From a virus: 64,000 nucleotides of DNA. A program made the position numbers and the translations under genes. Location of the stretch: positions 55,754 to 119,753 of the IMG/VR virus record IMGVR_UViG_3300036820_000004. One strand, given 5' to 3'. The notes below the pieces were generated by a model, which saw nothing but the letters and a program-made list of their open reading frames with translations, did no database searches and had not been told where the DNA came from. Shown piece after piece: positions 1 to 64,000 of this stretch. Positions within the stretch are counted from its first letter, which is position 1; the number at the start of each line of letters is the position of its first letter.

Positions 1-129
1 TGACGTGGGCGCAGATCGGTTCCGCGCTCCTCGGCCGCCCCGATCCCCGGCTCGCGAAGAAGCACGCCCGGATGCTGGCCCGGGCCGCGAACCGGAAAGC
101 CGCCGCGTCGATCAGCCTGGAGGGACTCG

Positions 130-429
130 ATGCCTGACCGCCTCGTTATCACGTGTCCTGAGCATGGCTGCCCGCTCGTCCCCTCCCTTGCCGACCCGGT
201 CATGCTCTACTGCCCGCAAGACGCCGCCTGCGACACCTCTGTCCGCATCTTCGCGTCAGATGCCCCGCTGTTCCCCTCCTCGCCCATGACCGAGCTTGAG
301 CAGGGCGGTGCTCAGCAGCACGAGTTCGTGCTCTCCCGTGTCGCTGCGGGGTTCTCGCGAACGGAGGCCATGCAGATCCTCTGCTGCATCGTCTCGGCCG
401 GGATCATGAAGGGATCCGGTGATGGCTGA
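130..429 (+). CDS. hypothetical phage protein
   Basis: 99-aa ORF, GGAGGG upstream, CxxH/C motifs. Confidence 0.5.
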   Translation: MPDRLVITCPEHGCPLVPSLADPVMLYCPQDAACDTSVRIFASDAPLFPSSPMTELEQGGAQQHEFVLSRVAAGFSRTEAMQILCCIVSAGIMKGSGDG

Positions 430-621
430 CCCGCCAGGCACGTTCCGCCGCATCGACGACCCGCAAGCCGAGGTAGAACGGCTCGCCCGCGAGCGGCAGA
501 TAGCAGCGGGCCAGGTCTGCGCCGAAGTGGTCCGCCGTGACGGCTGCCCGATGCGCCGCCTGCCGCCGCGCAGCCGCGCCCACGACCCTGACCACTGCGA
601 CCGCGCATGGGGGGGCTGACC

Positions 622-1218
622 ATGGCTGACGACGACGCCTACCTGGCCGCTGACGCGCAGGACCGCCGCGCTGCCCTCGCTGCCGCTGTTGACCTGGCCT
701 CCCGCCGCGGCGACATCGGCTTCCACCACGACGCCGACCCCCACTGGCTTCACCTCGCGGACTCGGCCTACCGCTGGCTCCGCAACCGCGACACCCTGCA
801 CGTCGTCTCCGTGGCGATCACGCCCGGAACCCCTTTCAAGGAAGGAACTACCGCCATGACCGCCACCTTCACCCTCGACGACACCGATGAGGTCGTCTTC
901 TCCCTGACCGGCCAGGACGCCAAGGGCGCCGCGGTGCCGCTGCCCGACGGTTTCACCGCCGCCTGGACGCTGGCCGACCCGGACTCGACGGGTGCCGTCC
1001 TCACCGCGTCCGCGGACACCACGACCGCGACCCTGGCCGCCGGGGTGCCGGACTCGAACCTGATGGTGTCGGTCGTCGTGACCATCACCAACCCGGACGG
1101 GTCGGCCACGACCCTGAACGGCGCCGAGGCCGTCATCGTCCAGGCCACCGCCGCGACCACGGTGGGCCTGGTCGCCGGCACGCCGTCCGCTGAGCCCCCG
1201 GCCGCGCCCTCAGCCTGA
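622..1218 (+). CDS. hypothetical protein with beta-rich, possibly Ig-like C-terminal domain
   Basis: Strong GC3 bias; second in-frame ATG at 856 preceded by AAGGAAGGA. Confidence 0.6.
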   Translation: MADDDAYLAADAQDRRAALAAAVDLASRRGDIGFHHDADPHWLHLADSAYRWLRNRDTLHVVSVAITPGTPFKEGTTAMTATFTLDDTDEVVFSLTGQDAKGAAVPLPDGFTAAWTLADPDSTGAVLTASADTTTATLAAGVPDSNLMVSVVVTITNPDGSATTLNGAEAVIVQATAATTVGLVAGTPSAEPPAAPSA

Positions 1219-1290
1219 CAGCGCGGGGCCGCGCCGGGCTGGTGCGGGGAGACCGGCGCGGCCCCGTCAGGTCAGGCATGATGGGACAGC

Positions 1291-1596
1291 ATGAGCGAGG
1301 AAGACGAGATGGCCGATGTCGTACAGGCGCAGGTTCTCCGGGCGTTCGGGTTGAAGCCCTGGGATGCTGGCCTGGCAGCTGTCCCGCTGCGCATCCGGAT
1401 CTGGCGTGCGGTCACCCGCGCCTACCAGCGCGGCAAGGCCATCGACTGGCGCTCATACAACGCGGCCGACGCTGCGGCCCGCGCTGCCATCGAGGCTTAT
1501 AAGGCCGCGCTTCCCGGCCGCGCGCAGGAGATCGCGGACGAGCTCAGCGAGGACCTGCCGCCGGGGATGCGGTTCGAGTGGGTGCCCAATGACTGA
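1291..1596 (+). CDS. hypothetical protein
   Basis: 101-aa ORF overlapping the next start. Confidence 0.5.
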   Translation: MSEEDEMADVVQAQVLRAFGLKPWDAGLAAVPLRIRIWRAVTRAYQRGKAIDWRSYNAADAAARAAIEAYKAALPGRAQEIADELSEDLPPGMRFEWVPND

Positions 1597-2185
1597 CGAC
1601 GCCGCAGGCCACCTCCTGCACAACATCCTGAACCCGCCATCCCGGCCCGGACCGCCGTACACGCATACCATCGACCTGAGTCCTCCTGACCCGGCCGAGG
1701 CCGTGGCGTGGCTGCGCAAACAGATCAAGGACGACAAGGTAGCCGCCGAGGCGGCCACACCCGGCCCGTGGGCATGGGAAGCAACTGGCGAGAAGGACAG
1801 TTCCTGGGCGGTCGGCCTAGTCCAGGACGAATACGGGAACACGCTCAGCGCCCAGATCGAGCCCGGCGAGGGAATCATCATCGACGGGGTCTGTGAAGGG
1901 ATCGACGGGAACCTTGCCGATGCTGCGCACATCACGCTGCACAATCCAGCCGACGTAATCGCTGATTGCGAAGCCAAGCTGGCCATCCTGGACGCCTGCC
2001 AGCCAGACGCGGCGATGGATGCCGCTCTGGAGGACGGCGACATCTCCACCGGGGAGTACGTGAGCACCGAGGCAACAGGTGCCCACATCCTGCGCCTCCT
2101 CGCTGCGGGTTTCCGCCGCCGCGACGGCTACTCCCGCTACTGGGGTGACCCGGTAACCCACACCATCACCGAGGACGGGCAGTGA
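1589..2185 (+). CDS. DUF6221-like actinophage protein
   Basis: AATPGPW...DAAHITLHNPADVIADCEAKLAILD...LRLLA...GY pattern. Confidence 0.6.
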   Translation: MTDDAAGHLLHNILNPPSRPGPPYTHTIDLSPPDPAEAVAWLRKQIKDDKVAAEAATPGPWAWEATGEKDSSWAVGLVQDEYGNTLSAQIEPGEGIIIDGVCEGIDGNLADAAHITLHNPADVIADCEAKLAILDACQPDAAMDAALEDGDISTGEYVSTEATGAHILRLLAAGFRRRDGYSRYWGDPVTHTITEDGQ

Positions 2186-2514
2186 CCAGCGGCGAACTGG
2201 CACGGGGCGCCCTCTGCCTGGACGGTTGCGACCGGATCGACATCCACGCTGGCGGTACTTGCGAGCGGGATGGTCAGCCGCTGGTTCCCGGCCCGCTTGA
2301 CATAATGCACCGTCACCCGGACATCCCGGTGTTCACGCCGATCCGCAATGAGGGCGTCCTCATCTACGACATGGTGCTGCCGAAGTGGCCCGGGCCCGAG
2401 GGCGTTCCCTGGACCCCGATGCGGAATGCCTTCGCCCGCTGGCATTCGGGCAAAATCTGCTACACCCTGCCGTCCGGCAACATAGTCCACGTCAAACCAG
2501 ACTGCCGCTGCTGA
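2182..2514 (+). CDS. hypothetical protein
   Basis: GTGA overlap with upstream stop. Confidence 0.5.
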   Translation: MTSGELARGALCLDGCDRIDIHAGGTCERDGQPLVPGPLDIMHRHPDIPVFTPIRNEGVLIYDMVLPKWPGPEGVPWTPMRNAFARWHSGKICYTLPSGNIVHVKPDCRC

Positions 2515-2535
2515 CGTTCGATGCTGGAGGTGACC

Positions 2536-5500
2536 ATGGCCTCCCCTTCGGCCATCCTCGCAGCGAGCAAATCCATGCCCGGCGGGGGCCGGCCGAACCC
2601 GGGCCCCCAGCAGCAGCAAGGCCCTTACATCGGCCGCATGTCCCCGCTGGTGCAGCAACTCAACAATGAGCATGGATATGCGAATACGTATGGCGGCTTT
2701 TTGCCGAGGCCGCCGCAGACGTTTACCGATGGCGCATTCAGCCCGTTCTCGCCGATCATGCCGGTGCCGATTGATGCGCCACCACCTGGCTTCGAGCGGC
2801 CAGAACCCCGGCGATTCGCCTACGAGGTAGGTTACAACCTTCCTATCGGCGACCCGGGCACTGAGGGCGGCTACAAGCTCGCCCCGTTCTCGGTGCTCAA
2901 GTCGCTGTCGAAGAACTACTCGATCGCGCGGCGCTGCATCCAGCTAGTGAAAAAGGAAGTCTGCGGCCTGGACTGGGACATCACCCTCACCTCCCACGCG
3001 GAGAAGGCCTACCAGGGTGACCATGAGGCGCAGCGGGACTTCGGGGAACGGCGCGCGAAGGCGATGCGGTTTTTCCGCAAGCCGGACCCGAACTACTTCG
3101 ACTTCACGTCGTGGATGTCGGCGATGCTGGAGCAGATCCTCACCATCGACGCCCTGAGCTTGTACCTGTGCCCGAAGAAGGGCACCGGGATGGGCCGGGG
3201 CCTGCTCGGCTCGGACCTGGACGGCTTGTGGTGCATCGACGGGGCGACGATCCGGCCGCTGCTGAACCTGCACGGCGGCATGCCCGTCCCCCCCGCGCCC
3301 GCCTACCAGCAGTACGAGTACGGCGTGCCCCGCGCTGATTTCACGACGGTGATGGCCGGCCTGGACCTGCCCGAGATCGCCGGCGGGGAACGCGGGGCTT
3401 ACCGCGGCGACCAGCTGGTCTACCTGCCGATGTGCCCGTTCCCTGACTCGCCGTACGGGTTCTCCCCGACCGAGCAGGCGCTGGTCCCGATCCTGACCGG
3501 GCTCCGCAAGCAGGGCTACCAGCTGGAGTTCTTCACCGAGGGCACCGTGCCCGCGGTTTATATTTCACCAGGCGATACATCCATGACTCCCAATCAGGTA
3601 AGGGAGCTTCAGGATGCATTGAATGCGGTCGCGAACGACCAGGCATTTCATTGGAAAGTCATTGTTTTGCCGCCTGGAAGCAAAACAATGCCACAAAAGC
3701 CTAATGATATTGTCGACCAGAGCGACGAGTGGATCGCCAACGAGGTCTGCATGATGTACGGCGTCTCCCCCATGGACGTCGGCATCCTCCCCAAGGTGTC
3801 CACCGTGGCCAGCCCGTTCGCGGCGCGGGAAATGGCGCAGGCCAGCCGCACCAACCAGGAGAAGACCGACACCACGCCGCTGCTGAAGTTCATCGCCTCG
3901 ATCCCGAACTTCATCCTCCAGATCGTGTGCGACCAGCCGGACATGGAGTTCTCGTTCGAGGGCATGCGCGAGGTCCAGGACGAGGCGGCGCTGACCGACA
4001 CCTACGTCAAGCAGGCGCAGATCGGTGTCCGGTCGGTCGACGAGTTCCGCGACAAGATCGGCCTGCCGCCGTGGGGCCTGGACGAGACGAGCGGCCCGCT
4101 GGTGTTCACGCCGATGGGACCGATCCCCCTGTCGGAGGCCGTGTCGATCGCGCAGGCGCAGGCACAGGCCAAGGCACTGCCGCCCGGGTCGTCCGGCGCC
4201 AAAAAGCCCGCGGTGACCGCGAAGCCGCTGCCGTCCGGCACCGTCACCGGGCGGCAGCGCGCCCGCGGCGGTGCCGCGCTCACCCCGGCGCACGCCGCGT
4301 CCGAAGGGTTCATGCCCGAACGGTCGGCCAAGAAGCCCTCGGCGGGCCCGGCTCACGCCCAGGCGTCAGTTAAGGCGACGCTGGCCGAACTGGAGGCCCT
4401 GACCCGGCACCTGCGCAAGGGACGCCTGATCTCCACATGGGAAGCCCGGCATCTCGAGCCCCGCGCGCTGTCGCTGATCGCCGAGCAGATGGCGAAGGGC
4501 ATGGACGCCGAGCAGGCCGCGGGCCTGGTGAAGACCATCGTCCTGCCGCCCGCGTCCTACCAGTGGGCAGAGAAGGCCCGGCACGAGCAGTCCCCGCAGG
4601 CTCAGATCCAGGCGCAGCAACTGGCCCTGGAGCAGGAGTACACGCGGCGGATCGAGGCCGCGTTCGCGTCCGCTGCCGCCGCGGCGGCGAAACTCATCGC
4701 CGCGTGGGGCGCGGGCACTCTCGCCGTGACTACCGCGGTCCTCGCCGGGCTCATCGCCGCCGAGTTGCGCAAGGCGCTGACGGCAGCGCTGAGCGGCCTG
4801 TGGGCCGACGCGTGGGCGCACGGCGAAGCCGAAGCAGGCGGATCCGCTGGCGGGGCGCTGGAAGCGTTCCTCGGCACCGTCGGCCGGCAGGTGCAGGAGT
4901 GGGTCAGCGAAACCAACGTCGCCGCCATCATCGCCGACCTGCGGGACCTGGCCGGCCTGAAACGCAAGGCCCTGATCGCCGCGCTGCTGCGACTCCTCAA
5001 GGCAGATGAGCGGGCCGAACTCATCGCTGTCACCGAGCTGATGCGCGCCTGGAACCAGGCCGTTCTCGCCGTCTGGAAGCTGCTCGGGGTCACCTATAAG
5101 GGCTGGCAGACCCGCAACGACGCCAAGGTGTGTTTCCCCGCAGGTACGCCCGTGGCGACGCCGACTGGCGAAGTGCCGATCGAGCGGCTAAAGCCCGGGG
5201 ATCTCGTCATCACGCCAGAGGGGCAGCGTCCCGTCATTGCCACCATGGAGCGCCTGTACACAGGTGGCCTTACGGTGATTCAGGCGGAAGGCCGGACGGT
5301 CACGGCGACTGACAATCACCGGTTCATGACCACCAACGGCTGGCGCAAGGCTGCCGACCTCAAGCCCGGGGACCTCCTCAAGTCGCTTGAGGACGAGTCG
5401 GCAGAGATTGGCAGCGTCGTTCACTTCTCGCTCGCCCAGCCGGATGACGTGCCAGCCGAGGCGGCCAAGTTCCGCATCGCGGATGGCGTCCTTGGCCGCA

Positions 5501-7776
5501 GTCCGCTGGTGCCAGTACTCGCCGTCGGCCTCAATGGCGACGGCGAGACTGGTGAGCGCGAAGTCGATCGTCCAGCGGCTCACGTCAAGTTCGGGCGTGA
5601 ACTCAAGGCGCAGCAGGGTGAGCGCCTGACGGACGCGGAACTCCAGCATGGTCTCGCCCGTAAACTTGCGGTAGCAACTGCGGGAGCAGAACTGCCGATC
5701 GGCAGCGGCAAGGCCCGGCTGCGTGCGGAAGGTGACACTGCACGTCTTGCAGGTGAGGTAGACCGGTGGCCGGCGGCATTCCTCGGAACAGAACCGCCTG
5801 TTGAGATGCTTCTCAGCCCGGAAACGCGTTCCGCAGCGGTCACAGTCGACGTACTTGGTCTCGGCAGTGGTACATGCCCGCGAGCACGTCCTGTAGCGCT
5901 CGGCGGTGGACTGGCTGACGGTGAAGTCCTTGCCGCAGACAATGCAGGTCTTCGTGACCTTGCAACTGTCCTCGTAGCACGCCCGGGAGCAGTGGATCTT
6001 GGTCTTGTTATTGAGCCTGCCGGGGCGGAAGACGATGCCGCAGCCCGGGCAAGTGCGTTCGGCGTGGACGCGCGTAGCGGTGTGATAGCACTCGTTGGAG
6101 CAGAAGACTCGGGGGCTCCGGGTGCGCTGAGCACGCACGACGATTTTGCTGCACTGGGCGCATTGGTAAGTGAATGGCACGGACAGGCTTCCCCCATTCA
6201 AGCCATTATCGTTAATCACCCGCTTACAGTTTACAATGTCAGCGTTGAAACGGAGCCCGTTTACTACGCGAGTCGCTTCCTAGTTCACAATTGCGGGGAA
6301 TGCAAGGCCAACCAGGCGGCCGGCTCCATTCCCGTCGGTGCGCGTTTCCCCAGCGGCGACCTGATGCCGCCAGGACATCCGCGCTGCCGGTGTCATGCGA
6401 CCGCGCCCCCGCCCGGCTGGACACCCCCGGTCACGGCCGCGAACAAGAAGCGCAAGCGGGGCGTGAACCTGGACGGCGAAGTCGTTCTGGCCGACGCCAA
6501 GCCCGGAGACGAGAACCCTGCCGGCGGAGGTGGCCGCACCCTTTACCCGCACCGCCCTGACGGAACCGAGGTACCCGGGGGTGTTCCCGGCGCGTCTGCG
6601 GGAGGGGAGCCGCCGCGCTGGGACGCCTCCACCCCGGAACGCCGCGGCTACGTCAACACCTACGGCGAGGACGACGGCGACTGGCCTGAGCATGTCCGCG
6701 AGGTCGCGCCCAGGCCGGATCAGGACTACCCGGACGGCGGCGGCGAAGACGAGGACCTGTGGCCGGAAGGCGGCCACGGCACCGCCCAGCCCCCGGTGAC
6801 GTCGATCGGCGGCGGACCGCGCGGCCGGGCACCAAACGCGGTGGGCAAGGCCGCCGACGCTGCGGCACAGTTCCTGAAGGACGCGCCGAAGGCCAAGGCC
6901 AGCGCGGTGCGCAAGCTCATGCAGGAGAACTTCCCGCCGGACGCCCTCGCCTGGGTAGGTCGCGCCACATGGGTGGGCCCCGTTGAGATCCCGCTGGAAC
7001 TCATGGACCTGTCCGGCCGGAAGGGGTGGGCGGCGAGCCACCAGCAGGGCCACGTCAAGGCCATCGCCCGCGACCTGAAGGCCGGCCGGAAAGTCAACGA
7101 GATCATCGGCGTGCTGCGCCCGGGTCACAACCACGTCCGCCTTGTTGACGGCAGGCATCGCACCCTGGCCTGCGAGAAGAACAAGATGCCGGTCCGCGGC
7201 TACGTCGGGTTCCTGGACCGCGACTCCGACCTGGAAGCGGCGTATGACACCTACCACCAGCAGCATCACTTCGGGGACAGCCCGAAGAACAAGGCCGCAG
7301 GCTACGACCTGAGCCCGCGGTCGGGCATGATCTCCCTGGACCTGCCGGAAGGCCTCATCCAGCCGGTGCCCGGCGGCGTGGACGACCACCACGTGACGGT
7401 CGCCTACCTCGGCAAGGATGTGGACGATAGGGAGCTGGATATTGTGCTGGCGCAGGCACGCACCGCGGCCCGGCATGCTCCGGGCCCGCTGGCCGGGATG
7501 CTGTCCGGCATCGGCTCATTCCCGCCGTCCGATGGCAGTGACGGCATGGTGCCCGCGTTCGTCCCGGCCCGCATCCCCGGCGCGGAGAAGCTCCGCGCCG
7601 ACCTTGAGCACCTGTCGGCCAGCGAGCACAAGGACTGGGCGCCGCACGTCACCCTCGCCTACCTGCAGCCGGGTGAGCCGCTCCCGGCGCCGCATCCCCC
7701 GGTGCCGGTGACGTTCACCCACCTGTCAGTGCACCGGGGCGATGAGGTGTACCGGTTCCCGCTGGGTGGCGAGTGA
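2536..7776 (+). CDS. portal protein fused to MuF head-morphogenesis domain (intein-containing), ParB-like domain and C-terminal 2H phosphoesterase
   Basis: Portal motifs (IDGATIRP, YGFSPTEQAL, FFTEGTVP); MuF motifs (ERAELIAVTE, KGWQT...C..C...PPGHPRCRC); LVDGRHR; two HVT motifs (HHVTVAYLG, PHVTLAYL). GGAGG before ATG 2536; frame open from 2521. Confidence 0.85.
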   Translation: MASPSAILAASKSMPGGGRPNPGPQQQQGPYIGRMSPLVQQLNNEHGYANTYGGFLPRPPQTFTDGAFSPFSPIMPVPIDAPPPGFERPEPRRFAYEVGYNLPIGDPGTEGGYKLAPFSVLKSLSKNYSIARRCIQLVKKEVCGLDWDITLTSHAEKAYQGDHEAQRDFGERRAKAMRFFRKPDPNYFDFTSWMSAMLEQILTIDALSLYLCPKKGTGMGRGLLGSDLDGLWCIDGATIRPLLNLHGGMPVPPAPAYQQYEYGVPRADFTTVMAGLDLPEIAGGERGAYRGDQLVYLPMCPFPDSPYGFSPTEQALVPILTGLRKQGYQLEFFTEGTVPAVYISPGDTSMTPNQVRELQDALNAVANDQAFHWKVIVLPPGSKTMPQKPNDIVDQSDEWIANEVCMMYGVSPMDVGILPKVSTVASPFAAREMAQASRTNQEKTDTTPLLKFIASIPNFILQIVCDQPDMEFSFEGMREVQDEAALTDTYVKQAQIGVRSVDEFRDKIGLPPWGLDETSGPLVFTPMGPIPLSEAVSIAQAQAQAKALPPGSSGAKKPAVTAKPLPSGTVTGRQRARGGAALTPAHAASEGFMPERSAKKPSAGPAHAQASVKATLAELEALTRHLRKGRLISTWEARHLEPRALSLIAEQMAKGMDAEQAAGLVKTIVLPPASYQWAEKARHEQSPQAQIQAQQLALEQEYTRRIEAAFASAAAAAAKLIAAWGAGTLAVTTAVLAGLIAAELRKALTAALSGLWADAWAHGEAEAGGSAGGALEAFLGTVGRQVQEWVSETNVAAIIADLRDLAGLKRKALIAALLRLLKADERAELIAVTELMRAWNQAVLAVWKLLGVTYKGWQTRNDAKVCFPAGTPVATPTGEVPIERLKPGDLVITPEGQRPVIATMERLYTGGLTVIQAEGRTVTATDNHRFMTTNGWRKAADLKPGDLLKSLEDESAEIGSVVHFSLAQPDDVPAEAAKFRIADGVLGRSPLVPVLAVGLNGDGETGEREVDRPAAHVKFGRELKAQQGERLTDAELQHGLARKLAVATAGAELPIGSGKARLRAEGDTARLAGEVDRWPAAFLGTEPPVEMLLSPETRSAAVTVDVLGLGSGTCPRARPVALGGGLADGEVLAADNAGLRDLATVLVARPGAVDLGLVIEPAGAEDDAAARASAFGVDARSGVIALVGAEDSGAPGALSTHDDFAALGALVSEWHGQASPIQAIIVNHPLTVYNVSVETEPVYYASRFLVHNCGECKANQAAGSIPVGARFPSGDLMPPGHPRCRCHATAPPPGWTPPVTAANKKRKRGVNLDGEVVLADAKPGDENPAGGGGRTLYPHRPDGTEVPGGVPGASAGGEPPRWDASTPERRGYVNTYGEDDGDWPEHVREVAPRPDQDYPDGGGEDEDLWPEGGHGTAQPPVTSIGGGPRGRAPNAVGKAADAAAQFLKDAPKAKASAVRKLMQENFPPDALAWVGRATWVGPVEIPLELMDLSGRKGWAASHQQGHVKAIARDLKAGRKVNEIIGVLRPGHNHVRLVDGRHRTLACEKNKMPVRGYVGFLDRDSDLEAAYDTYHQQHHFGDSPKNKAAGYDLSPRSGMISLDLPEGLIQPVPGGVDDHHVTVAYLGKDVDDRELDIVLAQARTAARHAPGPLAGMLSGIGSFPPSDGSDGMVPAFVPARIPGAEKLRADLEHLSASEHKDWAPHVTLAYLQPGEPLPAPHPPVPVTFTHLSVHRGDEVYRFPLGGE
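5131..6291 (+). mobile_element. intein (387 aa) inserted just before the first Cys of the MuF CxxC motif
   Basis: Block A CFPAGTPV, block B TATDNHRF, block F VYNVSVE, block G LVHN followed by Cys +1; removal gives NDAKV-CGECKAN. Confidence 0.93.
5188..6180 (-). CDS. zinc-finger-repeat DUF559/Vsr-like endonuclease encoded antisense within the intein
   Basis: Five CxxC...CSxxC repeats, then IDFA...AIEADGEYWH...KDAIRDAEL...GWHVIRLGE; GTG 6180 preceded by GGGGGAAG; frame open from 6219. Confidence 0.85.
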   Translation of the reverse strand: MPFTYQCAQCSKIVVRAQRTRSPRVFCSNECYHTATRVHAERTCPGCGIVFRPGRLNNKTKIHCSRACYEDSCKVTKTCIVCGKDFTVSQSTAERYRTCSRACTTAETKYVDCDRCGTRFRAEKHLNRRFCSEECRRPPVYLTCKTCSVTFRTQPGLAAADRQFCSRSCYRKFTGETMLEFRVRQALTLLRLEFTPELDVSRWTIDFALTSLAVAIEADGEYWHQRTAAKDAIRDAELGRLGWHVIRLGEREVNDAANLCRLVLKRLEEVPGLEVGSLAPAVGGHEPVIVSRRDRPAFRLNHRKATCVQALHGGNDGTLPLWRDDEIPGL

Positions 7777-8087
7777 TGCTGGCTGATCCGGATCGGCCAT
7801 GCCTGCACGGGAACTTCAGGGCCGGTGTTGAGGTCAACCGCCTCAGCGACACCGAGAATGGCCCGGTCACGGGCTACGCGGCCGATATCAAGGTCTGGTG
7901 CGATGACTGCGGCGAGCCATTTCGCTGGATCGGAGTGCAGGCCGGCCTTGACCCGCGCAGGCCGATGTGTTCCGTGGACGAGACGGAACTTCGAGCACCG
8001 CTGCGGCCTGCATCCGCAGACCCGGACTTCGGTTTGGGCATCCCCGGCTTCGCGGTGACATGGCGCGAGGGTTCCGGCAATGGCTAG
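7773..8087 (+). CDS. hypothetical protein
   Basis: Overlaps portal stop; CxxC motif. Confidence 0.6.
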   Translation: MMLADPDRPCLHGNFRAGVEVNRLSDTENGPVTGYAADIKVWCDDCGEPFRWIGVQAGLDPRRPMCSVDETELRAPLRPASADPDFGLGIPGFAVTWREGSGNG

Positions 8088-8436
8088 CCGGGTCACCCTC
8101 ACCGCAGCCGAGCTAGCCGGGCTGGGCAAGTCGGCCGAGACCCCGGTCGTTTCCACGGTGCATCACCCGCTCGGCACTCACGGGCTCTGGCACACGCCCG
8201 GCAAGAAGGTGCCGGAGATGCAGCAACTCCCGGCGTATCACCAGAACACAGCGCGGGCGCTCATGCGCGACGAAGGCATGAGCGAGTCGCAGGCCATAGC
8301 GACTGCGATCAACGCCATCCGCGAATGGAAGGCAGGCCGCGCGTTCGGCGGCCGGGTGAAGGTGACACCGGAAGTGCAGGCCGCCGCGGCACGGGCCGAC
8401 GCCGAGTTCGAACGGCTGCGTGCCGCCCATCACTGA
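8080..8436 (+). CDS. hypothetical head-region protein
   Basis: 118-aa coupled ORF. Confidence 0.6.
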   Translation: MASRVTLTAAELAGLGKSAETPVVSTVHHPLGTHGLWHTPGKKVPEMQQLPAYHQNTARALMRDEGMSESQAIATAINAIREWKAGRAFGGRVKVTPEVQAAAARADAEFERLRAAHH

Positions 8437-8446
8437 GGAGGATCCT

Positions 8447-8668
8447 TTGGACTTCGGAGACGCGATCAGGGCGCTCAGGGCCGGCCAGCGGGTCACCCGC
8501 GCCGGGTGGAACGGCAAGAACATGTGGCTTGCGCTGCAGGTGCCGGACGCCAACTCCAAGATGACACTGCCTTACATCTACATGAGCACTGTCGCGGGAG
8601 ATCTGGTGCCCTGGCTGGCCAGCCAGACGGACATGCTCGCCGAGGACTGGGAACTCGCCCCGGCGTGA
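8447..8668 (+). CDS. DUF2829 / Tad2-like anti-defence nucleotide sponge
   Basis: FGDAIRAL.AG.RV.R.GWNGKNM...YIYM...VPWLASQTDMLAEDW signature; GAGGAGG before TTG 8447. Confidence 0.85.
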   Translation: MDFGDAIRALRAGQRVTRAGWNGKNMWLALQVPDANSKMTLPYIYMSTVAGDLVPWLASQTDMLAEDWELAPA

Positions 8669-8967
8669 GCAAGAAACACGGCGCCAAGCGCAAGCACCGT
8701 AAGAAGGCCGCCAAGCGCGTCCTGTGCGCCTCCTGCCGTCAGCCCGTCGACGAGCCCTGGGGCCTGCTCGCCTCCCTCGCCGCAGCCTTGAACGCCTGCG
8801 AGGACGCCGGGTACAAGGTGGTCCTCACCGGCTGGCAGGCCATCCACACCAAACGCGGCTACGTGCTGCGCCTGAAAGATCGCAGGTGGGCGGCAAGGAC
8901 CCAGGACTACGAGCCGTTCCCGGTCGCAGCCGGGGATGACGTGCTCGGCGACGGGATGGACGACTGA
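8665..8967 (+). CDS. hypothetical protein, paralog of 9964-10197
   Basis: GTGA overlap; LAAALNACEDAG motif. Confidence 0.55.
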   Translation: MSKKHGAKRKHRKKAAKRVLCASCRQPVDEPWGLLASLAAALNACEDAGYKVVLTGWQAIHTKRGYVLRLKDRRWAARTQDYEPFPVAAGDDVLGDGMDD

Positions 8968-8969
8968 GG

Positions 8970-9260
8970 TCAATTCCAGCGTGCAAGCGCCGCGCGGGAA
9001 GTGCTCTCATCCTTGAGCAGGCCGTGCTCACAAGCTGGCCCGACGCTTACCTTCGCATCGCTGCCATCTGCCGCAACGGCCCAGAGATGAGGACCGCCCG
9101 GCAGCAGGCCGTGCGGGAATGAGAGCACCTGATGACATGCAAGAGCGAATCCGCTGCGGGACGTGACAGTCGGCGAATCGCCCACGTAAACGAAGGCCTC
9201 TGCGTCATTCCGGATACCGAGATCATCACAGCCGCAAACCGGGCAGGGTTGGCACATCAC
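8970..9260 (-). CDS. hypothetical zinc-ribbon protein
   Basis: PCPVCG N-terminus, ending ALARWN; coupled to upstream reverse gene. Confidence 0.45.
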   Translation of the reverse strand: MMCQPCPVCGCDDLGIRNDAEAFVYVGDSPTVTSRSGFALACHQVLSFPHGLLPGGPHLWAVAADGSDAKVSVGPACEHGLLKDESTSRAALARWN

Positions 9261-9613
9261 GCTTCCAAGGATGCCCGGTCATCCCTCCGCTTGTTTCGGA
9301 TGTGCAGGTTGTACCGGGGATTCGCCGAGAACGACAACCGCAGCGACGGCACCCCGGCCATGAGCCCCCGGAACCCCCCGCCGGACGGCAGGCCGAGCCC
9401 GGTGGTGCGGATCACCTGCGCCGAGAGGGATTCCGGGTCATTCATCTGCCAGTCCTGCGGCTCGCGGGCCTCGTACTCCTTCACTGTCCCGTCGGCCCGT
9501 TCCACGACCACCAGAACCCGGGTCACCCTGTCTGCGTCCTCGTCCTCGTAGCGGATGTCCGCCGATTGCGGGGCCGGTACCAGCACGCCTTCAACTGCCT
9601 CTGATTCGCTCAT
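9257..9613 (-). CDS. hypothetical protein
   Basis: Middle of three overlapping reverse ORFs. Confidence 0.55.
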   Translation of the reverse strand: MSESEAVEGVLVPAPQSADIRYEDEDADRVTRVLVVVERADGTVKEYEAREPQDWQMNDPESLSAQVIRTTGLGLPSGGGFRGLMAGVPSLRLSFSANPRYNLHIRNKRRDDRASLEA

Positions 9614-9807
9614 TCACGCTCCCGGAGCATCGCTTCTATGTCGGCGGCTAGTTGTTCGCCGCACTGTTCCACTTTGCCGCCGTCCCCGCTGAACGCCACG
9701 AAATGGTATGCGCCCTCAAGGTCCGGGCCACTGTAAACGTTCCAGCCGATAGCGCCGTCAGGTAGCGGCGGTAGCGCCTCAAGCGGCCATGGCTCGGTCT
9801 CGCTCAT
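9610..9807 (-). CDS. hypothetical protein
   Basis: 65-aa ORF overlapping the next start. Confidence 0.45.
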   Translation of the reverse strand: MSETEPWPLEALPPLPDGAIGWNVYSGPDLEGAYHFVAFSGDGGKVEQCGEQLAADIEAMLRERE

Positions 9808-9963
9808 CCGCCAAGGATGCCACGGGAGGTACCCGTGTACGTGGGTCCGGTCAGCGTCGCCCCGTTCTGCCTTGACTGCGGCCGGGTGCTTTCCCGCTGC
9901 CCGTGCCCTGAGTCAACTCCAAGTCCCAGCCCTCCGGCTAGGACTTCGCTTGGAGGTGCGGCC

Positions 9964-10197
9964 GTGTTCCTGGACGGCGAGCGCGAGGAACTTCTCGATG
10001 ACCTGATGGCCGCCCTGAACCGTCTCGCCGACGCGGGCTGCCCGGTTACCGTCAAAGACGGCCGGCTGGACTCCCGCGCCGGGATGGTCGTTCCCTCGCC
10101 GCGGGGCCGGTGGACTTCCCGTCCCCTGATCCCGTCGTTCGCTTCCCGCCCGTGGCCTCCGGTGCTGTCCGAGCACCTGGACGAGGACGGCTGGTGA
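9964..10197 (+). CDS. hypothetical protein, paralog of 8665-8967
   Basis: GGAGG before GTG; LMAALNRLADAG motif. Confidence 0.55.
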   Translation: MFLDGEREELLDDLMAALNRLADAGCPVTVKDGRLDSRAGMVVPSPRGRWTSRPLIPSFASRPWPPVLSEHLDEDGW

Positions 10198-10667
10198 CCG
10201 CAGGCTGCGCCCGCTGCGGCGAATGCTGCACGCACATCTGGCTGAACGCCGACCCGCGTCCCTACTCCACGGGCGCCCTTGACGGCGTACCCGATCCCGG
10301 CACCGAGGTCGGCTGGGCTTACTGGCTTGAGCACAGCCGCTACCGCGAGGCAGACCGTGACGATGCCATCCGCCGCTACAACCCGGACGGCAGCATGCGC
10401 GCCAATGCGGACTTCGTAGCTGCGCACTGGGCAGAGACCTGCGACGGTCACTGGACCTGCGACGCCTACGACCCCGAGCACGCCACCTGCACCGCGCATG
10501 AGAACCGGCCGCCGCTCTGCCGCGACTATCCCTGGTACGGCGAGGAACCCGACCCGGAACGCGCGGACCACATGTACCGCCAATGCTCCTACCTCGCCGA
10601 CCTGCCGCCCGACAAACGCCCCGATGACGCACGCCCGCTTATCCCGCTAGCCGTCATCTCGCACTGA
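10194..10667 (+). CDS. YkgJ/FliB-like CxxCxxCC cysteine-cluster protein
   Basis: CARCGECC...CTAHENRPPLCRDYP. Confidence 0.75.
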   Translation: MTAGCARCGECCTHIWLNADPRPYSTGALDGVPDPGTEVGWAYWLEHSRYREADRDDAIRRYNPDGSMRANADFVAAHWAETCDGHWTCDAYDPEHATCTAHENRPPLCRDYPWYGEEPDPERADHMYRQCSYLADLPPDKRPDDARPLIPLAVISH

Positions 10668-10700
10668 CCTTCCCGAATATCTTCCGGAAATTGGAGCCGT

Positions 10701-13700
10701 GTGGCCGCTGCAGTCCTGACCGAGCCCGAGGCCGCGAAGGCTGCGACCACGTCTGCCGGTGATGACCTCGTCTACTTCTCGATGCCCATCGAGAAGTCGG
10801 AGGACACCAAGACCGTCAATCCCGTGGACGGCACCCCCGACATAGAAATCTTCGGGAAAGTGACCGACGGGACTGTTGACTCGGATCTTCAGGTGGTCGA
10901 TCCCGAGGCCAGCCTGCGGTGGATCAAGCGCTGGAAGGACGACGGCAAAGCCAACGTCCGGATGCAGCATGATCCGAAGAAGCCGGTCGGCAAAGGCCTG
11001 CACGTCGATGGCCACAACGTCCGTGCCCTGATCGCTGACCCGATCGCGAAGCACTTCATCCGCACGGGCATCCTCAACGACTGGTCCATCGGGATCATGA
11101 ACCCGGACATCCGCCGGGGCGATCCCGCATTCAAGCACCTGGACCCGGCGGGCAAGGCCATCAACGGCGTGATCACCGACCGGGCGGACGGGCTCACCGG
11201 ACTGGGTGAGATCAGCGTTGTCGACCGCGGGTCGAATTACGGCACCAAGTTCTCCCTGTGCAAGGCAGCGGCCGATGGCTCGGTGGAGTGGACCGGCGAG
11301 CTGACCGCGCCAGACGAGGTGCTGGCCAAGGCCGCGGCCCCGGCGAAGCCCAAGACGGTGACGGTCGAACTGCCGGCCGACATGCACGTCAGCATCAAGC
11401 CGTCCCAGCTGGCCAGGCTTGCCACGTTCGGGCAGCAGCTGGCGCGCGAGCAGGCGGCAGCGAAGGGCGCCGTGCCGTCGGTGATCACCAAGACGGCGGA
11501 ACCGGATGCGGCCAAGGCTGACAATGCTGCACCCGAACCGGTTCCCGGCGCCCTGCATGACGCTGTGCTGAACCGCGCCGCGGAGGCAGCGGTTTACAAG
11601 CGCGACATCGACACCGCGACCCGCAGCCGTCTCGCCAGCGAGGGCAAGGCGCTGAGCGACGGCTCATACCCGATCGAAACCGAATCGGACATGCACAATG
11701 CCTACACCCTCGCCCGGTCCAAGCACGGGAAGTGGAAGGCCGCGCTCAAGCTCATCGCCCGCCGCGCGAAGCAGGAGGGCTGGACGCCTCCGGGTAAGCA
11801 GGACAAGGTCGCGGCCAAGGGCGCCAAGCCGCAGGTCACCAAGTGCATGAAGTGCGACGGCTCCGGGATGACAGACGGCAAGCCCTGCCCGGACTGCAAG
11901 AAAGGCAAGAAGGCACTCAAGGCGCAGAAGCGCACGATCCGCAAGGCGCTCCGCCACCTGGACGATTTCGCCTCCGTGGTCAACGGCCAGCCGGCGACCA
12001 AGAAGGCCAAGGTCCTGTGCGGCGGCTGCGGGGCCAAGCAGAGCCGCAAGCATCAGATGTGCACCGAATGCGGCAAGCCCATGGCCGGGGCCATGCCGGT
12101 CACCAAGAACCACGACTTCCGGTGCCTGGGCTGCGGCCACGACCCGCTCGACAAGGGCGAGAAGCACTGCCCGCAGTGCGGCAAGGAAAACCCCGGCTAC
12201 AACCCGATGGCCGACCACAAAATCCCCATGAACGCGGGCAAGGCAGCCGCTAAGGAGCGTGTGAGCAAGCGGAAGAAGGCCAAGAGCGGCAAGGGCAAGA
12301 AGGGGAACCCGTTCGGGGACAAGCAGGCTCCTCCCTTCGGCGCCAAAGACGACAGCGGCGAGGACGGCGGGAAAAAGCCATCCAGGGCCAAGAAGGCCGC
12401 GAGCCCGCAGGCCGCCAAGCGCAAGGGAAAGGGCAAGGGCCGCAACCCGGCGCACGGTGTCACCGGCCACGGCGGCGACGTCAAGGGCCTGCCCGCTCAC
12501 CGCGAACCGGACGGCGCGCCGGTCGAGGAGTTCGAGGACGACGCGAACATGCAGGACGGCGACGAACGGCAGGAAATGGCCGCGGCGATGCGCCACAAAG
12601 CCCTCGGGGCCGCGGGCCTGTCCCGCGAGGACGCGCTCCTGCACGACCTGACCTGCGCCGCGTTCCGCCCGGCGGACGTGCGCAAATGCTTCCCCTACGC
12701 CTCCCTCGGCGACATCGACGGCGCCATGTGGCAGCGGCAGGCCCTGATGAAGGCCGCGGCCGCCCCGGCAGCGGAAGCGCTCGCGATGCGGGACCTGTTC
12801 CGCCACGCCGAAACCCTCAAGAACGCATCGGATGACCTGCTGCTAGACCTGCGTGAGCAGGCCCACGCGGACTTCCTCGCGGTCAACAAGGTGCTGACTG
12901 ACGCCACCCCGGGCCCGGCGTCGTTCCCGACCCCGGCGCATGTCACCCCGCAGCAGTATCAGCGGCCGTACATTCACGAGGGCCATTCGGCGCCGTCACC
13001 GCAGCAGGGCGCCCCGCACGACTTCCGCGTTCCCGAAGGCCAGCCGTCGGCGGAGGACTTCACCCGCGGATTCCTCGCCGATGGCCGCGCCGCGGACGCC
13101 CCGGCCAACGACACCCCCCGGCATGAGCCCATTCCGGCACCGATGACCCCCGGCATGCCGTCCCGCGTTTATTACACCGGGGCGATGCGGGACAACGCCC
13201 GCCAGGCGATGACCGCCATGCACGACCACATCTCCCGCGTTTTCCCCGACGTGTGCCCCATGTCCCCGGAGGTCAGCGGCATTCAGAAGCCCGCACCGCA
13301 GGTCCCCGAAGGCGTCGGCGGCCCGGCACCGAGGAGCGGCAAGAAGGCCGCGAAGGCGAAGGCCCGCAAGCAGCGCAAAGCCCTGGCCGCCAAGCGCCGC
13401 CGTCTCGAGCAGCGCGTCCTGAAGGGATCGATGACCGTGAAGCAGGCACGCCGCAAGCTCGGCCTCAAGGCCAAGGGCGCCAACCTCACAGCGATGAAGC
13501 TGGCCAAGGCGTTGCCTTCTCCTTCGGTGCCGGTTCCTTCTCCGCTGGATCCGGACGTCATCAAGGCGGCCATCGCCGAGGCCAACGCGCCGCTCCTCGA
13601 GCGCATCGCCGCCCAGGACAAGACCCTGCGCAAGCAGCGGAAGGCCATCGACGCCATCGCCGACCACGCCGACACCTCCCAGGCCCCCCTCCGCGGGGTG

Positions 13701-13895
13701 GTCTCCCTCAACAAGGCTTCTGCGGCGCCGGCGGCGCCGCAGACCGCTACGGCATCCGCGGAGCGGGTGCAGATGGCGGAACTCCAGCGACTCCACTACG
13801 TGTCGCGCTCCAGCCCGGACCCGGGCATGCGGGAAGCAGCCCGCCGGGACCTCGAAACCAAGCTCGGACTGGACTCCATGACCCCTCAGACGTAA
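10701..13895 (+). CDS. prohead protease / scaffold polyprotein with zinc ribbons
   Basis: N-terminal maturation-protease motifs (VRMQH, WSIG, EISVVDRGSN); ALSDGSYPI module; several CxxC pairs; immediately upstream of capsid. Confidence 0.75.
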   Translation: MAAAVLTEPEAAKAATTSAGDDLVYFSMPIEKSEDTKTVNPVDGTPDIEIFGKVTDGTVDSDLQVVDPEASLRWIKRWKDDGKANVRMQHDPKKPVGKGLHVDGHNVRALIADPIAKHFIRTGILNDWSIGIMNPDIRRGDPAFKHLDPAGKAINGVITDRADGLTGLGEISVVDRGSNYGTKFSLCKAAADGSVEWTGELTAPDEVLAKAAAPAKPKTVTVELPADMHVSIKPSQLARLATFGQQLAREQAAAKGAVPSVITKTAEPDAAKADNAAPEPVPGALHDAVLNRAAEAAVYKRDIDTATRSRLASEGKALSDGSYPIETESDMHNAYTLARSKHGKWKAALKLIARRAKQEGWTPPGKQDKVAAKGAKPQVTKCMKCDGSGMTDGKPCPDCKKGKKALKAQKRTIRKALRHLDDFASVVNGQPATKKAKVLCGGCGAKQSRKHQMCTECGKPMAGAMPVTKNHDFRCLGCGHDPLDKGEKHCPQCGKENPGYNPMADHKIPMNAGKAAAKERVSKRKKAKSGKGKKGNPFGDKQAPPFGAKDDSGEDGGKKPSRAKKAASPQAAKRKGKGKGRNPAHGVTGHGGDVKGLPAHREPDGAPVEEFEDDANMQDGDERQEMAAAMRHKALGAAGLSREDALLHDLTCAAFRPADVRKCFPYASLGDIDGAMWQRQALMKAAAAPAAEALAMRDLFRHAETLKNASDDLLLDLREQAHADFLAVNKVLTDATPGPASFPTPAHVTPQQYQRPYIHEGHSAPSPQQGAPHDFRVPEGQPSAEDFTRGFLADGRAADAPANDTPRHEPIPAPMTPGMPSRVYYTGAMRDNARQAMTAMHDHISRVFPDVCPMSPEVSGIQKPAPQVPEGVGGPAPRSGKKAAKAKARKQRKALAAKRRRLEQRVLKGSMTVKQARRKLGLKAKGANLTAMKLAKALPSPSVPVPSPLDPDVIKAAIAEANAPLLERIAAQDKTLRKQRKAIDAIADHADTSQAPLRGVVSLNKASAAPAAPQTATASAERVQMAELQRLHYVSRSSPDPGMREAARRDLETKLGLDSMTPQT

Positions 13896-13943
13896 ACCGC
13901 GCCGCGCCGCGAAAGCGCGCGGCAGCAGCGAAAGCGAGACCGT

Positions 13944-16691
13944 GTGACAGCAGTTCTGGACGGCACCATCCCGTCCCTGAATGACGGCGTGACCGCGCCG
14001 CCGCCCGACCAGGTCACCAAGGCGCTCTACGGAGAAGCCGCACGGCCCGACCTGGGCACCAGCCAGTACTCGAACACCGCCGAAGCCCTCGTCGGCAAGA
14101 TGAGCCACCTCGTCAAGGGCGCCGGCTTCGCCGGCGAGGGCGGCAACACGCCGCTGACCAACCAGGCCGACATCGGCCGCCGCGCGTTCGAGGCGACGAT
14201 CGACCTGCGTTCCGCCACCCGCCAGGGCATCTACGCCAAGTCGACGGTGGTCAAGTCCATGTCCCAGGATTTCCTGGGCCGGTTCGGCGCGCTGCGCCTG
14301 GCCCTGGAAACCCCGTCCATCCAGGAGTTCATCGGCACCGTCGCCAGCCCGGACATCGCCCGGTCATTCACGGCCGGAAATTTGGGGATAGGGTCGACGT
14401 ACGGTTTGACCCCTTTCAACCTGTTGGCTCCCTCCCGCCTTAACTAGATGGGGCCGTCGCGCCGTGAGGCGCGGATGACAACTCCGCGAACTGCTGGAAC
14501 ACCCGAGCCACCTGCGTGCGCCACAACGTGAGGCGAAAGCCTGAGCGTGACGGCCGAAAAGCTACGCAGCAGGGGCAATCAGCAGCCAAGCCCGCCTGCC
14601 GTCGGCGACGGGAAGGTCCAGAGAGCATGCACGGAGCGCCTCCCTGAGGCGATGATGTGCTCCGAGCCTGCGTGAGAGCGCAGGAGGCGACCGGAAACGA
14701 GCCGCCCCTCTGTTGAAACGGACAGAGAGTAACAATTTACGCATCTATCCCATCTATACCGTCAACTAGGCGGCTCCGGAGGGCGACCTCCGGATGACAA
14801 GCGCACTGCCCGGGGAACCCCGCCCGTATACTGACCTGAAGCCGTCGCTCGCGCCCTCCTCATACAGGGGTACGATCGGCGGTTTGCTGTGTCTGGGGAA
14901 TCCCGGTCCGCGGCGATGCCCGCCGCGGTGTAGAGACTGTACGTGCGCGCTCTGCCACGGACGCGGCCACGGGGCATTACGTGGCCACGGCCGCAGAGCA
15001 TGAGACAGTCCGGACCTGCGTGGATGGCAAACCGCAGGAGGCGCACGGAAACGATGCGCCCGCTCGCCTCTTCGGCGAGAGGTAACAGAATCGCTACCGC
15101 AACAAGTTCGCCCGGCCGCCCGGCCAGGGCGCGTCCCTGATCGAGCGTCTCGCGGTCGGCATCTCCGGTTCACAGACCGGCGGCCAGTCCGTGCTGGACT
15201 TCTCGATCCCTGAGATGGTGCAAACCGGCGGGTCGTTCGGCCAGTGGCCGCTCAACCTGCCCCCGGCCGTCAGCGAGCAGTTTGTGACACTGAACGTGCC
15301 GTATCGTTTCTTCGGCGTCACGGAGCAGCTCAGCTTCCTCGCCCAGTGGGCAGGGCAGGGGTTCGAGGATCTGTCCGCGCTCGCCAACCTGATCCTTCTG
15401 CAGGCCGCCATGCAAGCGGAGGAGTTCCAGCTGATCGCGGGATCGTCGGCGAACCTGGCCATCCCGGCCGCGCCAACGTGCACGGTCCGCAACGCCCAGT
15501 CCAACGAGACCGCGCTGTCCACTTCGGTCGTCAACGTCCAGGTGGCTGCGGCGAACTACTTCGGCCGCACGGCTTCCAGCGGGTCCACGTCGGTGACGGT
15601 GGGCGCGGGCCAGGTCGTGGACGTGACCATCTCGCCTGTGACCGGGGCGATGAACTACCAGATCTTCGGCCTTTCCTCGGTCCCGACCACGTACCTGCTC
15701 GCGACCTGCGGGGGCGTGAAGTACACGCTGCAGGGCGCGCTGCCCGCGGCGGTCACCACCAACCCGACGGCTGACACCGGCACCGGGGCCGGAACCCGGA
15801 TGGAAGGCGTCATCCCGACCCTGACCGGCCTGTCGGCGCAGGCGGCCATCTACCCGAACGGCAACCCGATCGTCTGGCAGGGCGGCTACGTCAACCAGAA
15901 CGTCGGCCAGCACCTCAACTACAACGTCATCTACACCGCGCTGAAGGCGCTGTTCGACTCGCCGTCGATCTCGCCGGGGGCGTTCAAGGCCGACCCGGCG
16001 GAGATCATCTCCTCGGGTTCGGACATCGCGAACCTGTCCCAGGATGTGATCTCGCAGGGTTCGGGCACCAACTTCGAGCTGTTCATCAAGCAGGGCGAAG
16101 TCGGGAACGTCACCGTCGGTGCGGCCGTCAGCCAGTTCCAGAACCCGGTCACGAGGTCCATCCTGAAGACCGTGGTCCACCCGTTCTACCTGCAAGGCAA
16201 CGCGGAACTGCTGTCCTACCAGCTCCCCCAGAGCTGGACGAACGTGGCCAACGCGTGGGAAGTGTCCTGCGTGCAGGACTATGTGACGCTCAACTAACTA
16301 GGGCGCGCGGCAGGGTGACCTGCCGTGGAAAACGGCACTGTTCGGGGAACCCCTCCAATCACCGGGGAATCCCGAGCTTCAGCGATGCCCGCTGGAGTGT
16401 AGAGACTGTACGTGCCGGATCTGTGCGACGGGATCAGCGACGGGGCATTACGCCGCTGGCACCGCAGATCATGAGACAGGCCGATCTGCACCGATGGAAA
16501 AGGTGCAGAGGCCGGCAGAAATGACCGGCCCGCTCACCATCTGGTGAGAGGTAACAGAATGCGCACTCCCCGTGATCGATGTGACCTACAGGTACATCCT
16601 CCTGCTCATGGCTGCCCTGGTGGCCCATGCTCCGATGTATTCTGCCCACCTGGGCGGTTTGCAGCAGTCTGATGTGACTCCGTACAGTTAG
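13944..16691 (+). CDS. major capsid protein, four exons: 13944-14440, 14742-14762, 15094-16290, 16562-16691 (614 aa spliced)
   Basis: Spliced length 1845 nt and stop-free; junctions read LLAPSRL-IYPIYTV-YRNKFARP and VQDYVTL-ALPVIDVTYRY; follows the protease. Confidence 0.85.
14441..14741 (+). ncRNA. group I intron 1 (301 nt, no ORF)
   Basis: Exon ends in U, intron ends in G; IGS UAGAUG-GGGC pairs with 3' exon CAUCUA (P10) and 5' exon GCCU (P1); P AACUGCUGGAA, Q AAUCAGCAG, P3 CUCCG/CGGAG, P7 GAGCA/UGCUC. Confidence 0.92.
14763..15093 (+). ncRNA. group I intron 2 (331 nt, no ORF)
   Basis: IGS UAG-GCGG pairs with CUA and CCGU; P3 GCGCAC/GUGCGC; R GUAGAGACUG, S GACAGUCC; terminal G. Confidence 0.92.
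16291..16561 (+). ncRNA. group I intron 3 (271 nt, no ORF)
   Basis: P1 GGCG/CGCU; P3 CGGCAC/GUGCCG; R GUAGAGACUG, S GACAGGCC (one P7 mismatch); same 3' GAGAGGUAACAGAAU as intron 2; frame restored. Confidence 0.88.
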
Positions 16692-16733
16692 TCCTAGTTT
16701 GTCCGGTTTGGCAAACCTATGACTCCCGCCTCA

Positions 16734-16772
16734 GGGCCGACCCGGGTACTACGAAAGTACCCGGGTCGGCCC
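16734..16772 (+). terminator. perfect 17-bp hairpin after capsid gene (terminator or mRNA stabiliser)
   Basis: GGGCCGACCCGGGTACT-ACGAA-AGTACCCGGGTCGGCCC; no U tract. Confidence 0.65.
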
Positions 16773-16795
16773 CAACCATCCAAGGAAAGGACCGT

Positions 16796-17164
16796 GTGAG
16801 CGGAATCTTCGCGGCCGGAATCCAGCAGGTTCAGTCCAGCATCGGCACGACCTCGGCGCTGGTCTGGAACCCTGAGAACACCAGTGCCACCACGTTCGGC
16901 CCGCTGGGCTCCGTCCCGGCCACCGCGGTCCTCAAGGACGTGACCATCCTCAACACCGGCACCGTGACCGTGTACATCGGGTCCGGGTCGCTTACCGCGG
17001 GCGGGTCGCAGACCCCGCTGGCCATCCCGGTCGGCGGCCAGGTCACCGTCCAGGGCTACTCGGTGTCCAGCCCGTCTGGTGCTACCGGGCAGATCTGGGG
17101 CAACACGTCCTCAGGCACCGGTTCCACGCTGGCCGGGCTGGTGTCTGTCGCGAGCGTGATCTGA
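16796..17164 (+). CDS. small beta-rich virion (head decoration-like) protein
   Basis: AAGGAAAGGA RBS; G/T/S/V-rich; NTGTVTVYIG motif. Confidence 0.6.
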   Translation: MSGIFAAGIQQVQSSIGTTSALVWNPENTSATTFGPLGSVPATAVLKDVTILNTGTVTVYIGSGSLTAGGSQTPLAIPVGGQVTVQGYSVSSPSGATGQIWGNTSSGTGSTLAGLVSVASVI

Positions 17165-17165
17165 G

Positions 17166-17567
17166 ATGGCCGGCAGCGGCAGCCCGGTCAACCCGGTCGG
17201 CTCGGCGTGGTTCCCCGGCGACGCCGCGACCGGTGCGAAGGTCACGAACACGCCGCAGGTCTTCGCCCAGCCGGTGGTGTTCCAGAAAGGCTTCGCGACC
17301 GGTGTCAACGGCGCGACGCCTCCTGCGATCACGGCACCGGGCACCGTGGCGTCGGCCGGGACGGTATCCAACGGCACCGGCTACGACTGCATGGTGTACC
17401 TGTCGGCGACAACCGGCATCCAGAAGATCGTGTACGTCGGCGTGGCTGGCGGGACGATCGCGGGTACCACGCCGGCGGCGCAGACGACCGATCTCTACGT
17501 GCCGAACAACCAGGCCATCGCGGTCACCTACACCGGGACGCTGACCTGGACCTGGCTGGCGATCTGA
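17166..17567 (+). CDS. small beta-rich virion protein
   Basis: G/T/A-rich, coupled to neighbours. Confidence 0.6.
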   Translation: MAGSGSPVNPVGSAWFPGDAATGAKVTNTPQVFAQPVVFQKGFATGVNGATPPAITAPGTVASAGTVSNGTGYDCMVYLSATTGIQKIVYVGVAGGTIAGTTPAAQTTDLYVPNNQAIAVTYTGTLTWTWLAI

Positions 17568-17568
17568 G

Positions 17569-17862
17569 ATGTTCGTCACCGGCCAGGTCACCGCGGGCAC
17601 CGCGTCGTCCGCCCTGTGCCAGATGCCCCCGGGCCCGTGCATGCTTTCCGTCTCCAACCCTTCGTCGGTGACGGTGTACATCGGGCCCGGGGGAACGGCG
17701 CTGACCACCGGGAACGGGTACCCGGTACCTGCCGGGCAGACAACGGCATGGGCCGGGTACCAGGGCAGCAAAGGCGCGGCGCTGAACGTGATCGCCGCGT
17801 CCGGAACCGCGAACTCGGTGGGGTTCCTGATCTCGTCGGCAACCGGGCAGACGGGGTTCTGA
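17569..17862 (+). CDS. small beta-rich virion protein related to 16796-17164
   Basis: Shared N..SVTVYIG motif. Confidence 0.6.
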   Translation: MFVTGQVTAGTASSALCQMPPGPCMLSVSNPSSVTVYIGPGGTALTTGNGYPVPAGQTTAWAGYQGSKGAALNVIAASGTANSVGFLISSATGQTGF

Positions 17863-17868
17863 CGTGCC

Positions 17869-18594
17869 GTGACCACCCTCACCAACTCGTTCGAGGGCGG
17901 CACCAGCGGCACAACCATCACCCCCGGCAATTCCGGCGGGGTGTCAGGGAACGCGTTCGACGTCGTTAACATCGGCGCATCGGCCGCACTCGCCTACAGC
18001 AACACCCAGGCCGCGCATGGCACGCTGTCAGGCGAGTTCACCGAACCCGGGACCAGCACAACGTGCTTTGCGGCCTGGGCCGGGAGCCTGACCGGGTCCT
18101 CGCTGGCCACCATCTGGTACCGCGCCTACGTTTACCTGCCGGCGCTGCCCCCGGTCACCAACATGAGGCTCATCGCCCCCTACGACAGCACCTCGATCTG
18201 CGCCGGGATCGCGGTCAGCACCGCAGGCAAGATCGTGGTCCAGGCCGGGACCACGGACACGACGCAGTACACGAGCACCAGTGCGGTCAACACCGCCGGG
18301 TGGTTCCGGCTGGAGGGTTTCGTCACCGGGTCGGCCAGCGCGGGCCAGGTGTCGATGGCGTTGTACAACTCGCCGGACTCCGCGACGGCCACCGAGACCT
18401 TCACCTCGGCCGCCAGCCTGAACACGACCGGCGCGATCACCAGCGTCCGGTTCGGCTCCTCGGCGCAAGGCACGAATTACTCCTGGTTCATGGATGATCT
18501 CGGCGCTTCCAGCACCGGTCCGGTTGGTCCCGTTGTCAGCCCTGCCGCCGGCGGCGGCAGCAGCATCGTCCCTGTTCTCGTCGCGAGCATGTGA
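17869..18594 (+). CDS. lectin-like beta-sandwich virion protein, paralog of 37311-38024
   Basis: TTLTNSFEGGTSGTTIT start; YRAY.YL, WFRLEG and DD.G.SS.GP shared with paralog. Confidence 0.6.
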   Translation: MTTLTNSFEGGTSGTTITPGNSGGVSGNAFDVVNIGASAALAYSNTQAAHGTLSGEFTEPGTSTTCFAAWAGSLTGSSLATIWYRAYVYLPALPPVTNMRLIAPYDSTSICAGIAVSTAGKIVVQAGTTDTTQYTSTSAVNTAGWFRLEGFVTGSASAGQVSMALYNSPDSATATETFTSAASLNTTGAITSVRFGSSAQGTNYSWFMDDLGASSTGPVGPVVSPAAGGGSSIVPVLVASM

Positions 18595-18607
18595 AAGGGA
18601 GGCGCCT

Positions 18608-19744
18608 GTGCGGATCCTGGTTTACTCAAACGCGCCGTGGGCCTGGTCGGGGTACGGCACGCAGACCGCGCAGCTGGTTCCGCGGCTGGCCGCCGCCGGT
18701 CATGAGGCGGCGGTGGCCGCGTTCCACGGCTTGCAGGCCGCGCCGCTGAACTGGCAGGGGTTCATGGTGTACCCGGGCAGCGGCGAGGACCCGTGGGCGC
18801 AGGATGTGCTGCAAGGCCACTACGCCCACCACCAGGCGGACCTGCTCCTCACCCTCATGGACGCGTGGGTGCTGAACCCGGCCCTGCTCGCCGGCATGAA
18901 TGTGGCCCACTGGATGCCGGTCGACTGTTCTCCGCTATCGGCGATGGACAAGCATGTCCTCACCGAGGGCGGCGGCAGGCCCGTCGCGATGAGCGGTTTC
19001 GGCCGCCGCCAGCTGGAAGACGCCGGCTGGGCACCGCTGTATGTTCCGCACGCGATCGACACGCAAGCCATGTTCACCCCGCTCCCGGACCGGGATGCTC
19101 TGCGCAGCGAGCTCGGCCTGGCCGGCCAGTTCCTGGTCGGCATCAACGGCGCCAACCAGGACCCGGTCAGGAAAGGCCTAGCCGAGCAGTTTGAGGCGTT
19201 CGCCGCGTTTCGCTCCGCGCACCCGGAAGCGCTGCTGCTGGTCAACGCACGGTGCGAAACCCGGCAAGGTATCAGCCTGACCGCCCTGGCCGCCGCGCAC
19301 GGCCTCGGCCCGGACAGCGTCCAGTTCGCTGACCAGTACCTGTACTCGGCGGGGCTGTTCGGACAGGACAAACTCGCTCGCTGGTACGGCTTGCTGGACG
19401 TGCTGTCGAACTGTTCCTTCGGTGAGGGGTTCGGCTTGCCCGTCCTCGAGGCACAGGCATGCGGGACACCGGTCGTGGTCACGGACTTTTCCGCGATGAC
19501 CGAGCTGTGCGGCTCCGGGTGGCTTGTGGAGGGCAGCCGGTTCTGGAACAAGGGCCACTCCGCGTGGTGGCTGCGGCCGTCGGCAGCGGCCATCGCCGGC
19601 GCGTACGAGGAAGCGTTCGCGTTGTGGCAGGCCGGGGGCCTGGGTGCCTACCGGGAGAAAGCGCGGCAGTTCTCGCTGGCCTATGACGCTGACCGCGTGC
19701 TCGCCGAGTACTGGGTTCCCGCACTGGCTGAACTCGCCGGCTAA
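18608..19744 (+). CDS. GT4 family glycosyltransferase
   Basis: RILVYSNAPW..SGYG; EGFGLPVLEAQACGTPVV. Confidence 0.9.
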   Translation: MRILVYSNAPWAWSGYGTQTAQLVPRLAAAGHEAAVAAFHGLQAAPLNWQGFMVYPGSGEDPWAQDVLQGHYAHHQADLLLTLMDAWVLNPALLAGMNVAHWMPVDCSPLSAMDKHVLTEGGGRPVAMSGFGRRQLEDAGWAPLYVPHAIDTQAMFTPLPDRDALRSELGLAGQFLVGINGANQDPVRKGLAEQFEAFAAFRSAHPEALLLVNARCETRQGISLTALAAAHGLGPDSVQFADQYLYSAGLFGQDKLARWYGLLDVLSNCSFGEGFGLPVLEAQACGTPVVVTDFSAMTELCGSGWLVEGSRFWNKGHSAWWLRPSAAAIAGAYEEAFALWQAGGLGAYREKARQFSLAYDADRVLAEYWVPALAELAG

Positions 19745-20271
19745 CTGGCTTGTGCCTGGGCTCTCCATTCAGCAGCCCACTGGAAGTCCAGCCCGGCCAG
19801 TTTCGCGCACTGCTCATCCTCTGGCAGGTCACCAACCATGAGTCCCATGTACGGCGGATAGTACTCACCAAAGCGGGCCGCGATGTCAAGCGCGGACTCG
19901 ATCAGCAAGCCCGGCGACGGCTTACGGCACCAGCACCGGGCAAATTCGGGAAGCTTCGCATTCGGGTGATGAATGCAGAACGCGATCTTGTCGAATAGTT
20001 TGCCAGATTGCCGGTAGGTCTCCCGCATGGCGGCCTCAACCTTGGCGTATGTGACGATGCCAAGCGAGACGCCGCCCTGATTGCTGACGCCGATAATCCG
20101 TCCTCCGTCCGCTTTCCAGCGACGCATCATCTCGATCGCCTCGGGAAACACCACGACATCGTCAGGACCATTCACGAACCGGCCGAGCGCATCATCCTTG
20201 CCCTGTCGCACAGTGCCGTCAAGATCCAGGTACAGGACCGGCACAGCGCGTTCCTTCTCGTCCCGCACCAT
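19741..20271 (-). CDS. HAD-IIIA phosphatase (GmhB/HisB-N-like)
   Basis: DLDGT, SNQGG, CIHHP...CWCRKPSPG, MVGD. Confidence 0.85.
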   Translation of the reverse strand: MVRDEKERAVPVLYLDLDGTVRQGKDDALGRFVNGPDDVVVFPEAIEMMRRWKADGGRIIGVSNQGGVSLGIVTYAKVEAAMRETYRQSGKLFDKIAFCIHHPNAKLPEFARCWCRKPSPGLLIESALDIAARFGEYYPPYMGLMVGDLPEDEQCAKLAGLDFQWAAEWRAQAQAS

Positions 20272-20350
20272 GCGGGTGACCTGGTGGCCCACAGGCTGCC
20301 TCCGTTGGGGGGGTGGTTTGAGTTCGGATCCTCGTGCATAGCAATGCGCC

Positions 20351-21457
20351 ATGGCTCCCTACTTTAGGGCTGGCTATGGCGCTCAGACGGCCATGCTAGC
20401 GCCCCGGCTGGCAGCAGCCGGCTACGAGGTAGCGATCTCCGCGTTCGCCGGGCTGCAGGGCGCTGCGACCACGTGGAACGGTCACACCGTCTACCCGGGC
20501 GGTCTTGACCCCTACGGCGGTGACGTCCTCCCGGCCCACGCGGCCCGGTTCGGCGCCGACCTCGTCCTCACCCTCATGGACGCGTGGGTGCTGAACCCGG
20601 CCATTGTCAACGGCCTGAACGCGGCGTGCTGGATGCCTGTCGACTGCACGCCCCTGTCGGCGATGGACCGCGGGTTCCTGCGCAACTCCGGGGCCCGGCC
20701 CATCGCGATGAGCGAGCACGGGCGCGCCGAACTCGAAGCCGCCGGGTGGGCTGCTCTGTACGCGCCGCACGCGGTGGACACGCAGGCGTTCGCCCCGCAG
20801 GACAAGACCGCGGCGAGGAAGGTCATGGGCGTCCCGGCGGACGCCTGGGTGATCGGAGTCAACGCAGCCAACCTGGACGCGGTCCGCAAAGGCTTCCCGG
20901 AGCAGATGGCCGCGTTCGCCGCGTTCCGCAAGGACCATCCCGAGGCGATCCTCCTGCTGCACACTCATCCCGCCGGCCCCGGTTCCGGATGCGATCTGCG
21001 GGACCTGGCCGGCCGGCTGGGCATCGGCGACGCGATCCGCTGGTCCGATCCTTACCGGTACACCTGCGGCGGGTTCAGCACGGCGGACATGGCCCGCTGG
21101 TATGCCTGCCTGGACCTGTACTCCGGGTGCGCGTACGCCGAAGGATTCGGCCTGCCGCTCCTCGAAGCCGCAGCGTGCGGTGTCCCGTCGGTGACCACGT
21201 CATTCTCGGCGATGCCGCAAGCCGCCGGGCCGCACGCCTACCTGGCCGCAACCGAGCCGTTCTGGAACGCCCGGCACCGGGCCTGGTGGGGCAAGCCGCT
21301 GGTCGCTGACATCGCCGCAGCCTACGAGCAGGCATTCAAGGACGAACACGACAGCGACGCGATCCGTGCCCACGCCCTGGCCTACGACGCGGACGCGGTG
21401 TTCGCGGAGCACTGGCTGCCCGTCCTGGCGGTCCTGGCGGAAGGAGGTGCCTGTTGA
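20351..21457 (+). CDS. GT4 family glycosyltransferase paralog, N-terminus frameshifted
   Basis: EGFGLPLLEAAACGVP; RILVHSNAPW lies in another frame at 20325-20354; 38-bp identity with first GT4 (18846-18883 = 20565-20602). Confidence 0.85.
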   Translation: MAPYFRAGYGAQTAMLAPRLAAAGYEVAISAFAGLQGAATTWNGHTVYPGGLDPYGGDVLPAHAARFGADLVLTLMDAWVLNPAIVNGLNAACWMPVDCTPLSAMDRGFLRNSGARPIAMSEHGRAELEAAGWAALYAPHAVDTQAFAPQDKTAARKVMGVPADAWVIGVNAANLDAVRKGFPEQMAAFAAFRKDHPEAILLLHTHPAGPGSGCDLRDLAGRLGIGDAIRWSDPYRYTCGGFSTADMARWYACLDLYSGCAYAEGFGLPLLEAAACGVPSVTTSFSAMPQAAGPHAYLAATEPFWNARHRAWWGKPLVADIAAAYEQAFKDEHDSDAIRAHALAYDADAVFAEHWLPVLAVLAEGGAC

Positions 21458-21993
21458 GCCTCCGCGACGACTACCTGGCCCGGCTGGAGCCGTGGAGCGA
21501 CATCCAGGACTGCCTGGTGCGCCTGCACGACGCCGCGGCCCGGTATCCCGGGGTGCGGGTCCTGGAGCTGGGGGTCCGGTCGGGCAACTCGACCGCGGCG
21601 TTCCTCGCCGCCGCCGACCGGGCGGACGGGCATGTCTGGTCGGCCGACATCATGCCCCCGGACGTGCCCGCGCACTGGCACGACTGCGGCCGGTGGACGT
21701 TCATCCCCGGCGACGACATGATCATAATCCCGCCGCCGGGGCCGTTCGACATCCTGTTCATCGACTCCTCGCACCGCCGCGCCCACACCCTCGCCGAACT
21801 GCGCAAGTTCGCGCCACTGGTGCGGCCGGGAGGGAAGGTGCTGCTGCATGACACGCGGCTGGAGCACGTGGACGGCGAAGAAGTGCCGTTCCCGGTGGCC
21901 CGGGCAGTGAGCGCCTTCTGCGGGGAGACCGGGTTGTCGTGGACCGACCATGACGCCTGGTACGGTCTCGGCGAGATCGTGATCCCGGCGTGA
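21454..21993 (+). CDS. class I SAM-dependent methyltransferase (Methyltransf_24-like)
   Basis: VLELGVRSGNST, DILFIDSSH, VRPGGKVLLHD. Confidence 0.85.
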   Translation: MSLRDDYLARLEPWSDIQDCLVRLHDAAARYPGVRVLELGVRSGNSTAAFLAAADRADGHVWSADIMPPDVPAHWHDCGRWTFIPGDDMIIIPPPGPFDILFIDSSHRRAHTLAELRKFAPLVRPGGKVLLHDTRLEHVDGEEVPFPVARAVSAFCGETGLSWTDHDAWYGLGEIVIPA

Positions 21994-22074
21994 ACGCCCC
22001 CGGGCTCGCCGGAGTCCTCGCCGCGCTCGAGGAAGGGTCGGCGTTCTGGCTCGGCTACGGATGGCTGAAGGCCC

Positions 22075-22578
22075 GTGGAACGCATTCCCGCTGAGTCCTG
22101 GCGCGACCACCCGGGCCACATCAGACGCTACCTGTGGGCAGCGTTCCTCACCGCGCCGTCCGAGCGGGTCAATGACATCGCCTGCGGCACCGGGTACGGT
22201 TGCCTGCTGCTGCCGCACGCCGGCTACCACGGCTACGACAAGCCCGGCGTGCCCCGCGGGGACCTGTTTCCCGGCGAGTTCACCGGGTGCGACATCGACG
22301 ACCCGGCGTGGATGCCGCGCGAATGCGACGTGACGTGCTGTTTCGAGACCCTGGAGCACGTCCGGGGCCCGGCCGCGCTGGCGAAGGTGATCACGGCCAC
22401 GACCCGGCGCGCGGTGTTCGTGTCGGTGCCGGTCATCCCGACCGTGCACTGCAACGAGTTCCACCGCTCGGACTTCACCGCCGCTGACATCCCGCCCTTG
22501 CTCGGCGGGTTCGCCGTCGCGGAAGAATGGGCCCAGCCGGAGGAAACCTCGCACGTGTGGATGTTCACCCGTGCCTGA
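22075..22578 (+). CDS. class I SAM-dependent methyltransferase
   Basis: HIRRY, DIACGTGYG, FETLEH. Confidence 0.8.
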   Translation: MERIPAESWRDHPGHIRRYLWAAFLTAPSERVNDIACGTGYGCLLLPHAGYHGYDKPGVPRGDLFPGEFTGCDIDDPAWMPRECDVTCCFETLEHVRGPAALAKVITATTRRAVFVSVPVIPTVHCNEFHRSDFTAADIPPLLGGFAVAEEWAQPEETSHVWMFTRA

Positions 22579-23230
22579 CGCCGCGATCATCACCGCGGTG
22601 TACGGGGCCTATGACGTGATCAAGCCAGTGTGCCCGCAAGACGGCACCGACTGCGAGCACATCCTGGTCACCGACGATGAGACTCTCGGCGAGGACCACC
22701 TGGGCTGGCGGGTCGTCTTGCGGCCCCGTCCCGGCGTTTCCCCCATGCGGGCGGCCAAGTGCCCGAAGCTGTGCCCCTGGGAATACACCGCCGCCCCGGC
22801 ATCGGTCTGGGTGGACGGGTCGGTCATCGTCACGTCGCCCCGGTTCGCCGGCCAGGTCCTGGATGCCGCCGCGCCGCTCGCGCAGTTCGCCCACCCGGAC
22901 CGGGACTGCATCTACGAGGAGGCCGTGACGTCGTCGGCGATCGCCAAGTACGCGGGCGAGCCGGTCATGGCGCAGGCGCGGCACTACCGGCTGCAAGGAC
23001 ATCCGGAGCACTGGGGACTGTGGGCGGCCACGGTGATCGCCCGGCACCACACCCCGCAGGTCCGCGACCTCGGCGAGCAGTGGACCGCCGAGGTCGGGGC
23101 ATGGTCGTTCCAGGATCAGGTCTCCCAGCCGTACGTGCTGCGGAACCTGGGCCTGCGGCCCGCGGTGCTGCCCGGATGTTACCGGGACAACTGCTGGCTG
23201 CGCCTGGAAGGGTCGGGGAAGCACTGGTGA
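22571..23230 (+). CDS. DUF616/TOD1-MUCI70-like glycosyltransferase
   Basis: TAVYGAYD, WVDGS, HPDRDCIYEEA, QDQVSQPYV. Confidence 0.75.
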   Translation: MPDAAIITAVYGAYDVIKPVCPQDGTDCEHILVTDDETLGEDHLGWRVVLRPRPGVSPMRAAKCPKLCPWEYTAAPASVWVDGSVIVTSPRFAGQVLDAAAPLAQFAHPDRDCIYEEAVTSSAIAKYAGEPVMAQARHYRLQGHPEHWGLWAATVIARHHTPQVRDLGEQWTAEVGAWSFQDQVSQPYVLRNLGLRPAVLPGCYRDNCWLRLEGSGKHW

Positions 23231-23423
23231 CGGCCCCCGCACCCGAGGTGACGATCGCCATCGCGGGCCAGCCCGCAGTGCGTGCCCGGTGCTGCGGCAG
23301 CCCGCGGCCGGACACGTGGTGGACGCTGCGCGACAAGCACGGGAATTTTGCCCTGGAGATGCGGTGCCGCAGTTGCCAGGCCGCGCTGGGCGCCATCACC
23401 TGGCATGAGGACATGAGGCCAGC

Positions 23424-24236
23424 ATGACCGTCTGGCTCCCGGTGATGTTCCGCGACGAACTTGAGCTCCTGGAGATGCGGCTCGAGGAAACAGCCGCGTG
23501 GCCGGCGCGGACCGTGCTGACGGAAAGCCCGCTCACCCACCGGGGCATGCCCAAGCCGCTGCACTACGCGGAGAGCCGCGACCGGTTCGCAAAGTGGAAC
23601 GACTCCATTGTGCATGTCGTCGCGGACCTGCCGGACGTGCCGCCGTGGGCGCGGGAGCACGCCCAGCGCAACGCCGCGTGGCCCGTCATCGACGCGAACG
23701 CTGAGCCCGGGGACACGGTCATCATCGCCGACCTGGACGAGATCCCGTCCTCCTCGCTGATGAACTGGCGGCAGGTAACCGGCGGCCGGTACACGGTCAT
23801 CGCGGCGCGGATGCGGACCGCCTTGTTCGCCGTGGACTGGCTGGTGCCAGATGAGGTGCTGCCGCCGACATGCGTCGCGGCCACCGTGGAATGGCTGCGG
23901 GCGAGAGCGGCCGAGGGCCAAGGGCTCGGCGAGGTGCGGGACCGGCGCGGTGAGTTCTTCCAGCTGCGGGACGGCGGCTGGCATTTCTCGTGGCTCGGGG
24001 GACCCGCAGCGCAGCAGCGCAAGCTCCTGACCTCCACCTGTCACACCGAACTGCTCGGCACCGAAGAGGGGAACCTGATCCTGTCCGGGGAGCGGTACCG
24101 CACCGGCCGGCATGCCGCTGGCCACCTGCCCGTCGTGGGCGCGGACGCGGACGGGACGTGGCCGGCGTTCATCAGGGAGCGGCGCTGCCCTGCTGAGTGG
24201 TTCCGGCCCAGAAAGGAAGCCGCCTGTGCCCTCTGA
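23424..24236 (+). CDS. GT17-like (beta-1,4-GlcNAc transferase-like) glycosyltransferase
   Basis: ELELLEMRL, THRG.PKPL, RE..QRN, DLDEIP, GGWHFSW. Confidence 0.8.
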   Translation: MTVWLPVMFRDELELLEMRLEETAAWPARTVLTESPLTHRGMPKPLHYAESRDRFAKWNDSIVHVVADLPDVPPWAREHAQRNAAWPVIDANAEPGDTVIIADLDEIPSSSLMNWRQVTGGRYTVIAARMRTALFAVDWLVPDEVLPPTCVAATVEWLRARAAEGQGLGEVRDRRGEFFQLRDGGWHFSWLGGPAAQQRKLLTSTCHTELLGTEEGNLILSGERYRTGRHAAGHLPVVGADADGTWPAFIRERRCPAEWFRPRKEAACAL

Positions 24237-25035
24237 CTTGTCCTCCATGGCCGTGATGACCACCGCCTGGAGACGTCCCTACTACTTCGAGCGCGTCCTG
24301 CTTTCCTGGTCCCGCGCCGAGGGCATCGAGAGCCTGGGCCGGTTCGTGATCTCACTGGGCCGCACCGACCGCTACGACCGCCAGGTGAAGCTCATTGACC
24401 GGATGCGCTCCCGGTTCGGGGTGCTGGAGATCCTGGACCAGTCCGGCCGGGCCATGTCAGTCAACGGGCCGCACACCGCTATCGCCGAGGCCGCGATCCA
24501 CGCGTTCGCCAGCGACGGCATCGACTTCCTGGTGTTCGGCGAGGAAGACGTGATGGTCTCCTCCGACGTGCTCACCTTCATGTGGCGGGCCGCAAGCCAG
24601 TTCCGGGATGACGAGCGCGTGCTGGCGGTTCTCGCCCATTCCCGATGCGGGCAGGGCTGGGACGGCCCGTCGGTGACCGACGACCCGGACGCGGATCCGG
24701 GGATCGTGCGCCTGGCGCCGTACTTCAACCCGTGGTGCTGGGGCGTGTGGCGGGACCGGTGGGAGCAGGTCCTGGAACCGGAGTGGGACTGGGACTGCAC
24801 GAGTGGCGGCCCGATGGACAGCGGCTACGACCACAACATCCAGGCCCGCATCCTGCCCCGCCACAACATGCTCTGCGTCGTTCCCGACGCTTCTCGCTCG
24901 CAGAACATCGGCCAGCACGAAGGCTGGGCGACCAGCCCGCAGACCTGGGCCTTCTCCCAGGCGAAATCCTTTCGCGAGCACCGCGACCCGTGCGAGTTCC
25001 GGCTAGCCGAGGAGACGCAATGCCCAGCCAAGTGA
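24226..25035 (+). CDS. GT-A fold glycosyltransferase (GT2/GT13-like)
   Basis: AWRRP, EEDV, WGVWRDRW, SRSQNIG. Confidence 0.7.
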   Translation: MPSDLSSMAVMTTAWRRPYYFERVLLSWSRAEGIESLGRFVISLGRTDRYDRQVKLIDRMRSRFGVLEILDQSGRAMSVNGPHTAIAEAAIHAFASDGIDFLVFGEEDVMVSSDVLTFMWRAASQFRDDERVLAVLAHSRCGQGWDGPSVTDDPDADPGIVRLAPYFNPWCWGVWRDRWEQVLEPEWDWDCTSGGPMDSGYDHNIQARILPRHNMLCVVPDASRSQNIGQHEGWATSPQTWAFSQAKSFREHRDPCEFRLAEETQCPAK

Positions 25036-25310
25036 ACCTGCCCCCCGGCTGCAGGTCACTGCGCATGGAAGACGGCTCCCGCTACGTCGCGGCCCGCGAG
25101 GGCGGCAAGGTCACCGTCGAAGACCATCACGCAGCGGCGATCGACCAGATGGACGGGAACGGCACCGCGGGCTTGGTGACCGGAGCGTTCCGGGTGTTCG
25201 GCAGCAGCAGGAAGGCCGGGCGCTGGTGCCGGTCCTGCCAGCCAGCACGGCTCTGGAACGCCTGGAATTTGCTTTGTCCGCGCTGCGGTGCGGCTACGGA
25301 GCCTGAGTAA
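25020..25310 (+). CDS. hypothetical zinc-ribbon protein
   Basis: GGAG before ATG; CRSC...CPRCG. Confidence 0.55.
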   Translation: MPSQVNLPPGCRSLRMEDGSRYVAAREGGKVTVEDHHAAAIDQMDGNGTAGLVTGAFRVFGSSRKAGRWCRSCQPARLWNAWNLLCPRCGAATEPE

Positions 25311-25339
25311 ATCCACCACTCACCGGAAGGAACCATGCC

Positions 25340-26029
25340 ATGACCCTCTTTGCCCGGAGTGATGTCGCTTCGGTGCATGTCCCTGCCGAGGACTTCGGAG
25401 GCTGCGCGCAGACGCATCGCCGACCCGTGGTCAACGGCGCGCCCGCCCAGGTCTGGGCGCTGGACTGCCCCTCATGCGAGAACCATCTCCGCCACAGCGA
25501 CCAGTGGGGTGTCACCGCATCCGAGATCCCCGAAACCCACGATGAGGGCAAGGCCCGCGAGGACTTCGACAAGCGCGGCGCCAAGGACAAGGACGCGATC
25601 CTCACCCTGGCACTGGCCCGTCTCGCCGGGATCGACTCCGCCGAACTTCCCGAGTCACTGACCCGGATGATCTCCGGTGCGCCGCTGCACGTCCCGGTCC
25701 AGGGGCAGATGGAATGCCCGGACGGTCATGGACAGCCGGCCGGGTCCAGGTTCTGCAACCAGTGCGGGTCGCCCATGTCGCAGCCGGCCACCAAGGCCGC
25801 TCTCAGTGCCCCCCAGCGCGCCGCTGAGCCTGCCCCTGCCGCAGCTCCGCCACCGTCGGCACTGCGGGCTCAGCGGCTGCGGGACGCGCGGCTGGAAACC
25901 CTTCAGGCGCTCGCCCGCAGCAGGGACCTGGACGCGGACGGCACCCGGCCCGACCTCATCTCGCGACTCGCGGCAGCCGGGGTCACCAACGCCGACCTTC
26001 AGCGGTTCCTCGAGCCCGCAGCCGTCTAG
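25340..26029 (+). CDS. hypothetical protein with zinc ribbon and SAP-like C-terminus
   Basis: GGAAGGA RBS; FCNQCG; LQALAR...GTRPDLISRL. Confidence 0.6.
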   Translation: MTLFARSDVASVHVPAEDFGGCAQTHRRPVVNGAPAQVWALDCPSCENHLRHSDQWGVTASEIPETHDEGKAREDFDKRGAKDKDAILTLALARLAGIDSAELPESLTRMISGAPLHVPVQGQMECPDGHGQPAGSRFCNQCGSPMSQPATKAALSAPQRAAEPAPAAAPPPSALRAQRLRDARLETLQALARSRDLDADGTRPDLISRLAAAGVTNADLQRFLEPAAV

Positions 26030-26257
26030 GGAGCATGTGGGAAGGCGTAAAGGGGCATCCTGCGCCCGGTGCGGCGGGACGAAGCGCACCAGGGGGCGGC
26101 GCAAACCGCAGATGCAGTGGGGAACATCGCAGGGTGCCCCGATCGGCATGTGCGTGGACTGCCAGGAACCTGTTTGCCTCATACATGCGGTGGAAGCCCC
26201 CGACGACGGGGGGTACCGCTGCACGAAATGCCAGCGGGCCAAACGGAAGGGCACGGC

Positions 26258-27232
26258 ATGACGTTCCCGGCGCAGGCCGTCCCCCTCCCCGCAGGGCAAA
26301 CCCCTTACGTCACCGCGGACCAGCTGCTCAACGGGATGTGGCCGACCGGGATCAGCTGGGCGTCGCTCCCGCCGGGGCGCGAGGCTACCGTTGACCAGAA
26401 GTACGCGGCGGTCTCCACGGTCTGCGCGGAAGGCACCAGTGAATGCGACGCGGCCTGCAACCAGCCGCTCCGCTGCACGGCGACAACCGAGTTCCTCCAC
26501 GGACCCGGCGACGGCGGGAACCGGGTCACGATCCAGCCCGGGTCCGGGCTGTGCCGGGTCATCCTCCAGCGCCTGCCCGTCCTGATGATCACCCAGGTAC
26601 GCGTGTCACCGAACGTGTTCCCGCGGCAGTGGACCACACTGCCCGACGGGTACTACTCGCCCGAGTACCCGGCCCTCGGCCTGTACGACTCGATCGCGCC
26701 GTCTGCGGGCGGCCAGGGCGGCCAGGCCATTCTCATCGCCCAGGGCTATGTCCCTCCGGTCCGCTACGGCACGGCGATCCAGGTGTCCTACACTCACGGC
26801 TGGCCGCACGGGTCACTGACCGAGGCGGCCGACGCTGACGCGACCGAGATCAGCGTGGATGACTGCACGGGCTGGGGCATCACCACCGCGGCCGGGACCG
26901 GGGCCGCGGGCGTCGTCTACGACGGCGCGTCCGGGTCACAGGAAGCGATCAAATGCACCGCTTCATCTGACCCGTCCGGGCCCGGGATGCTTACTCTCGC
27001 AACGCCGCTGCAGAACGCCCACAATGCCGGGATCATGGTGTCGTCGTTCCCGCAGGACATCATCTGGGGCGCGGCCCTGTTCGCCTCCGCTACGGCGCTC
27101 ACCAGGGGCGCAACCGCGACCACGATCCAGGAAGCGCCCGGGCGCGGGTCAGGCAGCGGCGGCGACGCGGGCGTGACCGGGCTGATGAAGGCCGCCCAGA
27201 AGAAACTCCGGTTCTACGCGAGGACAATCTGA
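26258..27232 (+). CDS. putative head-tail connector
   Basis: PYVT...A....DAACNQPL N-terminus; position. Confidence 0.55.
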   Translation: MTFPAQAVPLPAGQTPYVTADQLLNGMWPTGISWASLPPGREATVDQKYAAVSTVCAEGTSECDAACNQPLRCTATTEFLHGPGDGGNRVTIQPGSGLCRVILQRLPVLMITQVRVSPNVFPRQWTTLPDGYYSPEYPALGLYDSIAPSAGGQGGQAILIAQGYVPPVRYGTAIQVSYTHGWPHGSLTEAADADATEISVDDCTGWGITTAAGTGAAGVVYDGASGSQEAIKCTASSDPSGPGMLTLATPLQNAHNAGIMVSSFPQDIIWGAALFASATALTRGATATTIQEAPGRGSGSGGDAGVTGLMKAAQKKLRFYARTI

Positions 27233-27789
27233 TGTCGCTCGCCGCGGTCCAGCAGTACATCAAGAGCCTGCTGGATCAGATGCCGTGGCCGGACACGATG
27301 ACCGGCCTGCCGGCCCCGAACTGTTACATCCAGCCGCCCAACCCGAACGTGCAATCGGAAATCCCGTCGATCTACGTGTGGATGCAACGGGACCGCGAAT
27401 CCCGCGACACCGACAAACTCCGCTCGGGCACTATCCCCCGCGCCGCGGCACCCGGCGGCCCGTCTGGCACCAAGGCCGTCGACTACATGATCCCGGTATG
27501 GCTGGTGTGGATGATGTCATCCGACGATCCTGACATCGACAACCTGTTCCCCGGCATGATCTGGGCCGTGCGCACTGTCCTGCGCGGCGGCGCTTTCGCC
27601 GAGGACGGCACCTCCTACAGCCAGACGCCGTACCTGCTGACCGACCCGTGGACCAGTGAGCAATCCTGGCTGATTGACCTCGGTGAGGACATGACCACCG
27701 AGAACTACGAGCGTGTTCTCGAAGATCAGCGATTCCTGCGTTTCGACGCGGTCATCGACTGCTCGGTCAGCGAAGTCATCGCTTCCTGA
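27232..27789 (+). CDS. putative tail terminator/completion protein
   Basis: Position before tail tube; TGATG coupling. Confidence 0.5.
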   Translation: MSLAAVQQYIKSLLDQMPWPDTMTGLPAPNCYIQPPNPNVQSEIPSIYVWMQRDRESRDTDKLRSGTIPRAAAPGGPSGTKAVDYMIPVWLVWMMSSDDPDIDNLFPGMIWAVRTVLRGGAFAEDGTSYSQTPYLLTDPWTSEQSWLIDLGEDMTTENYERVLEDQRFLRFDAVIDCSVSEVIAS

Positions 27790-27831
27790 GCTGCCTTTAC
27801 CTTCACCTTCACCCTCACCGACAGGAGCCGT

Positions 27832-28083
27832 GTGGCTGGTGGTCCTTACTCGTTTTCCGGCCTGAACACCCTGGGCTACCCCGACTACCGCGACCTCGGC
27901 ACCGGCCGCATGCTGGTCGCCGCCCCCGGCGAGTCCTACGAGATCGCCGCCATCGACGGCCAGCTCGTCGTGCCGCCCCCGGACGGCCGCTGGGCCGCGG
28001 CAAGTTCCGGTGCCCCGCCCGGCATCACCCCTCCCCCTCCAGTCCCGCCTGTGCCCGCAGTCGAGGGGAGTGAAGCGGCATGA
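27832..28083 (+). CDS. hypothetical virion protein
   Basis: AGGAG RBS; coupled to tail tube. Confidence 0.55.
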   Translation: MAGGPYSFSGLNTLGYPDYRDLGTGRMLVAAPGESYEIAAIDGQLVVPPPDGRWAAASSGAPPGITPPPPVPPVPAVEGSEAA

Positions 28084-29360
28084 CCAACATCCCCCCGGGC
28101 GTCGCGCCGTCCTCCAGGTCCTGGCTCGGCATCGCCCGCGAGATCGGCGGCGCCGGCATCTCCGGTGTCGGCACCCCGACCCTGCCCACCGCGACAATCC
28201 CCCTCGACAAGTCCTCGTACGAGGTTGAGGACATGCCCAAGTTCCTCGAGGACCTCGCCATCCGCGGCAGCATGTCGCAGCGGTTCGCCGACGTGATCGG
28301 CGTCCAGGACGCCTCGTTCTCGTTCGGCGGCCCGGTCTTCGGCGACGTGTGGGGCTACTTCTTCGACAACCTCTTCGGCGACCTGTCCACCACCGGTTCC
28401 ACCCCGGCGAACGGCACGCACATCGTCAACCCGGGCGGCGTTGTCGTGGGCGGGACGCAGGTCACGGTGGCCAGCACGACCGGTTACACGAACTCGTCGA
28501 TCGTCCAGATCGACAGCGGCTCCGTCAGCGAAGTCGTCATCCTGAACACATCCGGCGGCACTGTGGGCGGCACCGCGCTGGTCTTCTCCAACTACCCGCT
28601 GCGGTTCGCCCACGGGTCCGCCGCGACCGTCAGCACGGTCACCGGCCCCTACATGCACACCTTCGCTGTGCTCAACTCCACAGCCGGGTACGGCGGCGCG
28701 AACGGCGCCCAGCCGCCAACGCACAGCCTGACCGACAACACGTACCTCACCCCCGGCGTCTACGCACGCACCTACCCCGGCGCGTGCGTCGGCCAGATCG
28801 AGATCAACGGCAACGCCGAAGGTCTCTTTATGGGGAAAAGTTCCGGAAATACCTGGTTGTCCGCCCCGGCCTCGACCATCCCGACTAACTCGACTACCTT
28901 CACGGTTCCCCTGCCGAACTGGCGTTCCACGCTCACTGTCGGCACCGCGGTCACTTACGATGTGGGCGAGTGGACGTGCACCTTGAAGCGGGAATTGCAA
29001 GTTTTTTGGACAGAACAGAACAATCAGACTCCATTTATCATCGCGCGAGGGACTCTCGACGCGTCCGGGGGCATGAAGTTCACCGTCCCTTCAGACGAGA
29101 CCCCCCTGAACTACATGCTGAACAACGTTCCTCTCTTGGTCCAGATAGTCACGACCAACGGCCTATCAGGGGTCAACGAGATCCAGTACACGGTGACCGC
29201 GCATAACGCGCAGTTCGTCAAGTCGAAGCCCGTGAGGTCGGGCGTGCTGGTCGGCTACGACAACGAGTACCGCACTGAGGCAAACACTTCAGATGTGGGC
29301 GGATCCGGCGGACTAGGACAAATGACGCTCCAGATTCTCAATAACGTTCCGACATACTAG
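28080..29360 (+). CDS. tail tube (major tail) protein
   Basis: WLGIARE N-terminus, beta-rich, upstream of chaperone and tape measure. Confidence 0.7.
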   Translation: MTNIPPGVAPSSRSWLGIAREIGGAGISGVGTPTLPTATIPLDKSSYEVEDMPKFLEDLAIRGSMSQRFADVIGVQDASFSFGGPVFGDVWGYFFDNLFGDLSTTGSTPANGTHIVNPGGVVVGGTQVTVASTTGYTNSSIVQIDSGSVSEVVILNTSGGTVGGTALVFSNYPLRFAHGSAATVSTVTGPYMHTFAVLNSTAGYGGANGAQPPTHSLTDNTYLTPGVYARTYPGACVGQIEINGNAEGLFMGKSSGNTWLSAPASTIPTNSTTFTVPLPNWRSTLTVGTAVTYDVGEWTCTLKRELQVFWTEQNNQTPFIIARGTLDASGGMKFTVPSDETPLNYMLNNVPLLVQIVTTNGLSGVNEIQYTVTAHNAQFVKSKPVRSGVLVGYDNEYRTEANTSDVGGSGGLGQMTLQILNNVPTY

Positions 29361-29373
29361 ACATTTCGGATAC

Positions 29374-30420
29374 TCAGGACAGTGTGGCCTTGCCTATGAG
29401 TGCGGCCTCAAGGTCTGCCACCCTGACCAGCAGGGCATTCCTCTCGCGGGTCAACTCAGCGATACTGCGCCTGTGATGGGCCTGCACCTTGGCCGTCTCC
29501 CATGCGCAGTTACCGGGCTCGTAGTTTCCTTCTACATCCGTCCGGTCGAGACTGTACTCAGGGGTCGGCTTCGGGCCCATGTCCGCGATGAAGTTCTGCA
29601 GGCCCTCAGGTAGCCCGAGCCAGCGATCGCAGACCTTGATGCCCCGGCCGCCGTAACCTTCCCAGTTCCGCGCATCCGGGTTGGTGCAGCGATCCACCAT
29701 GCTGTACCAGGTCTGATACAGCGGGTGTTTGCTGAGACCGTGGGTGATGCGTCGCTCCCGCTGGATACACCCGCAGGATCGGGTAACGCCGAATTTAAGG
29801 CTGTTGGCTTTCGGCTTCGCCTCGTTTCCGCACTCGCAGGTGCAGCGCACCCGGTCGTGGCAGAAGTAGACATCTTCCAGGAGTGTGAGACGCCCGAAAA
29901 CCGTGCCCGCTGCCAGATACGGCTGTTTTCCCGGGGACACTGTCATCGGACGCCCTAGGGGTTTGCCCTTCCGGTGGCAGACGCACGGCTTGTTGCCCCA
30001 CCTCAGCAATGCATCGGCCGAGACGAGACGCTCGTTGCCACATTCGCAACGAACCGGAAGGACAGTACCGTCGCGGCCATAGTTCTTCAGTACTGTCCAG
30101 GTGCCGATGACATCGCCGGCGCTGATCTGAGGCTCCCGGCGCTTCACGCGCCCAACAGGGCCTGGATCGCCGTTTTTCTCCACGCGGCGCCAGTGCATCC
30201 GGCACCAGCCGAAAGCCCACGCATAATTGGGGCAGTCGTCCAGGTGCTGGCACTTCTTTCTGCCCCGGCGCCGCAGCGAGGCTTCGTGTGCATGCCGGGC
30301 GCGGCTGGCACGCTCACGGATGCACTCTGCCTTGGTAGTGCAGATGCCGACCCGGTTACTGGACCGGAGCTGGCCGCGGCAGACCGCGCAGGTGCGGGTC
30401 GCGGGGGTAGCCTTGTCCAT
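29374..30420 (-). CDS. free-standing HNH homing endonuclease-like protein
   Basis: Repeated CECGNE modules; RSCGC; YGGRGIKVCDRW; SLDR.D..GNYEPGNC.W. Confidence 0.85.
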   Translation of the reverse strand: MDKATPATRTCAVCRGQLRSSNRVGICTTKAECIRERASRARHAHEASLRRRGRKKCQHLDDCPNYAWAFGWCRMHWRRVEKNGDPGPVGRVKRREPQISAGDVIGTWTVLKNYGRDGTVLPVRCECGNERLVSADALLRWGNKPCVCHRKGKPLGRPMTVSPGKQPYLAAGTVFGRLTLLEDVYFCHDRVRCTCECGNEAKPKANSLKFGVTRSCGCIQRERRITHGLSKHPLYQTWYSMVDRCTNPDARNWEGYGGRGIKVCDRWLGLPEGLQNFIADMGPKPTPEYSLDRTDVEGNYEPGNCAWETAKVQAHHRRSIAELTRERNALLVRVADLEAALIGKATLS

Positions 30421-30528
30421 GTCGGTGCTCCTCTGTTAAGGGTTAAGCACTGGCCAAGCCCGGGGCGGTCTGACCACCGTCGCCGGGATTATTCGTGCGA
30501 ACATTCTATCTGAAATCAGGAGACGCCT

Positions 30529-31133
30529 GTGCGCATTTCCCTTCCGTCCGGTGCCTGGATTGAAGTCCGCGACAATGACAAGCCGAGTGATCGCTGGGCG
30601 GTAGCGGACGCCCCGGACGTCGTTAATATCGACGGTCAGGTCTCCGTCCGTAATGCTCAGGGGAACATGGGGAAAACCTACTACGCCCGGGTCATCCTTG
30701 CGTGGTCCTACGAGGCCCCGTTTTCTCCAGAGAACCTGGAGCTTTTCGGCGATGAATGGCCCGGCGATATGGATGACTTCCTAGCACTAGAGGATGCCCT
30801 GCAGGAGCGTTTCAGCCGTGTGTCCCGGTCCCGGCGCTCCCCAAACCCGCAGAGGCCGCCCTCGCCGACGAACGCGACATCTCCCGCCTAGTCGCCTGCT
30901 TCGCTTCGGACGGCACGCAGGGCGGCCTGCCGGACGGGATGCCGCCGCGGGAGATGACGTACTGGTGGTGGCTGGACAGGCACGGTCTCACACGCAGGCA
31001 GGTTGACGAGGACATCTCCCTCGAGGACCTTGAGTGGGTTCCGAAGTTGGACGCAGCTAAGGCGCGCGTGACCGAGATGAGGCAGAAGCAGGCCGCTCGC
31101 GAGGCTCGCAGCGGTCGGCAGCGCGGGTTCTAG
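30529..31133 (+). CDS. tail assembly chaperone pair (30529-30891; -1 frameshift extension to 31133)
   Basis: Slippery heptamer C CCA AAC at 30840-30846; -1 frame open into 30939-31133. Confidence 0.8.
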
Positions 31134-31455
31134 CGCCGCACATGCGCGCAGGTCAGCACTGTTGCCACTGGCATTAGCACCGGCCCCGCGTAGTCCGGCA
31201 CCCCTCCTGACGCCCATCCGATGGCGATCCCGGCCAGTTCACCCGCGGCGACGGGGACAGGTGACGGAAACCGGATCTCTACGGTCTTCCCTTCGGTGCT
31301 CGCCGCGGCCGGGTGACCGGGCACGCAGGTAAGCATGATCCGCACCATGCCGTCGCGCCGGATCACCGACATGGCCACGCCGCCGTTGAACGCACGCCCG
31401 GAGATGATCCTCGGCGCGACACGGGAGCCCATGAGCGAAGCGTAGGGGGTGCCCG

Positions 31456-31947
31456 GTGGCTATCACCCTCGCTGAGCTTGTGCCCGTCCTGGAAGCGCTG
31501 CGGGACCGGGCTGCGACTGCCGCGCCGCCAGCGGTGACGGCCATCGGGCAGACATATCAGAAGCACCTGCAGAAGGTCACGTTGCGGCGGTATTTCGCCA
31601 CACCGGGACAGTTCGGCACGTCGTCGCCGCCGGGGCAGCCTCCCGCGTGGCGGACTGGCGCCATGGCCCGGTCGGTGACGACCGTTGTCGGCCCGTCGTC
31701 CGGGATGACTGCCACGGCCAGCGTAGGCCCGCATGTGATCTACGCCCGGACTCAGAATGAAGGCGGGATTCACCGGCCGTCCCGGGCCCGGTACATGCAC
31801 TGGATCAACTCGGGCGGCTCCTGGTACCTGAAGCGGGTCAATATCCCGGCCCGGCCGTTCATGGAGCCGGCGCTGCGCGAGTGCATCGAGAACGGGTCGC
31901 TGACCAAGGCGGCCGCCGAAGCGTTCCTGGCTTGGGTGTGGGGGTGA
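31456..31947 (+). CDS. HK97 gp10-like neck/tail completion protein
   Basis: PAWRTG.M.RS, YA...NEG, PARPFMEPA. Confidence 0.75.
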   Translation: MAITLAELVPVLEALRDRAATAAPPAVTAIGQTYQKHLQKVTLRRYFATPGQFGTSSPPGQPPAWRTGAMARSVTTVVGPSSGMTATASVGPHVIYARTQNEGGIHRPSRARYMHWINSGGSWYLKRVNIPARPFMEPALRECIENGSLTKAAAEAFLAWVWG

Positions 31948-32025
31948 ATTCCCCTGCCTAGCCTGCCGGACGTCGAAGAGACCTTCAAGGCAGATTCAGG
32001 CCCGTACGTTGCCGGTCTTGAGGCA

Positions 32026-35000
32026 ATGATCGCGGCGGCCGACCGGGCCGAGCAGGCCAACTATGCGCTCCTGGTCTCCATCGGCGCGCTTCAGGCAGGC
32101 CAGGACGCGGCAGCACGCGGGGCCAGCGTTGACGCCGCCGCGAACGCCTTCCTGGCCGAGCAGGCGGGGAACGCGGCCCGGGCCAGCACCGAGGCGGCTG
32201 CCGCAACGACCGCCGCAGGCGATGCGGCAGGCGATGCGGCAGGAAAGTTCGCTGCCGATGACGCAGCCATGCGAGGTGCCGCGGACGCGGCCACGGACGC
32301 GGCCCTGGCTGAGGCGGCTGCCACGGTTTCGACGAGGGCTGCAGGTGACGCAGCGCTGGCATCAGTCGCGAAGACGGATGCGTCGCGGCTGGCGATCGGC
32401 CGGTGGGGTATCACCTGGAACGCGCTGCACTGGATCATCGCGGGCGGCGCGGAACTTCTGGCTGTCACCCTCCCGGCGGCGGTCGCAGCGGGGTCGGCGG
32501 CGTTCGTGCTCTACCAGGGCGTCGTCGAGCAAGTCGGTTTCCGGCTGCAAGCCCTGTACGGGACTACCGAGGCCACCGCCGCGATGCTGAACAAGACCAC
32601 AGGCGATGTCCTCGGCCTGGGGCACGCATTCCAGACGGCCCAGAACGCGGCTGACCCGATCGCCTACCAGTTGCTCGGCGAGTACGTGAACGCCGCTAAG
32701 AGCCACATGGTGGACCTGGCCAGCGCCGGCGTGGCCGTGGACCGCGCCCTCGGTGAACTCGGCGCGAAGATCGACGTCGACCTGATCCAGCAAGGCGGCC
32801 AGCTCAACTCCCTGCTCGCCAACATGGTCTCCGATCTGATCGAGATCGGGCAGGTTTTCGGCAATCTCGGGCATGCCGTCTTGAATCTTGCGGCTGACAT
32901 GCCGGGGCTGGCCGAGGTGCTCCTCAAGATCGCTGACGCGGCGTCGCGTGTCGTGCTGTGGGTGTCCGAACTGCCGGCGCCCCTGATCTTGACGTTCATG
33001 GTGTTCGAGGAGTTTTCCCGGTGGGGCGGCCTGGTCGTGACCATGCTCGGGAAATTGGGGCTGGCCAGCAGCGAACTGTCGGGCGGCCTGTTCTCGGTGT
33101 CACGGTTCGGCGGAATCCTGTCCAATGTCCTCAAGGCTATCCCGATGCTGGCCGCGGGTGCGGTCCAGGGCCTGGGATCGCTCATGCAGGCCGTCGCTAG
33201 TGACGAATATGCGTTCGGCCGGGCCGGGACGGCGGTAAAGGGACTCGGCGAGGACATGGAGGCCGGCATCGCCGACATTCCCATGTGGCAGGCCGCGCTC
33301 GGCGCGCTGGCGATCGGCGGGTTCATCTTCTTCGCCGACAAGGCCCTGACCGCGCGGAACGCGACACAGCAGTTCACTGATTCGCTGCAGAAGGCGGCCG
33401 AGGCCGCGTCGAACGTGAACGTGATCGGCACCATCGCCGACAACATGGCCCGGATCGACACCGCCCAGCGGCAGGCCGCCGCGTCGGCGGGCACCCTGGC
33501 GCAGAACTGGACGCAGATGGGCAATGCCGCGCACCTCGGCGTTGAGCCTGTCAGCGACTTGCAGGAGAAAATGGCCGGCCTGTCAGCGGGGATGACCCAG
33601 CAGGACCAGGATCTGCGGAATGTCAGCCAGGGCGTGCAGGTGCTGGGACGGGCGTACGGGACTGACCTGACCCAGTCGCTTGCTCTCGCCGATGAGGCCG
33701 GGGTGAAACTGGTCAAGGGCATCACCGGGACCGGGCAGGCGGCGCAGGTTGCGCGGGCTCAGGTCGCCGGCCTGGTGCAGGGTTACAAGGCGATGGACCA
33801 GACCGGGGGGATCCTCGGCAATGACATGAACACCCTGGCGATCCAGACCGGGCTGGCTGACACCAAGGTCCAGGGCCTCAACCAGGCGTGGGACCAGCTC
33901 CTTTCCAATGCCACCGGCCTGACCAGCAATTTTGCCGGGCTGATCACCGACATCGGCGAGATCAACAACGCGATCACGACCAGCGGCAAGAAGTTTGACG
34001 TGTTCGGCGGCGAAGCTGTGTCGAGCACGCAGGCTGCTGCCATGTCGATGAAGTCATTCGGCGGGGTCGGCGCGCAGGTGTGGTCGAACTACGACTCGGC
34101 GCTGCAGCAAGCCGGCCAGTTCACCGACTCGCTGCGCACCGCCGCTGCGTACGGCGCGGTGTCACAGAAAGCGTTCACCCAGCAGATCGCGTACACGGTG
34201 CAGCAACTGCTGCCCTATGCCCGGTATTCGCAGACCGCTGCCGCGCAGCTGGGGATCCTGGTGCAGCAGGCCGGCGGCCCGGCGCTGACTAGTTTCAAGT
34301 CGCTGAAAGAGTGGGTGGATAAGAACTCCGAGTCTGCTTCGGCGTTCAACAAGCAGATGGCCGGGGAGACCGTCCAGTTGTCGGACGTGTCTCAGGCCGC
34401 GTCAGAGTTTGCGTCCACGCTGAACTCGCAGGTCGCCTCTGCGCTGGACTCGGCGAAGATCTCGACGTCGGGGCTGACGCAGGCCGCGCAGCGGCTCAAC
34501 CAGGCGTACACCCAGACCCACGGCACAGTCTCAGGGCCAGTTGTCTCCTCGTTCGCCCAGTTGGTGACGAGCCTTGACCGGGTGTACGGCAACACGCAGA
34601 CCGCTACCGGGATCGCGAATGCTTACGCCCGGTCGCTGGGCTTGACCTCTGCCCAGGTGAAGATCCTGGACTACGACGTGTCCGGCCTGGTCGCGCAGAT
34701 GAACCAGCTTCACTCCAAGACGGTCACGGTCACCGTGAACGGTCAGATCACCGGGTCGGGGGCGGCGGCGCTGGCCGCGGGAGGCGTTTCCCCGGTCACG
34801 ATCATCCACGCCCGTCAGCCCACCCAGCTGGCGACTGGCGCGCAGTACGCGGCGGCGGGCATGGCCGTGGTCGGCGACGCGGGGCCGGAACTGGTGCGGT
34901 TCGGTGGCGGGGAGCAGGTCATCCCGTCGTGGCAGACCGCGGCAGCGGTGCACGGCGGGGGCGGGGAGGGGACGCTGAATTTCTCCCACCAGTCCAGCAT

Positions 35001-35100
35001 TCAGGTCGACGGCACGAAGCTCGGTGCGGTGACGCGAACCCAGTCACTGACATACCAAAGGCGCAATCCGTCCAATAACCTGTCATTGCGGACACGCTAG
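32026..35100 (+). CDS. tape measure protein
   Basis: Ala-rich helical 1024 aa with hydrophobic segments and VGDAGPELV motif; frame open to 31948. Confidence 0.85.
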   Translation: MIAAADRAEQANYALLVSIGALQAGQDAAARGASVDAAANAFLAEQAGNAARASTEAAAATTAAGDAAGDAAGKFAADDAAMRGAADAATDAALAEAAATVSTRAAGDAALASVAKTDASRLAIGRWGITWNALHWIIAGGAELLAVTLPAAVAAGSAAFVLYQGVVEQVGFRLQALYGTTEATAAMLNKTTGDVLGLGHAFQTAQNAADPIAYQLLGEYVNAAKSHMVDLASAGVAVDRALGELGAKIDVDLIQQGGQLNSLLANMVSDLIEIGQVFGNLGHAVLNLAADMPGLAEVLLKIADAASRVVLWVSELPAPLILTFMVFEEFSRWGGLVVTMLGKLGLASSELSGGLFSVSRFGGILSNVLKAIPMLAAGAVQGLGSLMQAVASDEYAFGRAGTAVKGLGEDMEAGIADIPMWQAALGALAIGGFIFFADKALTARNATQQFTDSLQKAAEAASNVNVIGTIADNMARIDTAQRQAAASAGTLAQNWTQMGNAAHLGVEPVSDLQEKMAGLSAGMTQQDQDLRNVSQGVQVLGRAYGTDLTQSLALADEAGVKLVKGITGTGQAAQVARAQVAGLVQGYKAMDQTGGILGNDMNTLAIQTGLADTKVQGLNQAWDQLLSNATGLTSNFAGLITDIGEINNAITTSGKKFDVFGGEAVSSTQAAAMSMKSFGGVGAQVWSNYDSALQQAGQFTDSLRTAAAYGAVSQKAFTQQIAYTVQQLLPYARYSQTAAAQLGILVQQAGGPALTSFKSLKEWVDKNSESASAFNKQMAGETVQLSDVSQAASEFASTLNSQVASALDSAKISTSGLTQAAQRLNQAYTQTHGTVSGPVVSSFAQLVTSLDRVYGNTQTATGIANAYARSLGLTSAQVKILDYDVSGLVAQMNQLHSKTVTVTVNGQITGSGAAALAAGGVSPVTIIHARQPTQLATGAQYAAAGMAVVGDAGPELVRFGGGEQVIPSWQTAAAVHGGGGEGTLNFSHQSSIQVDGTKLGAVTRTQSLTYQRRNPSNNLSLRTR

Positions 35101-35344
35101 CCGGCCAGACCGGGGTGTATGGCCTGCTTGTGCGCGGCGGCCAGTTCGTTGAGCCGCTCAAGCGGCCACGCGGTGTCCCACCTGTTGACAGGTTCGTCGC
35201 GCAGCAGGTCCGCCTTCTCCTGCAGCCCTGCGTCCAGGCCACGCCTGGCACCACAGGCTCATTGCGGACATGTCGTCGTAGCTGACGAGGAACGCGCCCG
35301 TCCCGGTGTCCGTCATGCCGCACATGGTACGAGGAGGTGCTCGC

Positions 35345-37303
35345 TTGGCCACTCTGGAGCAGTTCACCCTGCCGCCGCCAAGGTCCGTGGGAAGCCCGAA
35401 CCCGCCTGTCGATGTCAACAACATCGTCAACTGCGTCACCGCCTACGGATCAGCGTTCAACATCGTCAACACCGGATTCGCCGGCGGCGCCTACCTCGAT
35501 GGCACCAGCGATTCGACAGCGGCCATCCAGGCGTGCATGGACGCCGCCGCCACCTATGGCGCTGCGGTGTTCATTCCTGGCGGGGTGATCTTCCGGGCAT
35601 CGCAGCTGACCTGGAACGCCGGGCAGATCATCCAGGGTGTCTACTCCGGCACCTACCCGGGCGAGGACTCGATCACCACGGCGAGCATCCTGGCCCGGCT
35701 GGCTAGCACCAATGAAGACCTGATCACCGTCCCGGACGGCACCGACTATGGCATGATCCGCGATCTGATGATCGACGGGAACAAGTCGAATAACAGCGCG
35801 GGAGACGGTGTTCACATCGCCGACGGGATTTCCGACCAGGAATGCCAGATCGTCATCGAGCGGTGCTACATCCACGACAACCCGGGCAGCGCCGTCTACC
35901 TGGGTAACAACCGGCGCGGCACCAAGGTCCTCACCTCAGTGCTGCACGAATCCGGGATTGACGGGGTAACGATCGCCGGCTCAGACAACCATGTCTGGAA
36001 CTGCATCATCGGCGACAATACCCGCGCCGGGATCTGCCTGGGCACCACGATCACGCAAAACTGGGCGGCCACCAGCGGCTTCGCGTTCAGCGTGGCCCAC
36101 ATCGGCGGCAATGACATATTCAAGAACGGCGTGGGCATCGCCATCGCCAGCGGCGTCAATGATGTCACCGCCTACGACAACGGCATCGACCATAGCCAGA
36201 AACAGGGCATCACTGTCTACGACGGGTCAGCCAACTCGCTGGTGCTCAACAGCCTTCATTCCAACAGCCAGGCCGCGAACAACACCTACGCGCACATCGA
36301 CGTCGGCGCGAACGTCACCTCGGTCAGCATCGACGACAACAACTTCGGCCCGCTCGACTCCGACGCGACCAACGCGCCGTCGTACTGCGTGAATGCGGCT
36401 ACGGGCATAGCCACCGGCACGATCCTGGGCAACCTCGGCTCGATGAACGCGACATCAACGGTGGGCGGCCTGATCAACTCGGCGGCGAACACTGACCCGT
36501 ACGTGTGCCTGTCCAATGCCGGGGCGCTGATCAAGGGCTCGGGGAACAACATCCTGTCGCTGAAGAACGCGTCGGGCACGCTGGTCACGAAGGTCAGCAA
36601 CGGCGGGTCGTTCGTGCACCAGGGGGGTGCATTCCAAGCAACAGCGACTGGCGGCGGCCACGTTTTCGGGTCGGCGACCGCGCTGCCGAACACCGCACTG
36701 TCGGTGATCGGCAATACTGCCGCCAATCCGGTGCTCGGCATCCAGGCCGCTACGTCTCAGATCGGTGACCTGCTGGACTTCTGGAGCAGCGGCGGCTCAC
36801 CTACGCTGCTCCAGGCGGTGGACTTTACGGGCGCGATGCCGGGACTATACCTGTGCACGCCGACGCAGTACGCCCCGGGCTCGCAGGTCACGTTCTCGTC
36901 AACCGCGCAGACATTCTCGGCGGTGTCCTCCGCGAATATCAACACGCGCTCGTTCACTGCACCCGCATCGGGAGAGGTCCTTGTCGGCGCGACCCTGACG
37001 TCTCAGGTGAACTCGGACGGTAACACTGTCGCCTTCGCGCTTGCCGAGCACGGGACCACGACTCCCCTAGTCAGTACCGCGTCTGTGCTGAAGTACCCAG
37101 GGTCGGCGTTCCCGTTTCCGCTATCACTCCCATTCCTGGTCAGCGACCTAGCTGCGGGGAGTGCCTACACCTTTGACCTGATGTGGTGCGTGGCCAGCGG
37201 TGGCACCGTCACCGCCTATGCCTACGGGCAGACGGGCACCACGCCGACGCAGGGCAATTCCGGACTCGGCGGCCCGGCAATTATGACCGTGCAGGCGGCG
37301 TGA
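35345..37303 (+). CDS. tail spike/fibre with pectate-lyase-like beta-helix
   Basis: GAGGAGG before TTG; GA..DGTSDSTAAIQA, IDGNK, beta-helix repeats. Confidence 0.75.
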   Translation: MATLEQFTLPPPRSVGSPNPPVDVNNIVNCVTAYGSAFNIVNTGFAGGAYLDGTSDSTAAIQACMDAAATYGAAVFIPGGVIFRASQLTWNAGQIIQGVYSGTYPGEDSITTASILARLASTNEDLITVPDGTDYGMIRDLMIDGNKSNNSAGDGVHIADGISDQECQIVIERCYIHDNPGSAVYLGNNRRGTKVLTSVLHESGIDGVTIAGSDNHVWNCIIGDNTRAGICLGTTITQNWAATSGFAFSVAHIGGNDIFKNGVGIAIASGVNDVTAYDNGIDHSQKQGITVYDGSANSLVLNSLHSNSQAANNTYAHIDVGANVTSVSIDDNNFGPLDSDATNAPSYCVNAATGIATGTILGNLGSMNATSTVGGLINSAANTDPYVCLSNAGALIKGSGNNILSLKNASGTLVTKVSNGGSFVHQGGAFQATATGGGHVFGSATALPNTALSVIGNTAANPVLGIQAATSQIGDLLDFWSSGGSPTLLQAVDFTGAMPGLYLCTPTQYAPGSQVTFSSTAQTFSAVSSANINTRSFTAPASGEVLVGATLTSQVNSDGNTVAFALAEHGTTTPLVSTASVLKYPGSAFPFPLSLPFLVSDLAAGSAYTFDLMWCVASGGTVTAYAYGQTGTTPTQGNSGLGGPAIMTVQAA

Positions 37304-37310
37304 AGAAGAA

Positions 37311-38024
37311 ATGACAACGCTCACCAACTCGTTCGAGGGCGGCACCAGCGGCACAACCATCACTGCCGCCAACTCCGGCGGCGCGTCGGGGAACGCGTTC
37401 GACTCGGTTTCCATCGGGACCAGCGGCTCCCTGGTGTTCGACAATGCCCGCGCCGCGCACGGACTGCTGTCGGCCAAGGCGGCCACGGGTGGCACCGCAG
37501 ACGAAGTGCTGATGGAGTGGACAACATCGCTCGGCACCCAGGCCACCGTCTACTACCGCGCTTACCTTTACCTGACCTCGAACTCGGCTGCGGTGCAGCC
37601 GGTTGAGGTGCGGGCAGGCGGATCGTCAGCGGCGTCCATCGCGATCAGCACCAGCGGCAACCTGCGCCTGGTGAACGGCGCGTTCGCTGTAGTGATGACG
37701 TTCAGCGGCATGGTGCCCCTCGGCCAGTGGTTCCGCCTCGAGGGGCTTTTCACCGGGGATCCCTCCAATGGCGTGATCTCCTGCTCGCAGTTCAACTCGA
37801 TGGATTCGGTCACGCCCACTGAGTCGCACACCCTTACAGGGCAGGACACGACTGGTTCGCTGACCCAGACCTGGTTCGGGCAGACCTCCAGCGTGGCGAA
37901 CACGCCCGCTTTCTGGCTGGACGATGTCGGCGTCTCGTCGTCGGGCCCGCTTGGTCCCTGGACGCCGCCCGGCGGCGCGGGCTGCAACATCGTCGCCCCG
38001 CTTGTCGCCAGCGGCGCTATCTAG
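37311..38024 (+). CDS. lectin-like virion protein, paralog of 17869-18594
   Basis: 44-bp identity 37320-37363 = 17878-17921. Confidence 0.6.
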   Translation: MTTLTNSFEGGTSGTTITAANSGGASGNAFDSVSIGTSGSLVFDNARAAHGLLSAKAATGGTADEVLMEWTTSLGTQATVYYRAYLYLTSNSAAVQPVEVRAGGSSAASIAISTSGNLRLVNGAFAVVMTFSGMVPLGQWFRLEGLFTGDPSNGVISCSQFNSMDSVTPTESHTLTGQDTTGSLTQTWFGQTSSVANTPAFWLDDVGVSSSGPLGPWTPPGGAGCNIVAPLVASGAI

Positions 38025-38079
38025 TCCCCGCTTGCGGTTCTCCTGCTGACCGGCTAGCGCCACCCTAAGGAGGGCCGGC

Positions 38080-41000
38080 GTGGCCGAAACCCAGTACATG
38101 CTCATCGGGCTCTACTCCTACCCGCCGAGCGCGTTCTGGACCGCGGCGATCGACGCGTACCCGACAACGGCGATCATCATCGCCAACGTCGACTCCGGTC
38201 CCGGCACCGGTTACGAGTCCAACTTCGGCGCCATCTACACCGAAGCATCGGCCGCCGGGATCATCCTCGCCGGGTACGTCTACACCTCCTACGCCGCCCG
38301 GTCCGAAGCCGACGTCGAAGCCGACATCGACAACTGGTTCACCTTCTACGGCACGTCCGGCGTCACCAGCATCTTCTTCGACGAGGTTGACGCCACCGCC
38401 GGCAACGAGACCTACTACACCACCATCACCGACTACGTCCACACGAACTATCCCGGCTCTACGGTCATCCTCAACCCGGGGAATATCCCCGACGAGGACT
38501 ACCTGTCGGTGCCCATCGGCGACATCATCCAGGTCGAGGAAAACTCTTACGCCAACCTCGCCGGGGACGCCGCGGGTGCTCCGTCGTGGCTGTTTGACTA
38601 CCCGAGTTCGCAGCTCGCGGTCACGGTCAACACCTGCCCGACCGAAGCGGACATGGCCACCGCGGTCGGCCTGGCCGCGTCCGCGTTCAACGCGCAGTAC
38701 GTGTGGGTCACCGCAGACGACATCTACAGCGCCGAGCCGTCATACTTCGCCGCCGAGGTAGCGCTCCTCGTCGGCGGCGGCCCGTCCGGTGACCTGACCG
38801 TCACCGCCACCCAGGGCGGCAGCACCAACCCCGGCATCCTGCTGCGCGTCCTTGTGCTCGACAACGCCGCCGTCGCAGGCTCCCCGGCCACGGCATCCCA
38901 GTCCGCAGCCGCAGCCCACCAGGCATCCGTCACCACGACCATCGCCGGGTCTGTCGTTTACGGCACGGTCATCGACGGCGCTGACTCCGCGGTCACCATG
39001 CACGCCGGGTGCACCGCGATCGACAACATCACCGACGCGACAAACACGCTGTGCTACGCCACGTTCCACACCGCGGCGACAGTGACCCCCGGCGCAGCTA
39101 CCGTTGGCGCCACCGCGACCGATCCCGGGGGCATGGCCGCACTGGAGGTGCGCCCGTCCGGCGGCAGCATCACCACCGACGCGTCCAGTCCCGCTGTCGC
39201 CGACTCGACGACAGCAACAGCGATCACGTCGGCCGGGTTCACGCCACCCGGGGGAACGCTGCTGGTTGCCCTGGTCTCGGCCGGGGGCCTGGGCGGCGAC
39301 GTCACCACGATGACGCTGGCCGACTCCTACGGCCTCACCTGGCACGCCGCTGTCCAGGCTCACGCCGCGGGCCAGTTCTACGCCGGCGTGTGGTACGCAG
39401 AAGCTCCCGCAGCGCCGGACATCACCACCAGCAGCCTGCCCGGCGCCACCGAGGACAGTGCCTACGCGCAGGCGCTGGGCGTGACCGGCGGCTGGCTGCC
39501 GCTGTCCTGGTCGCTTACCACGGGCAGCCTGCCCTCAGGCCTGTCCCTCGGCGCATCATCCGGGGTGATCAGCGGCACCCCGCACGCCACCGGTACCTCG
39601 TCGTTCACTGTTGAGGTCACTGACGCGTTCGGGAACTCAGCCACCCAGCCACTGTCGCTGACCGTCGCCGGATCCGGGAGCGCGGTCTACACGTCGCTGT
39701 ACCCGGCGGTGTACGGCGGCGGGGCGGGCCCCTCACCCGGGTCGGTTGTCAACGTGTGGAGCAGGGGCTACGGCCGGCCGCCCGGCGAGGCACCGTCGCC
39801 TGCGGTGTCGCCGCTCGCGCTGGAACTGGACTCCGCCACCTCAGTCGGCGGCGGGTCGGGGACTCCGACCAGCGGGAACTGGATGTTCGCTGTCGTGGCA
39901 TGGCGGCAGGACGCGGGCACCGCCGGGGTACTGCAATACCCTTCCACCAACACGATCTGCGACGACACGCACAACTTCTGGATCCCCGTCTCCGTCGTGG
40001 GGCCGGAAACGGGGATCGTGCGGACCGCGGTATGGATGGCTCCGGCGTTCCGCGCCCCGCAGTTCGTGTTCGCGTCGCCGACCGCCTACCAGTCCGCGGT
40101 CACGCTCCTGGTGTTCGAGGTCACCGCCGCCGTCCCCTGGTATGAGGTGGCCGCGTTCGCGACCGCGTACACCAACCAGGGCCTGAGTGTCACCCAGTCG
40201 CAGGACACCGCAGCCGGGCTGTTCTCCGCGGGCGTCATCGCCTACGACCTGAACACGCTCACGGTCACCTACACCGACACCGGGTGGACCGGGCAGGGGT
40301 CAGTCACCGCATCCAACGGATCCGACCACACGGGCGACCTGACAATGACCGCGTTTACCGCGGCGACCACCGGCTCTGCCATGACCCTGGCCGCGACCGG
40401 GACCGGCACCAGCGCCGACTGGGCCGAAGTCCTCATCGTCGTCCACGGCGTCACCGACGCGATCGGGTTCCCCTACCAGGACCTCCTGCAGATGGAGAAC
40501 TGGCCGGCGCTGATCTTCGAGATGGCATGCGGGCAGGTCCTCAACCAGAACTGGACCTTCAACCCGGGCATCGCACCGTGGACCGCCGCCAACGGGGCCG
40601 CCGCCGCAGCCTCGGGCCTGTACCCGTCCGGGAACTCGGCCGGGTCGCTGCTGGTCACCCCCGGCGGCGTGTTCGGCGACCAGGGCGCCGCCAGCGAACG
40701 CATCCCCGTCATCCCGTTCACCGCCTATGCCGTCGCCGCGCAGGTCACCGTCCCGTCGGCGTGGGACGGCGGCGTGCAGGCCGCCGTCATCTGGTACAAC
40801 TCCGGCGGGTCGGTCATCTCCGAGTCAGATTCGGCGGTGTCCCCGGTCACCGGGTCGCTCCAAGAGGTCACGGCGACAGTCACCGCGCCCGGCGGCGCCG
40901 TGACCGGGCAGTTGTTCGTGTGGCTGACCGGCGGCGCCGTACCCGTCACGGCGCTGATGTACATCGCCTACGCCTCCTTCGGCCTGCCCGGCGCGCTCGG

Positions 41001-43509
41001 CGCCACGCCACCCGACCAGTTGTCGTGGACTGACCTGTCCGGCCGCACCATCACCATCGAACCCATCCGGTTCTCCCGCGGCATCCAGTACGAGCAGCAG
41101 TCCCTCGAAGCGGGCACGCTCGAAATCCCCCTCGCCAACAACGACGGCTACCTGACGGCGGGCAACAACCTGTCCCCGTACTATCCGCAAGCCGGGCAAA
41201 CCGACGTGCCGGTGCGCCTGCGCGCCATCTGGCCGTCATCGCCGACACCATACGCCGTGCTGTACACCGGGTTCGCCGACGACGTGAAAGTGCAGCGCGA
41301 CGAGGAAACCCTGTACGGGTACGTGACACTGACCGCGGCGGACTGCTGGTCGCGGCTGACCGCGCAGATGCTCACCGCCGGGCAGCAGGAAAACCTCGAG
41401 GACTCCCCGGCCGGGTTCTACCCGTGCAACGACCTGGCCGGGGCGCTGGCCGCGGCGAACCTCGCGCCGACAAGCCTGCCTCCGCTCGCCCAGCAGGATT
41501 CCAAGTCCGGCACAGGCGCCCTGAACATCGGCTTCGGGAACACTGATATCACGCTCCCCGGCGACCCGGGCGGCACCGGCTGGTTCCTCGACTCCCTGAC
41601 GTCGGCTGACGGGACGATCGGCGCGTCCCTGGTTTTGTTCCCCCCGGACCTGTCATCGCTGCCGTCTGTCGCTGACGGGGTCACTGTCGAGTTCTGGGTG
41701 CTGATCGCCGACTCGCACACCACCGGGATCACGTGGAACGGGGCCATCGCGTCCTGTGTCGGCGCCCGGGGCCGGGTGTGGGAACTGTCGGTCGGCGCGC
41801 CGTCGGGCGGCGAGTCAGGGCAGATCCTGTTCTCCGTCTTCGACAAGATCACCGGGGCTGCGACGACGACCGTGGTGAACCCGGGCGACAACTGGGGCGA
41901 CACTAAGTTCTACTCGGTCGCGTTCACCGAGACGACATGGGAGATCTACGAAGACGGCGACGTGCTCGACAGCGGGACATGCAACTTCTCGCCCGTCTAC
42001 AACGGGTTCTGCTTCGACGGCCTCAACGTGCCCTGGGGCGGCCTGTCGGGCAACTGCTTCAACGGCGTCCTGCAAGACATCGGCATTTTCCCGGGCATCC
42101 TGCCGCAGCCCAGGATCCAGGCCCACTACAACATCCCGCTCAACGCCGCCCTCGACGAAGTCGATCTCTCCCGTGTGGCACGGGTCACCGGGTACGGCGG
42201 GTTCGTCCCCCCGCTGGCCATGCTCGGCCTGGGCGTGCCGCCCGCGTTCCCGGACGGTCCGTCCGGGCCATCCAACCCCGGCGTCGACCCGGTCACCCAG
42301 ATCACCGACACCCTCGGCCAGATCGTCTCCGATTACTGGACCAACGTCGCGTCGTCCACCCTGGCTGCGTTGTTCTGCGACGGGGCCGGGGCGCTGGTGT
42401 ACCGGCGCCGCTACGAATGGTATGACCGGGTCCAGGGCCAGACGGCTATCGGCGAGCAGGCACCCCGCGCGCTGAACGTCAACCCGTTCTTCGGCGCCGG
42501 CGTGTACTCGTGGACTGCGTCGGACGCCGCCCTGGCGTGGGCACCGGGGCAGGGCCAGTTCTACGGCTCGGCTGCCGCGCAGCTGACGGCGACCGGGGCC
42601 GGGGAAGCGGGTTTCGCCCCCGAGGATCAGTCGGCCACGCCGGGGCAGGAGTACTCCTGCCTGATTGTCGTCCGCTGCCCGGCCGGGTACCCGGGCGGCG
42701 GCTTCGCGCAGCTGACCTGGCTGGACGCGTCCTTGTCGACGATCAGTTTCGTCACCGGGAACACGGTGCCGCTGGTGGCCGGGGCGTGGACGTGGCTGTT
42801 CGTGTCCGGGCAGGCCCCGGCCGGCACGGCGTACGTCACCGGGATTTTCGGCACGTCGGGCACCCCGTCGGGTGGCACCGTGTTCTACGTGTCGTCGGTG
42901 ACCATGGCGGTCTACCCGGGTGAGGCACCTTACCTGCGTGACGAGCACCTGTCCGACGACCGGGCGCAGATGTTTAACACGGCAATCCTCACCCAGTCCG
43001 GCACCGGCACCCTGACCACTTACTCGGGTACGGCTTTCGCCTTCACTCCCACCAGCGGCGTGACCGTCAGCGCGGAGAACGCGGAGTCGGTTGCCCAGCG
43101 GGGGGCCGTACCCTACACGGCGACGGTCTACCTGCAGAACACCATGCAAGCGGTGCCGTTCGCTGCGAACGAGGGGTCGATCGAGGACCTGGCATCGTGG
43201 ATCGTGAACACGCTCGGCACCCCGCAACTGCGCGCCGAGCAGGTCACCCTCACCCCTGGCGCCACGTTGCCGGACATGATCGCCGCCCTGTTCACCGAGA
43301 TCGGTGACACGGTCACCATGCACCTGCGGCCCCTCGGCGCGGCGCCGGTCACGCTGGTCACCTACCTGTCGAACATGTCCCACGAGATCGACGTCCGCAC
43401 CGGGTGGACCACGACGTGGCAGTTGTCACCCGCGCCGCAGGCCGCGATCCTGCAACTGGATAATCCAGAGCTAGGCTGCCTGACAGGTGAGAATCTAATC
43501 GGGTTCTAG
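38080..43509 (+). CDS. large multidomain tail protein: spherulin-4/GH135-like, Ig-like, CBM-like and hub domains
   Basis: LYSYP, N..SGPG, GYVYTSYA, IFFDE, ILNPG; ITTSSLP...GSLPSGLSL...GVISGTP; FSRG..YE. Confidence 0.7.
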   Translation: MAETQYMLIGLYSYPPSAFWTAAIDAYPTTAIIIANVDSGPGTGYESNFGAIYTEASAAGIILAGYVYTSYAARSEADVEADIDNWFTFYGTSGVTSIFFDEVDATAGNETYYTTITDYVHTNYPGSTVILNPGNIPDEDYLSVPIGDIIQVEENSYANLAGDAAGAPSWLFDYPSSQLAVTVNTCPTEADMATAVGLAASAFNAQYVWVTADDIYSAEPSYFAAEVALLVGGGPSGDLTVTATQGGSTNPGILLRVLVLDNAAVAGSPATASQSAAAAHQASVTTTIAGSVVYGTVIDGADSAVTMHAGCTAIDNITDATNTLCYATFHTAATVTPGAATVGATATDPGGMAALEVRPSGGSITTDASSPAVADSTTATAITSAGFTPPGGTLLVALVSAGGLGGDVTTMTLADSYGLTWHAAVQAHAAGQFYAGVWYAEAPAAPDITTSSLPGATEDSAYAQALGVTGGWLPLSWSLTTGSLPSGLSLGASSGVISGTPHATGTSSFTVEVTDAFGNSATQPLSLTVAGSGSAVYTSLYPAVYGGGAGPSPGSVVNVWSRGYGRPPGEAPSPAVSPLALELDSATSVGGGSGTPTSGNWMFAVVAWRQDAGTAGVLQYPSTNTICDDTHNFWIPVSVVGPETGIVRTAVWMAPAFRAPQFVFASPTAYQSAVTLLVFEVTAAVPWYEVAAFATAYTNQGLSVTQSQDTAAGLFSAGVIAYDLNTLTVTYTDTGWTGQGSVTASNGSDHTGDLTMTAFTAATTGSAMTLAATGTGTSADWAEVLIVVHGVTDAIGFPYQDLLQMENWPALIFEMACGQVLNQNWTFNPGIAPWTAANGAAAAASGLYPSGNSAGSLLVTPGGVFGDQGAASERIPVIPFTAYAVAAQVTVPSAWDGGVQAAVIWYNSGGSVISESDSAVSPVTGSLQEVTATVTAPGGAVTGQLFVWLTGGAVPVTALMYIAYASFGLPGALGATPPDQLSWTDLSGRTITIEPIRFSRGIQYEQQSLEAGTLEIPLANNDGYLTAGNNLSPYYPQAGQTDVPVRLRAIWPSSPTPYAVLYTGFADDVKVQRDEETLYGYVTLTAADCWSRLTAQMLTAGQQENLEDSPAGFYPCNDLAGALAAANLAPTSLPPLAQQDSKSGTGALNIGFGNTDITLPGDPGGTGWFLDSLTSADGTIGASLVLFPPDLSSLPSVADGVTVEFWVLIADSHTTGITWNGAIASCVGARGRVWELSVGAPSGGESGQILFSVFDKITGAATTTVVNPGDNWGDTKFYSVAFTETTWEIYEDGDVLDSGTCNFSPVYNGFCFDGLNVPWGGLSGNCFNGVLQDIGIFPGILPQPRIQAHYNIPLNAALDEVDLSRVARVTGYGGFVPPLAMLGLGVPPAFPDGPSGPSNPGVDPVTQITDTLGQIVSDYWTNVASSTLAALFCDGAGALVYRRRYEWYDRVQGQTAIGEQAPRALNVNPFFGAGVYSWTASDAALAWAPGQGQFYGSAAAQLTATGAGEAGFAPEDQSATPGQEYSCLIVVRCPAGYPGGGFAQLTWLDASLSTISFVTGNTVPLVAGAWTWLFVSGQAPAGTAYVTGIFGTSGTPSGGTVFYVSSVTMAVYPGEAPYLRDEHLSDDRAQMFNTAILTQSGTGTLTTYSGTAFAFTPTSGVTVSAENAESVAQRGAVPYTATVYLQNTMQAVPFAANEGSIEDLASWIVNTLGTPQLRAEQVTLTPGATLPDMIAALFTEIGDTVTMHLRPLGAAPVTLVTYLSNMSHEIDVRTGWTTTWQLSPAPQAAILQLDNPELGCLTGENLIGF

Positions 43510-43519
43510 TCGTCAATGA

Positions 43520-43574
43520 AAAGCCGCCCGGTCCGCGTGTGCCAACACGCTGAGATGAGGACCGGGGCGGCTTC
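43520..43574 (-). terminator. GC-rich stem-loop, U tract on minus strand
   Basis: AAGCCGCCCGGTCC...GGACCGGGGCGGCTT preceded by AAAA. Confidence 0.4.
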
Positions 43575-43667
43575 TCGGGACAGAGCAAGAGAACCGAACC
43601 CCTCACACGCGAAGGCTAGCCCACGGCATAGCGCTCGTGCCAGCGACATGCACCGGGGCGGTGAGCC

Positions 43668-44996
43668 TTGTCCTACCCGCAGCTCCCCGACCCCATCACC
43701 TGGACTCAAGGCGAGACCCTGACCGAGTCGCGGCTGCGCGCCGACCCGGGCAACCTCGCCTGGCTGCTGACTAAACGGCCGCTGTTCCTCGGCGAGCAGG
43801 CCACCGCCGCGCAGGGCATCCCGAACAACGCCACGACGACGGTGAACCTGGACACCGAGATCGTCGACAACTGGAACGGTCACGTCATCCCGGACGCCGC
43901 CTACGCAGCGCCGCTGGCCGGCTGGTACCTGTGCGAAGGCAACGCGCTCATCGCGGGCATCGACTCGTCCGGCTGGTACGGCGCGGGTGTCCGCGCCGTC
44001 CAGAACTCTGTCACCCGTGACCTGTTCGGCAACATCCTGTGCGCCAACGGCGCCGACATCACCGGCCCGGCGGTCTCCGACCTGGTGGAGCTCAACCCGG
44101 GCACCGGGGACACCGCGGCCCTGGTCGCTTTCCAGAACAACGGAGGCACCCAGGACCTGTCCGCCCCGGGCGCGTTCTTCTCCGTGCAGTGGGCCGGCAT
44201 GCCGGCCAGCAGTTTCGGTGACACGGTCCCCGTCGGCCAGGTTGTCACCAGCCCGCAGCCCGCCGCCGCGTGGCCCCCCGGCTCAGGCACCCTGCTCACC
44301 GCGGGCGTCGCCGCCGGGGGTTCCGTGATCACGGTGGCGAACACGACGGGCATGATCGACGGCGGCACCCTCGGCCTGGACTACTACCTCGGCCGGCCGG
44401 TCACCCCGGCGGCCGAGGCGGTCACCATCGCCGGGATCTCCGGCGGCACCGTCACCACCTCGGCGGCGGCCTACCCGCACGGCGGTACTGTCTCCCCCGG
44501 CTACGCCGCCGTCCCCGTCTCAGCCGCGTTCATGAACCAGCAGGTCCGCGACATCATCAACTTCCTGGCGTTCCCGCCGATGACGCGGCTGTCGTCGGCG
44601 GGCAGCACCCAGGGCATCCCGTCGACCACCTTCCCGACCGCGACCGCGGTCGTCTTCGAGTCCGCCACCCTGGACAACTTCTCCGGCTGGAACGGCACCA
44701 GCGAATGGGTGGTGCCGGTCTCCGGCGTCTACTACGTCTACGGCCAGGTCCTGCTCCAGGCCAGCGTCATCAACATGGGTGCTGGCATCGGCGTGTCCGG
44801 GGGCACGATCCAGTGGGGTGACCAGGTCCGGTCCCAGACGTCGCTGATCTCCGGCGCGACCGTCCGCAAGACTATGCGCCTGACCGCGGGCCAGTACCTG
44901 CAACTGTTCGCCTGGCAGCAGCACTCGGGCACCATCGGCCTGCTCAACGACACCAACGCCTACTCCACGATGATCGCGATCTGGAGGGGTTTCTAG
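43668..44996 (+). CDS. minor tail protein
   Basis: Two repeated beta-domains (AGWYL.., SGVYYV..). Confidence 0.6.
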   Translation: MSYPQLPDPITWTQGETLTESRLRADPGNLAWLLTKRPLFLGEQATAAQGIPNNATTTVNLDTEIVDNWNGHVIPDAAYAAPLAGWYLCEGNALIAGIDSSGWYGAGVRAVQNSVTRDLFGNILCANGADITGPAVSDLVELNPGTGDTAALVAFQNNGGTQDLSAPGAFFSVQWAGMPASSFGDTVPVGQVVTSPQPAAAWPPGSGTLLTAGVAAGGSVITVANTTGMIDGGTLGLDYYLGRPVTPAAEAVTIAGISGGTVTTSAAAYPHGGTVSPGYAAVPVSAAFMNQQVRDIINFLAFPPMTRLSSAGSTQGIPSTTFPTATAVVFESATLDNFSGWNGTSEWVVPVSGVYYVYGQVLLQASVINMGAGIGVSGGTIQWGDQVRSQTSLISGATVRKTMRLTAGQYLQLFAWQQHSGTIGLLNDTNAYSTMIAIWRGF

Positions 44997-45536
44997 GTGG
45001 CTACCTGGCCGCCGCCGTTTGTCCCCGCCTTCCCGGCCGGCTACGGTCCTCAGGCCAGCGACTTCGCCACCTGGTGGTACCAGAACGCGGCCTTCCTGCA
45101 GAACCGGGTCGTGTTCCGCGCCTCGCAGACCACCACCGCCACCACGCTGCCCGACTCGCAGGCGATCACCACCATCGGCTACGACAACGTGCTCGAGGAC
45201 CCCTACTCGGGCTGGGACCCCGGCACGTTCCTTTGGACGCCGCCGGCCGGGTATTCCGGCTGGTACCAGGTCACCATGACCATCCGCACCGGCACCCTCG
45301 CCGGGCTGGTGAACCTGCGGGCATCCCTCGCCGGGTCCTACACCTACCAGCTGACCTGCCTGCAAGGCTCCTCCACCGACGGCGGCGTGTCGGCCACGTA
45401 CGGCGTTTACCTGACCGGCGGCCAGGACAACGCCGGCGCCGCGGGCCAGCTCCTCAACTCGGGTGCGAACGTGGACACGTCGCTGGTCTCGGGCCAGGAG
45501 TCGACGCTGGAGATCTGCTGGCTGTCGCAGTCATGA
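44997..45536 (+). CDS. minor tail protein
   Basis: Similar domain (EDPYSGW, SGWYQV). Confidence 0.6.
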   Translation: MATWPPPFVPAFPAGYGPQASDFATWWYQNAAFLQNRVVFRASQTTTATTLPDSQAITTIGYDNVLEDPYSGWDPGTFLWTPPAGYSGWYQVTMTIRTGTLAGLVNLRASLAGSYTYQLTCLQGSSTDGGVSATYGVYLTGGQDNAGAAGQLLNSGANVDTSLVSGQESTLEICWLSQS

Positions 45537-45551
45537 CGGAGGGGTGAGCCT

Positions 45552-45899
45552 GTGTCTGCGGCCTGGGTCAGCGCCGCGTGCGCTCTGCTCATCATCATCG
45601 CCGGGTTCACGGTGTTCGCTGCCCGGTGGGTGGTGAGGATCCTCCTGCGCACAGTCCAGTTCCTGCACGACTGGGAAGGCGAGCAGGAACGCGAAGGCGT
45701 CGCCGCGCGGCCCGGTGTCATGCTCCGGCTGCATTCGGTGGAGGACTCGCTGGCCACCATCGTCACCGAAGTCAGCCCCGACGGCGGCAAGTCGCTGCGA
45801 GACGCGGTGAACCGTGCCGCCGCCGACGTCGCCACCATCAAAGACGAGCAGGCCAGGGTGCGTGCCGAGCTGACCCGGCTGCAGAACCCGCGACCATGA
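45552..45899 (+). CDS. membrane protein, possible lysis accessory/holin
   Basis: N-terminal TM helix; RPGV..RL...PDGGKSLRDAVNR. Confidence 0.55.
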   Translation: MSAAWVSAACALLIIIAGFTVFAARWVVRILLRTVQFLHDWEGEQEREGVAARPGVMLRLHSVEDSLATIVTEVSPDGGKSLRDAVNRAAADVATIKDEQARVRAELTRLQNPRP

Positions 45900-46255
45900 A
45901 AGGCACGGGCATGCCGAAGATCACTGCCAGGCGGGCCAATGTCATCCTGCTGGCCCTGGTGCTTGTCGTGGGCATCGGGAACCTGTGGGCCACCCATGAC
46001 GACGTGGATGCGTCGGCCGCGCAGCAGAAACGCGAGCAGGCGCAGCAGCAAGCGGCGCAGAAAACCACGCAGCAACGGCAGGAAGTCCTGGCGTGCCGCC
46101 AGTTCGGCGGCCTGGTGGAGTCGATCGTTCGGGCCAACGCCGACACGCAGCATGCCGTGAAGGCGTCCAAGAGCTTCGGGCAGCTGTTCTCGGTCGCTGT
46201 GCAGAGGTATTACAGCCAGACCGGCTGCTCACGGTACTTCGTGGTCGGCGGGTAG
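45896..46255 (+). CDS. membrane protein
   Basis: ATGA overlap; one TM helix. Confidence 0.5.
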   Translation: MKGTGMPKITARRANVILLALVLVVGIGNLWATHDDVDASAAQQKREQAQQQAAQKTTQQRQEVLACRQFGGLVESIVRANADTQHAVKASKSFGQLFSVAVQRYYSQTGCSRYFVVGG

Positions 46256-46259
46256 GGCC

Positions 46260-46478
46260 GTGACCATTCTCCTCGGCGCCGAGATCCCCGTCTGCTGCGT
46301 GGCCACCATCTACGCCATCCACCGCATGCTCCGCACCCATCACGAGGTGATGGCCGCAGTCATCGGCCGCAAAGCCCGGAACCTCACCGAGGAACTCGGG
46401 CATGCGGAGGAACGGATCACCGACGCGGCGCGGACCGGGCTGCGGTCACGCAACGGCCCGGCCCGGCTGCGGGACTAG
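46260..46478 (+). CDS. small membrane protein
   Basis: Hydrophobic N-terminus. Confidence 0.4.
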   Translation: MTILLGAEIPVCCVATIYAIHRMLRTHHEVMAAVIGRKARNLTEELGHAEERITDAARTGLRSRNGPARLRD

Positions 46479-46729
46479 GCCTTGATTGCCGGCAGATCCA
46501 GGTTCGCCACCATGGACGCGATCTGCTCATCAGAGATGACCGCGTCAGGCCCGTTGACAATCAGGGTCAGGATGAACCACTGCTCGGCGGTGCGTTCAAG
46601 GTCGTGCGGGAGCAGGTAATCCTTCGCCGTACGGGCAACACTCCCGTGGCCAAGCTGTTTCGAGATCATCGCTAGCTTCATCAGGGCTTGCCCAACTGCG
46701 GCAGAGTCAAGGACATCAGTATCCGGCAT
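46475..46729 (-). CDS. 84-aa protein with tyrosine-recombinase box II-like motif
   Basis: TGATG coupling to recombinase; ISKQLGHGSVARTAKDYL. Confidence 0.55.
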   Translation of the reverse strand: MPDTDVLDSAAVGQALMKLAMISKQLGHGSVARTAKDYLLPHDLERTAEQWFILTLIVNGPDAVISDEQIASMVANLDLPAIKA

Positions 46730-47397
46730 CAGTTCTTCCCCTCTGGGTTCCACTGCCGCGCCCGCCCCATGGCGATGACGTCGGCTGGTGCTATGTGATC
46801 GATGTACCGGGCAGTGACACTGCTGTTGGCGTGCCCGAGTGCTTTGGAGACCGTGTTGACCGGAACACCTTCGGCGATGAGCGACGCGGCGAAGGAGTGC
46901 CGCAGGCCGTGCGGGTGAACGCGCTTCTCGAGGCCAGCCTTGGCGGCGATGCGCTTGAGCATGTCCCGGACGTAGCGGTTGCTCATCGATTCCCCGGACA
47001 GGGTGCAGAACAGCACGGCCACCGGGCGCTTGCCGGTGGCGACGCGCTCGCCCTCCGCGGTCACGGTCGTGGGCACGCGCGCCGGGATGCCGGCTTTCGC
47101 GCGCACGTCCACCCATCGCTGCACCATGGCGACCGTCCCGTCGTCGGTCCCGACCGTCCGCGCCTTGTTGCCCTTGCCGTGCAGAACCCGCACCGTGCCG
47201 CCGTCCGGGTCGATATCAGCGACGCGCAGATCGAGCGCCTCGGAGATGCGCAGCCCGCACCGGTACATCACCGCGATCAGCGCGCGGTTGCGGATGCCGG
47301 TCGGGGCGCGGACGGAGCACTGCTTCAGGAGTGCCGACAGCTCGTTCTCGGTGAGCGGCTGAGCCGGGAACCGCCGTATGGGGGCTGCTCTCGCCAT
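46729..47397 (-). CDS. tyrosine recombinase, catalytic domain only (FimB/E-like size)
   Basis: GLRISE, GKGNK, HGLRH, LGH, TARY. Confidence 0.92.
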   Translation of the reverse strand: MARAAPIRRFPAQPLTENELSALLKQCSVRAPTGIRNRALIAVMYRCGLRISEALDLRVADIDPDGGTVRVLHGKGNKARTVGTDDGTVAMVQRWVDVRAKAGIPARVPTTVTAEGERVATGKRPVAVLFCTLSGESMSNRYVRDMLKRIAAKAGLEKRVHPHGLRHSFAASLIAEGVPVNTVSKALGHANSSVTARYIDHIAPADVIAMGRARQWNPEGKN

Positions 47398-47410
47398 TCT
47401 GGGCCTCCGA

Positions 47411-47496
47411 AACCGCTGGGTGTTCTAACTGAAGATTAAGAACACTATATAGCAGCGGTTCCGGCAGGTCAAGATCATTCGTGCAGAAAGAACACT
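47411..47496 (-). promoter_or_regulatory. sigma70-type promoter of recombinase with nested inverted repeats
   Basis: TTGACC (47472-67)-17 nt-TATAGT (47449-44); GTGTTCT/AGAACAC and AACCGCTG/CAGCGGTT arms. Confidence 0.7.
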
Positions 47497-47521
47497 GGAT
47501 CCTATCCGGAGGAGCCCTCTC

Positions 47522-48013
47522 GTGACCGACTTCTACGACTCCGCCCGCTGGGGCCTGATCCCGGCCGGGGCGCGGGCGATGCTGTACGTCGACGGCCGGT
47601 ACGCGGCAACACCTGCGGACGCGAAGCGGTTCTCCGCGGTGCGGTGGATCACGATCGCGGGCGGCGCGTCCTCGGCGGCGAAGGCCGGGGCGATCGACTA
47701 CGAGCCGGGGAATCTCGCGTTCGAGGGTAACCAACTGCGCGAGTTCGCGGTGGCCCGGCGGGCGATGAACTGCCGGGCCCGGGTGTACTGCAACCTGACC
47801 GACCTGCCCTCGGCGCATTCCAAGGCCAGCGACCTGAGCAATGTCGTCTGGTGGCTCGCGACACTGGACGGTCATCCGGCCAACGTGGCCGAGATGGTCA
47901 CCGCGGCGCGGGGGCGGGACGTGAAACTCGCGCCGGGACAGTTGTGGGCGAATCAGTACGCGGGCGGCCCGGCCGCGGCCTACGACACGTCGGTGCTGCT
48001 CGGTGTCTGGTAG
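47522..48013 (+). CDS. putative endolysin, GH25-like catalytic domain
   Basis: GGAGGAG RBS; DYEPG, RVYC, WWLA, ANQY, YDTS; end of late operon. Confidence 0.55.
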   Translation: MTDFYDSARWGLIPAGARAMLYVDGRYAATPADAKRFSAVRWITIAGGASSAAKAGAIDYEPGNLAFEGNQLREFAVARRAMNCRARVYCNLTDLPSAHSKASDLSNVVWWLATLDGHPANVAEMVTAARGRDVKLAPGQLWANQYAGGPAAAYDTSVLLGVW

Positions 48014-48107
48014 GTGATCCCGGCGGCCACCTTGGGGCTCGCACAGCATCACGGGGCCGCCGGGGACACGCTAGGCTAACCTCATCGCAAACCTGGCTGG
48101 AACTTCA

Positions 48108-48156
48108 GCGCCGGCCCGCAGTTCCCTTCCGGGGGACTGCGGGCCGGCGCCTTTTT
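48108..48156 (+). terminator. intrinsic terminator ending the late operon
   Basis: 19-bp GC stem followed by CTTTTT. Confidence 0.85.
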
Positions 48157-48296
48157 GCATGCCCGGGGCCTGTCAGGCCAGGTGCCAGTAGTTCCCGCAC
48201 CTGAATGATTCCGGTGCCCGGCCCCACTGCTGGCGTCCCTGGCTGGCCGCACGCTGGGTGCGGGCCGGGCGCCGCTTGCGGGTCACGCCGGCATGC

Positions 48297-49121
48297 TCAG
48301 CCGAGCTGGCTCGCGCAGTCGGCCGCGTCGGGCGCGAGGATGTTCCCGTGGAAGTCCAGGCCCCAGTTGCTGGCCTGCGCGTCGATCCACAGGCCCGAGT
48401 AGCGGGGGCACTGGGCGTCGGTGCCTTCCGGCGCGGTGTACAGCCACCCGGCGTCAGCGCCGAGAGTCAGCGACGCGGTGTGCGCGCCGGGCTGGCCGAG
48501 CAGCACCCAGTTACCGGTGGTGTAGTTGCCGGTGGCCGGGACGCCGTTCTCATCCATCGATACCGGCACGTCCTTGGTGTAGTAGTTCTTGTAGCTGGAG
48601 AAGAACGACCCGTCGTTCGTGCCGCCGGAGAACGTGACCCGCTCGACGACGTCCAGGGGGATGGACGTGCCTCCGCTGAACGCCGGGTTGCCCGGTGAGT
48701 CCTGCCCGGCGATGGTCTGCGTGTACCCGTCATCCGACATCGTGTAGGTGTAGTGGTAACAGTGGATGCCGCCGCCGCAGTCGGCGACCGGGTAGGGCTG
48801 CCACTTGCCGTCCGCGTACTCGTAGCCGCGTTTGCCGCCTGACCGGGTGATCGTGACGACCTGGGTGTAGGTGTCGTACCCCCAGTAGTTGCCGGCGTCG
48901 CCGGAATCCGGGTCCAGCGCGATCTGCGTGGTAACGGTGTGGCTGGCGGCCACGGGTTTTGCTGAGGCTGCGGCAAACCGCAGCTTCGGCGCCCGGGCAC
49001 GGGAGCCGTGGGTGATGCCGGGCCCGGCGTGGACCGGGGCTGCGGACGCGGGCAGCACGCCGAGGCTCAGCGCTGCTGCGGTAGCGGCACCGCCGATGAG
49101 GGCATAGATGGTCTTGCGCAT
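48297..49121 (-). CDS. secreted protein of unknown function
   Basis: Signal peptide MRKT...PASA; GAAAGGA RBS. Confidence 0.7.
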   Translation of the reverse strand: MRKTIYALIGGAATAAALSLGVLPASAAPVHAGPGITHGSRARAPKLRFAAASAKPVAASHTVTTQIALDPDSGDAGNYWGYDTYTQVVTITRSGGKRGYEYADGKWQPYPVADCGGGIHCYHYTYTMSDDGYTQTIAGQDSPGNPAFSGGTSIPLDVVERVTFSGGTNDGSFFSSYKNYYTKDVPVSMDENGVPATGNYTTGNWVLLGQPGAHTASLTLGADAGWLYTAPEGTDAQCPRYSGLWIDAQASNWGLDFHGNILAPDAADCASQLG

Positions 49122-49170
49122 GGTATTCCTTTCATCGTCGGCGCCCGGGTCGGTCCCGGGCGCCGTCCTT

Positions 49171-49413
49171 TCAGCGGGGGATTTCGCGGCTCGCCAGTGA
49201 GCCGGGGATCACCGTCACGGCTTCGAGCACGTCCTCGTGGTCGGCGCACGCCCTGACCGGGCGGCCGCGGATCGTGAGGCCGATTACCTTCGGCGAGGAC
49301 CAGCGGGACAGGCGGAACCAGCGGCGGCAGTTAGGCACGGCGCAGCGACGTCCGGCGAGCTGGGCGCGGGACAGGCCGCTCGCGCAGATACGCGGCAGGG
49401 CAGCAGTGGTCAT
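49171..49413 (-). CDS. small Cys-containing protein divergent from integrase
   Basis: LS.AQL.G..C...C...ACADH. Confidence 0.45.
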   Translation of the reverse strand: MTTAALPRICASGLSRAQLAGRRCAVPNCRRWFRLSRWSSPKVIGLTIRGRPVRACADHEDVLEAVTVIPGSLASREIPR

Positions 49414-49512
49414 CGGATCCCCCCTCAAAAGGCCCGTCCCCGCAGATCAGACCTAGACTGGCCTCACCTGTCGGGCGAACCTGCGACTGCATGTGTATGA
49501 CATCATAGGGGA

Positions 49513-50997
49513 ATGGACAGCGTCCCGCCCCGCGAATACGCCCTTTACCTCCGGAAAAGCAACGGCCCCATAGGTATCCTGCGGCAGCGTACCGCCACGA
49601 CGACCTATATCAAGGGCAAAGGCGGCGTCATCGGTCCCGTGTTCGAGGACGCCGACCGGACCGCCTTCCGGAAGGGCACTGACCGGCCTGAGCGCGAGGG
49701 CTTCGACGAGATGCTCGGATGGCTGAGCCAGCGGAGCGGCGCTGGCGCTGCCGCATGGCACGCCGACCGGTTCGTGCGGGATCCCGAGGAAGCCGAACTG
49801 CTGATCCGTGTGTGCCGGGACCGCGGTCACATGGTCGAAACCAAGGCGGGCGGCGCCTATGACATGTCCACCGCGAACGGGCGCAAGCACTTCCGCCAGG
49901 ATGCACTGGACGCTACCACCGAGGTCGACCACAACACCGAGCGCATCATCGAGCAGAAGGCCGAGGCCGCCGCGGCGGGCCTGTGGCTCGGTGGCCTGCG
50001 CCCGTTCGGCTGGGAAGGCATCCCTGCCGAGCCGGGCAGCGAGACCAAGTTCCTCGGCCTTCGTGTCGTCCCGCTCGAGGCCGCCGCGCTCCGCTCGGCC
50101 GCCGGGGCGATCCTGGAAGGCACCAGCGTCACGTCGATCGCTGCGGAGTGGAATGCCCGCGGCATCAAAGGCACCTCTGGCGGCCCGTGGGACGCCGGGC
50201 GGCTGAAGCGGGTGCTGCTGCGCCCTCGCAACGCCGGGCTCGTCGTCCACAACGGCGTCGAGAAGGGGACCGCACAGTGGGATCCGGTCATGCCGCTCGA
50301 GGTGTTCCGCGCACTAGAAGTGAAACTGAACGGCCGGAGGAAACCGGGCCACCCGTCTGCAAGGGTCTGGCAGGGATCGGGCTTGTACCGGTGCGGGGTG
50401 TGTGACAAGCCCGTTGGCGTGCACGGCGGCACCGGGGGGCATCACCGGACGTCCTACACCTGCCCGGGTCACGTAGCCCGTCAGGCAGTCAAGGTCGACA
50501 AGCACGTGAGCGCTATCGTCACCGCTTACCTTGGTCGCCTGGAAGCCGCCGCCGCCCTGGCCGCGGCAACAGTGCCAAGAGGCGAGGACGTCACGCTGCT
50601 GCGGGCGCAGATCACCGCCATCGAAGGGCGCCGCAAACGCGTCGCCGAGCGTTATGTTGACGGCACGGCTGATGACGACGAGCTCGACGCGTCAGTTGCC
50701 CGCGCCCGCGAGGAAATCGCGGCGCTGGAGAAGCGGATCGCCGAAGCGGGGCGGGTGAATCCCCTCACCAGCGTGGCGGGAGACCAGCGCATCGGTGAGA
50801 AGTGGCCCGGCTACCCGGTCAGCCGCAGGCAGGCCATCATCCGGGAACTGCTCGTGGTACGAATCCACCCCGCCGGGCCCGGCCGGCCGCCGGGTGTCCA
50901 GTGGCCGGAGACATGGTTTGACAGGGACCTGATCGAGATCCTTCCCGGGCCGGTGTTCGGCGCGGCCGCCCCGGCTGCGCCGCTGACCGTCCCGTAG
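49513..50997 (+). CDS. large serine recombinase (integrase)
   Basis: YLRKS, ADRFVR, GG.RPFG, zinc ribbon CGVC...YTC, coiled coil. Confidence 0.92.
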   Translation: MDSVPPREYALYLRKSNGPIGILRQRTATTTYIKGKGGVIGPVFEDADRTAFRKGTDRPEREGFDEMLGWLSQRSGAGAAAWHADRFVRDPEEAELLIRVCRDRGHMVETKAGGAYDMSTANGRKHFRQDALDATTEVDHNTERIIEQKAEAAAAGLWLGGLRPFGWEGIPAEPGSETKFLGLRVVPLEAAALRSAAGAILEGTSVTSIAAEWNARGIKGTSGGPWDAGRLKRVLLRPRNAGLVVHNGVEKGTAQWDPVMPLEVFRALEVKLNGRRKPGHPSARVWQGSGLYRCGVCDKPVGVHGGTGGHHRTSYTCPGHVARQAVKVDKHVSAIVTAYLGRLEAAAALAAATVPRGEDVTLLRAQITAIEGRRKRVAERYVDGTADDDELDASVARAREEIAALEKRIAEAGRVNPLTSVAGDQRIGEKWPGYPVSRRQAIIRELLVVRIHPAGPGRPPGVQWPETWFDRDLIEILPGPVFGAAAPAAPLTVP

Positions 50998-51004
50998 CCC
51001 CGGA

Positions 51005-51181
51005 TCAAGGGCGCACCGGCTGGCACGTGCCGTCCGGGGCCGTCTGTCCCGGCGACCCGGCCACCGTGCAGTACGTGCCGTTCCCGTCGTAGCGGCCTTG
51101 CAGCAGGAGCCCGGCCGTGATCATCGCGGCCACGGCAGCGCAGGCCAGGAGCACGAGCACGGGATGCCGGAATCGCGTCAT
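51005..51181 (-). CDS. small membrane/secreted protein (58 aa)
   Basis: MTRFRHPVLVLLACAAVAAMITAGLLL; below the ORF track cutoff. Confidence 0.45.
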   Translation of the reverse strand: MTRFRHPVLVLLACAAVAAMITAGLLLQGRYDGNGTYCTVAGSPGQTAPDGTCQPVRP

Positions 51182-51295
51182 GAGTGCTGCCTGTTCTGTT
51201 ACCGGAGGGTTGCCAGCCTATGGGTAGCCCGGCAGGCCGGGCTAGGGGGAGAGCGCCCAGACTGGTACCCGGATGGCCTGGGTACGGTCCGCCGG

Positions 51296-51529
51296 GTGAC
51301 CATTGATCATGATGGCGCCACGCCTGTCTACCGGCAGATAGCTGCGGTTCTCCGGGGCCGGATCGAGGCCGGGGTGTACCAGCCGGGCCGCCCAGTGCCG
51401 TCGGAGCCGCAACTGGTCGGCGAGTTCGGCGTGGCCAGGCTGACTGCCCGCAAAGCGGTGCGGGTGCTCGCGGACGAGGGCCTCGTCCTCATCGTCCGCG
51501 GCCGGGGCGCCTACGTCCGCGAGCACTAG
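51296..51529 (+). CDS. GntR-family winged-HTH regulator
   Basis: PVYRQIA...PSEPQL..EFGVAR.T.R.A...GRG. Confidence 0.88.
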   Translation: MTIDHDGATPVYRQIAAVLRGRIEAGVYQPGRPVPSEPQLVGEFGVARLTARKAVRVLADEGLVLIVRGRGAYVREH

Positions 51530-51538
51530 CACCTCAGG

Positions 51539-52039
51539 TCACCAGGTCCACTCGGACTCGCCGTTGTCAGCGCCCGTGAGGATCATCTCCTGGCCGTTCC
51601 CGATACCGGCCAGGTACAGCGCCCAGTGAACATTTTCGAGCAGGTACCTGCCGTCAGACTGCAACCTGGGTATCCACTCCTCGGGGGAGAAGTTCGCCTG
51701 GCAGGAGTTGTCCCAGGCGTGGGCACCGTCGGTGTTCACGCAGCCGGAGCCGTTGTTGACCTTCATCTCGTAGGTGCCGTTCGACTGCTCAGCCCACGCG
51801 ATGTCCGTGGTACAGGTGCCGTTGGACGTCATGATGTCGCCCGCGCCCGGGCTGGTGACGTACCAGCCGTAGCCGTTCACCACGCAGTAGCCGCTGGTGA
51901 GCGGTCCCGCTTTCGCGGCGGCGTGGACGGGTGCCGTGTGAGCGGCCGGTGAGGCCATCGCCGGGGCGGTCACGGCCAGGCCCCCGAGTACCGCGAGCGC
52001 GGCGCCCGCGGCGAGGATCGTCAGTCGTTTTCGTAGCAT
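51539..52039 (-). CDS. secreted ricin-B/beta-trefoil-like protein
   Basis: Signal peptide; NGSGCV, SCQ...EEW, SEW repeats. Confidence 0.6.
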   Translation of the reverse strand: MLRKRLTILAAGAALAVLGGLAVTAPAMASPAAHTAPVHAAAKAGPLTSGYCVVNGYGWYVTSPGAGDIMTSNGTCTTDIAWAEQSNGTYEMKVNNGSGCVNTDGAHAWDNSCQANFSPEEWIPRLQSDGRYLLENVHWALYLAGIGNGQEMILTGADNGESEWTW

Positions 52040-52244
52040 GAGTTCAGCCCTTCGTAAGTGGGGTGAACGTCCCGGGGCTGGTCAGGCCTTGCAAACTCGG
52101 CCAGCCCCGCGGGCGCGGACTGCGGCTGGCCACCTCCCCCCTCTGGTGATGGTCTGTCTGGCCTGAGCCTACGTCTGCCATGCCTGGCATGCTAGGCATG
52201 CCATGACTGGGTTAGCGGGTCATGGCCGTTTAAGGTTTAGCTTC

Positions 52245-52484
52245 GTGATCCGGCCGGTTGACGAGCACGCACCCGAGCCCAGCTACGTGCAGCTGGCGGC
52301 GATGATCCGCGAGGGAATCGAGTCAGGCGAGTACGCGCCGCGGACAGCTATCCCGTCGATCATGGAGATCGTGGGCCAGACCGGGCTGGCGATCGGGACG
52401 GTGCGGCACGCCATCGGGGTGCTTGCTGAGGAAGGCCTGGTGCAGAAGGTGTCCGGCCGCGGGACGTTCGTCGTGCAGCGCTAG
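52245..52484 (+). CDS. GntR-family winged-HTH regulator
   Basis: PSYVQLA...IPS...TVRHA...GRGTFV. Confidence 0.88.
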   Translation: MIRPVDEHAPEPSYVQLAAMIREGIESGEYAPRTAIPSIMEIVGQTGLAIGTVRHAIGVLAEEGLVQKVSGRGTFVVQR

Positions 52485-53169
52485 CTGAGGTAGAGCAGCG
52501 GCCGGCCGAGGATGCGATGTTCTTCCACCCGGTAGCCAAGGCGCTCAAGTTGGACGAGCAGGATGCGGACCGGTCCCCAGCCGTCATCGGCGGGCTCTAC
52601 GTAGGCGACGGCCATCACATCGGCTCGCCGCAGACCGAGCAGCGGCTGGCCGGGTTCTGCGGGACATCCAGGAGCGTGTACCCGAGCCCTTCGGCGCACA
52701 GGTGCCAGCGGACCGGGCGGTGCCGGGAGTCGAAGCACACGCCCGGTGCGTCCACGGGCGGGTCAGTGCGGGCAGTCCCGTCGCTCAGCGGGCCCAGGCA
52801 CCAGGGACAGATGTTCTCGGCAAGGGACGCGGCGGCGTGTGCGTAGAACACGTCGTTTGCCTCTTCGCCCTCGGGCACGGTGATTGTGTGGCCGCTGGGC
52901 AGCGTCAGGAAGTGGTCGGAGTACAGGCTCACCGCATCTCCTCCGGTTCCCAGATCCGCCATAGCCCGCACCCGCGGCACTGGTGCCGGGTGTGGGTCTC
53001 CATCATCGCGTCGGCCCACTCGCTGTGCGCGACGTACCCGGCTGGGTGCGGCTCGTGGGGCTCGCAGTCCGGGGTTGTGGCCGGAGGGGTGACCATGGGC
53101 ATGCCCGGGGTGTAGCCGAGGTCGCAGACGAAGGTCTGCCTACCCATCCTGATCCTCCCTGGTGATGCC

Positions 53170-53670
53170 CTAAGTCTGGCCGAACTCGGACGGGTAGTGC
53201 TCAATCCGGCCCTTGTACGGAGGCTTGACGCAGTGCCACTGGCTCAGGTTCCCGGCCCTGCGGCTCATCCTGAGTGTCTGCCAGGTTCCAGAGCGCACCG
53301 AGAGGGGATCGTGCTCCGGGTAGGCCGGGAAGCCGAACATCATCGTTCCCCGCTGGACAACCTGGTAGTTGCGGTCCGCATAGGAGGTGCCCGGCGGCAT
53401 CTCGATGATTTCCACGTTCCCGCGGTCCGTGCCCAGTCCGAGCCACCAGGGATCTACGCGACTGCGGTCGGCCGGGACGATGACGACGTGCCGGGCCTCC
53501 GGCCGGTGGTCGTGAAGCCAGAGGCCAATGAAGGCGTCCCCGCCGATGCACCCTCCGGTGACGTAGCGGCCGGCGAGGGGGACGCCGGTAATCAGGACGT
53601 TGAGGATGACTTCCCGGCCTCCGTCGTCCAGGTCCCGGGCAGCGGTGAAGGAAATGGTCAGGTCAGCCAT
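53170..53670 (-). CDS. SLOG superfamily (YspA/DprA-like) protein
   Basis: TGGCIGGD, YADRN, RSGTWQT. Confidence 0.65.
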   Translation of the reverse strand: MADLTISFTAARDLDDGGREVILNVLITGVPLAGRYVTGGCIGGDAFIGLWLHDHRPEARHVVIVPADRSRVDPWWLGLGTDRGNVEIIEMPPGTSYADRNYQVVQRGTMMFGFPAYPEHDPLSVRSGTWQTLRMSRRAGNLSQWHCVKPPYKGRIEHYPSEFGQT

Positions 53671-53798
53671 CGCCGCCCTCCACGGGTACCAGCTCGCAGA
53701 CCACGTAGATCTCCCGGCGGCCGAGTTTCGCGTTCTCCTCGCGGTCCATCCGGGCCACCTCCTCTGCCCATTCCCGGTCGTCGTGGATGAAGTCAGTC

Positions 53799-55130
53799 TT
53801 GACTACTCCCCGCCCTGAAGGACGGGGATTCCCGGGCTCACGCCCGAGGGTTCCTGTTTCACGGCCGACTGCACGGGGGTTGCCCCGCCGTGTCTGACAT
53901 CAGCTCCGCAGGCATCGCCGGGGATGCCCCCGGCTACGGCAAGACCTGCCGCACGGATACACTTCGCGGCGTTGATGTCCCGGTCGTGCCGGGTGCCGCA
54001 GGACGGGCAGCGCCACGTCCGGGTACTGAGGGAGAGTTCGGCGAGCAGGTGCCCGCACGCCGAGCAGGTCTTGCTGCTCGGGTACCAGCGGTCGATCACG
54101 ATCAGTGTGCGTCCGTACCGCTCGCATTTGTACTCAAGCTGGCGGCGGAACTCGCCCCACCCGCAGCCGGAGATGGCCTTGGCCAGCGACCGGTTGCGGA
54201 CCATGTTCCGCACAGCCAGATCCTCAATCACGATCACGTCGTTCTGCCGGACCAGCCTCGCCGATGCCCGGTGCAGGAAGTCGGCGCGCGAGGCGCGGAC
54301 CTTGCGGTGCGCGCGGGCCACCTTGGCCTTCGCCCTCACCCGGTTGGCCGAGCCTTTCCGGCACCGGGCCATGCGCCGCTGGTAGCGGGCCAGTGCACGG
54401 GCACGGCGTTCCAGGTGCTTCGGGTTGGCGATCTTCACTCCGTCGCTGGTCGCGGCGAAGTCCTTGATCCCGAGGTCCACGCCGATGGCGTTCCCCGTCG
54501 CGGGAAGCGGTTCCGGCCGGGCGGTGTCCGCGTGGAAAGTCACGTACCAGCGCCCGCACGGGTCCTTGGAGACCGTCACCGACGCCGGGTCCAGGCTGGC
54601 CAGGTCCACCTCAGGCCACGACCACACGCAAGCGAGCGGCGCCGTGGACTTCGCCAGCCACAGCGCGCCGTCCTTCATCCGGAACGCGCTGCGGGTGTAG
54701 GCGGCCGACTGGCGGCCCCGCCGGGACTTGAACCGCGGGTAGCGCGACCGCTTGCCGAAGAACGCGGCGAACGCCTGATGCTGGTGCCGGAGCGCCTGCT
54801 GGAGCGGGACCGAGGACACCTCATTCAGCCACGCCAGATCCGGATCGCGTTTCATCGCGGTCAGCGCCGCATCGGTCTGCGCGTACGAGGTGCTCTTGTG
54901 CTCGGCGGCGTACCGTGCATGGCGGGCAGCGAGAGTCCGGTTCCACACCACCCTGACGCAGCCGAACGTGCGGGCCAGCATGACCTGCTGATCAGCGTCC
55001 GGGTACGCCCGGCACTTATACGCCGTCCTCACCCTTACAGGATACCGGCCATGCGGGTAAAACCGTGTGCGGCACGCCGCACGCCATTCCTCCCCGGCCT
55101 GAAGTCCGGGGCTTCCTGGCGTTGTCAGTC
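53799..55130 (-). mobile_element. IS200/IS605-family tnpB-only element (1332 bp)
   Basis: Related subterminal hairpins; right end GAAT...TCAA; left guide GAAG at +16-19 matching target TCAC (55131-55134). Confidence 0.88.
53803..55032 (-). CDS. tnpB: RNA-guided endonuclease TnpB
   Basis: FGCVR.VWN, GVDLG, IEDL, SSKTCSACG, HDRDINAA; RuvC D-E-D intact. Confidence 0.95.
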   Translation of the reverse strand: MRTAYKCRAYPDADQQVMLARTFGCVRVVWNRTLAARHARYAAEHKSTSYAQTDAALTAMKRDPDLAWLNEVSSVPLQQALRHQHQAFAAFFGKRSRYPRFKSRRGRQSAAYTRSAFRMKDGALWLAKSTAPLACVWSWPEVDLASLDPASVTVSKDPCGRWYVTFHADTARPEPLPATGNAIGVDLGIKDFAATSDGVKIANPKHLERRARALARYQRRMARCRKGSANRVRAKAKVARAHRKVRASRADFLHRASARLVRQNDVIVIEDLAVRNMVRNRSLAKAISGCGWGEFRRQLEYKCERYGRTLIVIDRWYPSSKTCSACGHLLAELSLSTRTWRCPSCGTRHDRDINAAKCIRAAGLAVAGGIPGDACGADVRHGGATPVQSAVKQEPSGVSPGIPVLQGGE

Positions 55131-55190
55131 GTGAGCCGCTCGGGCCGGTGGCTTGCCTGATTGATCTCAGCGACCACGAAGCCCAGGGAG

Positions 55191-55730
55191 TTACCGCGCA
55201 TCGCCGCTGTCCTCTCCGCTCTCAAGTGCGGCCTGAACCCCGGCCGGCAGGGACAGGTAGCCCATGTCGATCACGGCCGGAACCGGGGACCACTCCACGA
55301 GCTGGCCGAAGCCGCCCATCTCCGCGACCTTGGCCTCGTGCGCCGGCCCCGCAGTATCCGCGGGGTCCACACGCGCCATCTCGCGGCGGAGCGCGAGCTT
55401 GGCGGCATGCAGGTGCATCGGCTCACGGTGCTCGGCGTACAAAGTGATCGCCTCGGCGAGCCAGCCGAACGGCGTGTCTGCGGTGAAGCACACCAGGCGA
55501 CCCAGCCGGAAGTGTGATCCGCCCGGGTCGGTGAGCGTGAGCAATGGCTCCAGCACGTCGGCAAGGTCGTACAGCTCGCCCGGATCCCAGGCCTCGGCGT
55601 ACTCGCCCAGTTCCTCGAAAAGCTTCTTCAGCAACGCGGACAGCGGGTCGGGGCTCGGCCGCCACTGGCCGGAGACGCCATGGTCCCGGCACCATGCCTC
55701 GTTGCCGTCGCGGACGATCTTCCAGCCCAT
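55191..55730 (-). CDS. all-alpha NTP pyrophosphatase (MazG-like)
   Basis: KIVRD, KKLFEELGEY, ELYDLADV, K..EMGGF. Confidence 0.65.
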   Translation of the reverse strand: MGWKIVRDGNEAWCRDHGVSGQWRPSPDPLSALLKKLFEELGEYAEAWDPGELYDLADVLEPLLTLTDPGGSHFRLGRLVCFTADTPFGWLAEAITLYAEHREPMHLHAAKLALRREMARVDPADTAGPAHEAKVAEMGGFGQLVEWSPVPAVIDMGYLSLPAGVQAALESGEDSGDAR

Positions 55731-58202
55731 CAGGTGCCGTCCTTCCTGGCCCGGACCTCTTTGTGAGCCCTGTGCCAGCGCCTGCGGGCGGCATCTGACT
55801 CCGACACGCCCGAGGTCTCGCCGCACTCACACAAGGCCACGCCGGTCTTGGAGCCGTACACCCGGAGCCACGGACTGGTCTCGCCGCGCTCGAACGGCTT
55901 GCCTTCGTGGTGGAGGCCGTGGCCGGCCAGGCGGGTGCTACGCATCCGGGCGCTCCTCCCGTACGTCGGCCTCGGGGAGCTTCAGGTAGACGCGCAACTT
56001 CTCGCCGAGGTGCTCGATGAGCCCAGCGACAAGCGCGGCACCGAACTGATCAGACCGTCCGCGGGCTGCCTCGTCCAGGCATCCGTCAACGTCGCGGCAC
56101 AGGCCGTCCTGGACGTCCCACCATTGCTCCCATGCCGCGTCACTGTCCGGCTGCGGCTCGCTCGCTCCAGCGCCGGGCAGGCGGATGCTAGCCATGACGC
56201 CCCTCCTTGCTGAGCAGTTCTCCGGCGATGACCCGCCTCAGTTCGCTCGCGCACTCAGCCTGAGCGTCGTGGCCGGTGGAGAACTTCTCCCAGCGGGAGG
56301 CGGCTTCCAGTGCCGCCTCAACCGCAGCGACGAAGCCCGGAAACAGTTCCGTCACCATCGTGTGCTCGGTCTCTGCGTCGCCCGGCCTCGACCGCGCGGT
56401 CTCAATGAGTGCCCGGACGTGGCCGAGGTAGGCGGTTGCTTGGTCGTCAGCCATCGCGCGCCTCCAGCAGACCGGCGAGCACCAGCACGGCACGAACCTC
56501 GGCCGCTGCCGGCGCTTGCTTGCGGTAGTAGTCGACCTGGACGCGCGTGAGCGGTGCCCCGGCGCGGATCTCCCAGTGCCCGGTGTAGTGGTCGATGGCC
56601 AGGTTGTGGTTCTTGCCGCCGGGGAACCACACCCAGCACTCGCGCACGTAGTTGCCTCGCTCACCGCGGAGCGGGACCGGCATCTGCGGGATGCGCGACT
56701 CGCCGTAGAGGGCGGTCAGTTCATCCAGCCACGGCCGGTCTGTCACGATGATCTCACTCATCGGTGCCCCTCCTCCTTCACGCCCAGCCCGGCGATGTCC
56801 GCCTGGACGGCTTGCAGTGCCCTGGCCAGGTTCGCGGCGTGCATCGCGGTGGCGTGCAGGTCTCTTGCTGCCTGCTCGCATGCCTCCTGCGGGTCGCCGG
56901 TCTTGGCGTCGTAGATGCGTCCCGTGGCGAGGTGTCCCCGCAGGAACCGGTCAAGCTGCTCGCACATCTGCGGGATGCGGCCGGTTGCGGAGTAGAAATC
57001 AGCGACGAGGCGGCAGGCGTCGGCCGGGTAATCCAGGCCGCCCTTGTCGCTCATCGTGGCGTAGGTCAAAAACCGGGAGCAGTCGTCGAGCAGCTGGCCG
57101 GCCTCGGCGGTGCGCTCCGGATTGTGGGGGCCATCCGGGTTCAGGTCGATGTCCATTGTCAGTACAACCTCATGTCGAAGCCGTCGGGGTTGTTGTCGTC
57201 ATCAGCGGACGGCGGCCCGTAGTCCACGTTCCCGGCCGCGTCTACGTACAGGCCGTTGTCCTGAGCCCATTCCAGGTAGACGTCATCGGGGTAGGCCTCA
57301 GGGCTCAGGTTGTGGTCGCGGTACCAGTCAGGCATTGTCGCTCACCCGCACATGGCGGCGAGGATCAGCTTGACCTCTCGCGGGCCGTCGTAGCCGATGT
57401 GATCGAGCACGGTGCCGAACGCCGCGAGCTCGTTCTCACCGGGCGGGGCGAGTGTGGCTGGGTCGATCTCCTCGGAACCCCACTCGGCCTGGCTGTACGA
57501 CCGCCTGAGGACCAGGAGCGTGCCCCCGGACTCGTAGCCGTAGTTCTTGAATGTTACGGGCACGGCTGCCTCAAGACGCTGCTGCCATGGCACGCGGACC
57601 GTCTCGCGCCATTCCCGGCGCTCAGCACCTGTCGCGCTCTCGGGAAGATTGAAGGCGGGCGGTTCCTCGGTGAAGCCGAACAGGCCGGGCATCACCTTGT
57701 TCTCAAGGACGTAGGTGTCGACGCCGAGTTCGTCGAAGTCGTATCCCTCGGCGGTGTTCTCCGGGTCATCGAAGTCGATGCCCCAGGCGATCTTGGCGTA
57801 AGGACTGCTTCCCATGTCAGATTCCCTCCGTAGTCGTCGTCTCAGGTTCGGTCGTCCCGTTGTCAGGCACCAGCCGGAACCGCCACGTACAACGCGGCGA
57901 GACGGCGATGTCAGGGGCGTGACCCCACGACGGGATGCACGCCTGCCCGATGAACGACTTGACGCGCCGTGACTTCAGGTCAAGCACCGCGACGTGGGTT
58001 GCGACCTCGCGCTTGCACCATTCGCAGGTCAGCGGGGAGTCCTCGGTGCCGTTCTCGGCAGGCGCGTGCAGCTGGCCGCCGGGGCACCAGAGGTCTCCGG
58101 GCCGTTCCCCGCTGACAGCGACCCACGAGTTGCCCCCGTCGCCGAGAGGGACGATCAAGGCTCGGCAGCGGCAGGAGATCGGGGTGTGGGTGGTGGTGGT
58201 CA

Positions 58203-58431
58203 TCATCTGAACCCGTCGATGAACTTGCGCAACTCGCCGGGCTTCTCGAACTCGCCGATCATCGCCAGCGGCGTCATCAGATCCCGGACGACATCGCATG
58301 ACGACTCCGTTTTCCGGGTGCTTCCCGAGGTCCGACATCAGCGACGCGATGGCGTTGCCGGTGTCGCCCTGGTCGGCGTACTCAAGCGCCCGGTCCTTGG
58401 CCCACTTCATGTGCTCTGCTCGCGTGGTCAT
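58203..58431 (-). pseudogene. small gene with a one-base frameshift (decay or sequencing error)
   Basis: Deleting one T of 58310-58313 gives ...HPETESSCDVVRDLMTPL...FIDGFR* with normal GC3. Confidence 0.55.
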
Positions 58432-61400
58432 CAGAACGGTGCCTCCGTGTCGTAGGTCTCGCCCTCGGGAAGCACCCAGGGATCGGGTGGCGGGCAATCG
58501 CACGCAGCGTTGAAGTGCTCGTCCGCGCAGTGCTGCCAGTACGCTTCGGCTTCCCAGTCGGGCTCGTCGCGATCGGGCTGGGAGTCAGTGTCACCCCAGT
58601 CGTCGATGTCGGTCACGCGCCCTCCCCGGTGTCGTAGCGGCAGACGGCGACCAGGGAGTCAGCGGGAAAGCAGCACGGCAGCCAGTTTCCTTCCACATCG
58701 ACATGCACCACGGCGGCCCCGTTCGGCAGCGTCCCGCGCTCGGCGCTGGCCAGGATCTTCCACCGGCCGGCATGCACGATCAGGTCTCCGGGGAAGACCA
58801 GGAACTCGCCTGCACTGTCGGTCCAGGTGAGGATCATGTCGCGGACCGCGCTCGGCGGGCAGGAGAGCGGGGTGCCGGTGGTGGTGGTGGTCATGGCGAG
58901 CACCCTCCTTCACAGGTTTCCGGGCCGCAACCGCAGGCGTCGCAGTCAAGGCACCACTCGTCAGGCGCCCAGCCGCAATCGGGACAGCAGGCGCAGGGGC
59001 GGATGTGGCAGCGAAGGCACTCGGATTCCGTGGTGTGCACGATCTGGGCCTCGCGCCGGGTTGCCTCAGCGTGAGCCTCGCGGAACTGGCGGCGCTGCGG
59101 CTCGGTGAAGTTCCAGGGCTCAGTGGTGGTGGTCATCGGGAAGCCTCCTCGGCAGCGCGCTTGTGAGCCCTCTCGCACGCAGACGGGCTCTTGGACCGGC
59201 ATGACGAGCACAGCCGGTCGTGACTGTCGGCGGGGACGTGAAGGCCGTGGCGGGAGTGGCACCAGCAGCCGGGTGACGCGGCAGCGTCTTCGGTATCCGC
59301 CGGCTCAGGCATACCCGGGTACCAGCCCTCACGCGTGCAGGTCATCGCGGCGTCCGAGTCCTCATGGCACCAGTCGTCGTCGAAGCCCCAGCGGCCAGGC
59401 TTGCCGCATTCCGGGCACGGGCTCGGCGCGCTCACCGGCTTGCCTCCAGTTCCCTCATCTTCGCCAGCGTGGAGCGGTTGGCCGAGAGCAAGCCGCCGAA
59501 CGGGGCTGCGCCAGCGAGATCACCGTCCCGGACGTAGCCCTCGTGGACCGGGGTGTCTGCGTCGATGGACTTGCACAGGTAGTCCTTGAGTTCGGCCCAG
59601 CGCTGTTCGGCGGTCACCGGTCAGCCTCCGCATCCGGGGTGGTGGCCGCTGGCCTGTGTTCCGGGCAGCGGTCGCCCTCATCGGCACCGCCGGCGGCGAC
59701 CCGCGTCCAGCCCTTCTGTGCCGCAACCCAGCGGGCAGTCTCAAAGTCCCCGGCCGCGACTTCGAGATTCTGCATGCAGGTGATAACGGCGCCCGCGTCC
59801 CCGGCTGGCGAGTCCTGGTGGTCACACCAAAGGCGCACTGCGTTGTAGGCGGTCACCGGTCAGCCTCCGTGTCCACGGGCTCGTGGTTGTGCTCGCAGCC
59901 GTCGCAGCAGTCCGGGCAGAGCAACCAGCCGGGCTCCTCGCATGAGGCGCAAGGACGCCCGTCACCTACGCCGGCGGCCACGATCACCGTCACGGCGGAC
60001 GGCGACAGGCGCTTGATCATCTTCACGTCCCACGCTGCCGGGTGCTCGGCGCAGCGCGGGTAGGTCTCCCACTCGCCCCGCAGGGTCCGGGCGTAAAGGA
60101 TCTCCGTGGTCTCGTTCTGGCACGGGGCGTTCACGTTCTTGCTGCACAGGGTGGCCATCGTCAGTCCTCCCAGCCCTTGACGACCTCGGCCAGGGCCTCG
60201 GCCTGCGCCAGCGTGAGGCGGTGACCGTGGCCCAGCGAGATCCTGCGCTCACGCAACACCGCCATGGCCGCCTTCCCGCGCTCCGCGCGCTCCACTTCGT
60301 CCAGCGTCATGACGTACCGGTGCTCGTAGGCGTCGTTCCTGGCGCCAGTTTCACGACGGAACGTGTCCGTGGAGCCGGGATGTGCCCCCCCGTACCGGAC
60401 GTGGATCAGCTTCGGCCCGGCCTTGACGACCTCGCCGGCCCAGCCCCCTTCGGGCTGCCCGACGCGCTTGCCGTTCACGTCGAAGACGCGGACCTCGTCG
60501 CCCACCTCGTAGCCGCTCACCGGTCACCCCTCGCATAGACGGTTAGCGGCGGCAGCCCGAATGCGGCCCGCTCAGCATCGAACCGGGCATCCCGGTCCTC
60601 CTCGCTTTCCTCGGCGAGGGCAGCGGCGCACCGGCCACCATCCGGGTTCACCTCAATGTCGCAGCCAGTACCGCAGTCCATGCAGCAACGAGACGAGCAG
60701 CCGGGTGCGTCGCAGCCGGTGTCGTACAACGGCTCCTCGCACTCCGGGCAGTTGTCCGGGCCGATGGCGAATTCTTCGGCCTCGGTGTCGTAATAGACAG
60801 CCATTGCTCAGTCCTCCGTGTCAGGGGTGGTGGCCGACGGGTCGATCCGCGTGCGCCCCCGGCTGTAGTGCGGGATCGGATCCTTTATGAACCGCCCGTT
60901 CTCGCCAACCGCATTAACTCGGTAGCCCGGCCAGTCCAGGTAGCCGAACGCGTCCTGCATCTCTTCCAGCAGGGTCACGAACTTCGCCTGCCAGGGATCG
61001 GGCATCGACTGGAGCACCGAGCGTGGCAGAACGAGGTAGCTGGCGTAGGTCAGCCCGAACCAAGTGTGGATCGCCTCGAAAGGCTCGGTGATTTCGTCGT
61101 GATCAATGGTGGCCATCGGTCAGCGCTCCTCAGTCTCGATCTGCGCGTCCCACCAGCCCCGGTCGTAGCCGTGGCCATAGGCGGTGTTCTCCGGCTGCTC
61201 CCACCGCCCCGCGAGGTAGTCAGCGTGGCCGGACTGCCGCCCGCGCCGGTACTCCTCTTCGGTGCGGGCTAGCAGAGCCGGGTCGGAGACGGTCATGGTC
61301 ATGGGTCAGCCCTTCACGATCACGGGCTTGGAGATCTCCAGCGACATGTGATCCCGCAGCCACGAATGCTGCTCAAGTGCCTCGGTCAGTTCGCGGCGCA

Positions 61401-61970
61401 AGCGCGCCCGGATCTCCATGGAGACGAACCCGCTGCCGTGGGCATCGGCGTACGCCTGCTCCTGCTCGGGTGTCAGGGTCACGGTGACCATGGCCGAGAC
61501 CTTGATCTCGTCGTAAGGGGCGTCGTAGTCAGGCACCGGTCAGTCCTCCGCCTTCAGGCGCCGCTGGTACTCGGCGCCGGTCCACAGCAGCAGTTCCAGC
61601 GAGGTGTCCGGGTCAGCCTTGAGCGCGTCCCACAAGAGCAGCAGCGAGCGAGCGTCCAGGGTGCGGGCGCGGGCCTTGAAGGCTGCCGTCTTGTTGGCGG
61701 TGCTCACCGGTCGTCCTCCTCGTCCGTTTCCTTCGCGATCTCGTCGCAGATCCGTGCCGCCACGGCCTCGACGCGGGCGATCCGCGCCGGGTCACCTGAC
61801 TCCCAGTCCCGCTGAAGCTCTGACTTCCTGTCGTGACGGAGGCGCCAGCGGAGCCATGCGTTCTCGGCCAGAAGACGGCGGCGGTGCAGGGTGCCCATCG
61901 GTGCTCCTCGGTCGTCTGGTTGCGTCTCCCCGCTCCCCGGCGGGCAGCGAACCCGCCGGGTGTGCTCTCG

Positions 61971-62012
61971 TGGCCGTCCGGGGGCTCGAACCCCGGTGTT
62001 TTCCAGCCGGCC
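61971..62012 (-). ncRNA. tRNA-like mini-helix (acceptor stem plus T arm)
   Basis: GGCCGGC-UGGAAAACAC-CGGGG-UUCGAGC-CCCCG-GACGGCC-A. Confidence 0.55.
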
Positions 62013-62221
62013 TGTGTGCTCTATCGCTGCACGAAGTAGAAGGTGCGCCCGTATGGGCGGCGGTTGCGGGTGACGATGGTCCGTGCGGCGGTGCGGATGA
62101 GGTCTTCGCGGCGGTACCCGGCTGCGATCAGCTCGCGCTCGGTGATGAACGGGTGAGCCTCGATGTACCTTGCGATCTCGATCATCAGGTCGTTCATTGG
62201 GCGCTCCCTGCTTGCTTGTGC

Positions 62222-62290
62222 GTGCATATGCAATCTAGTACGCTGTGCATATGCAAGTCAAGCCGGATTCCGGAAGTCGCGCATATGCAT
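62222..62290. promoter_or_regulatory. divergent promoter region with three GCATATGC palindromic operators
   Basis: TGCATATGCA at 62223 and 62246, GCATATGCA at 62281; leftward TTGACT-18-TAGATT. Confidence 0.75.
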
Positions 62291-62307
62291 CCGCTACGAT
62301 CAGCGGC

Positions 62308-62502
62308 GTGATCAGCCGCGCCCAGGACACCCACTTGCCCAACCGCGTCGTCCGCCTCGGTGATGAGTGGGACGAGCTCGCCGAGGCCGCCGGGAAGCAC
62401 AAGCGCGCCGCTGTCATCCGGCAGCTCGTTCGCTGGTATCTGCGCTATCCCGGCGCCAAGCTCCCCGAACGCCCTCCGCGCCCTTCCCCTCGGCGCGATT
62501 GA
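62308..62502 (+). CDS. ribbon-helix-helix-like DNA-binding protein
   Basis: NRVVRLGDEWDELAEAA...RAAVIRQLVRWYL. Confidence 0.65.
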   Translation: MISRAQDTHLPNRVVRLGDEWDELAEAAGKHKRAAVIRQLVRWYLRYPGAKLPERPPRPSPRRD

Positions 62503-62507
62503 GCCCT

Positions 62508-62837
62508 TCACCACGAGCCCCGGATCTTGCGCGCAACCGCGTCCCGGACCGCCTCTTCGTACGCCCGGCAACCCTCGCAAAGTTCGTCCTCGCAGTGCTC
62601 CCCTGCTACCTGGTCGCCACCATGCCGGACAGCGGCCAGGGACACAGCAGCGAGGACAGACTGCGCGTAGCCGTGCCGCCAGCATGGCTCGCAACTGCAA
62701 TCGTGGAAGTGGCTGTCAGGACGCTTCGAGGAGTCCCGGATCGCCTGGGTGATGTCGGCTGTCAGCTGCTCGACGACCAGTGCCTGGTGCTGGCGGAGCA
62801 TGAAGTCGATGGCGTGCTGTTTGAGCCGGCCGGTCAT
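62508..62837 (-). CDS. hypothetical protein
   Basis: 109-aa ORF coupled to the methyltransferase. Confidence 0.5.
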   Translation of the reverse strand: MTGRLKQHAIDFMLRQHQALVVEQLTADITQAIRDSSKRPDSHFHDCSCEPCWRHGYAQSVLAAVSLAAVRHGGDQVAGEHCEDELCEGCRAYEEAVRDAVARKIRGSW

Positions 62838-63523
62838 GCCGCACGCTCCCCCAGGTGCTGAAGCAACTGGGCGCCGATGAACTCGGTGTAGGCAGGCGGA
62901 ATGGCCTCAGCGAGCTCGTCGCGGGTCATCCAGTTGATCTCCATTGCCTCGCGGGCAAGGGCGATCGGGGCGCAGTTTCCCTCAACCGAGATGACCGTTC
63001 CGGGCACCCAGTGACCGGCTTTGCTGGCCGGGGTCAGGTGGCGCGGGTGGTGCGGTGCGGCGACCGGGAAGTTCGTCTCGAAATAGCGGTGCCGGTACAA
63101 CGGGCGGCCGAACATGGCACCGCACAGCATCACGCCATTGGCACCGAACAGGTCATCCTGGCCCGGCAGGCCGGCGCCCTCGACGTTCTCCATGACCCAC
63201 GGGCCGCCCCATTCGGTGAGCCGCTCACGCATGGGGTCGATGAGGTCGGGATAGGTCTCGGCCAGGCCGGGCCGGCAGTTCGACATGCGGGACTTGCGCT
63301 GGCATGGCGGGGACGCGTGCACCGCGTCGAACCCGTCGAGCGGGAACGTCATCGCGTCGGCCTGGACGAACCGGAATGGGTAATTCGGCTGCGGGACCAG
63401 GTCAACGCCGACGACTTCCCAACCAGCTCGGTAGTAGCCGGTCGAACAGCCGCCCGCGCTACAGCACAGGTCCACCAGTGTCGGGCACCACGCAGCGTCC
63501 CTGGTGACGGCTGACCTGGTCAC
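62834..63523 (-). CDS. C5 DNA cytosine methyltransferase-like (short form)
   Basis: VDLCCSAGG, ASPPCQ, MENV, RHRYFE. Confidence 0.8.
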   Translation of the reverse strand: MTRSAVTRDAAWCPTLVDLCCSAGGCSTGYYRAGWEVVGVDLVPQPNYPFRFVQADAMTFPLDGFDAVHASPPCQRKSRMSNCRPGLAETYPDLIDPMRERLTEWGGPWVMENVEGAGLPGQDDLFGANGVMLCGAMFGRPLYRHRYFETNFPVAAPHHPRHLTPASKAGHWVPGTVISVEGNCAPIALAREAMEINWMTRDELAEAIPPAYTEFIGAQLLQHLGERAA

Positions 63524-64000
63524 AGCACCTCCGTGAGCGCTTGACCGAGCCACTGCGCAACATTGGCGCTGACCGCGTTGCCGGCTTGCATCGTCTGCTC
63601 GCCTTGGTTGCCAGTGACGATGTAGGTGTCGTGGAAGCGCTGTGCGCGCAAGTGCTCGCGGGGCTTGAGCATCCGCAGGCGGCACTCGGCGACGTCGGAC
63701 AGGTCGTCGGGCTGGACGAGGGCCGCGGAGTCGCGGGTGGCCAGGGTGTGCAGCGGCTCGCCGGTCGTGCTGGCACGGGAGCGCTTGCCGCGGTAGGGCA
63801 CGACCAGGGCGTGCGTGTCGCTGGCCGTCACGGTCCCGATCGGCCCGCTGATCGATTCGATGTTCCGCTCGGGCGAGCAGTAGCCGCCGTAGTTCTTGAT
63901 GACGAACGGCGGCGTGGTCAGCCAGTGGTGACAGTAGGTCGCGATGCTCGACACCGGCTCATCGGTCCCCATGGCCGTCTGGTTGTTTCGCAGGACCGTA
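63520..64000 (-). CDS. C5 DNA cytosine methyltransferase, C-terminal part (runs off window)
   Basis: RMLKPRE..RAQRF...QAGNAV (motifs IX-X). Confidence 0.8.
   Translation of the reverse strand, partial: TVLRNNQTAMGTDEPVSSIATYCHHWLTTPPFVIKNYGGYCSPERNIESISGPIGTVTASDTHALVVPYRGKRSRASTTGEPLHTLATRDSAALVQPDDLSDVAECRLRMLKPREHLRAQRFHDTYIVTGNQGEQTMQAGNAVSANVAQWLGQALTEVL

What the first reader, a model, noticed from the sequence alone, without database searches (positions are those of the whole stretch)
5131..6291. Intein whose putative homing endonuclease is encoded on the antisense strand
Seen: a complete intein (CFPAGT..., TATDNH, VYNVSV, VHN/C) sits in the MuF domain. Where inteins normally carry an in-frame nuclease (about 5395-6200), the sense frame is an open but motif-less ~270-aa stretch. 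The opposite strand, in codon register, encodes five CxxC/CSxxC zinc fingers plus a DUF559/Vsr-like nuclease, with its own RBS and an AT-rich upstream segment. Its tail also runs antisense across the intein N-terminal splicing region to 5188. Known: intein endonucleases are normally in-frame and released by splicing. Inference: a separately expressed nuclease gene shelters in an intein, which splices out its antisense junk translation, and the nuclease probably drives homing. I am not aware of this architecture being described. Caveat: in-register antisense frames are often open in GC-rich DNA.
Basis: partly seen in the sequence, partly recalled or inferred. Interest (0 to 1): 0.95.

Follow-up and report, generated by a model that had tools for sequence, protein, structure and literature searches.

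The report
Intein with antisense homing-endonuclease gene
A self-splicing protein insert in a phage head-assembly gene carries, on the opposite DNA strand, a real gene for the DNA-cutting enzyme that probably spreads it; the layout is genuine and kept by selection, but a 2025 preprint already described it.

Summary
Window 5131-6291 (+) is a class-1 intein in a portal-MuF fusion gene. All 12 closest host relatives lack exactly these 387 residues. The minus ORF 5188-6219 encodes five C4 zinc fingers plus an EDxHD/Vsr-like nuclease. It passes the DUF559 cutoff and matches I-Bth0305I (3R3P) by sequence and by fold.

In the insert, the GC3 signature sits on the minus frame. AlphaFold gives a confident Hint fold with a disordered sense insert, and a confident nuclease.

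In this GC-rich window alone, double openness is not significant (P about 0.27). Comparative data settle it. In 65 of 89 related loci (GC 0.32-0.73) the nuclease gene lies antisense, in exact codon register, inside an intein. Across 48 distinct copies, about 232 TTA/CTA/TCA codons are expected and 0 observed.

The novelty claim fails. Gosselin, Arsenault and Gogarten (bioRxiv 10.1101/2025.01.02.630785) report anti-sense VSR-like HENs in full inteins of actinophage minor capsid proteins. This scan had also noted the layout on other DNA, in 149 notes.

Verdict: a well-supported new member of a known kind. Expression, splicing and cleavage remain untested.

The parts
2521..7776 (+). Host gene: portal - MuF-like - C-terminal 2H/2',5' RNA ligase-like polyprotein (1751 aa including the intein)
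   Evidence: ORF. Pfam Phage_portal 2.9e-16 and phrog_2662 portal 2.1e-53, whose match ends at residue 871, next to the intein start. Relatives carry PF04233 Phage_Mu_F on record.
5131..6291 (+). Complete class-1 intein (387 aa): Cys1, block B T60..H63, terminal H386-N387, followed by Cys+1 at 6292-6294
   Evidence: All 12 closest host relatives have a gap of exactly these 387 columns.
5131..5457 (+). Intein N-terminal Hint subdomain (residues 1-109)
   Evidence: AF2 pLDDT 93-98 for residues 1-100 and 59 for residues 101-110, all beta strands. Hint_2 hit at residues 1-41.
5458..6204 (+). Sense-frame insert (intein residues 110-358): mirror translation of the nuclease gene, predicted to be disordered
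   Evidence: AF2 pLDDT 28-42 with a 34-sequence alignment. No family hit. GC by sense codon position 0.82/0.54/0.56 over 5395-6200, against 0.66/0.49/0.87 in the N-extein.
6205..6291 (+). Intein C-terminal Hint part (residues 359-387, blocks F/G, ...VYNVSVE...FLVHN)
   Evidence: AF2 pLDDT 87-96. V367, V385, H386 and N387 are invariant in alignment A2.
5188..6219 (-). Maximal nuclease ORF (GTG at 6219, 343 aa, stop 5190-5188). The probable true start is GTG 6180-6178 (residue 14), giving 330 aa
   Evidence: Homologues begin MPFTYEC, aligned to residue 14-15. AF2 pLDDT is below 50 for residues 1-11.
6190..6195 (-). Shine-Dalgarno-like GGGGGA, 9 nt upstream of GTG 6180
   Evidence: Read from the sequence. 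Function not tested.
5674..6162 (-). Array of five C4 (CxxC...CxxxC) zinc-finger-like units (nuclease residues 20-182), presumed DNA-binding module
   Evidence: Cys columns invariant or nearly so in 19 homologues. pLDDT 76-93. phrog_1271 1.8e-16 on residues 122-193.
5377..5667 (-). EDxHD / Vsr-like (DUF559) nuclease domain (residues about 185-281)
   Evidence: PF04480 37.5 bits above its 20.6 cutoff. PDB 3R3P I-Bth0305I E 2.4e-14. Foldseek 3r3p TM 0.79-0.81, rmsd 2.4. E210, D219, E230, D232 and H237 invariant.
5347..5457 (.). About 37 codons where both strands encode confidently folded protein (intein residues 73-109 against nuclease residues 291-255)
   Evidence: Inference from overlaying the two AF2 models using the register r+s=364.
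5191..5346 (-). C-terminal tail of the nuclease ORF (residues 292-343), running antisense over intein blocks A-B; probably read-through
   Evidence: pLDDT 34-44. In relatives with GC below 0.6 the stop lies at intein residue 55-89, median 72. In this window it lies at about residue 20.

Best explanation
This is a contiguous, presumably splicing-competent intein inserted at the conserved ...D-x-[KR]-V | C-x-x-C... site of the MuF (head-morphogenesis) part of a phage portal-MuF polyprotein.

At the position where canonical inteins carry an in-frame endonuclease domain, the DNA instead holds an independent gene on the opposite strand, in exact codon register. That gene encodes a homing endonuclease of the EDxHD/Vsr-like family (I-Bth0305I type), with an N-terminal array of five C4 zinc fingers as its DNA-binding module.

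In this register, stops on one strand correspond only to TTA, CTA or TCA on the other. The nuclease gene can therefore keep the host frame open purely through synonymous codon choice. The host ribosome reads through about 250 codons of mirror sequence, which form a disordered loop between the two halves of the Hint fold. Protein splicing then removes the intein and loop together, restoring MuF.

The nuclease is made from its own antisense transcript. It is inferred to cut intein-less MuF alleles near the GCCAAGGTG|TGCGGGGAA junction, so that repair copies intein plus nuclease gene together (homing).

Shown here: the anatomy, homology, folds, the selection signatures in relatives, and the absence of the intein from close alleles. 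Inferred: transcription and translation of the minus gene, splicing, cleavage specificity and homing.
For: Intein:
- Hint_2 scores 45.7 bits, above its 28.4 cutoff. Cys1, TxxH and HN|C are present.
- AF2 gives a Hint fold with pLDDT 93-98 for residues 1-100 and 87-96 for residues 361-387.
- All 12 closest host relatives (43-76% identity over residues 600-870) lack exactly the 387 residues.

Nuclease gene:
- DUF559 is above its cutoff, and phrog_1271 scores 1.8e-16.
- 43 homologues at E<=1e-3, up to 79% identity, in the 90%-clustered database.
- 3509 representative clusters at E<=1e-3 and 107 at E<=1e-30.
- 3R3P at E 2.4e-14, and best by Foldseek with TM 0.79-0.81.
- AF2 pLDDT 76-94 over residues 12-291.

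Which frame codes:
- GC peaks at the minus-frame third position in the insert (0.82). The exteins have 0.87 at the sense third position.
- In 580 of 580 pairs of embedded relatives the nuclease-frame identity exceeds the sense-frame identity.
- In 575 of 580 pairs, substitutions are more frequent at nuclease codon position 3 than at position 1.

Selection for the open sense frame:
- 65 of 89 related loci have the nuclease gene antisense in register 0 within a long ORF.
- 62 of those 65 show both splice-junction motifs.
- Among 53 distinct embedded copies, 48 have at least 150 background codons. For those, 232.1 TTA/CTA/TCA codons are expected and 0 observed. For the 13 with GC below 0.5, 137.8 are expected and 0 observed.
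- 22 of the 24 non-embedded copies carry 2-20 such codons in the match.

Host identity:
- All 10 sampled host ORFs have Hint or intein hits.
- 5 of 10 have Phage_Mu_F above its cutoff, ending at the intein.
- 5 of 10 have an N-terminal portal domain.
Against: - No expression evidence: no RNA run is listed for this DNA.
- No sigma-70-like promoter was found upstream of the minus gene (0 sites). The start is GTG with only a moderate SD-like motif.
- In this window alone, openness of both frames is unremarkable. 1.32 forbidden codons are expected (P(0)=0.27), and other antisense open runs of 266-411 codons occur in the same gene.
- Pfam Phage_Mu_F did not hit the window's own protein at E<=0.1. 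The MuF assignment rests on relatives.
- The nuclease ORF has a 52-residue low-confidence tail.
- The loci counted are not phylogenetically independent. They were found with patterns taken from this nuclease family, so the 65 of 89 is not a prevalence estimate.
- I did not verify residue by residue that the invariant E/D/H residues correspond to the published EDxHD catalytic set.
Confidence: 0.85

Rival explanations
1. Relic: the intein still splices, but the antisense nuclease gene is no longer expressed or active. The element would now be inherited vertically, and the open minus frame would persist only because the DNA is GC-rich and the insertion is recent.
For: In this window the minus frame would stay open by chance with P about 0.27. 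No promoter-like site was found. The stop has moved about 50 codons beyond the usual position, giving a disordered tail. The preprint notes that several VSR-like HEN inteins look vertically inherited (section 15).
Against: All Cys ligands and the invariant E210, D219, E230, D232 and H237 are intact. The model is confident over residues 12-291. GC3 and substitution patterns show coding selection on the minus frame across the family. All 12 closest host alleles lack the intein, which fits a recent gain better than old vertical descent.
Confidence: 0.1
2. Mirror-ORF artefact: the minus ORF is not a gene at all, only the usual open in-register antisense frame of GC-rich coding DNA. The sense insert would be the real, if unusual, intein domain.
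For: Long in-register antisense open runs (141-411 codons) occur throughout this host gene.
Against: The minus frame passes the curated DUF559 cutoff. It matches a solved homing endonuclease by sequence and by fold. It has thousands of relatives, many of which stand outside any intein. It carries the GC3 signature. The sense insert has no hits and is predicted to be disordered. Sense-frame identity is lower than nuclease-frame identity in 580 of 580 pairs.
Confidence: 0.02
3. Safe-harbour model: the nuclease is a free-standing-type HEG that targets the MuF region for its own spread or to exclude competing phages. The intein would be only a tolerant landing pad, so nuclease and intein need not move as one unit, and the cleavage site need not be the intein insertion site.
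For: 12 of 30 non-embedded relatives lie convergently 28-155 nt beyond an intein-less MuF C-x-x-C...H-P-x-C-x-C motif. One locus, L047, is a fractured form. Related nucleases split a methylase gene without any intein in mycobacteriophages. So the nuclease family is mobile independently of inteins.
Against: 62 of 65 embedded copies sit in the same kind of intein at the same MuF site. The window's intein and nuclease gene are absent together from all 12 closest alleles. If a cut near the insertion site is repaired from an intein-bearing template, intein and nuclease gene are copied together. In practice this model therefore merges with homing.
Confidence: 0.15

Closest known systems
Inteins with an anti-sense VSR-like homing endonuclease in actinobacteriophages (Gosselin, Arsenault & Gogarten, bioRxiv 10.1101/2025.01.02.630785; I read the abstract, section 15 in full, and passages of sections 3, 6, 8, 12, 14, 24 and 28)
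   Same: A contiguous intein. A Vsr-like/EDxHD nuclease encoded on the antisense strand of the region where an in-frame HEN would sit. A sense insert without recognisable structure. Host proteins that include the minor capsid (MuF-type, IPR006528). Best PDB relatives 3R3P and Vsr.
   Different: This copy comes from a soil metagenome virus, in a portal-MuF fusion. I show a five-fold C4 zinc-finger array as the N-terminal module. [quoted passage not shown] The preprint calls the layout rare and its text has no hit for 'codon usage'. Here it recurs in 65 of 89 related loci from GC 0.32 to 0.73, with complete avoidance of TTA/CTA/TCA.
Fractured genes: split inteins with a free-standing Vsr-like HEG between the halves (Dassa et al. 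2009, PMC2677866; abstract and passages read)
   Same: The same nuclease superfamily associated with inteins in phage genes. A nuclease made as a separate protein. The model that a free-standing HEG invaded an intein.
   Different: There the host gene and intein are broken into two genes that trans-splice. Here the sense frame is continuous and the nuclease gene is hidden in register on the other strand. One relative, L047, does have the fractured form with an antisense nuclease gene.
I-Bth0305I, prototype of the EDxHD homing endonuclease family (Taylor et al. 2011, PMC3239194; abstract and passages read; PDB 3R3P)
   Same: A C-terminal Vsr-like catalytic domain (E 2.4e-14; TM 0.79-0.81). An N-terminal DNA-binding region followed by a C-terminal nuclease.
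   Different: I-Bth0305I lies in a group I intron of recA and uses NUMOD/HTH motifs. This protein lies antisense in an intein and uses zinc fingers.
Antisense LAGLIDADG HENs in inteins (Synechocystis DnaX, Chloroflexus SpoVR-like; Gorbalenya 1998 and Gogarten 2002, as cited by the preprint; I did not read these papers)
   Same: A nuclease gene on the antisense strand of a contiguous intein.
   Different: A different nuclease family.
Canonical bifunctional inteins such as PI-SceI (recalled, not from a call)
   Same: A Hint splicing domain interrupted at the same topological position by homing machinery.
   Different: There the endonuclease is an in-frame domain of the intein polypeptide and is released by splicing.

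Membership tests
Intein (class 1, Hint fold) | N-terminal Cys/Ser, block B TxxH, C-terminal His-Asn followed by Cys/Ser/Thr +1 | tested here: met
   C1, T60-D-N-H63 and H386-N387|C.
Intein (class 1, Hint fold) | Hint domain by profile and by fold | tested here: met
   Hint_2 at 45.7 bits, above its 28.4 cutoff. AF2 pLDDT 93-98 for residues 1-100 and 87-96 for residues 361-387.
Intein (class 1, Hint fold) | Precise in-frame insertion that is absent from homologous alleles | tested here: met
   All 12 closest relatives lack exactly 387 columns at ...DAKV|CxxC....
Intein (class 1, Hint fold) | Protein splicing activity | not testable with these tools
   Needs expression of the precursor.
EDxHD / Vsr-like homing endonucleases (I-Bth0305I family) | Vsr-like catalytic domain by sequence and by structure | tested here: met
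   PF04480 at 37.5 bits, above its 20.6 cutoff. 3R3P E 2.4e-14. Foldseek rank 1-2, TM 0.79-0.81. Vsr 1CW0 at E 0.011.
EDxHD / Vsr-like homing endonucleases (I-Bth0305I family) | Conserved catalytic E, D, H, D residues | tested here: inconclusive
   E210, D219, E230, D232 and H237 are invariant, and D244 is at least 90% conserved, in 19 sequences. I did not map them one-to-one to the published motif.
EDxHD / Vsr-like homing endonucleases (I-Bth0305I family) | N-terminal NUMOD/HTH DNA-binding region | tested here: not met
   The N-terminal region is five C4 zinc-finger-like units. The domain order is the same but the module differs.
EDxHD / Vsr-like homing endonucleases (I-Bth0305I family) | Site-specific cleavage of the element-free allele | not testable with these tools
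   Needs an enzyme assay.
Anti-sense VSR-like HEN inteins (Gosselin et al. 2025 preprint) | Contiguous intein with an open sense frame across the HEN region | tested here: met
   A single 1751-aa ORF.
Anti-sense VSR-like HEN inteins (Gosselin et al. 2025 preprint) | Vsr-like HEN ORF on the antisense strand between the splicing blocks | tested here: met
   The structured core is 5347-6186, and it overlaps the N-terminal Hint subdomain by about 37 codons.
Anti-sense VSR-like HEN inteins (Gosselin et al. 2025 preprint) | Sense-frame insert without recognisable structure | tested here: met
   pLDDT about 30 over residues 110-358. No family hits.
Anti-sense VSR-like HEN inteins (Gosselin et al. 2025 preprint) | Host is a minor capsid / MuF-type protein (one of four host types reported) | tested here: met
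   Relatives of the N-extein carry PF04233 on record. Related loci have Phage_Mu_F ending at the intein. The window's own protein gave no PF04233 hit at E<=0.1.
Fractured genes (split intein + free-standing HEG) | Host gene and intein broken into two separately translated genes | tested here: not met
   The sense frame is continuous from 2521 to 7776.

The most novel reading that the evidence does not exclude
The zinc-finger/EDxHD nuclease family may cycle between three states around a single target, the MuF D-x-R-V|C-x-x-C site.
- State 1: free-standing, convergent to an intein-less MuF gene and within about 30-160 nt of it.
- State 2: 'fractured', lying between split intein halves.
- State 3: hidden antisense inside a contiguous intein.

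On this reading the exact codon-for-codon register is a rule imposed by the genetic code, because it is the register in which both frames can be kept open by synonymous choice alone. The layout would be common across very diverse phages rather than a rare actinophage oddity. It would also include about 37 codons of true dual coding, in which Hint beta-strands and nuclease helices are read from opposite strands.
Probability: 0.55. Interest if true: 0.5.

Novelty: new member of a known kind. Interest (0 to 1): 0.35.

Why it matters
This is a clean natural case of long antisense overlapping coding. About 330 codons of a real enzyme gene are read against an open, translated host frame, and selection is visible at the level of three forbidden codons. 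It shows that a homing endonuclease can pair with an intein without being part of its polypeptide, which bears on how inteins acquired endonucleases (the 'splicing first' view).

It also has a practical side for annotation. These nuclease genes are easily missed or called on the wrong strand, as with gene 55 of phage Camster, and the intein's middle is easily misread as an unknown domain. The disordered 250-residue loop tolerated by the Hint fold, and a modular zinc-finger/EDxHD nuclease, could interest protein engineers. Because the layout is already in a preprint, the value here is confirmation, breadth and the codon-level test, not discovery.

Tried and rejected
**Searches that gave little or nothing**
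- DNA-level search of 4800-6600 against 50,697 phage records found no match.
- tblastn of the nuclease against phages found only 18 records. Seventeen are mycobacteriophages, where the gene splits a methylase without an intein, and one is a Microcystis phage. These are not the same layout.
- Promoter and terminator scan: 0 promoter-like sites. The one terminator-like site is no more than the shuffles give.
- Expression: no RNA holder is listed for this DNA. The only holder is a DNA run that may be the source of the contig, so I did not use read laying.
- Rfam at gathering threshold found nothing in the whole window.

**Tests that were underpowered or needed repair**
- NG86 dN/dS on pairs of 70-99.5% nucleotide identity gave only 5 pairs, none of them embedded copies (nuclease-frame omega 0.27-0.42, sense-frame 1.23-1.45). 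I therefore used position-specific differences and frame identities on 580 embedded pairs instead.
- My first automatic intein-boundary calls mis-set some junctions (L045, L063, L068, L073, L076, L077, L090, L091). I recounted with junction motifs. L076 shows no intein and stays unexplained.

**Readings I rejected**
- The long nuclease tail as a functional extension: its pLDDT is below 50, and the stop lies further upstream in lower-GC relatives.

**Rows I left out**
- Of the 47 genome loci, I analysed only the 9 best (L083-L091). The rest matched only the nuclease domain.
- Of the 70 metagenome loci, I analysed L131-L138. L132 and L138 were dropped as near-duplicates.

**Limits on the literature claim**
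The statement that only the preprint describes the layout rests on searches of the held library. They may show whether its VSR-like HENs have the same zinc-finger array and which phages carry them.

Complex prediction, the protein-atlas search and read laying.
Full report
**What is there**

The window is the last 64 kb of a 119,753-base IMG/VR virus record, estimated 91% complete, from a soil metagenome. The + strand ORF 2521-7776 encodes a 1751-aa polyprotein. It has an N-terminal portal domain (Pfam Phage_portal 2.9e-16). The phrog_2662 portal match (2.1e-53) ends at residue 871, next to the intein start. A weak C-terminal 2',5' RNA ligase-like match is also present.

Residues 871-1257 (window 5131-6291) are an intein. 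They start CFPAGT, include block B T-A-T-D-N-H, and end ...VYNVSVETEPVYYASRFLVHN followed by Cys. Hint_2 scores 45.7 bits against a cutoff of 28.4.

The minus ORF 5188-6219 (343 aa) lies in exact codon register with the sense frame, so nuclease residue r is the mirror of intein residue 364-r. It encodes five CxxC...CxxxC units followed by a DUF559 domain (37.5 bits against a cutoff of 20.6). MTES_1575 and Vsr are weaker hits. PHROGs places it with 'HNH endonuclease' family phrog_1271 at 1.8e-16.

**Which frame is the gene**

In the exteins, GC is highest at the sense third position: 0.87 in the N-extein and 0.865 in the C-extein. Inside 5395-6200 it is highest at the sense first position (0.82), which is the third position of the minus frame, and sense position 3 drops to 0.56.

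The minus-frame protein has many relatives:
- 43 relatives up to 79% identity in the 90%-clustered database.
- 3509 representative clusters at E<=1e-3 and 107 at E<=1e-30 in the exhaustive search.
- Invariant Cys ligands and invariant E210, D219, E230, D232 and H237 in a 19-sequence alignment.
- A profile of that alignment hits the solved catalytic domain of the homing endonuclease I-Bth0305I (3R3P) at E 2.4e-14.

The AlphaFold model is confident over residues 12-291 (pLDDT 76-94 by blocks). It falls below 50 at residues 1-11 and 292-343. Its best Foldseek matches in the PDB are 3R3P chains (TM 0.79-0.81 on the target, rmsd 2.4 over 94 columns), ahead of Vsr itself.

The sense-frame intein was folded with an alignment of 34 related inteins. 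It gives a Hint fold with pLDDT 93-98 for residues 1-100 and 87-96 for residues 361-387. Residues 110-358 have pLDDT 28-42 and no strands.

The caveat is right for this window alone. From the codon usage of the exteins, only 1.32 TTA/CTA/TCA codons are expected in the nuclease gene (Poisson P(0)=0.27). The in-register antisense frame of the same host gene is open for 141-411 codons elsewhere. ORF length therefore proves nothing here.

**Comparative evidence**

- Genome contigs: 47 loci, of which I analysed the 9 with near full-length matches.
- Metagenome contigs: 70 loci, of which I analysed the 8 best.

In 65 of these 89 viral and genome loci, the strand opposite the nuclease gene is open in register 0 across the whole gene and well beyond it. 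This includes contigs of GC 0.32-0.36, where the open stretch is 1977-3567 nt. 62 of the 65 show both an x-C-[FLIV] N-junction and a [VI]-H-N-[CST] C-junction.

In register 0, a stop on one strand is TTA, CTA or TCA on the other. Among 53 distinct embedded nuclease sequences, 48 have at least 150 host background codons. Across those 48, the host genes' own Leu and Ser codon usage predicts 232.1 such codons, and none is observed. For the 13 with GC below 0.5, 137.8 are predicted and none observed (without deduplication, 330.5 against 0 in 60 loci). 22 of the 24 non-embedded copies carry 2-20 of these codons in the match.

Among 34 distinct embedded sequences plus the window (580 pairs with at least 180 aligned codons):
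- Nuclease-frame identity exceeds sense-frame identity in 580 of 580 pairs (medians 0.405 against 0.223).
- Differences are more frequent at nuclease position 3 than at position 1 in 575 of 580 pairs.
- For the window against its nearest DNA relative L003, differences per position are 0.31, 0.26 and 0.46.

These loci are related to each other and were found with this nuclease family as bait. The numbers show selection, not prevalence.

**Host and mobility**

All ten diverse host ORFs have Hint or intein hits. Five have Phage_Mu_F above its cutoff, ending at profile position 78 of 112, exactly where the intein starts (a sixth, L003, is below cutoff). Five have an N-terminal portal domain. The insertion site is the conserved ...D-x-[RK]-[VT] | C-x-x-C... 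of MuF.

For the window's own host protein, the 12 closest relatives are 43-76% identical over residues 600-870 and 1169-1488 aa long. None has a Hint domain on record. All 12 have a gap of exactly the 387 intein columns, between ...RNDAKV and CxxC. That confirms the boundaries and shows the sporadic distribution expected of a recently acquired, mobile intein.

**Details of the nuclease gene**

Homologues start MPFTYEC, which aligns with residue 14-15 of the maximal ORF. Residue 14 is a GTG (6180-6178), preceded 9 nt upstream by GGGGGA (6195-6190). Residues 1-11 are low-confidence. I therefore take 6180 as the likely start, giving 330 aa. It lies opposite intein residue 350, just before the C-terminal Hint strands. 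GC falls to 0.55 in 6100-6299, but no consensus promoter was found.

In relatives with GC below 0.6, the nuclease stop lies opposite intein residue 55-89 (median 72, n=40), at or just after block B. In this window it lies opposite residue about 20, as in some other high-GC loci. Together with the low pLDDT, this makes the last 52 residues look like read-through over a stretch that simply lacks TTA/CTA/TCA on the sense strand.

The confidently folded parts do overlap. Nuclease residues 255-291 mirror intein residues 109-73 (window 5347-5457), so about 37 codons appear to be true dual coding. This is an inference from overlaying the two models.

**Other states of the same nuclease family**

Among 30 non-embedded loci, 12 have an intein-less MuF motif (C-x-x-C ... 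H-P-x-C-x-C) on the opposite strand, 28-155 nt beyond the 3' end of the nuclease match. By eye, L004 and L089 show variant motifs in the same arrangement. This is a free-standing, convergent nuclease gene parked beside the same target gene.

L047 (GC 0.43) has an intact intein N-part and a ...VLVHN|CGMC C-part on the sense strand. Between them lies an antisense nuclease gene with 15 TTA/TCA codons, so the sense frame is broken. This is a fractured arrangement in the sense of Dassa et al. 2009.

In cluster-P mycobacteriophages, a related nuclease gene (25-26% identity) splits a DNA methylase gene without any intein. In Camster, the annotated gene 55 is the mirror ORF on the wrong strand.

**Comparison with what is known**

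Dassa et al. 2009 (PMC2677866; abstract and passages) described Vsr-like HEGs between split intein halves. Taylor et al. 2011 (PMC3239194; passages) characterised I-Bth0305I and named the EDxHD family, which has NUMOD/HTH N-terminal motifs.

Gosselin, Arsenault and Gogarten (bioRxiv 10.1101/2025.01.02.630785, version dated 2025-10-20; abstract, section 15 in full and passages of other sections) report four non-canonical architectures among 63 actinophage inteins. One is the 'anti-sense VSR-like HEN' in full inteins. Their hosts include minor capsid proteins, the sense inserts are unstructured, and the best matches are 3R3P and 1CW0. They cite antisense LAGLIDADG HENs from 1998 and 2002. So the architecture is described.

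That text calls these architectures rare and has no hit for 'codon usage'. I could not see its supplements. Five full-text searches found no other description.

This scan itself holds 149 earlier notes of the layout in at least 122 genomes. Those listed describe an HTH plus Vsr nuclease. The zinc-finger form was matched only to this same stretch. I found the preprint before opening those notes. One note (e1-3422237) says the layout was not found in the literature, which my reading contradicts.

**Verdict**

Transcription, splicing, cleavage and homing remain inferred. The novelty claim fails, so this is a new, well-supported member of a recently described kind. Its DNA-binding module is a zinc-finger array. 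The comparative data add breadth, a codon-level test of selection and a link to free-standing and fractured forms.

Noticed in passing
L005, L030, L035-L037, L043, L055, L074, L084, L088, L135, L136 (also L004 and L089 by eye): Non-embedded members of the same nuclease family lie convergently just downstream of intein-less MuF genes, 28-155 nt beyond the C-x-x-C...H-P-x-C-x-C motif. This suggests free-standing HEGs parked next to the same target site.
   Followed up: partly
L047:3560-5614: A 'fractured' form. The intein N-part and the ...VLVHN|CGMC C-part sit on one strand, separated by stops. On the other strand is a nuclease gene with 15 TTA/TCA codons (GC 0.43).
   Followed up: partly
L002 (Mycobacterium phage Camster MW055902) 2411-3295; L001 (KilKor) 2405-3265: A related zinc-finger + Vsr-like nuclease gene splits the DNA methylase gene without an intein. 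It lies on the strand opposite to all annotated genes. Camster gene 55 'hypothetical protein' (locus 2420-3208, minus strand) appears to be its mirror ORF.
   Followed up: partly
window 2521-7776: The in-register antisense frame of the host gene is open for runs of 141, 206, 266, 273, 363, 411, 69 and 15 codons. Long mirror ORFs are the norm in this GC-rich phage and should not be taken as genes without other evidence.
   Followed up: yes
window 7390-7689 (host residues 1624-1723): The C-terminus of the polyprotein has a weak 2',5' RNA ligase / 2H phosphoesterase match (PF13563, 24.9 bits, below its cutoff of 27; phrog_2659 RNA ligase 3.6e-06). Several relatives are labelled 2'-5' RNA ligase or carry NUDIX domains on record.
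   Followed up: no
L004:505-1488, L131-L133: By eye, the antisense reading of the C-terminal tails of some free-standing nucleases still resembles a decayed intein N-domain (for example ...VAVDEH where block B TxxH would be). These copies may have escaped from inteins. I ran no statistical test.
   Followed up: no
window 1-64000 (including 13944-16691): Rfam at gathering threshold finds no RNA family anywhere in the window. Another first-reader note on this genome proposes three group I introns in the major capsid gene at 13944-16691, and no Rfam intron model reaches threshold there.
   Followed up: partly
L069:1742-6865 (minus strand): One host ORF (1708 aa) fuses a portal domain, the intein-bearing segment and a ClpP-like protease domain (PF00574, 1.8e-28) in a single frame.
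   Followed up: no
L076:1272-2381: The nuclease gene has no TTA/CTA/TCA and sits in a 370-aa open mirror frame, but I recognised no intein junction motifs (GC 0.68). This may be chance openness or a decayed element.
   Followed up: no

Follow-up and report, generated by a model that had tools for sequence, protein, structure and literature searches.

Several described systems come close to the locus analysed here, and its split-gene layout is already known from another phage, the precedents being orf142 of Staphylococcus phage Twort and the capsid intron of mycobacteriophage LittleE. The background given in the initial annotation, according to which phage group I introns lie mostly in DNA-metabolism genes of lower-GC phages, is incomplete: published cases include capsid-gene and tail-gene introns, some of them in high-GC phages (PMC3706429, PMC10136302, PMC11878797), and a gene that has three introns and an exon of 23 nt (PMC10136302, PMC11878797).

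In the case of Twort, as described in PMC10136302 and PMC11878797, orf142 is a virion structural gene with three ORF-less group I introns, as here, and has a micro-exon between two of them (23 nt, compared with 21 nt here). In both genes, one pair among the three introns consists of close paralogues; the comparison of the two genes is one of layout. The Twort product is a tail tube protein rather than a capsid protein, and the Twort host is low-GC, whereas the DNA analysed here is 68% GC. The Twort micro-exon lies between two similar IA2 introns, with exon skipping; the one described here lies between unlike introns (types A and B) that have different guides. A micro-exon (34 nt) between group I introns of different subgroups, comparable to the one between types A and B in our gene, is described for Coxiella burnetii (PMC10136302), although in a bacterial 23S rRNA gene and not in a protein-coding gene of a phage.

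The account of Cluster J mycobacteriophages in PMC3706429 provides a match in gene and host. LittleE is, like the present phage, a phage of high-GC Actinomycetota with a group I-like intron in its major capsid gene. The Cluster J introns splice at U|...G|, the boundaries found here; the tail-gene intron of BAKA and Optimus has no endonuclease gene in its 265-bp BAKA copy, as is the case here; and introns related in sequence sit at different places in genes, again as here. Each Cluster J gene carries one intron, however, against three in our gene. The LAGLIDADG-like ORF of the LittleE intron is on the bottom strand, whereas the DUF559 ORFs in relatives of the present introns are on the sense strand. 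Splicing in Cluster J was shown by RT-PCR and N-terminal sequencing, while here it is predicted from sequence.

Among the intron-riddled gut phages described in PMC12880540, which also names crAss-like phages, the Jug phages have many ORF-less group I introns, short ones of about 206 nt, that fragment essential genes, as here; their terL is in two to three pieces, and the fragments are reported by gene callers, again as here. The Jug hosts are Bacteroidota rather than Actinomycetota, and the Jug genomes carry about 18 introns over many genes (PMC12880540), whereas nhmmer with both of our intron profiles and the Rfam model RF00028 locate introns only in the capsid gene of our 119.7-kb record.

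The DNA analysed (64,000 nt, hereafter the window) comes from a roughly 120-kb phage of Actinomycetota, a soil phage whose hosts are high-GC bacteria. We read positions 13944-16691 as an HK97-fold major capsid gene from which three small, endonuclease-less group I introns are spliced out, and we give this reading a probability of about 0.9. The proposed features are collected in Table 1.

Table 1. Proposed exons, introns and intron RNA elements of the capsid gene (window positions; paired strands separated by a slash)
Feature	Position	Strand	Remarks
Exon 1	13944-14440	+	GTG start; final U in codon 166, phase 2
Intron 1	14441-14741	+	301 nt, type A group I intron
In-frame TAG, intron 1	14445-14447	+	
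P1 guide, intron 1	14451-14454	+	exon GCCU with guide GGGC
P2, intron 1	14457-14474	+	
P3, intron 1	14482-14486/14632-14636	+	
P4, intron 1	14492-14497/14579-14584	+	
P5 and extension, intron 1	14501-14576	+	
P6, intron 1	14585-14617	+	
P7, intron 1	14623-14629/14656-14662	+	
P8, intron 1	14637-14651	+	
P9, intron 1	14667-14684	+	
P9.1, intron 1	14686-14706	+	
P9.2, intron 1	14708-14727	+	
Terminal G, intron 1	14741	+	
Exon 2 (micro-exon)	14742-14762	+	21 nt
Intron 2	14763-15093	+	331 nt, type B group I intron
In-frame TAG, intron 2	14767-14769	+	
P1 guide, intron 2	14770-14773	+	exon CCGU with guide GCGG
P2, intron 2	14775-14794	+	
P3, intron 2	14801-14806/14943-14948	+	
P4-P5, intron 2	14810-14821/14895-14906	+	
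P6, intron 2	14908-14928	+	
P7, intron 2	14935-14939/15006-15010	+	
P8, intron 2	14949-14999	+	
P9, intron 2	15015-15038	+	
P9.1, intron 2	15040-15060	+	
P9.2, intron 2	15066-15076	+	
Terminal G, intron 2	15093	+	
Exon 3	15094-16290	+	1197 nt
Intron 3	16291-16561	+	271 nt, type B group I intron, paralogue of intron 2
In-frame TAA, intron 3	16295-16297	+	
P1 guide, intron 3	16302-16305	+	exon CGCU with guide GGCG
P2, intron 3	16307-16326	+	
P3, intron 3	16333-16338/16412-16417	+	
P4-P5, intron 3	16342-16353/16364-16375	+	
P6, intron 3	16377-16397	+	
P7, intron 3	16404-16408/16477-16481	+	
P8, intron 3	16418-16470	+	
P9, intron 3	16486-16508	+	
P9.1, intron 3	16510-16530	+	
P9.2, intron 3	16536-16545	+	
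Terminal G, intron 3	16561	+	
Exon 4	16562-16691	+	130 nt, including TAG stop 16689-16691

The coordinates of the three inserts of 271-331 nt put forward in the initial annotation decode exactly, and their removal leaves a joined CDS of 1845 nt that encodes 614 aa, with a terminal stop and no internal one. Collinearity of the exons with homologues at the predicted junctions is demonstrated by the 85 full-length capsid homologues, all of which are gap-free over the three joints, with no gap in any of them at aa 160-180 or 565-580. The nearest homologue (P0005) is itself 614 aa long and 90.2% identical, and in an intron-less relative the DNA is uninterrupted at the same three points. Every insert length is a multiple of 3 plus 1, and each intron has an in-frame stop two codons after its 5' end. 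A Pfam search of all seven small frames inside or overlapping the inserts gives no matches; this supports the view that the introns lack homing-endonuclease genes and agrees with their earlier description as ORF-less. A promoter and terminator scan of 13600-17000 returned no sites.

That the 614-aa product is an HK97-fold major capsid protein, as first proposed, is supported by structure modelling. An AlphaFold model of P0005 built with 71 diverse sequences (pLDDT 78.8, pTM 0.71) has 94 Foldseek matches in the PDB with E <= 0.001; the best is to Pa223 (E 3e-11), and the matches listed are all phage capsids, among them those of Pa223, SPO1, SU10, HK97 and T5, apart from two encapsulins, which shows the capsid fold of the model. 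An earlier model of this family, made from 40 close homologues, was discarded as unusable (pLDDT 45.4). Sequence searches of Pfam and the PDB do not identify the protein: Pfam has no family for the exon ORFs or for P0005, SU10_MCP matches weakly in only three of the 71 distant relatives (best E 0.0011), and the PHROG match of the capsid protein, 13692, is a family of unknown function. Two PDB profile searches gave nothing significant, the first with Hsp70 at E 0.37 or more and the second with capsid chains at E 0.15.

The gene lies in the head module, with a portal gene (phrog_2662, E 2e-53) upstream at 2521-7776, followed by a 1064-aa ORF and then the capsid gene; Pfam yielded nothing useful for the neighbouring 1064-aa and 122-aa ORFs. 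By tblastn against named phages, the only match is Thermoanaerobacterium phage THSA-485A (two records, 24.5% identity), where a terminase gene and then two large ORFs precede the capsid homologue.

The inserts fall into two related types of group I intron, A (intron 1) and B (introns 2 and 3). P1, P3, P7, the 5' exon U and the terminal G, all listed in the initial annotation, are seen in each of the three, and P3 and P7 together constitute the group I pseudoknot. Of the consensus pairs, 82/85 form in intron 1, 72/73 in intron 2 and 70/73 in intron 3. The peripheral elements seen are P2, P9.1 and P9.2, plus a long extension of P5 in type A; about 70 nt separates the P5 strands of intron 2. No helix is seen from P7 to P3', nor from P3' to P8. 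A long-range helix between guide and 3' end, proposed by RNAalifold in both alignments, was dropped, as it competes with P1.

The family alignments establish that this RNA structure covaries. In type A, 94.4% of cells are paired and 51 of the 85 pairs show changes on both sides, with slid controls at 32-38%; in type B, 95.9% of cells are paired, with both-side changes in 43 of the 73 pairs and slid controls at 30-40%. None of 500 shuffles was as good for either type. Covariation is strong over P2-P9.2 and the P3/P7 pseudoknot in both, with the exception of P7 in type B, which is invariant there and therefore without covariation support; P7 covaries within type A only. Its sequence differs between intron 1 (GAGCAUG/UGUGCUC) and intron 2 (GACUG/CAGUC), as had been noticed at the outset, and the five-pair P7 of intron 3 (GACUG/CAGGC) has an A.G mismatch at 16405/16480 that is also present in a related locus, L037.

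In each window intron, the preceding exon ends in U, the insert ends in G, and P1 consists of a U.G wobble and three Watson-Crick pairs. The family was searched with G-anchored, Watson-Crick-only pairs beyond the U.G, and 31 of 33 introns have the U.G and at least three Watson-Crick pairs with their own exon, compared with 32% for swapped exons; none of 5000 permutations attains the observed mean. These helices are short (mostly four pairs), and the guide varies in step with the 5' exon over 16 different exon ends. All 33 resolved introns have the U before and the G at the end, a count that is partly by construction, because the U/G cut was chosen among protein-equivalent cuts.

P10 had been called clear for introns 1 and 2 only; this stands for intron 1, with six pairs (14742-14747 with 14445-14450), while the helix is weak in intron 2 (three pairs) and absent in intron 3 (one pair). 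Many group I introns can do without P10. The 21-nt exon serves both of its neighbours, as originally described: its first 6 nt enter the P10 of intron 1 and its last 4 nt the P1 of intron 2 (with 14770-14773).

A covariance-model scan, one of the checks originally suggested, is a weak witness when taken alone. RF00028 has no match in the window at its gathering score; intron 1 scores 23.7 bits, below the cut-off of 50, in an alignment that runs the full length of the model (positions 1-253) and keeps the order of P1-P9. For introns 2 and 3 there is no match at E up to 10. Eleven other Rfam rows (miRNA, snoRNA, CRISPR and similar; E 0.55-7.7) were taken as chance. When 18 related loci (141,816 nt) were scanned, three matches passed the gathering score, in L048 (65.7 bits), L017 (60.7) and L035 (56.2); they align with intron 1, which establishes its homology to introns that Rfam recognises. 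The result is thus rescued, since three relatives of intron 1 pass the cut-off, the helices covary and the guides track the exons. RF00028 does not detect type B at all, neither introns 2 and 3 nor any other of the 12 aligned members.

Inserts in the capsid gene are present in 25 of 56 related phage loci, and 33 introns at 17 sites were resolved within 17 of these 25. The sites cluster in three conserved stretches of the gene. There are additional micro-exons (23-45 nt), hybrids between the intron types, and larger introns that encode DUF559 (Vsr-like PD-(D/E)xK) endonucleases on the sense strand. Independent assemblies have each window intron at its own site: intron 1 in L051, intron 2 in L033, L042 and L040, and intron 3 in L037 and L040. 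Left out of the count were L030, L045-L047 (about 1086 nt at site 843) and five inserts with boundaries not exact to the base, which in L041 is the second, in L044 the middle one, in L048 the third, in L051 that at 269|281 and in L054 the first; L031 and L032 (269|279 insert as in L033) and L038 and L039 (which match L037 throughout) were not recounted. L048 also has a 53-nt insert, which cannot be a group I intron.

From the sequence we infer that the introns splice, that they do so autocatalytically, and that the stop codons have a role in it. A single precursor transcript would be made from the capsid gene, and the in-frame stop two codons into each intron would halt ribosomes and let the RNA fold, a role that has been proposed for such stops (PMC3984707). 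Each guide would then pair with the final 4 nt of the exon before it, the U.G lying at the splice site, and two guanosine-initiated transesterifications would release the intron after its terminal G. Three such events would join four exons into the 614-aa ORF, with exon 2 held by the P10 of intron 1 and the P1 of intron 2. Because introns 1 and 2 differ in type and guide (GGGC vs GCGG), inclusion of the micro-exon should be favoured over skipping. The window introns would be endonuclease-less descendants of a mobile family with DUF559 members, one that has colonised at least 17 sites in this family of capsid genes.

The alternative that survives best, though we consider it unlikely, is that these are true group I introns that are not autocatalytic under physiological conditions, so that a maturase or chaperone from phage or host is needed, or intron 3 splices poorly. 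The P7 mismatch and single P10 pair of intron 3 would fit, as would P1 helices of only four pairs and introns devoid of an endonuclease or maturase ORF. The mismatch is, however, retained in L037, whose gene is otherwise intact; the core helices are nearly perfect in the window introns; and high-level expression is required of a capsid gene.

It is far less probable that the gene is dead, a capsid pseudogene with decayed, non-splicing intron remnants in a genome that is defective or mis-assembled. No window intron reaches the Rfam threshold, and the record, which is assembled from a metagenome, has a completeness rating of 91%, yet the exons are free of frameshifts and stops and share 90% identity with a homologue that is intact at 614 aa, the introns retain 70-82 of 73-85 structural pairs, and tblastn over the 119.7-kb record detects the capsid gene only once. 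Compensatory changes in related introns at the same sites in independent assemblies also point to selection on the RNA.

Inteins, group II introns, translational bypass elements and assembly chimeras have next to no chance of accounting for the inserts: nothing specific speaks for them, although the 53-nt insert of L048 shows that other kinds of interruption occur in the family. Inteins are excluded by the 3n+1 lengths and the in-frame stop two codons in, the inserts are far too short for group II introns, and the same inserts recur in many independent contigs. The helices P1-P9, including the P3/P7 pseudoknot, agree with group I, as do the U.G wobble and the terminal G.

With group I introns as the preferred reading, the capsid genes of this clade may tentatively be seen as a natural record of introns reaching new sites by pairing of the guide (reverse splicing), beside endonuclease homing, an idea we hold at less than even odds. 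The exon end CCGU occurs at four different sites, all with guide GCGG (naive binomial P = 0.006). The site-1715 intron of L037 is 86% identical to that of L054 and 83% to that of L051, both at site 1754, compared with 81% to window intron 3, which likewise lies at site 1715; the introns of L037, L054 and L051 all have CCAU as exon end and GUGG as guide. If true, a protein-coding case of reverse splicing with many sites would be new. The family is in any event a compact data set on site invasion, with 17 sites, introns with and without an endonuclease gene, and type hybrids.

For the phage, the reading implies that the most abundant virion protein would need RNA splicing three times over, including once across an exon of 21 nt. 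The efficiency of splicing would then set burst size, since the capsid protein would be made only after all three.

For annotation, intron surveys of high-GC phages will undercount type B, because it is invisible to the standard Rfam model. Automatic annotation also overlooks the gene, which bears out the early expectation that gene callers would mis-annotate it: the database record for the window capsid gene (P0004) is a 368-aa fragment, the inner ORF 15191-16297 of exon 3. Many 'proteins' of 360-445 aa in this family are probably fragments of capsid genes as well.

The window covers the 3′ 64 kb of an IMG/VR virus record (119,753 bp; completeness rating 91%) and has a G+C content of 67.7%. 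Gene calling on its + strand yields three ORFs of 167, 368, and 39 aa between 13944 and 16691. Joining the exons by coordinates (table) gives 1845 nt, that is, 614 codons and a terminal stop, with no internal stops, and reproduces the stop-free 614-aa protein of the initial annotation. The database protein for this gene, P0004, covers only a 368-aa inner ORF within exon 3, so the annotation is wrong, as had been predicted for gene callers. Some 40 nt past the stop codon there is a perfect GC-rich hairpin without a T tract (16730-16775), which was not called by a terminator scan and gave a chance miRNA-family match in Rfam.

Exons and introns of the window capsid gene, and large introns with DUF559 ORFs in related capsid loci (L handles) of other contigs
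Feature	Positions	Strand	Size
Exon 1	13944-14440	+	
Intron 1	14441-14741	+	301 nt
Exon 2	14742-14762	+	21 nt
Intron 2	14763-15093	+	331 nt
Exon 3	15094-16290	+	
Intron 3	16291-16561	+	271 nt
Exon 4	16562-16691	+	
DUF559 introns	L009:2776-3885, L017:2895-3989, L033:831-1922, L043:2927-3910, L051:871-1884, and others		sense-strand ORFs of 268-370 aa

With the exon-3 peptide as query, 988 of 8000 scored candidates were relatives at E ≤ 0.001, and the best 120 of the 988 were examined. The proposed check of collinearity against intron-less capsid homologues bore out the junctions: all 85 full-length homologues (at least 590 aa) among the 120 matches listed are free of gaps at aa 160-180, where the first two junctions lie, and at aa 565-580, where the third lies, and the joined protein shows no extra column at any of the three. 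The closest homologue among the matches listed, P0005, is also 614 aa long (90.2% identity over 613 positions), and the previously named junction peptide LIYPIYTVYR is conserved throughout the alignment. In the uninterrupted relative L002 (83.5% nucleotide identity), the DNA runs continuously across all three junction positions.

A Pfam search of the protein gave no match, its PHROG match is a family of unknown function, and a profile search of 1.84 billion representative sequences found 816 relatives at E ≤ 0.001. Its naming as the major capsid protein agrees with the predicted structure of P0005, modeled with AlphaFold from 71 diverse full-length sequences (pLDDT 78.8, pTM 0.71, first ~160 residues uncertain); an earlier input of 40 close homologues reached a pLDDT of only 45.4. 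Foldseek against the PDB gave 94 matches at E ≤ 0.001, and those listed are phage capsid proteins, including Pa223 (3e-11, the best), SPO1, SU10, HK97, and T5, together with two encapsulins of the same fold. Weak hints of Pfam SU10_MCP, from a language-model atlas and from 3 of the 71 relatives, agree with this result as leads. Upstream lies the gene for a portal fusion of 1751 aa (phrog_2662, E 2e-53), followed by a 1064-aa ORF (10701-13895) with weak double zinc-ribbon matches only; the position of this ORF would suit a scaffold or protease fusion, a role that no family match supports. Capsid residues 1-160 (13944-14420) are modeled as low-confidence helices and may form a delta or scaffold-like domain removed on maturation.

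On its own, the Rfam evidence is weak. Nothing in the window reaches the gathering score; ranked by E-value instead, RF00028 and intron 1 align end to end with a score of 23.7 bits (cut-off 50), and introns 2 and 3 stay unmatched. A scan of viral contigs found 56 related capsid loci, which tblastn with the joined protein classed as 28 uninterrupted, 3 cut by contig ends, and 25 split. By blastn, the inserts fall into type A (like intron 1) and type B (like introns 2 and 3, with 75% identity between those two); copies from other phages share 70-84% identity with those of the window. Three type A relatives pass the RF00028 cut-off (L048, 65.7 bits; L017, 60.7; L035, 56.2), the only such matches in 18 loci scanned.

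The type A consensus (8 sequences) contains helices P2-P9.2 and the P3/P7 pseudoknot, and that of type B (12 sequences) has the same helix order. Cells are paired in 94.4% (A) and 95.9% (B) of cases, against 32-38% and 30-40% in slid controls; 51/85 and 43/73 pairs are changed on both sides, and no shuffle was equally good (0/500 for each). P7, for which compensatory changes in intron 1 had been described, covaries within type A and is invariant in type B. The 3′ domain is homologous between types: intron 2 matches the type A profile at E 4e-5 and intron 3 at 8e-5. Hybrids judged by eye (L051a, L044s) combine a type B 5′ end with type A core features. Introns 1, 2, and 3 form 82/85, 72/73, and 70/73 of the consensus pairs, intron 3 with an A.G mismatch in P7. 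P10, earlier called clear for introns 1 and 2 only, has six pairs in intron 1, three in intron 2, and almost none in intron 3. Despite the weak Rfam scores in the window, the relatives above the cut-off and the covariation settle the identity, and the sequence evidence thus supports reading all three inserts as group I introns. Both intron profiles and RF00028 found no introns beyond these three in the whole 119.7-kb genome. We infer splicing in the window gene, its autocatalysis, and its efficiency.

Exact boundaries were assigned to 33 introns, of which the window contributes 3 and 17 relatives contribute 30. All can be cut after an exonic U and a terminal intronic G, as previously described for the window introns, though this cut was chosen where several gave an identical protein. 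Taking P1 as a U.G wobble followed by Watson-Crick pairs only, within 45 nt of the 5′ end of the intron, 31/33 introns form at least four pairs with their own exon versus 32% of 976 swapped pairs, and 0/5000 permutations matched the observed mean. The guide (the P1 partner) follows 16 different exon ends, for example CCGU/GCGG, CCCU/GGGG, and GAUCU/GGAUC. Even the intron 3 site differs in this way, with CGCU and GGCG in the window and CCAU and GUGG in L037 and L040.

As had been proposed, exon 2 supplies both P10 of intron 1 (its first six bases pair with 14445-14450) and P1 of intron 2 (its last four pair with 14770-14773). Read directly, the end of exon 1 is not complementary to the intron 2 guide, nor is the start of exon 3 to the intron 1 P10 partner. 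For tandem Tetrahymena introns, published work concludes that differing splice-site recognition elements select exon inclusion (PMC10136302); by analogy, these non-interchangeable pairings suggest that exon 2 would be included in the spliced product. Skipping it would remove seven conserved residues and keep the frame. Relatives have micro-exons of 29 (L042, L033), 27 (L033), 45 (L044), 42 (L051), and 23 nt (L048). All three window introns lie at codon phase 2 with an in-frame stop two codons in (14445, 14767, 16295); such early stops are viewed as stalling the ribosome and giving the intron time to fold (PMC3984707).

The 33 introns spread over 17 sites, numbered by coding nucleotide (nine in 444-518, one at 726, five in 806-843, and three in 1709-1754), in the gene regions with the most invariant residues. 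Among the larger inserts (985-1345 nt), 8/9 tested contain a sense-strand ORF with Pfam DUF559, presumably a Vsr-like PD-(D/E)xK nuclease, six of them with HTH and/or NUMOD3 motifs alongside; these ORFs probably encode homing endonucleases. Neither strand of the 790-nt intron L037a gave a Pfam match. The window introns were called ORF-less, and indeed none of seven small frames inside or overlapping them has a Pfam match, nor does any of the three introns hold a DUF559-type ORF. L051 has three resolved introns (sites 455, 497, and 1754, in L051:700-5240), the first two separated by its micro-exon, and a further ~1380-nt insert, perhaps made up of two introns, between residues 269 and 281, giving four or five in one capsid gene.

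Four sites share exon end CCGU and guide GCGG (naive binomial P = 0.006). The L037 intron at site 1715 is 86% and 83% identical to site-1754 introns versus 81% to window intron 3, and has the same exon end and guide as the former. These observations are a lead, hinting at mobility by guide pairing. A 53-nt capsid-gene insert (L048:2350-2402), not a multiple of 3, has the same U and G boundaries and a small hairpin. It sits 23 nt 5′ of a group I intron above the Rfam cut-off and is itself much too short for one.

Among published cases, Twort orf142 shares the layout of three group I introns and a micro-exon (23 nt there, 21 nt here; PMC10136302, PMC11878797), the capsid gene of mycobacteriophage LittleE contains an intron that is spliced and BAKA has a 265-bp ORF-less intron in a tail gene (PMC3706429, where an intron in the capsid gene of lactococcal phage Tuc2009 is cited as well), and Jug phages carry ~18 short introns per genome, dividing terL and other genes (PMC12880540). 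This kind of arrangement is therefore already known. What is new is three introns in the capsid gene of a high-GC phage, an intron type escaping RF00028, and the site density across the clade; the titles, abstracts, and text passages searched contain no report of a three-intron capsid gene or of this clade.

Capsid relatives also occur in a Streptosporangiaceae MAG, Actinoallomurus vinaceus, and an Actinomycetota MAG (L060-L062), and the hosts are therefore Actinomycetota. The first has an insert of ~1340 nt at site 489 and the last a type B insert of ~1130 nt at site 518; that of A. vinaceus is uninterrupted, on a 678-kb contig, and possibly belongs to a prophage.
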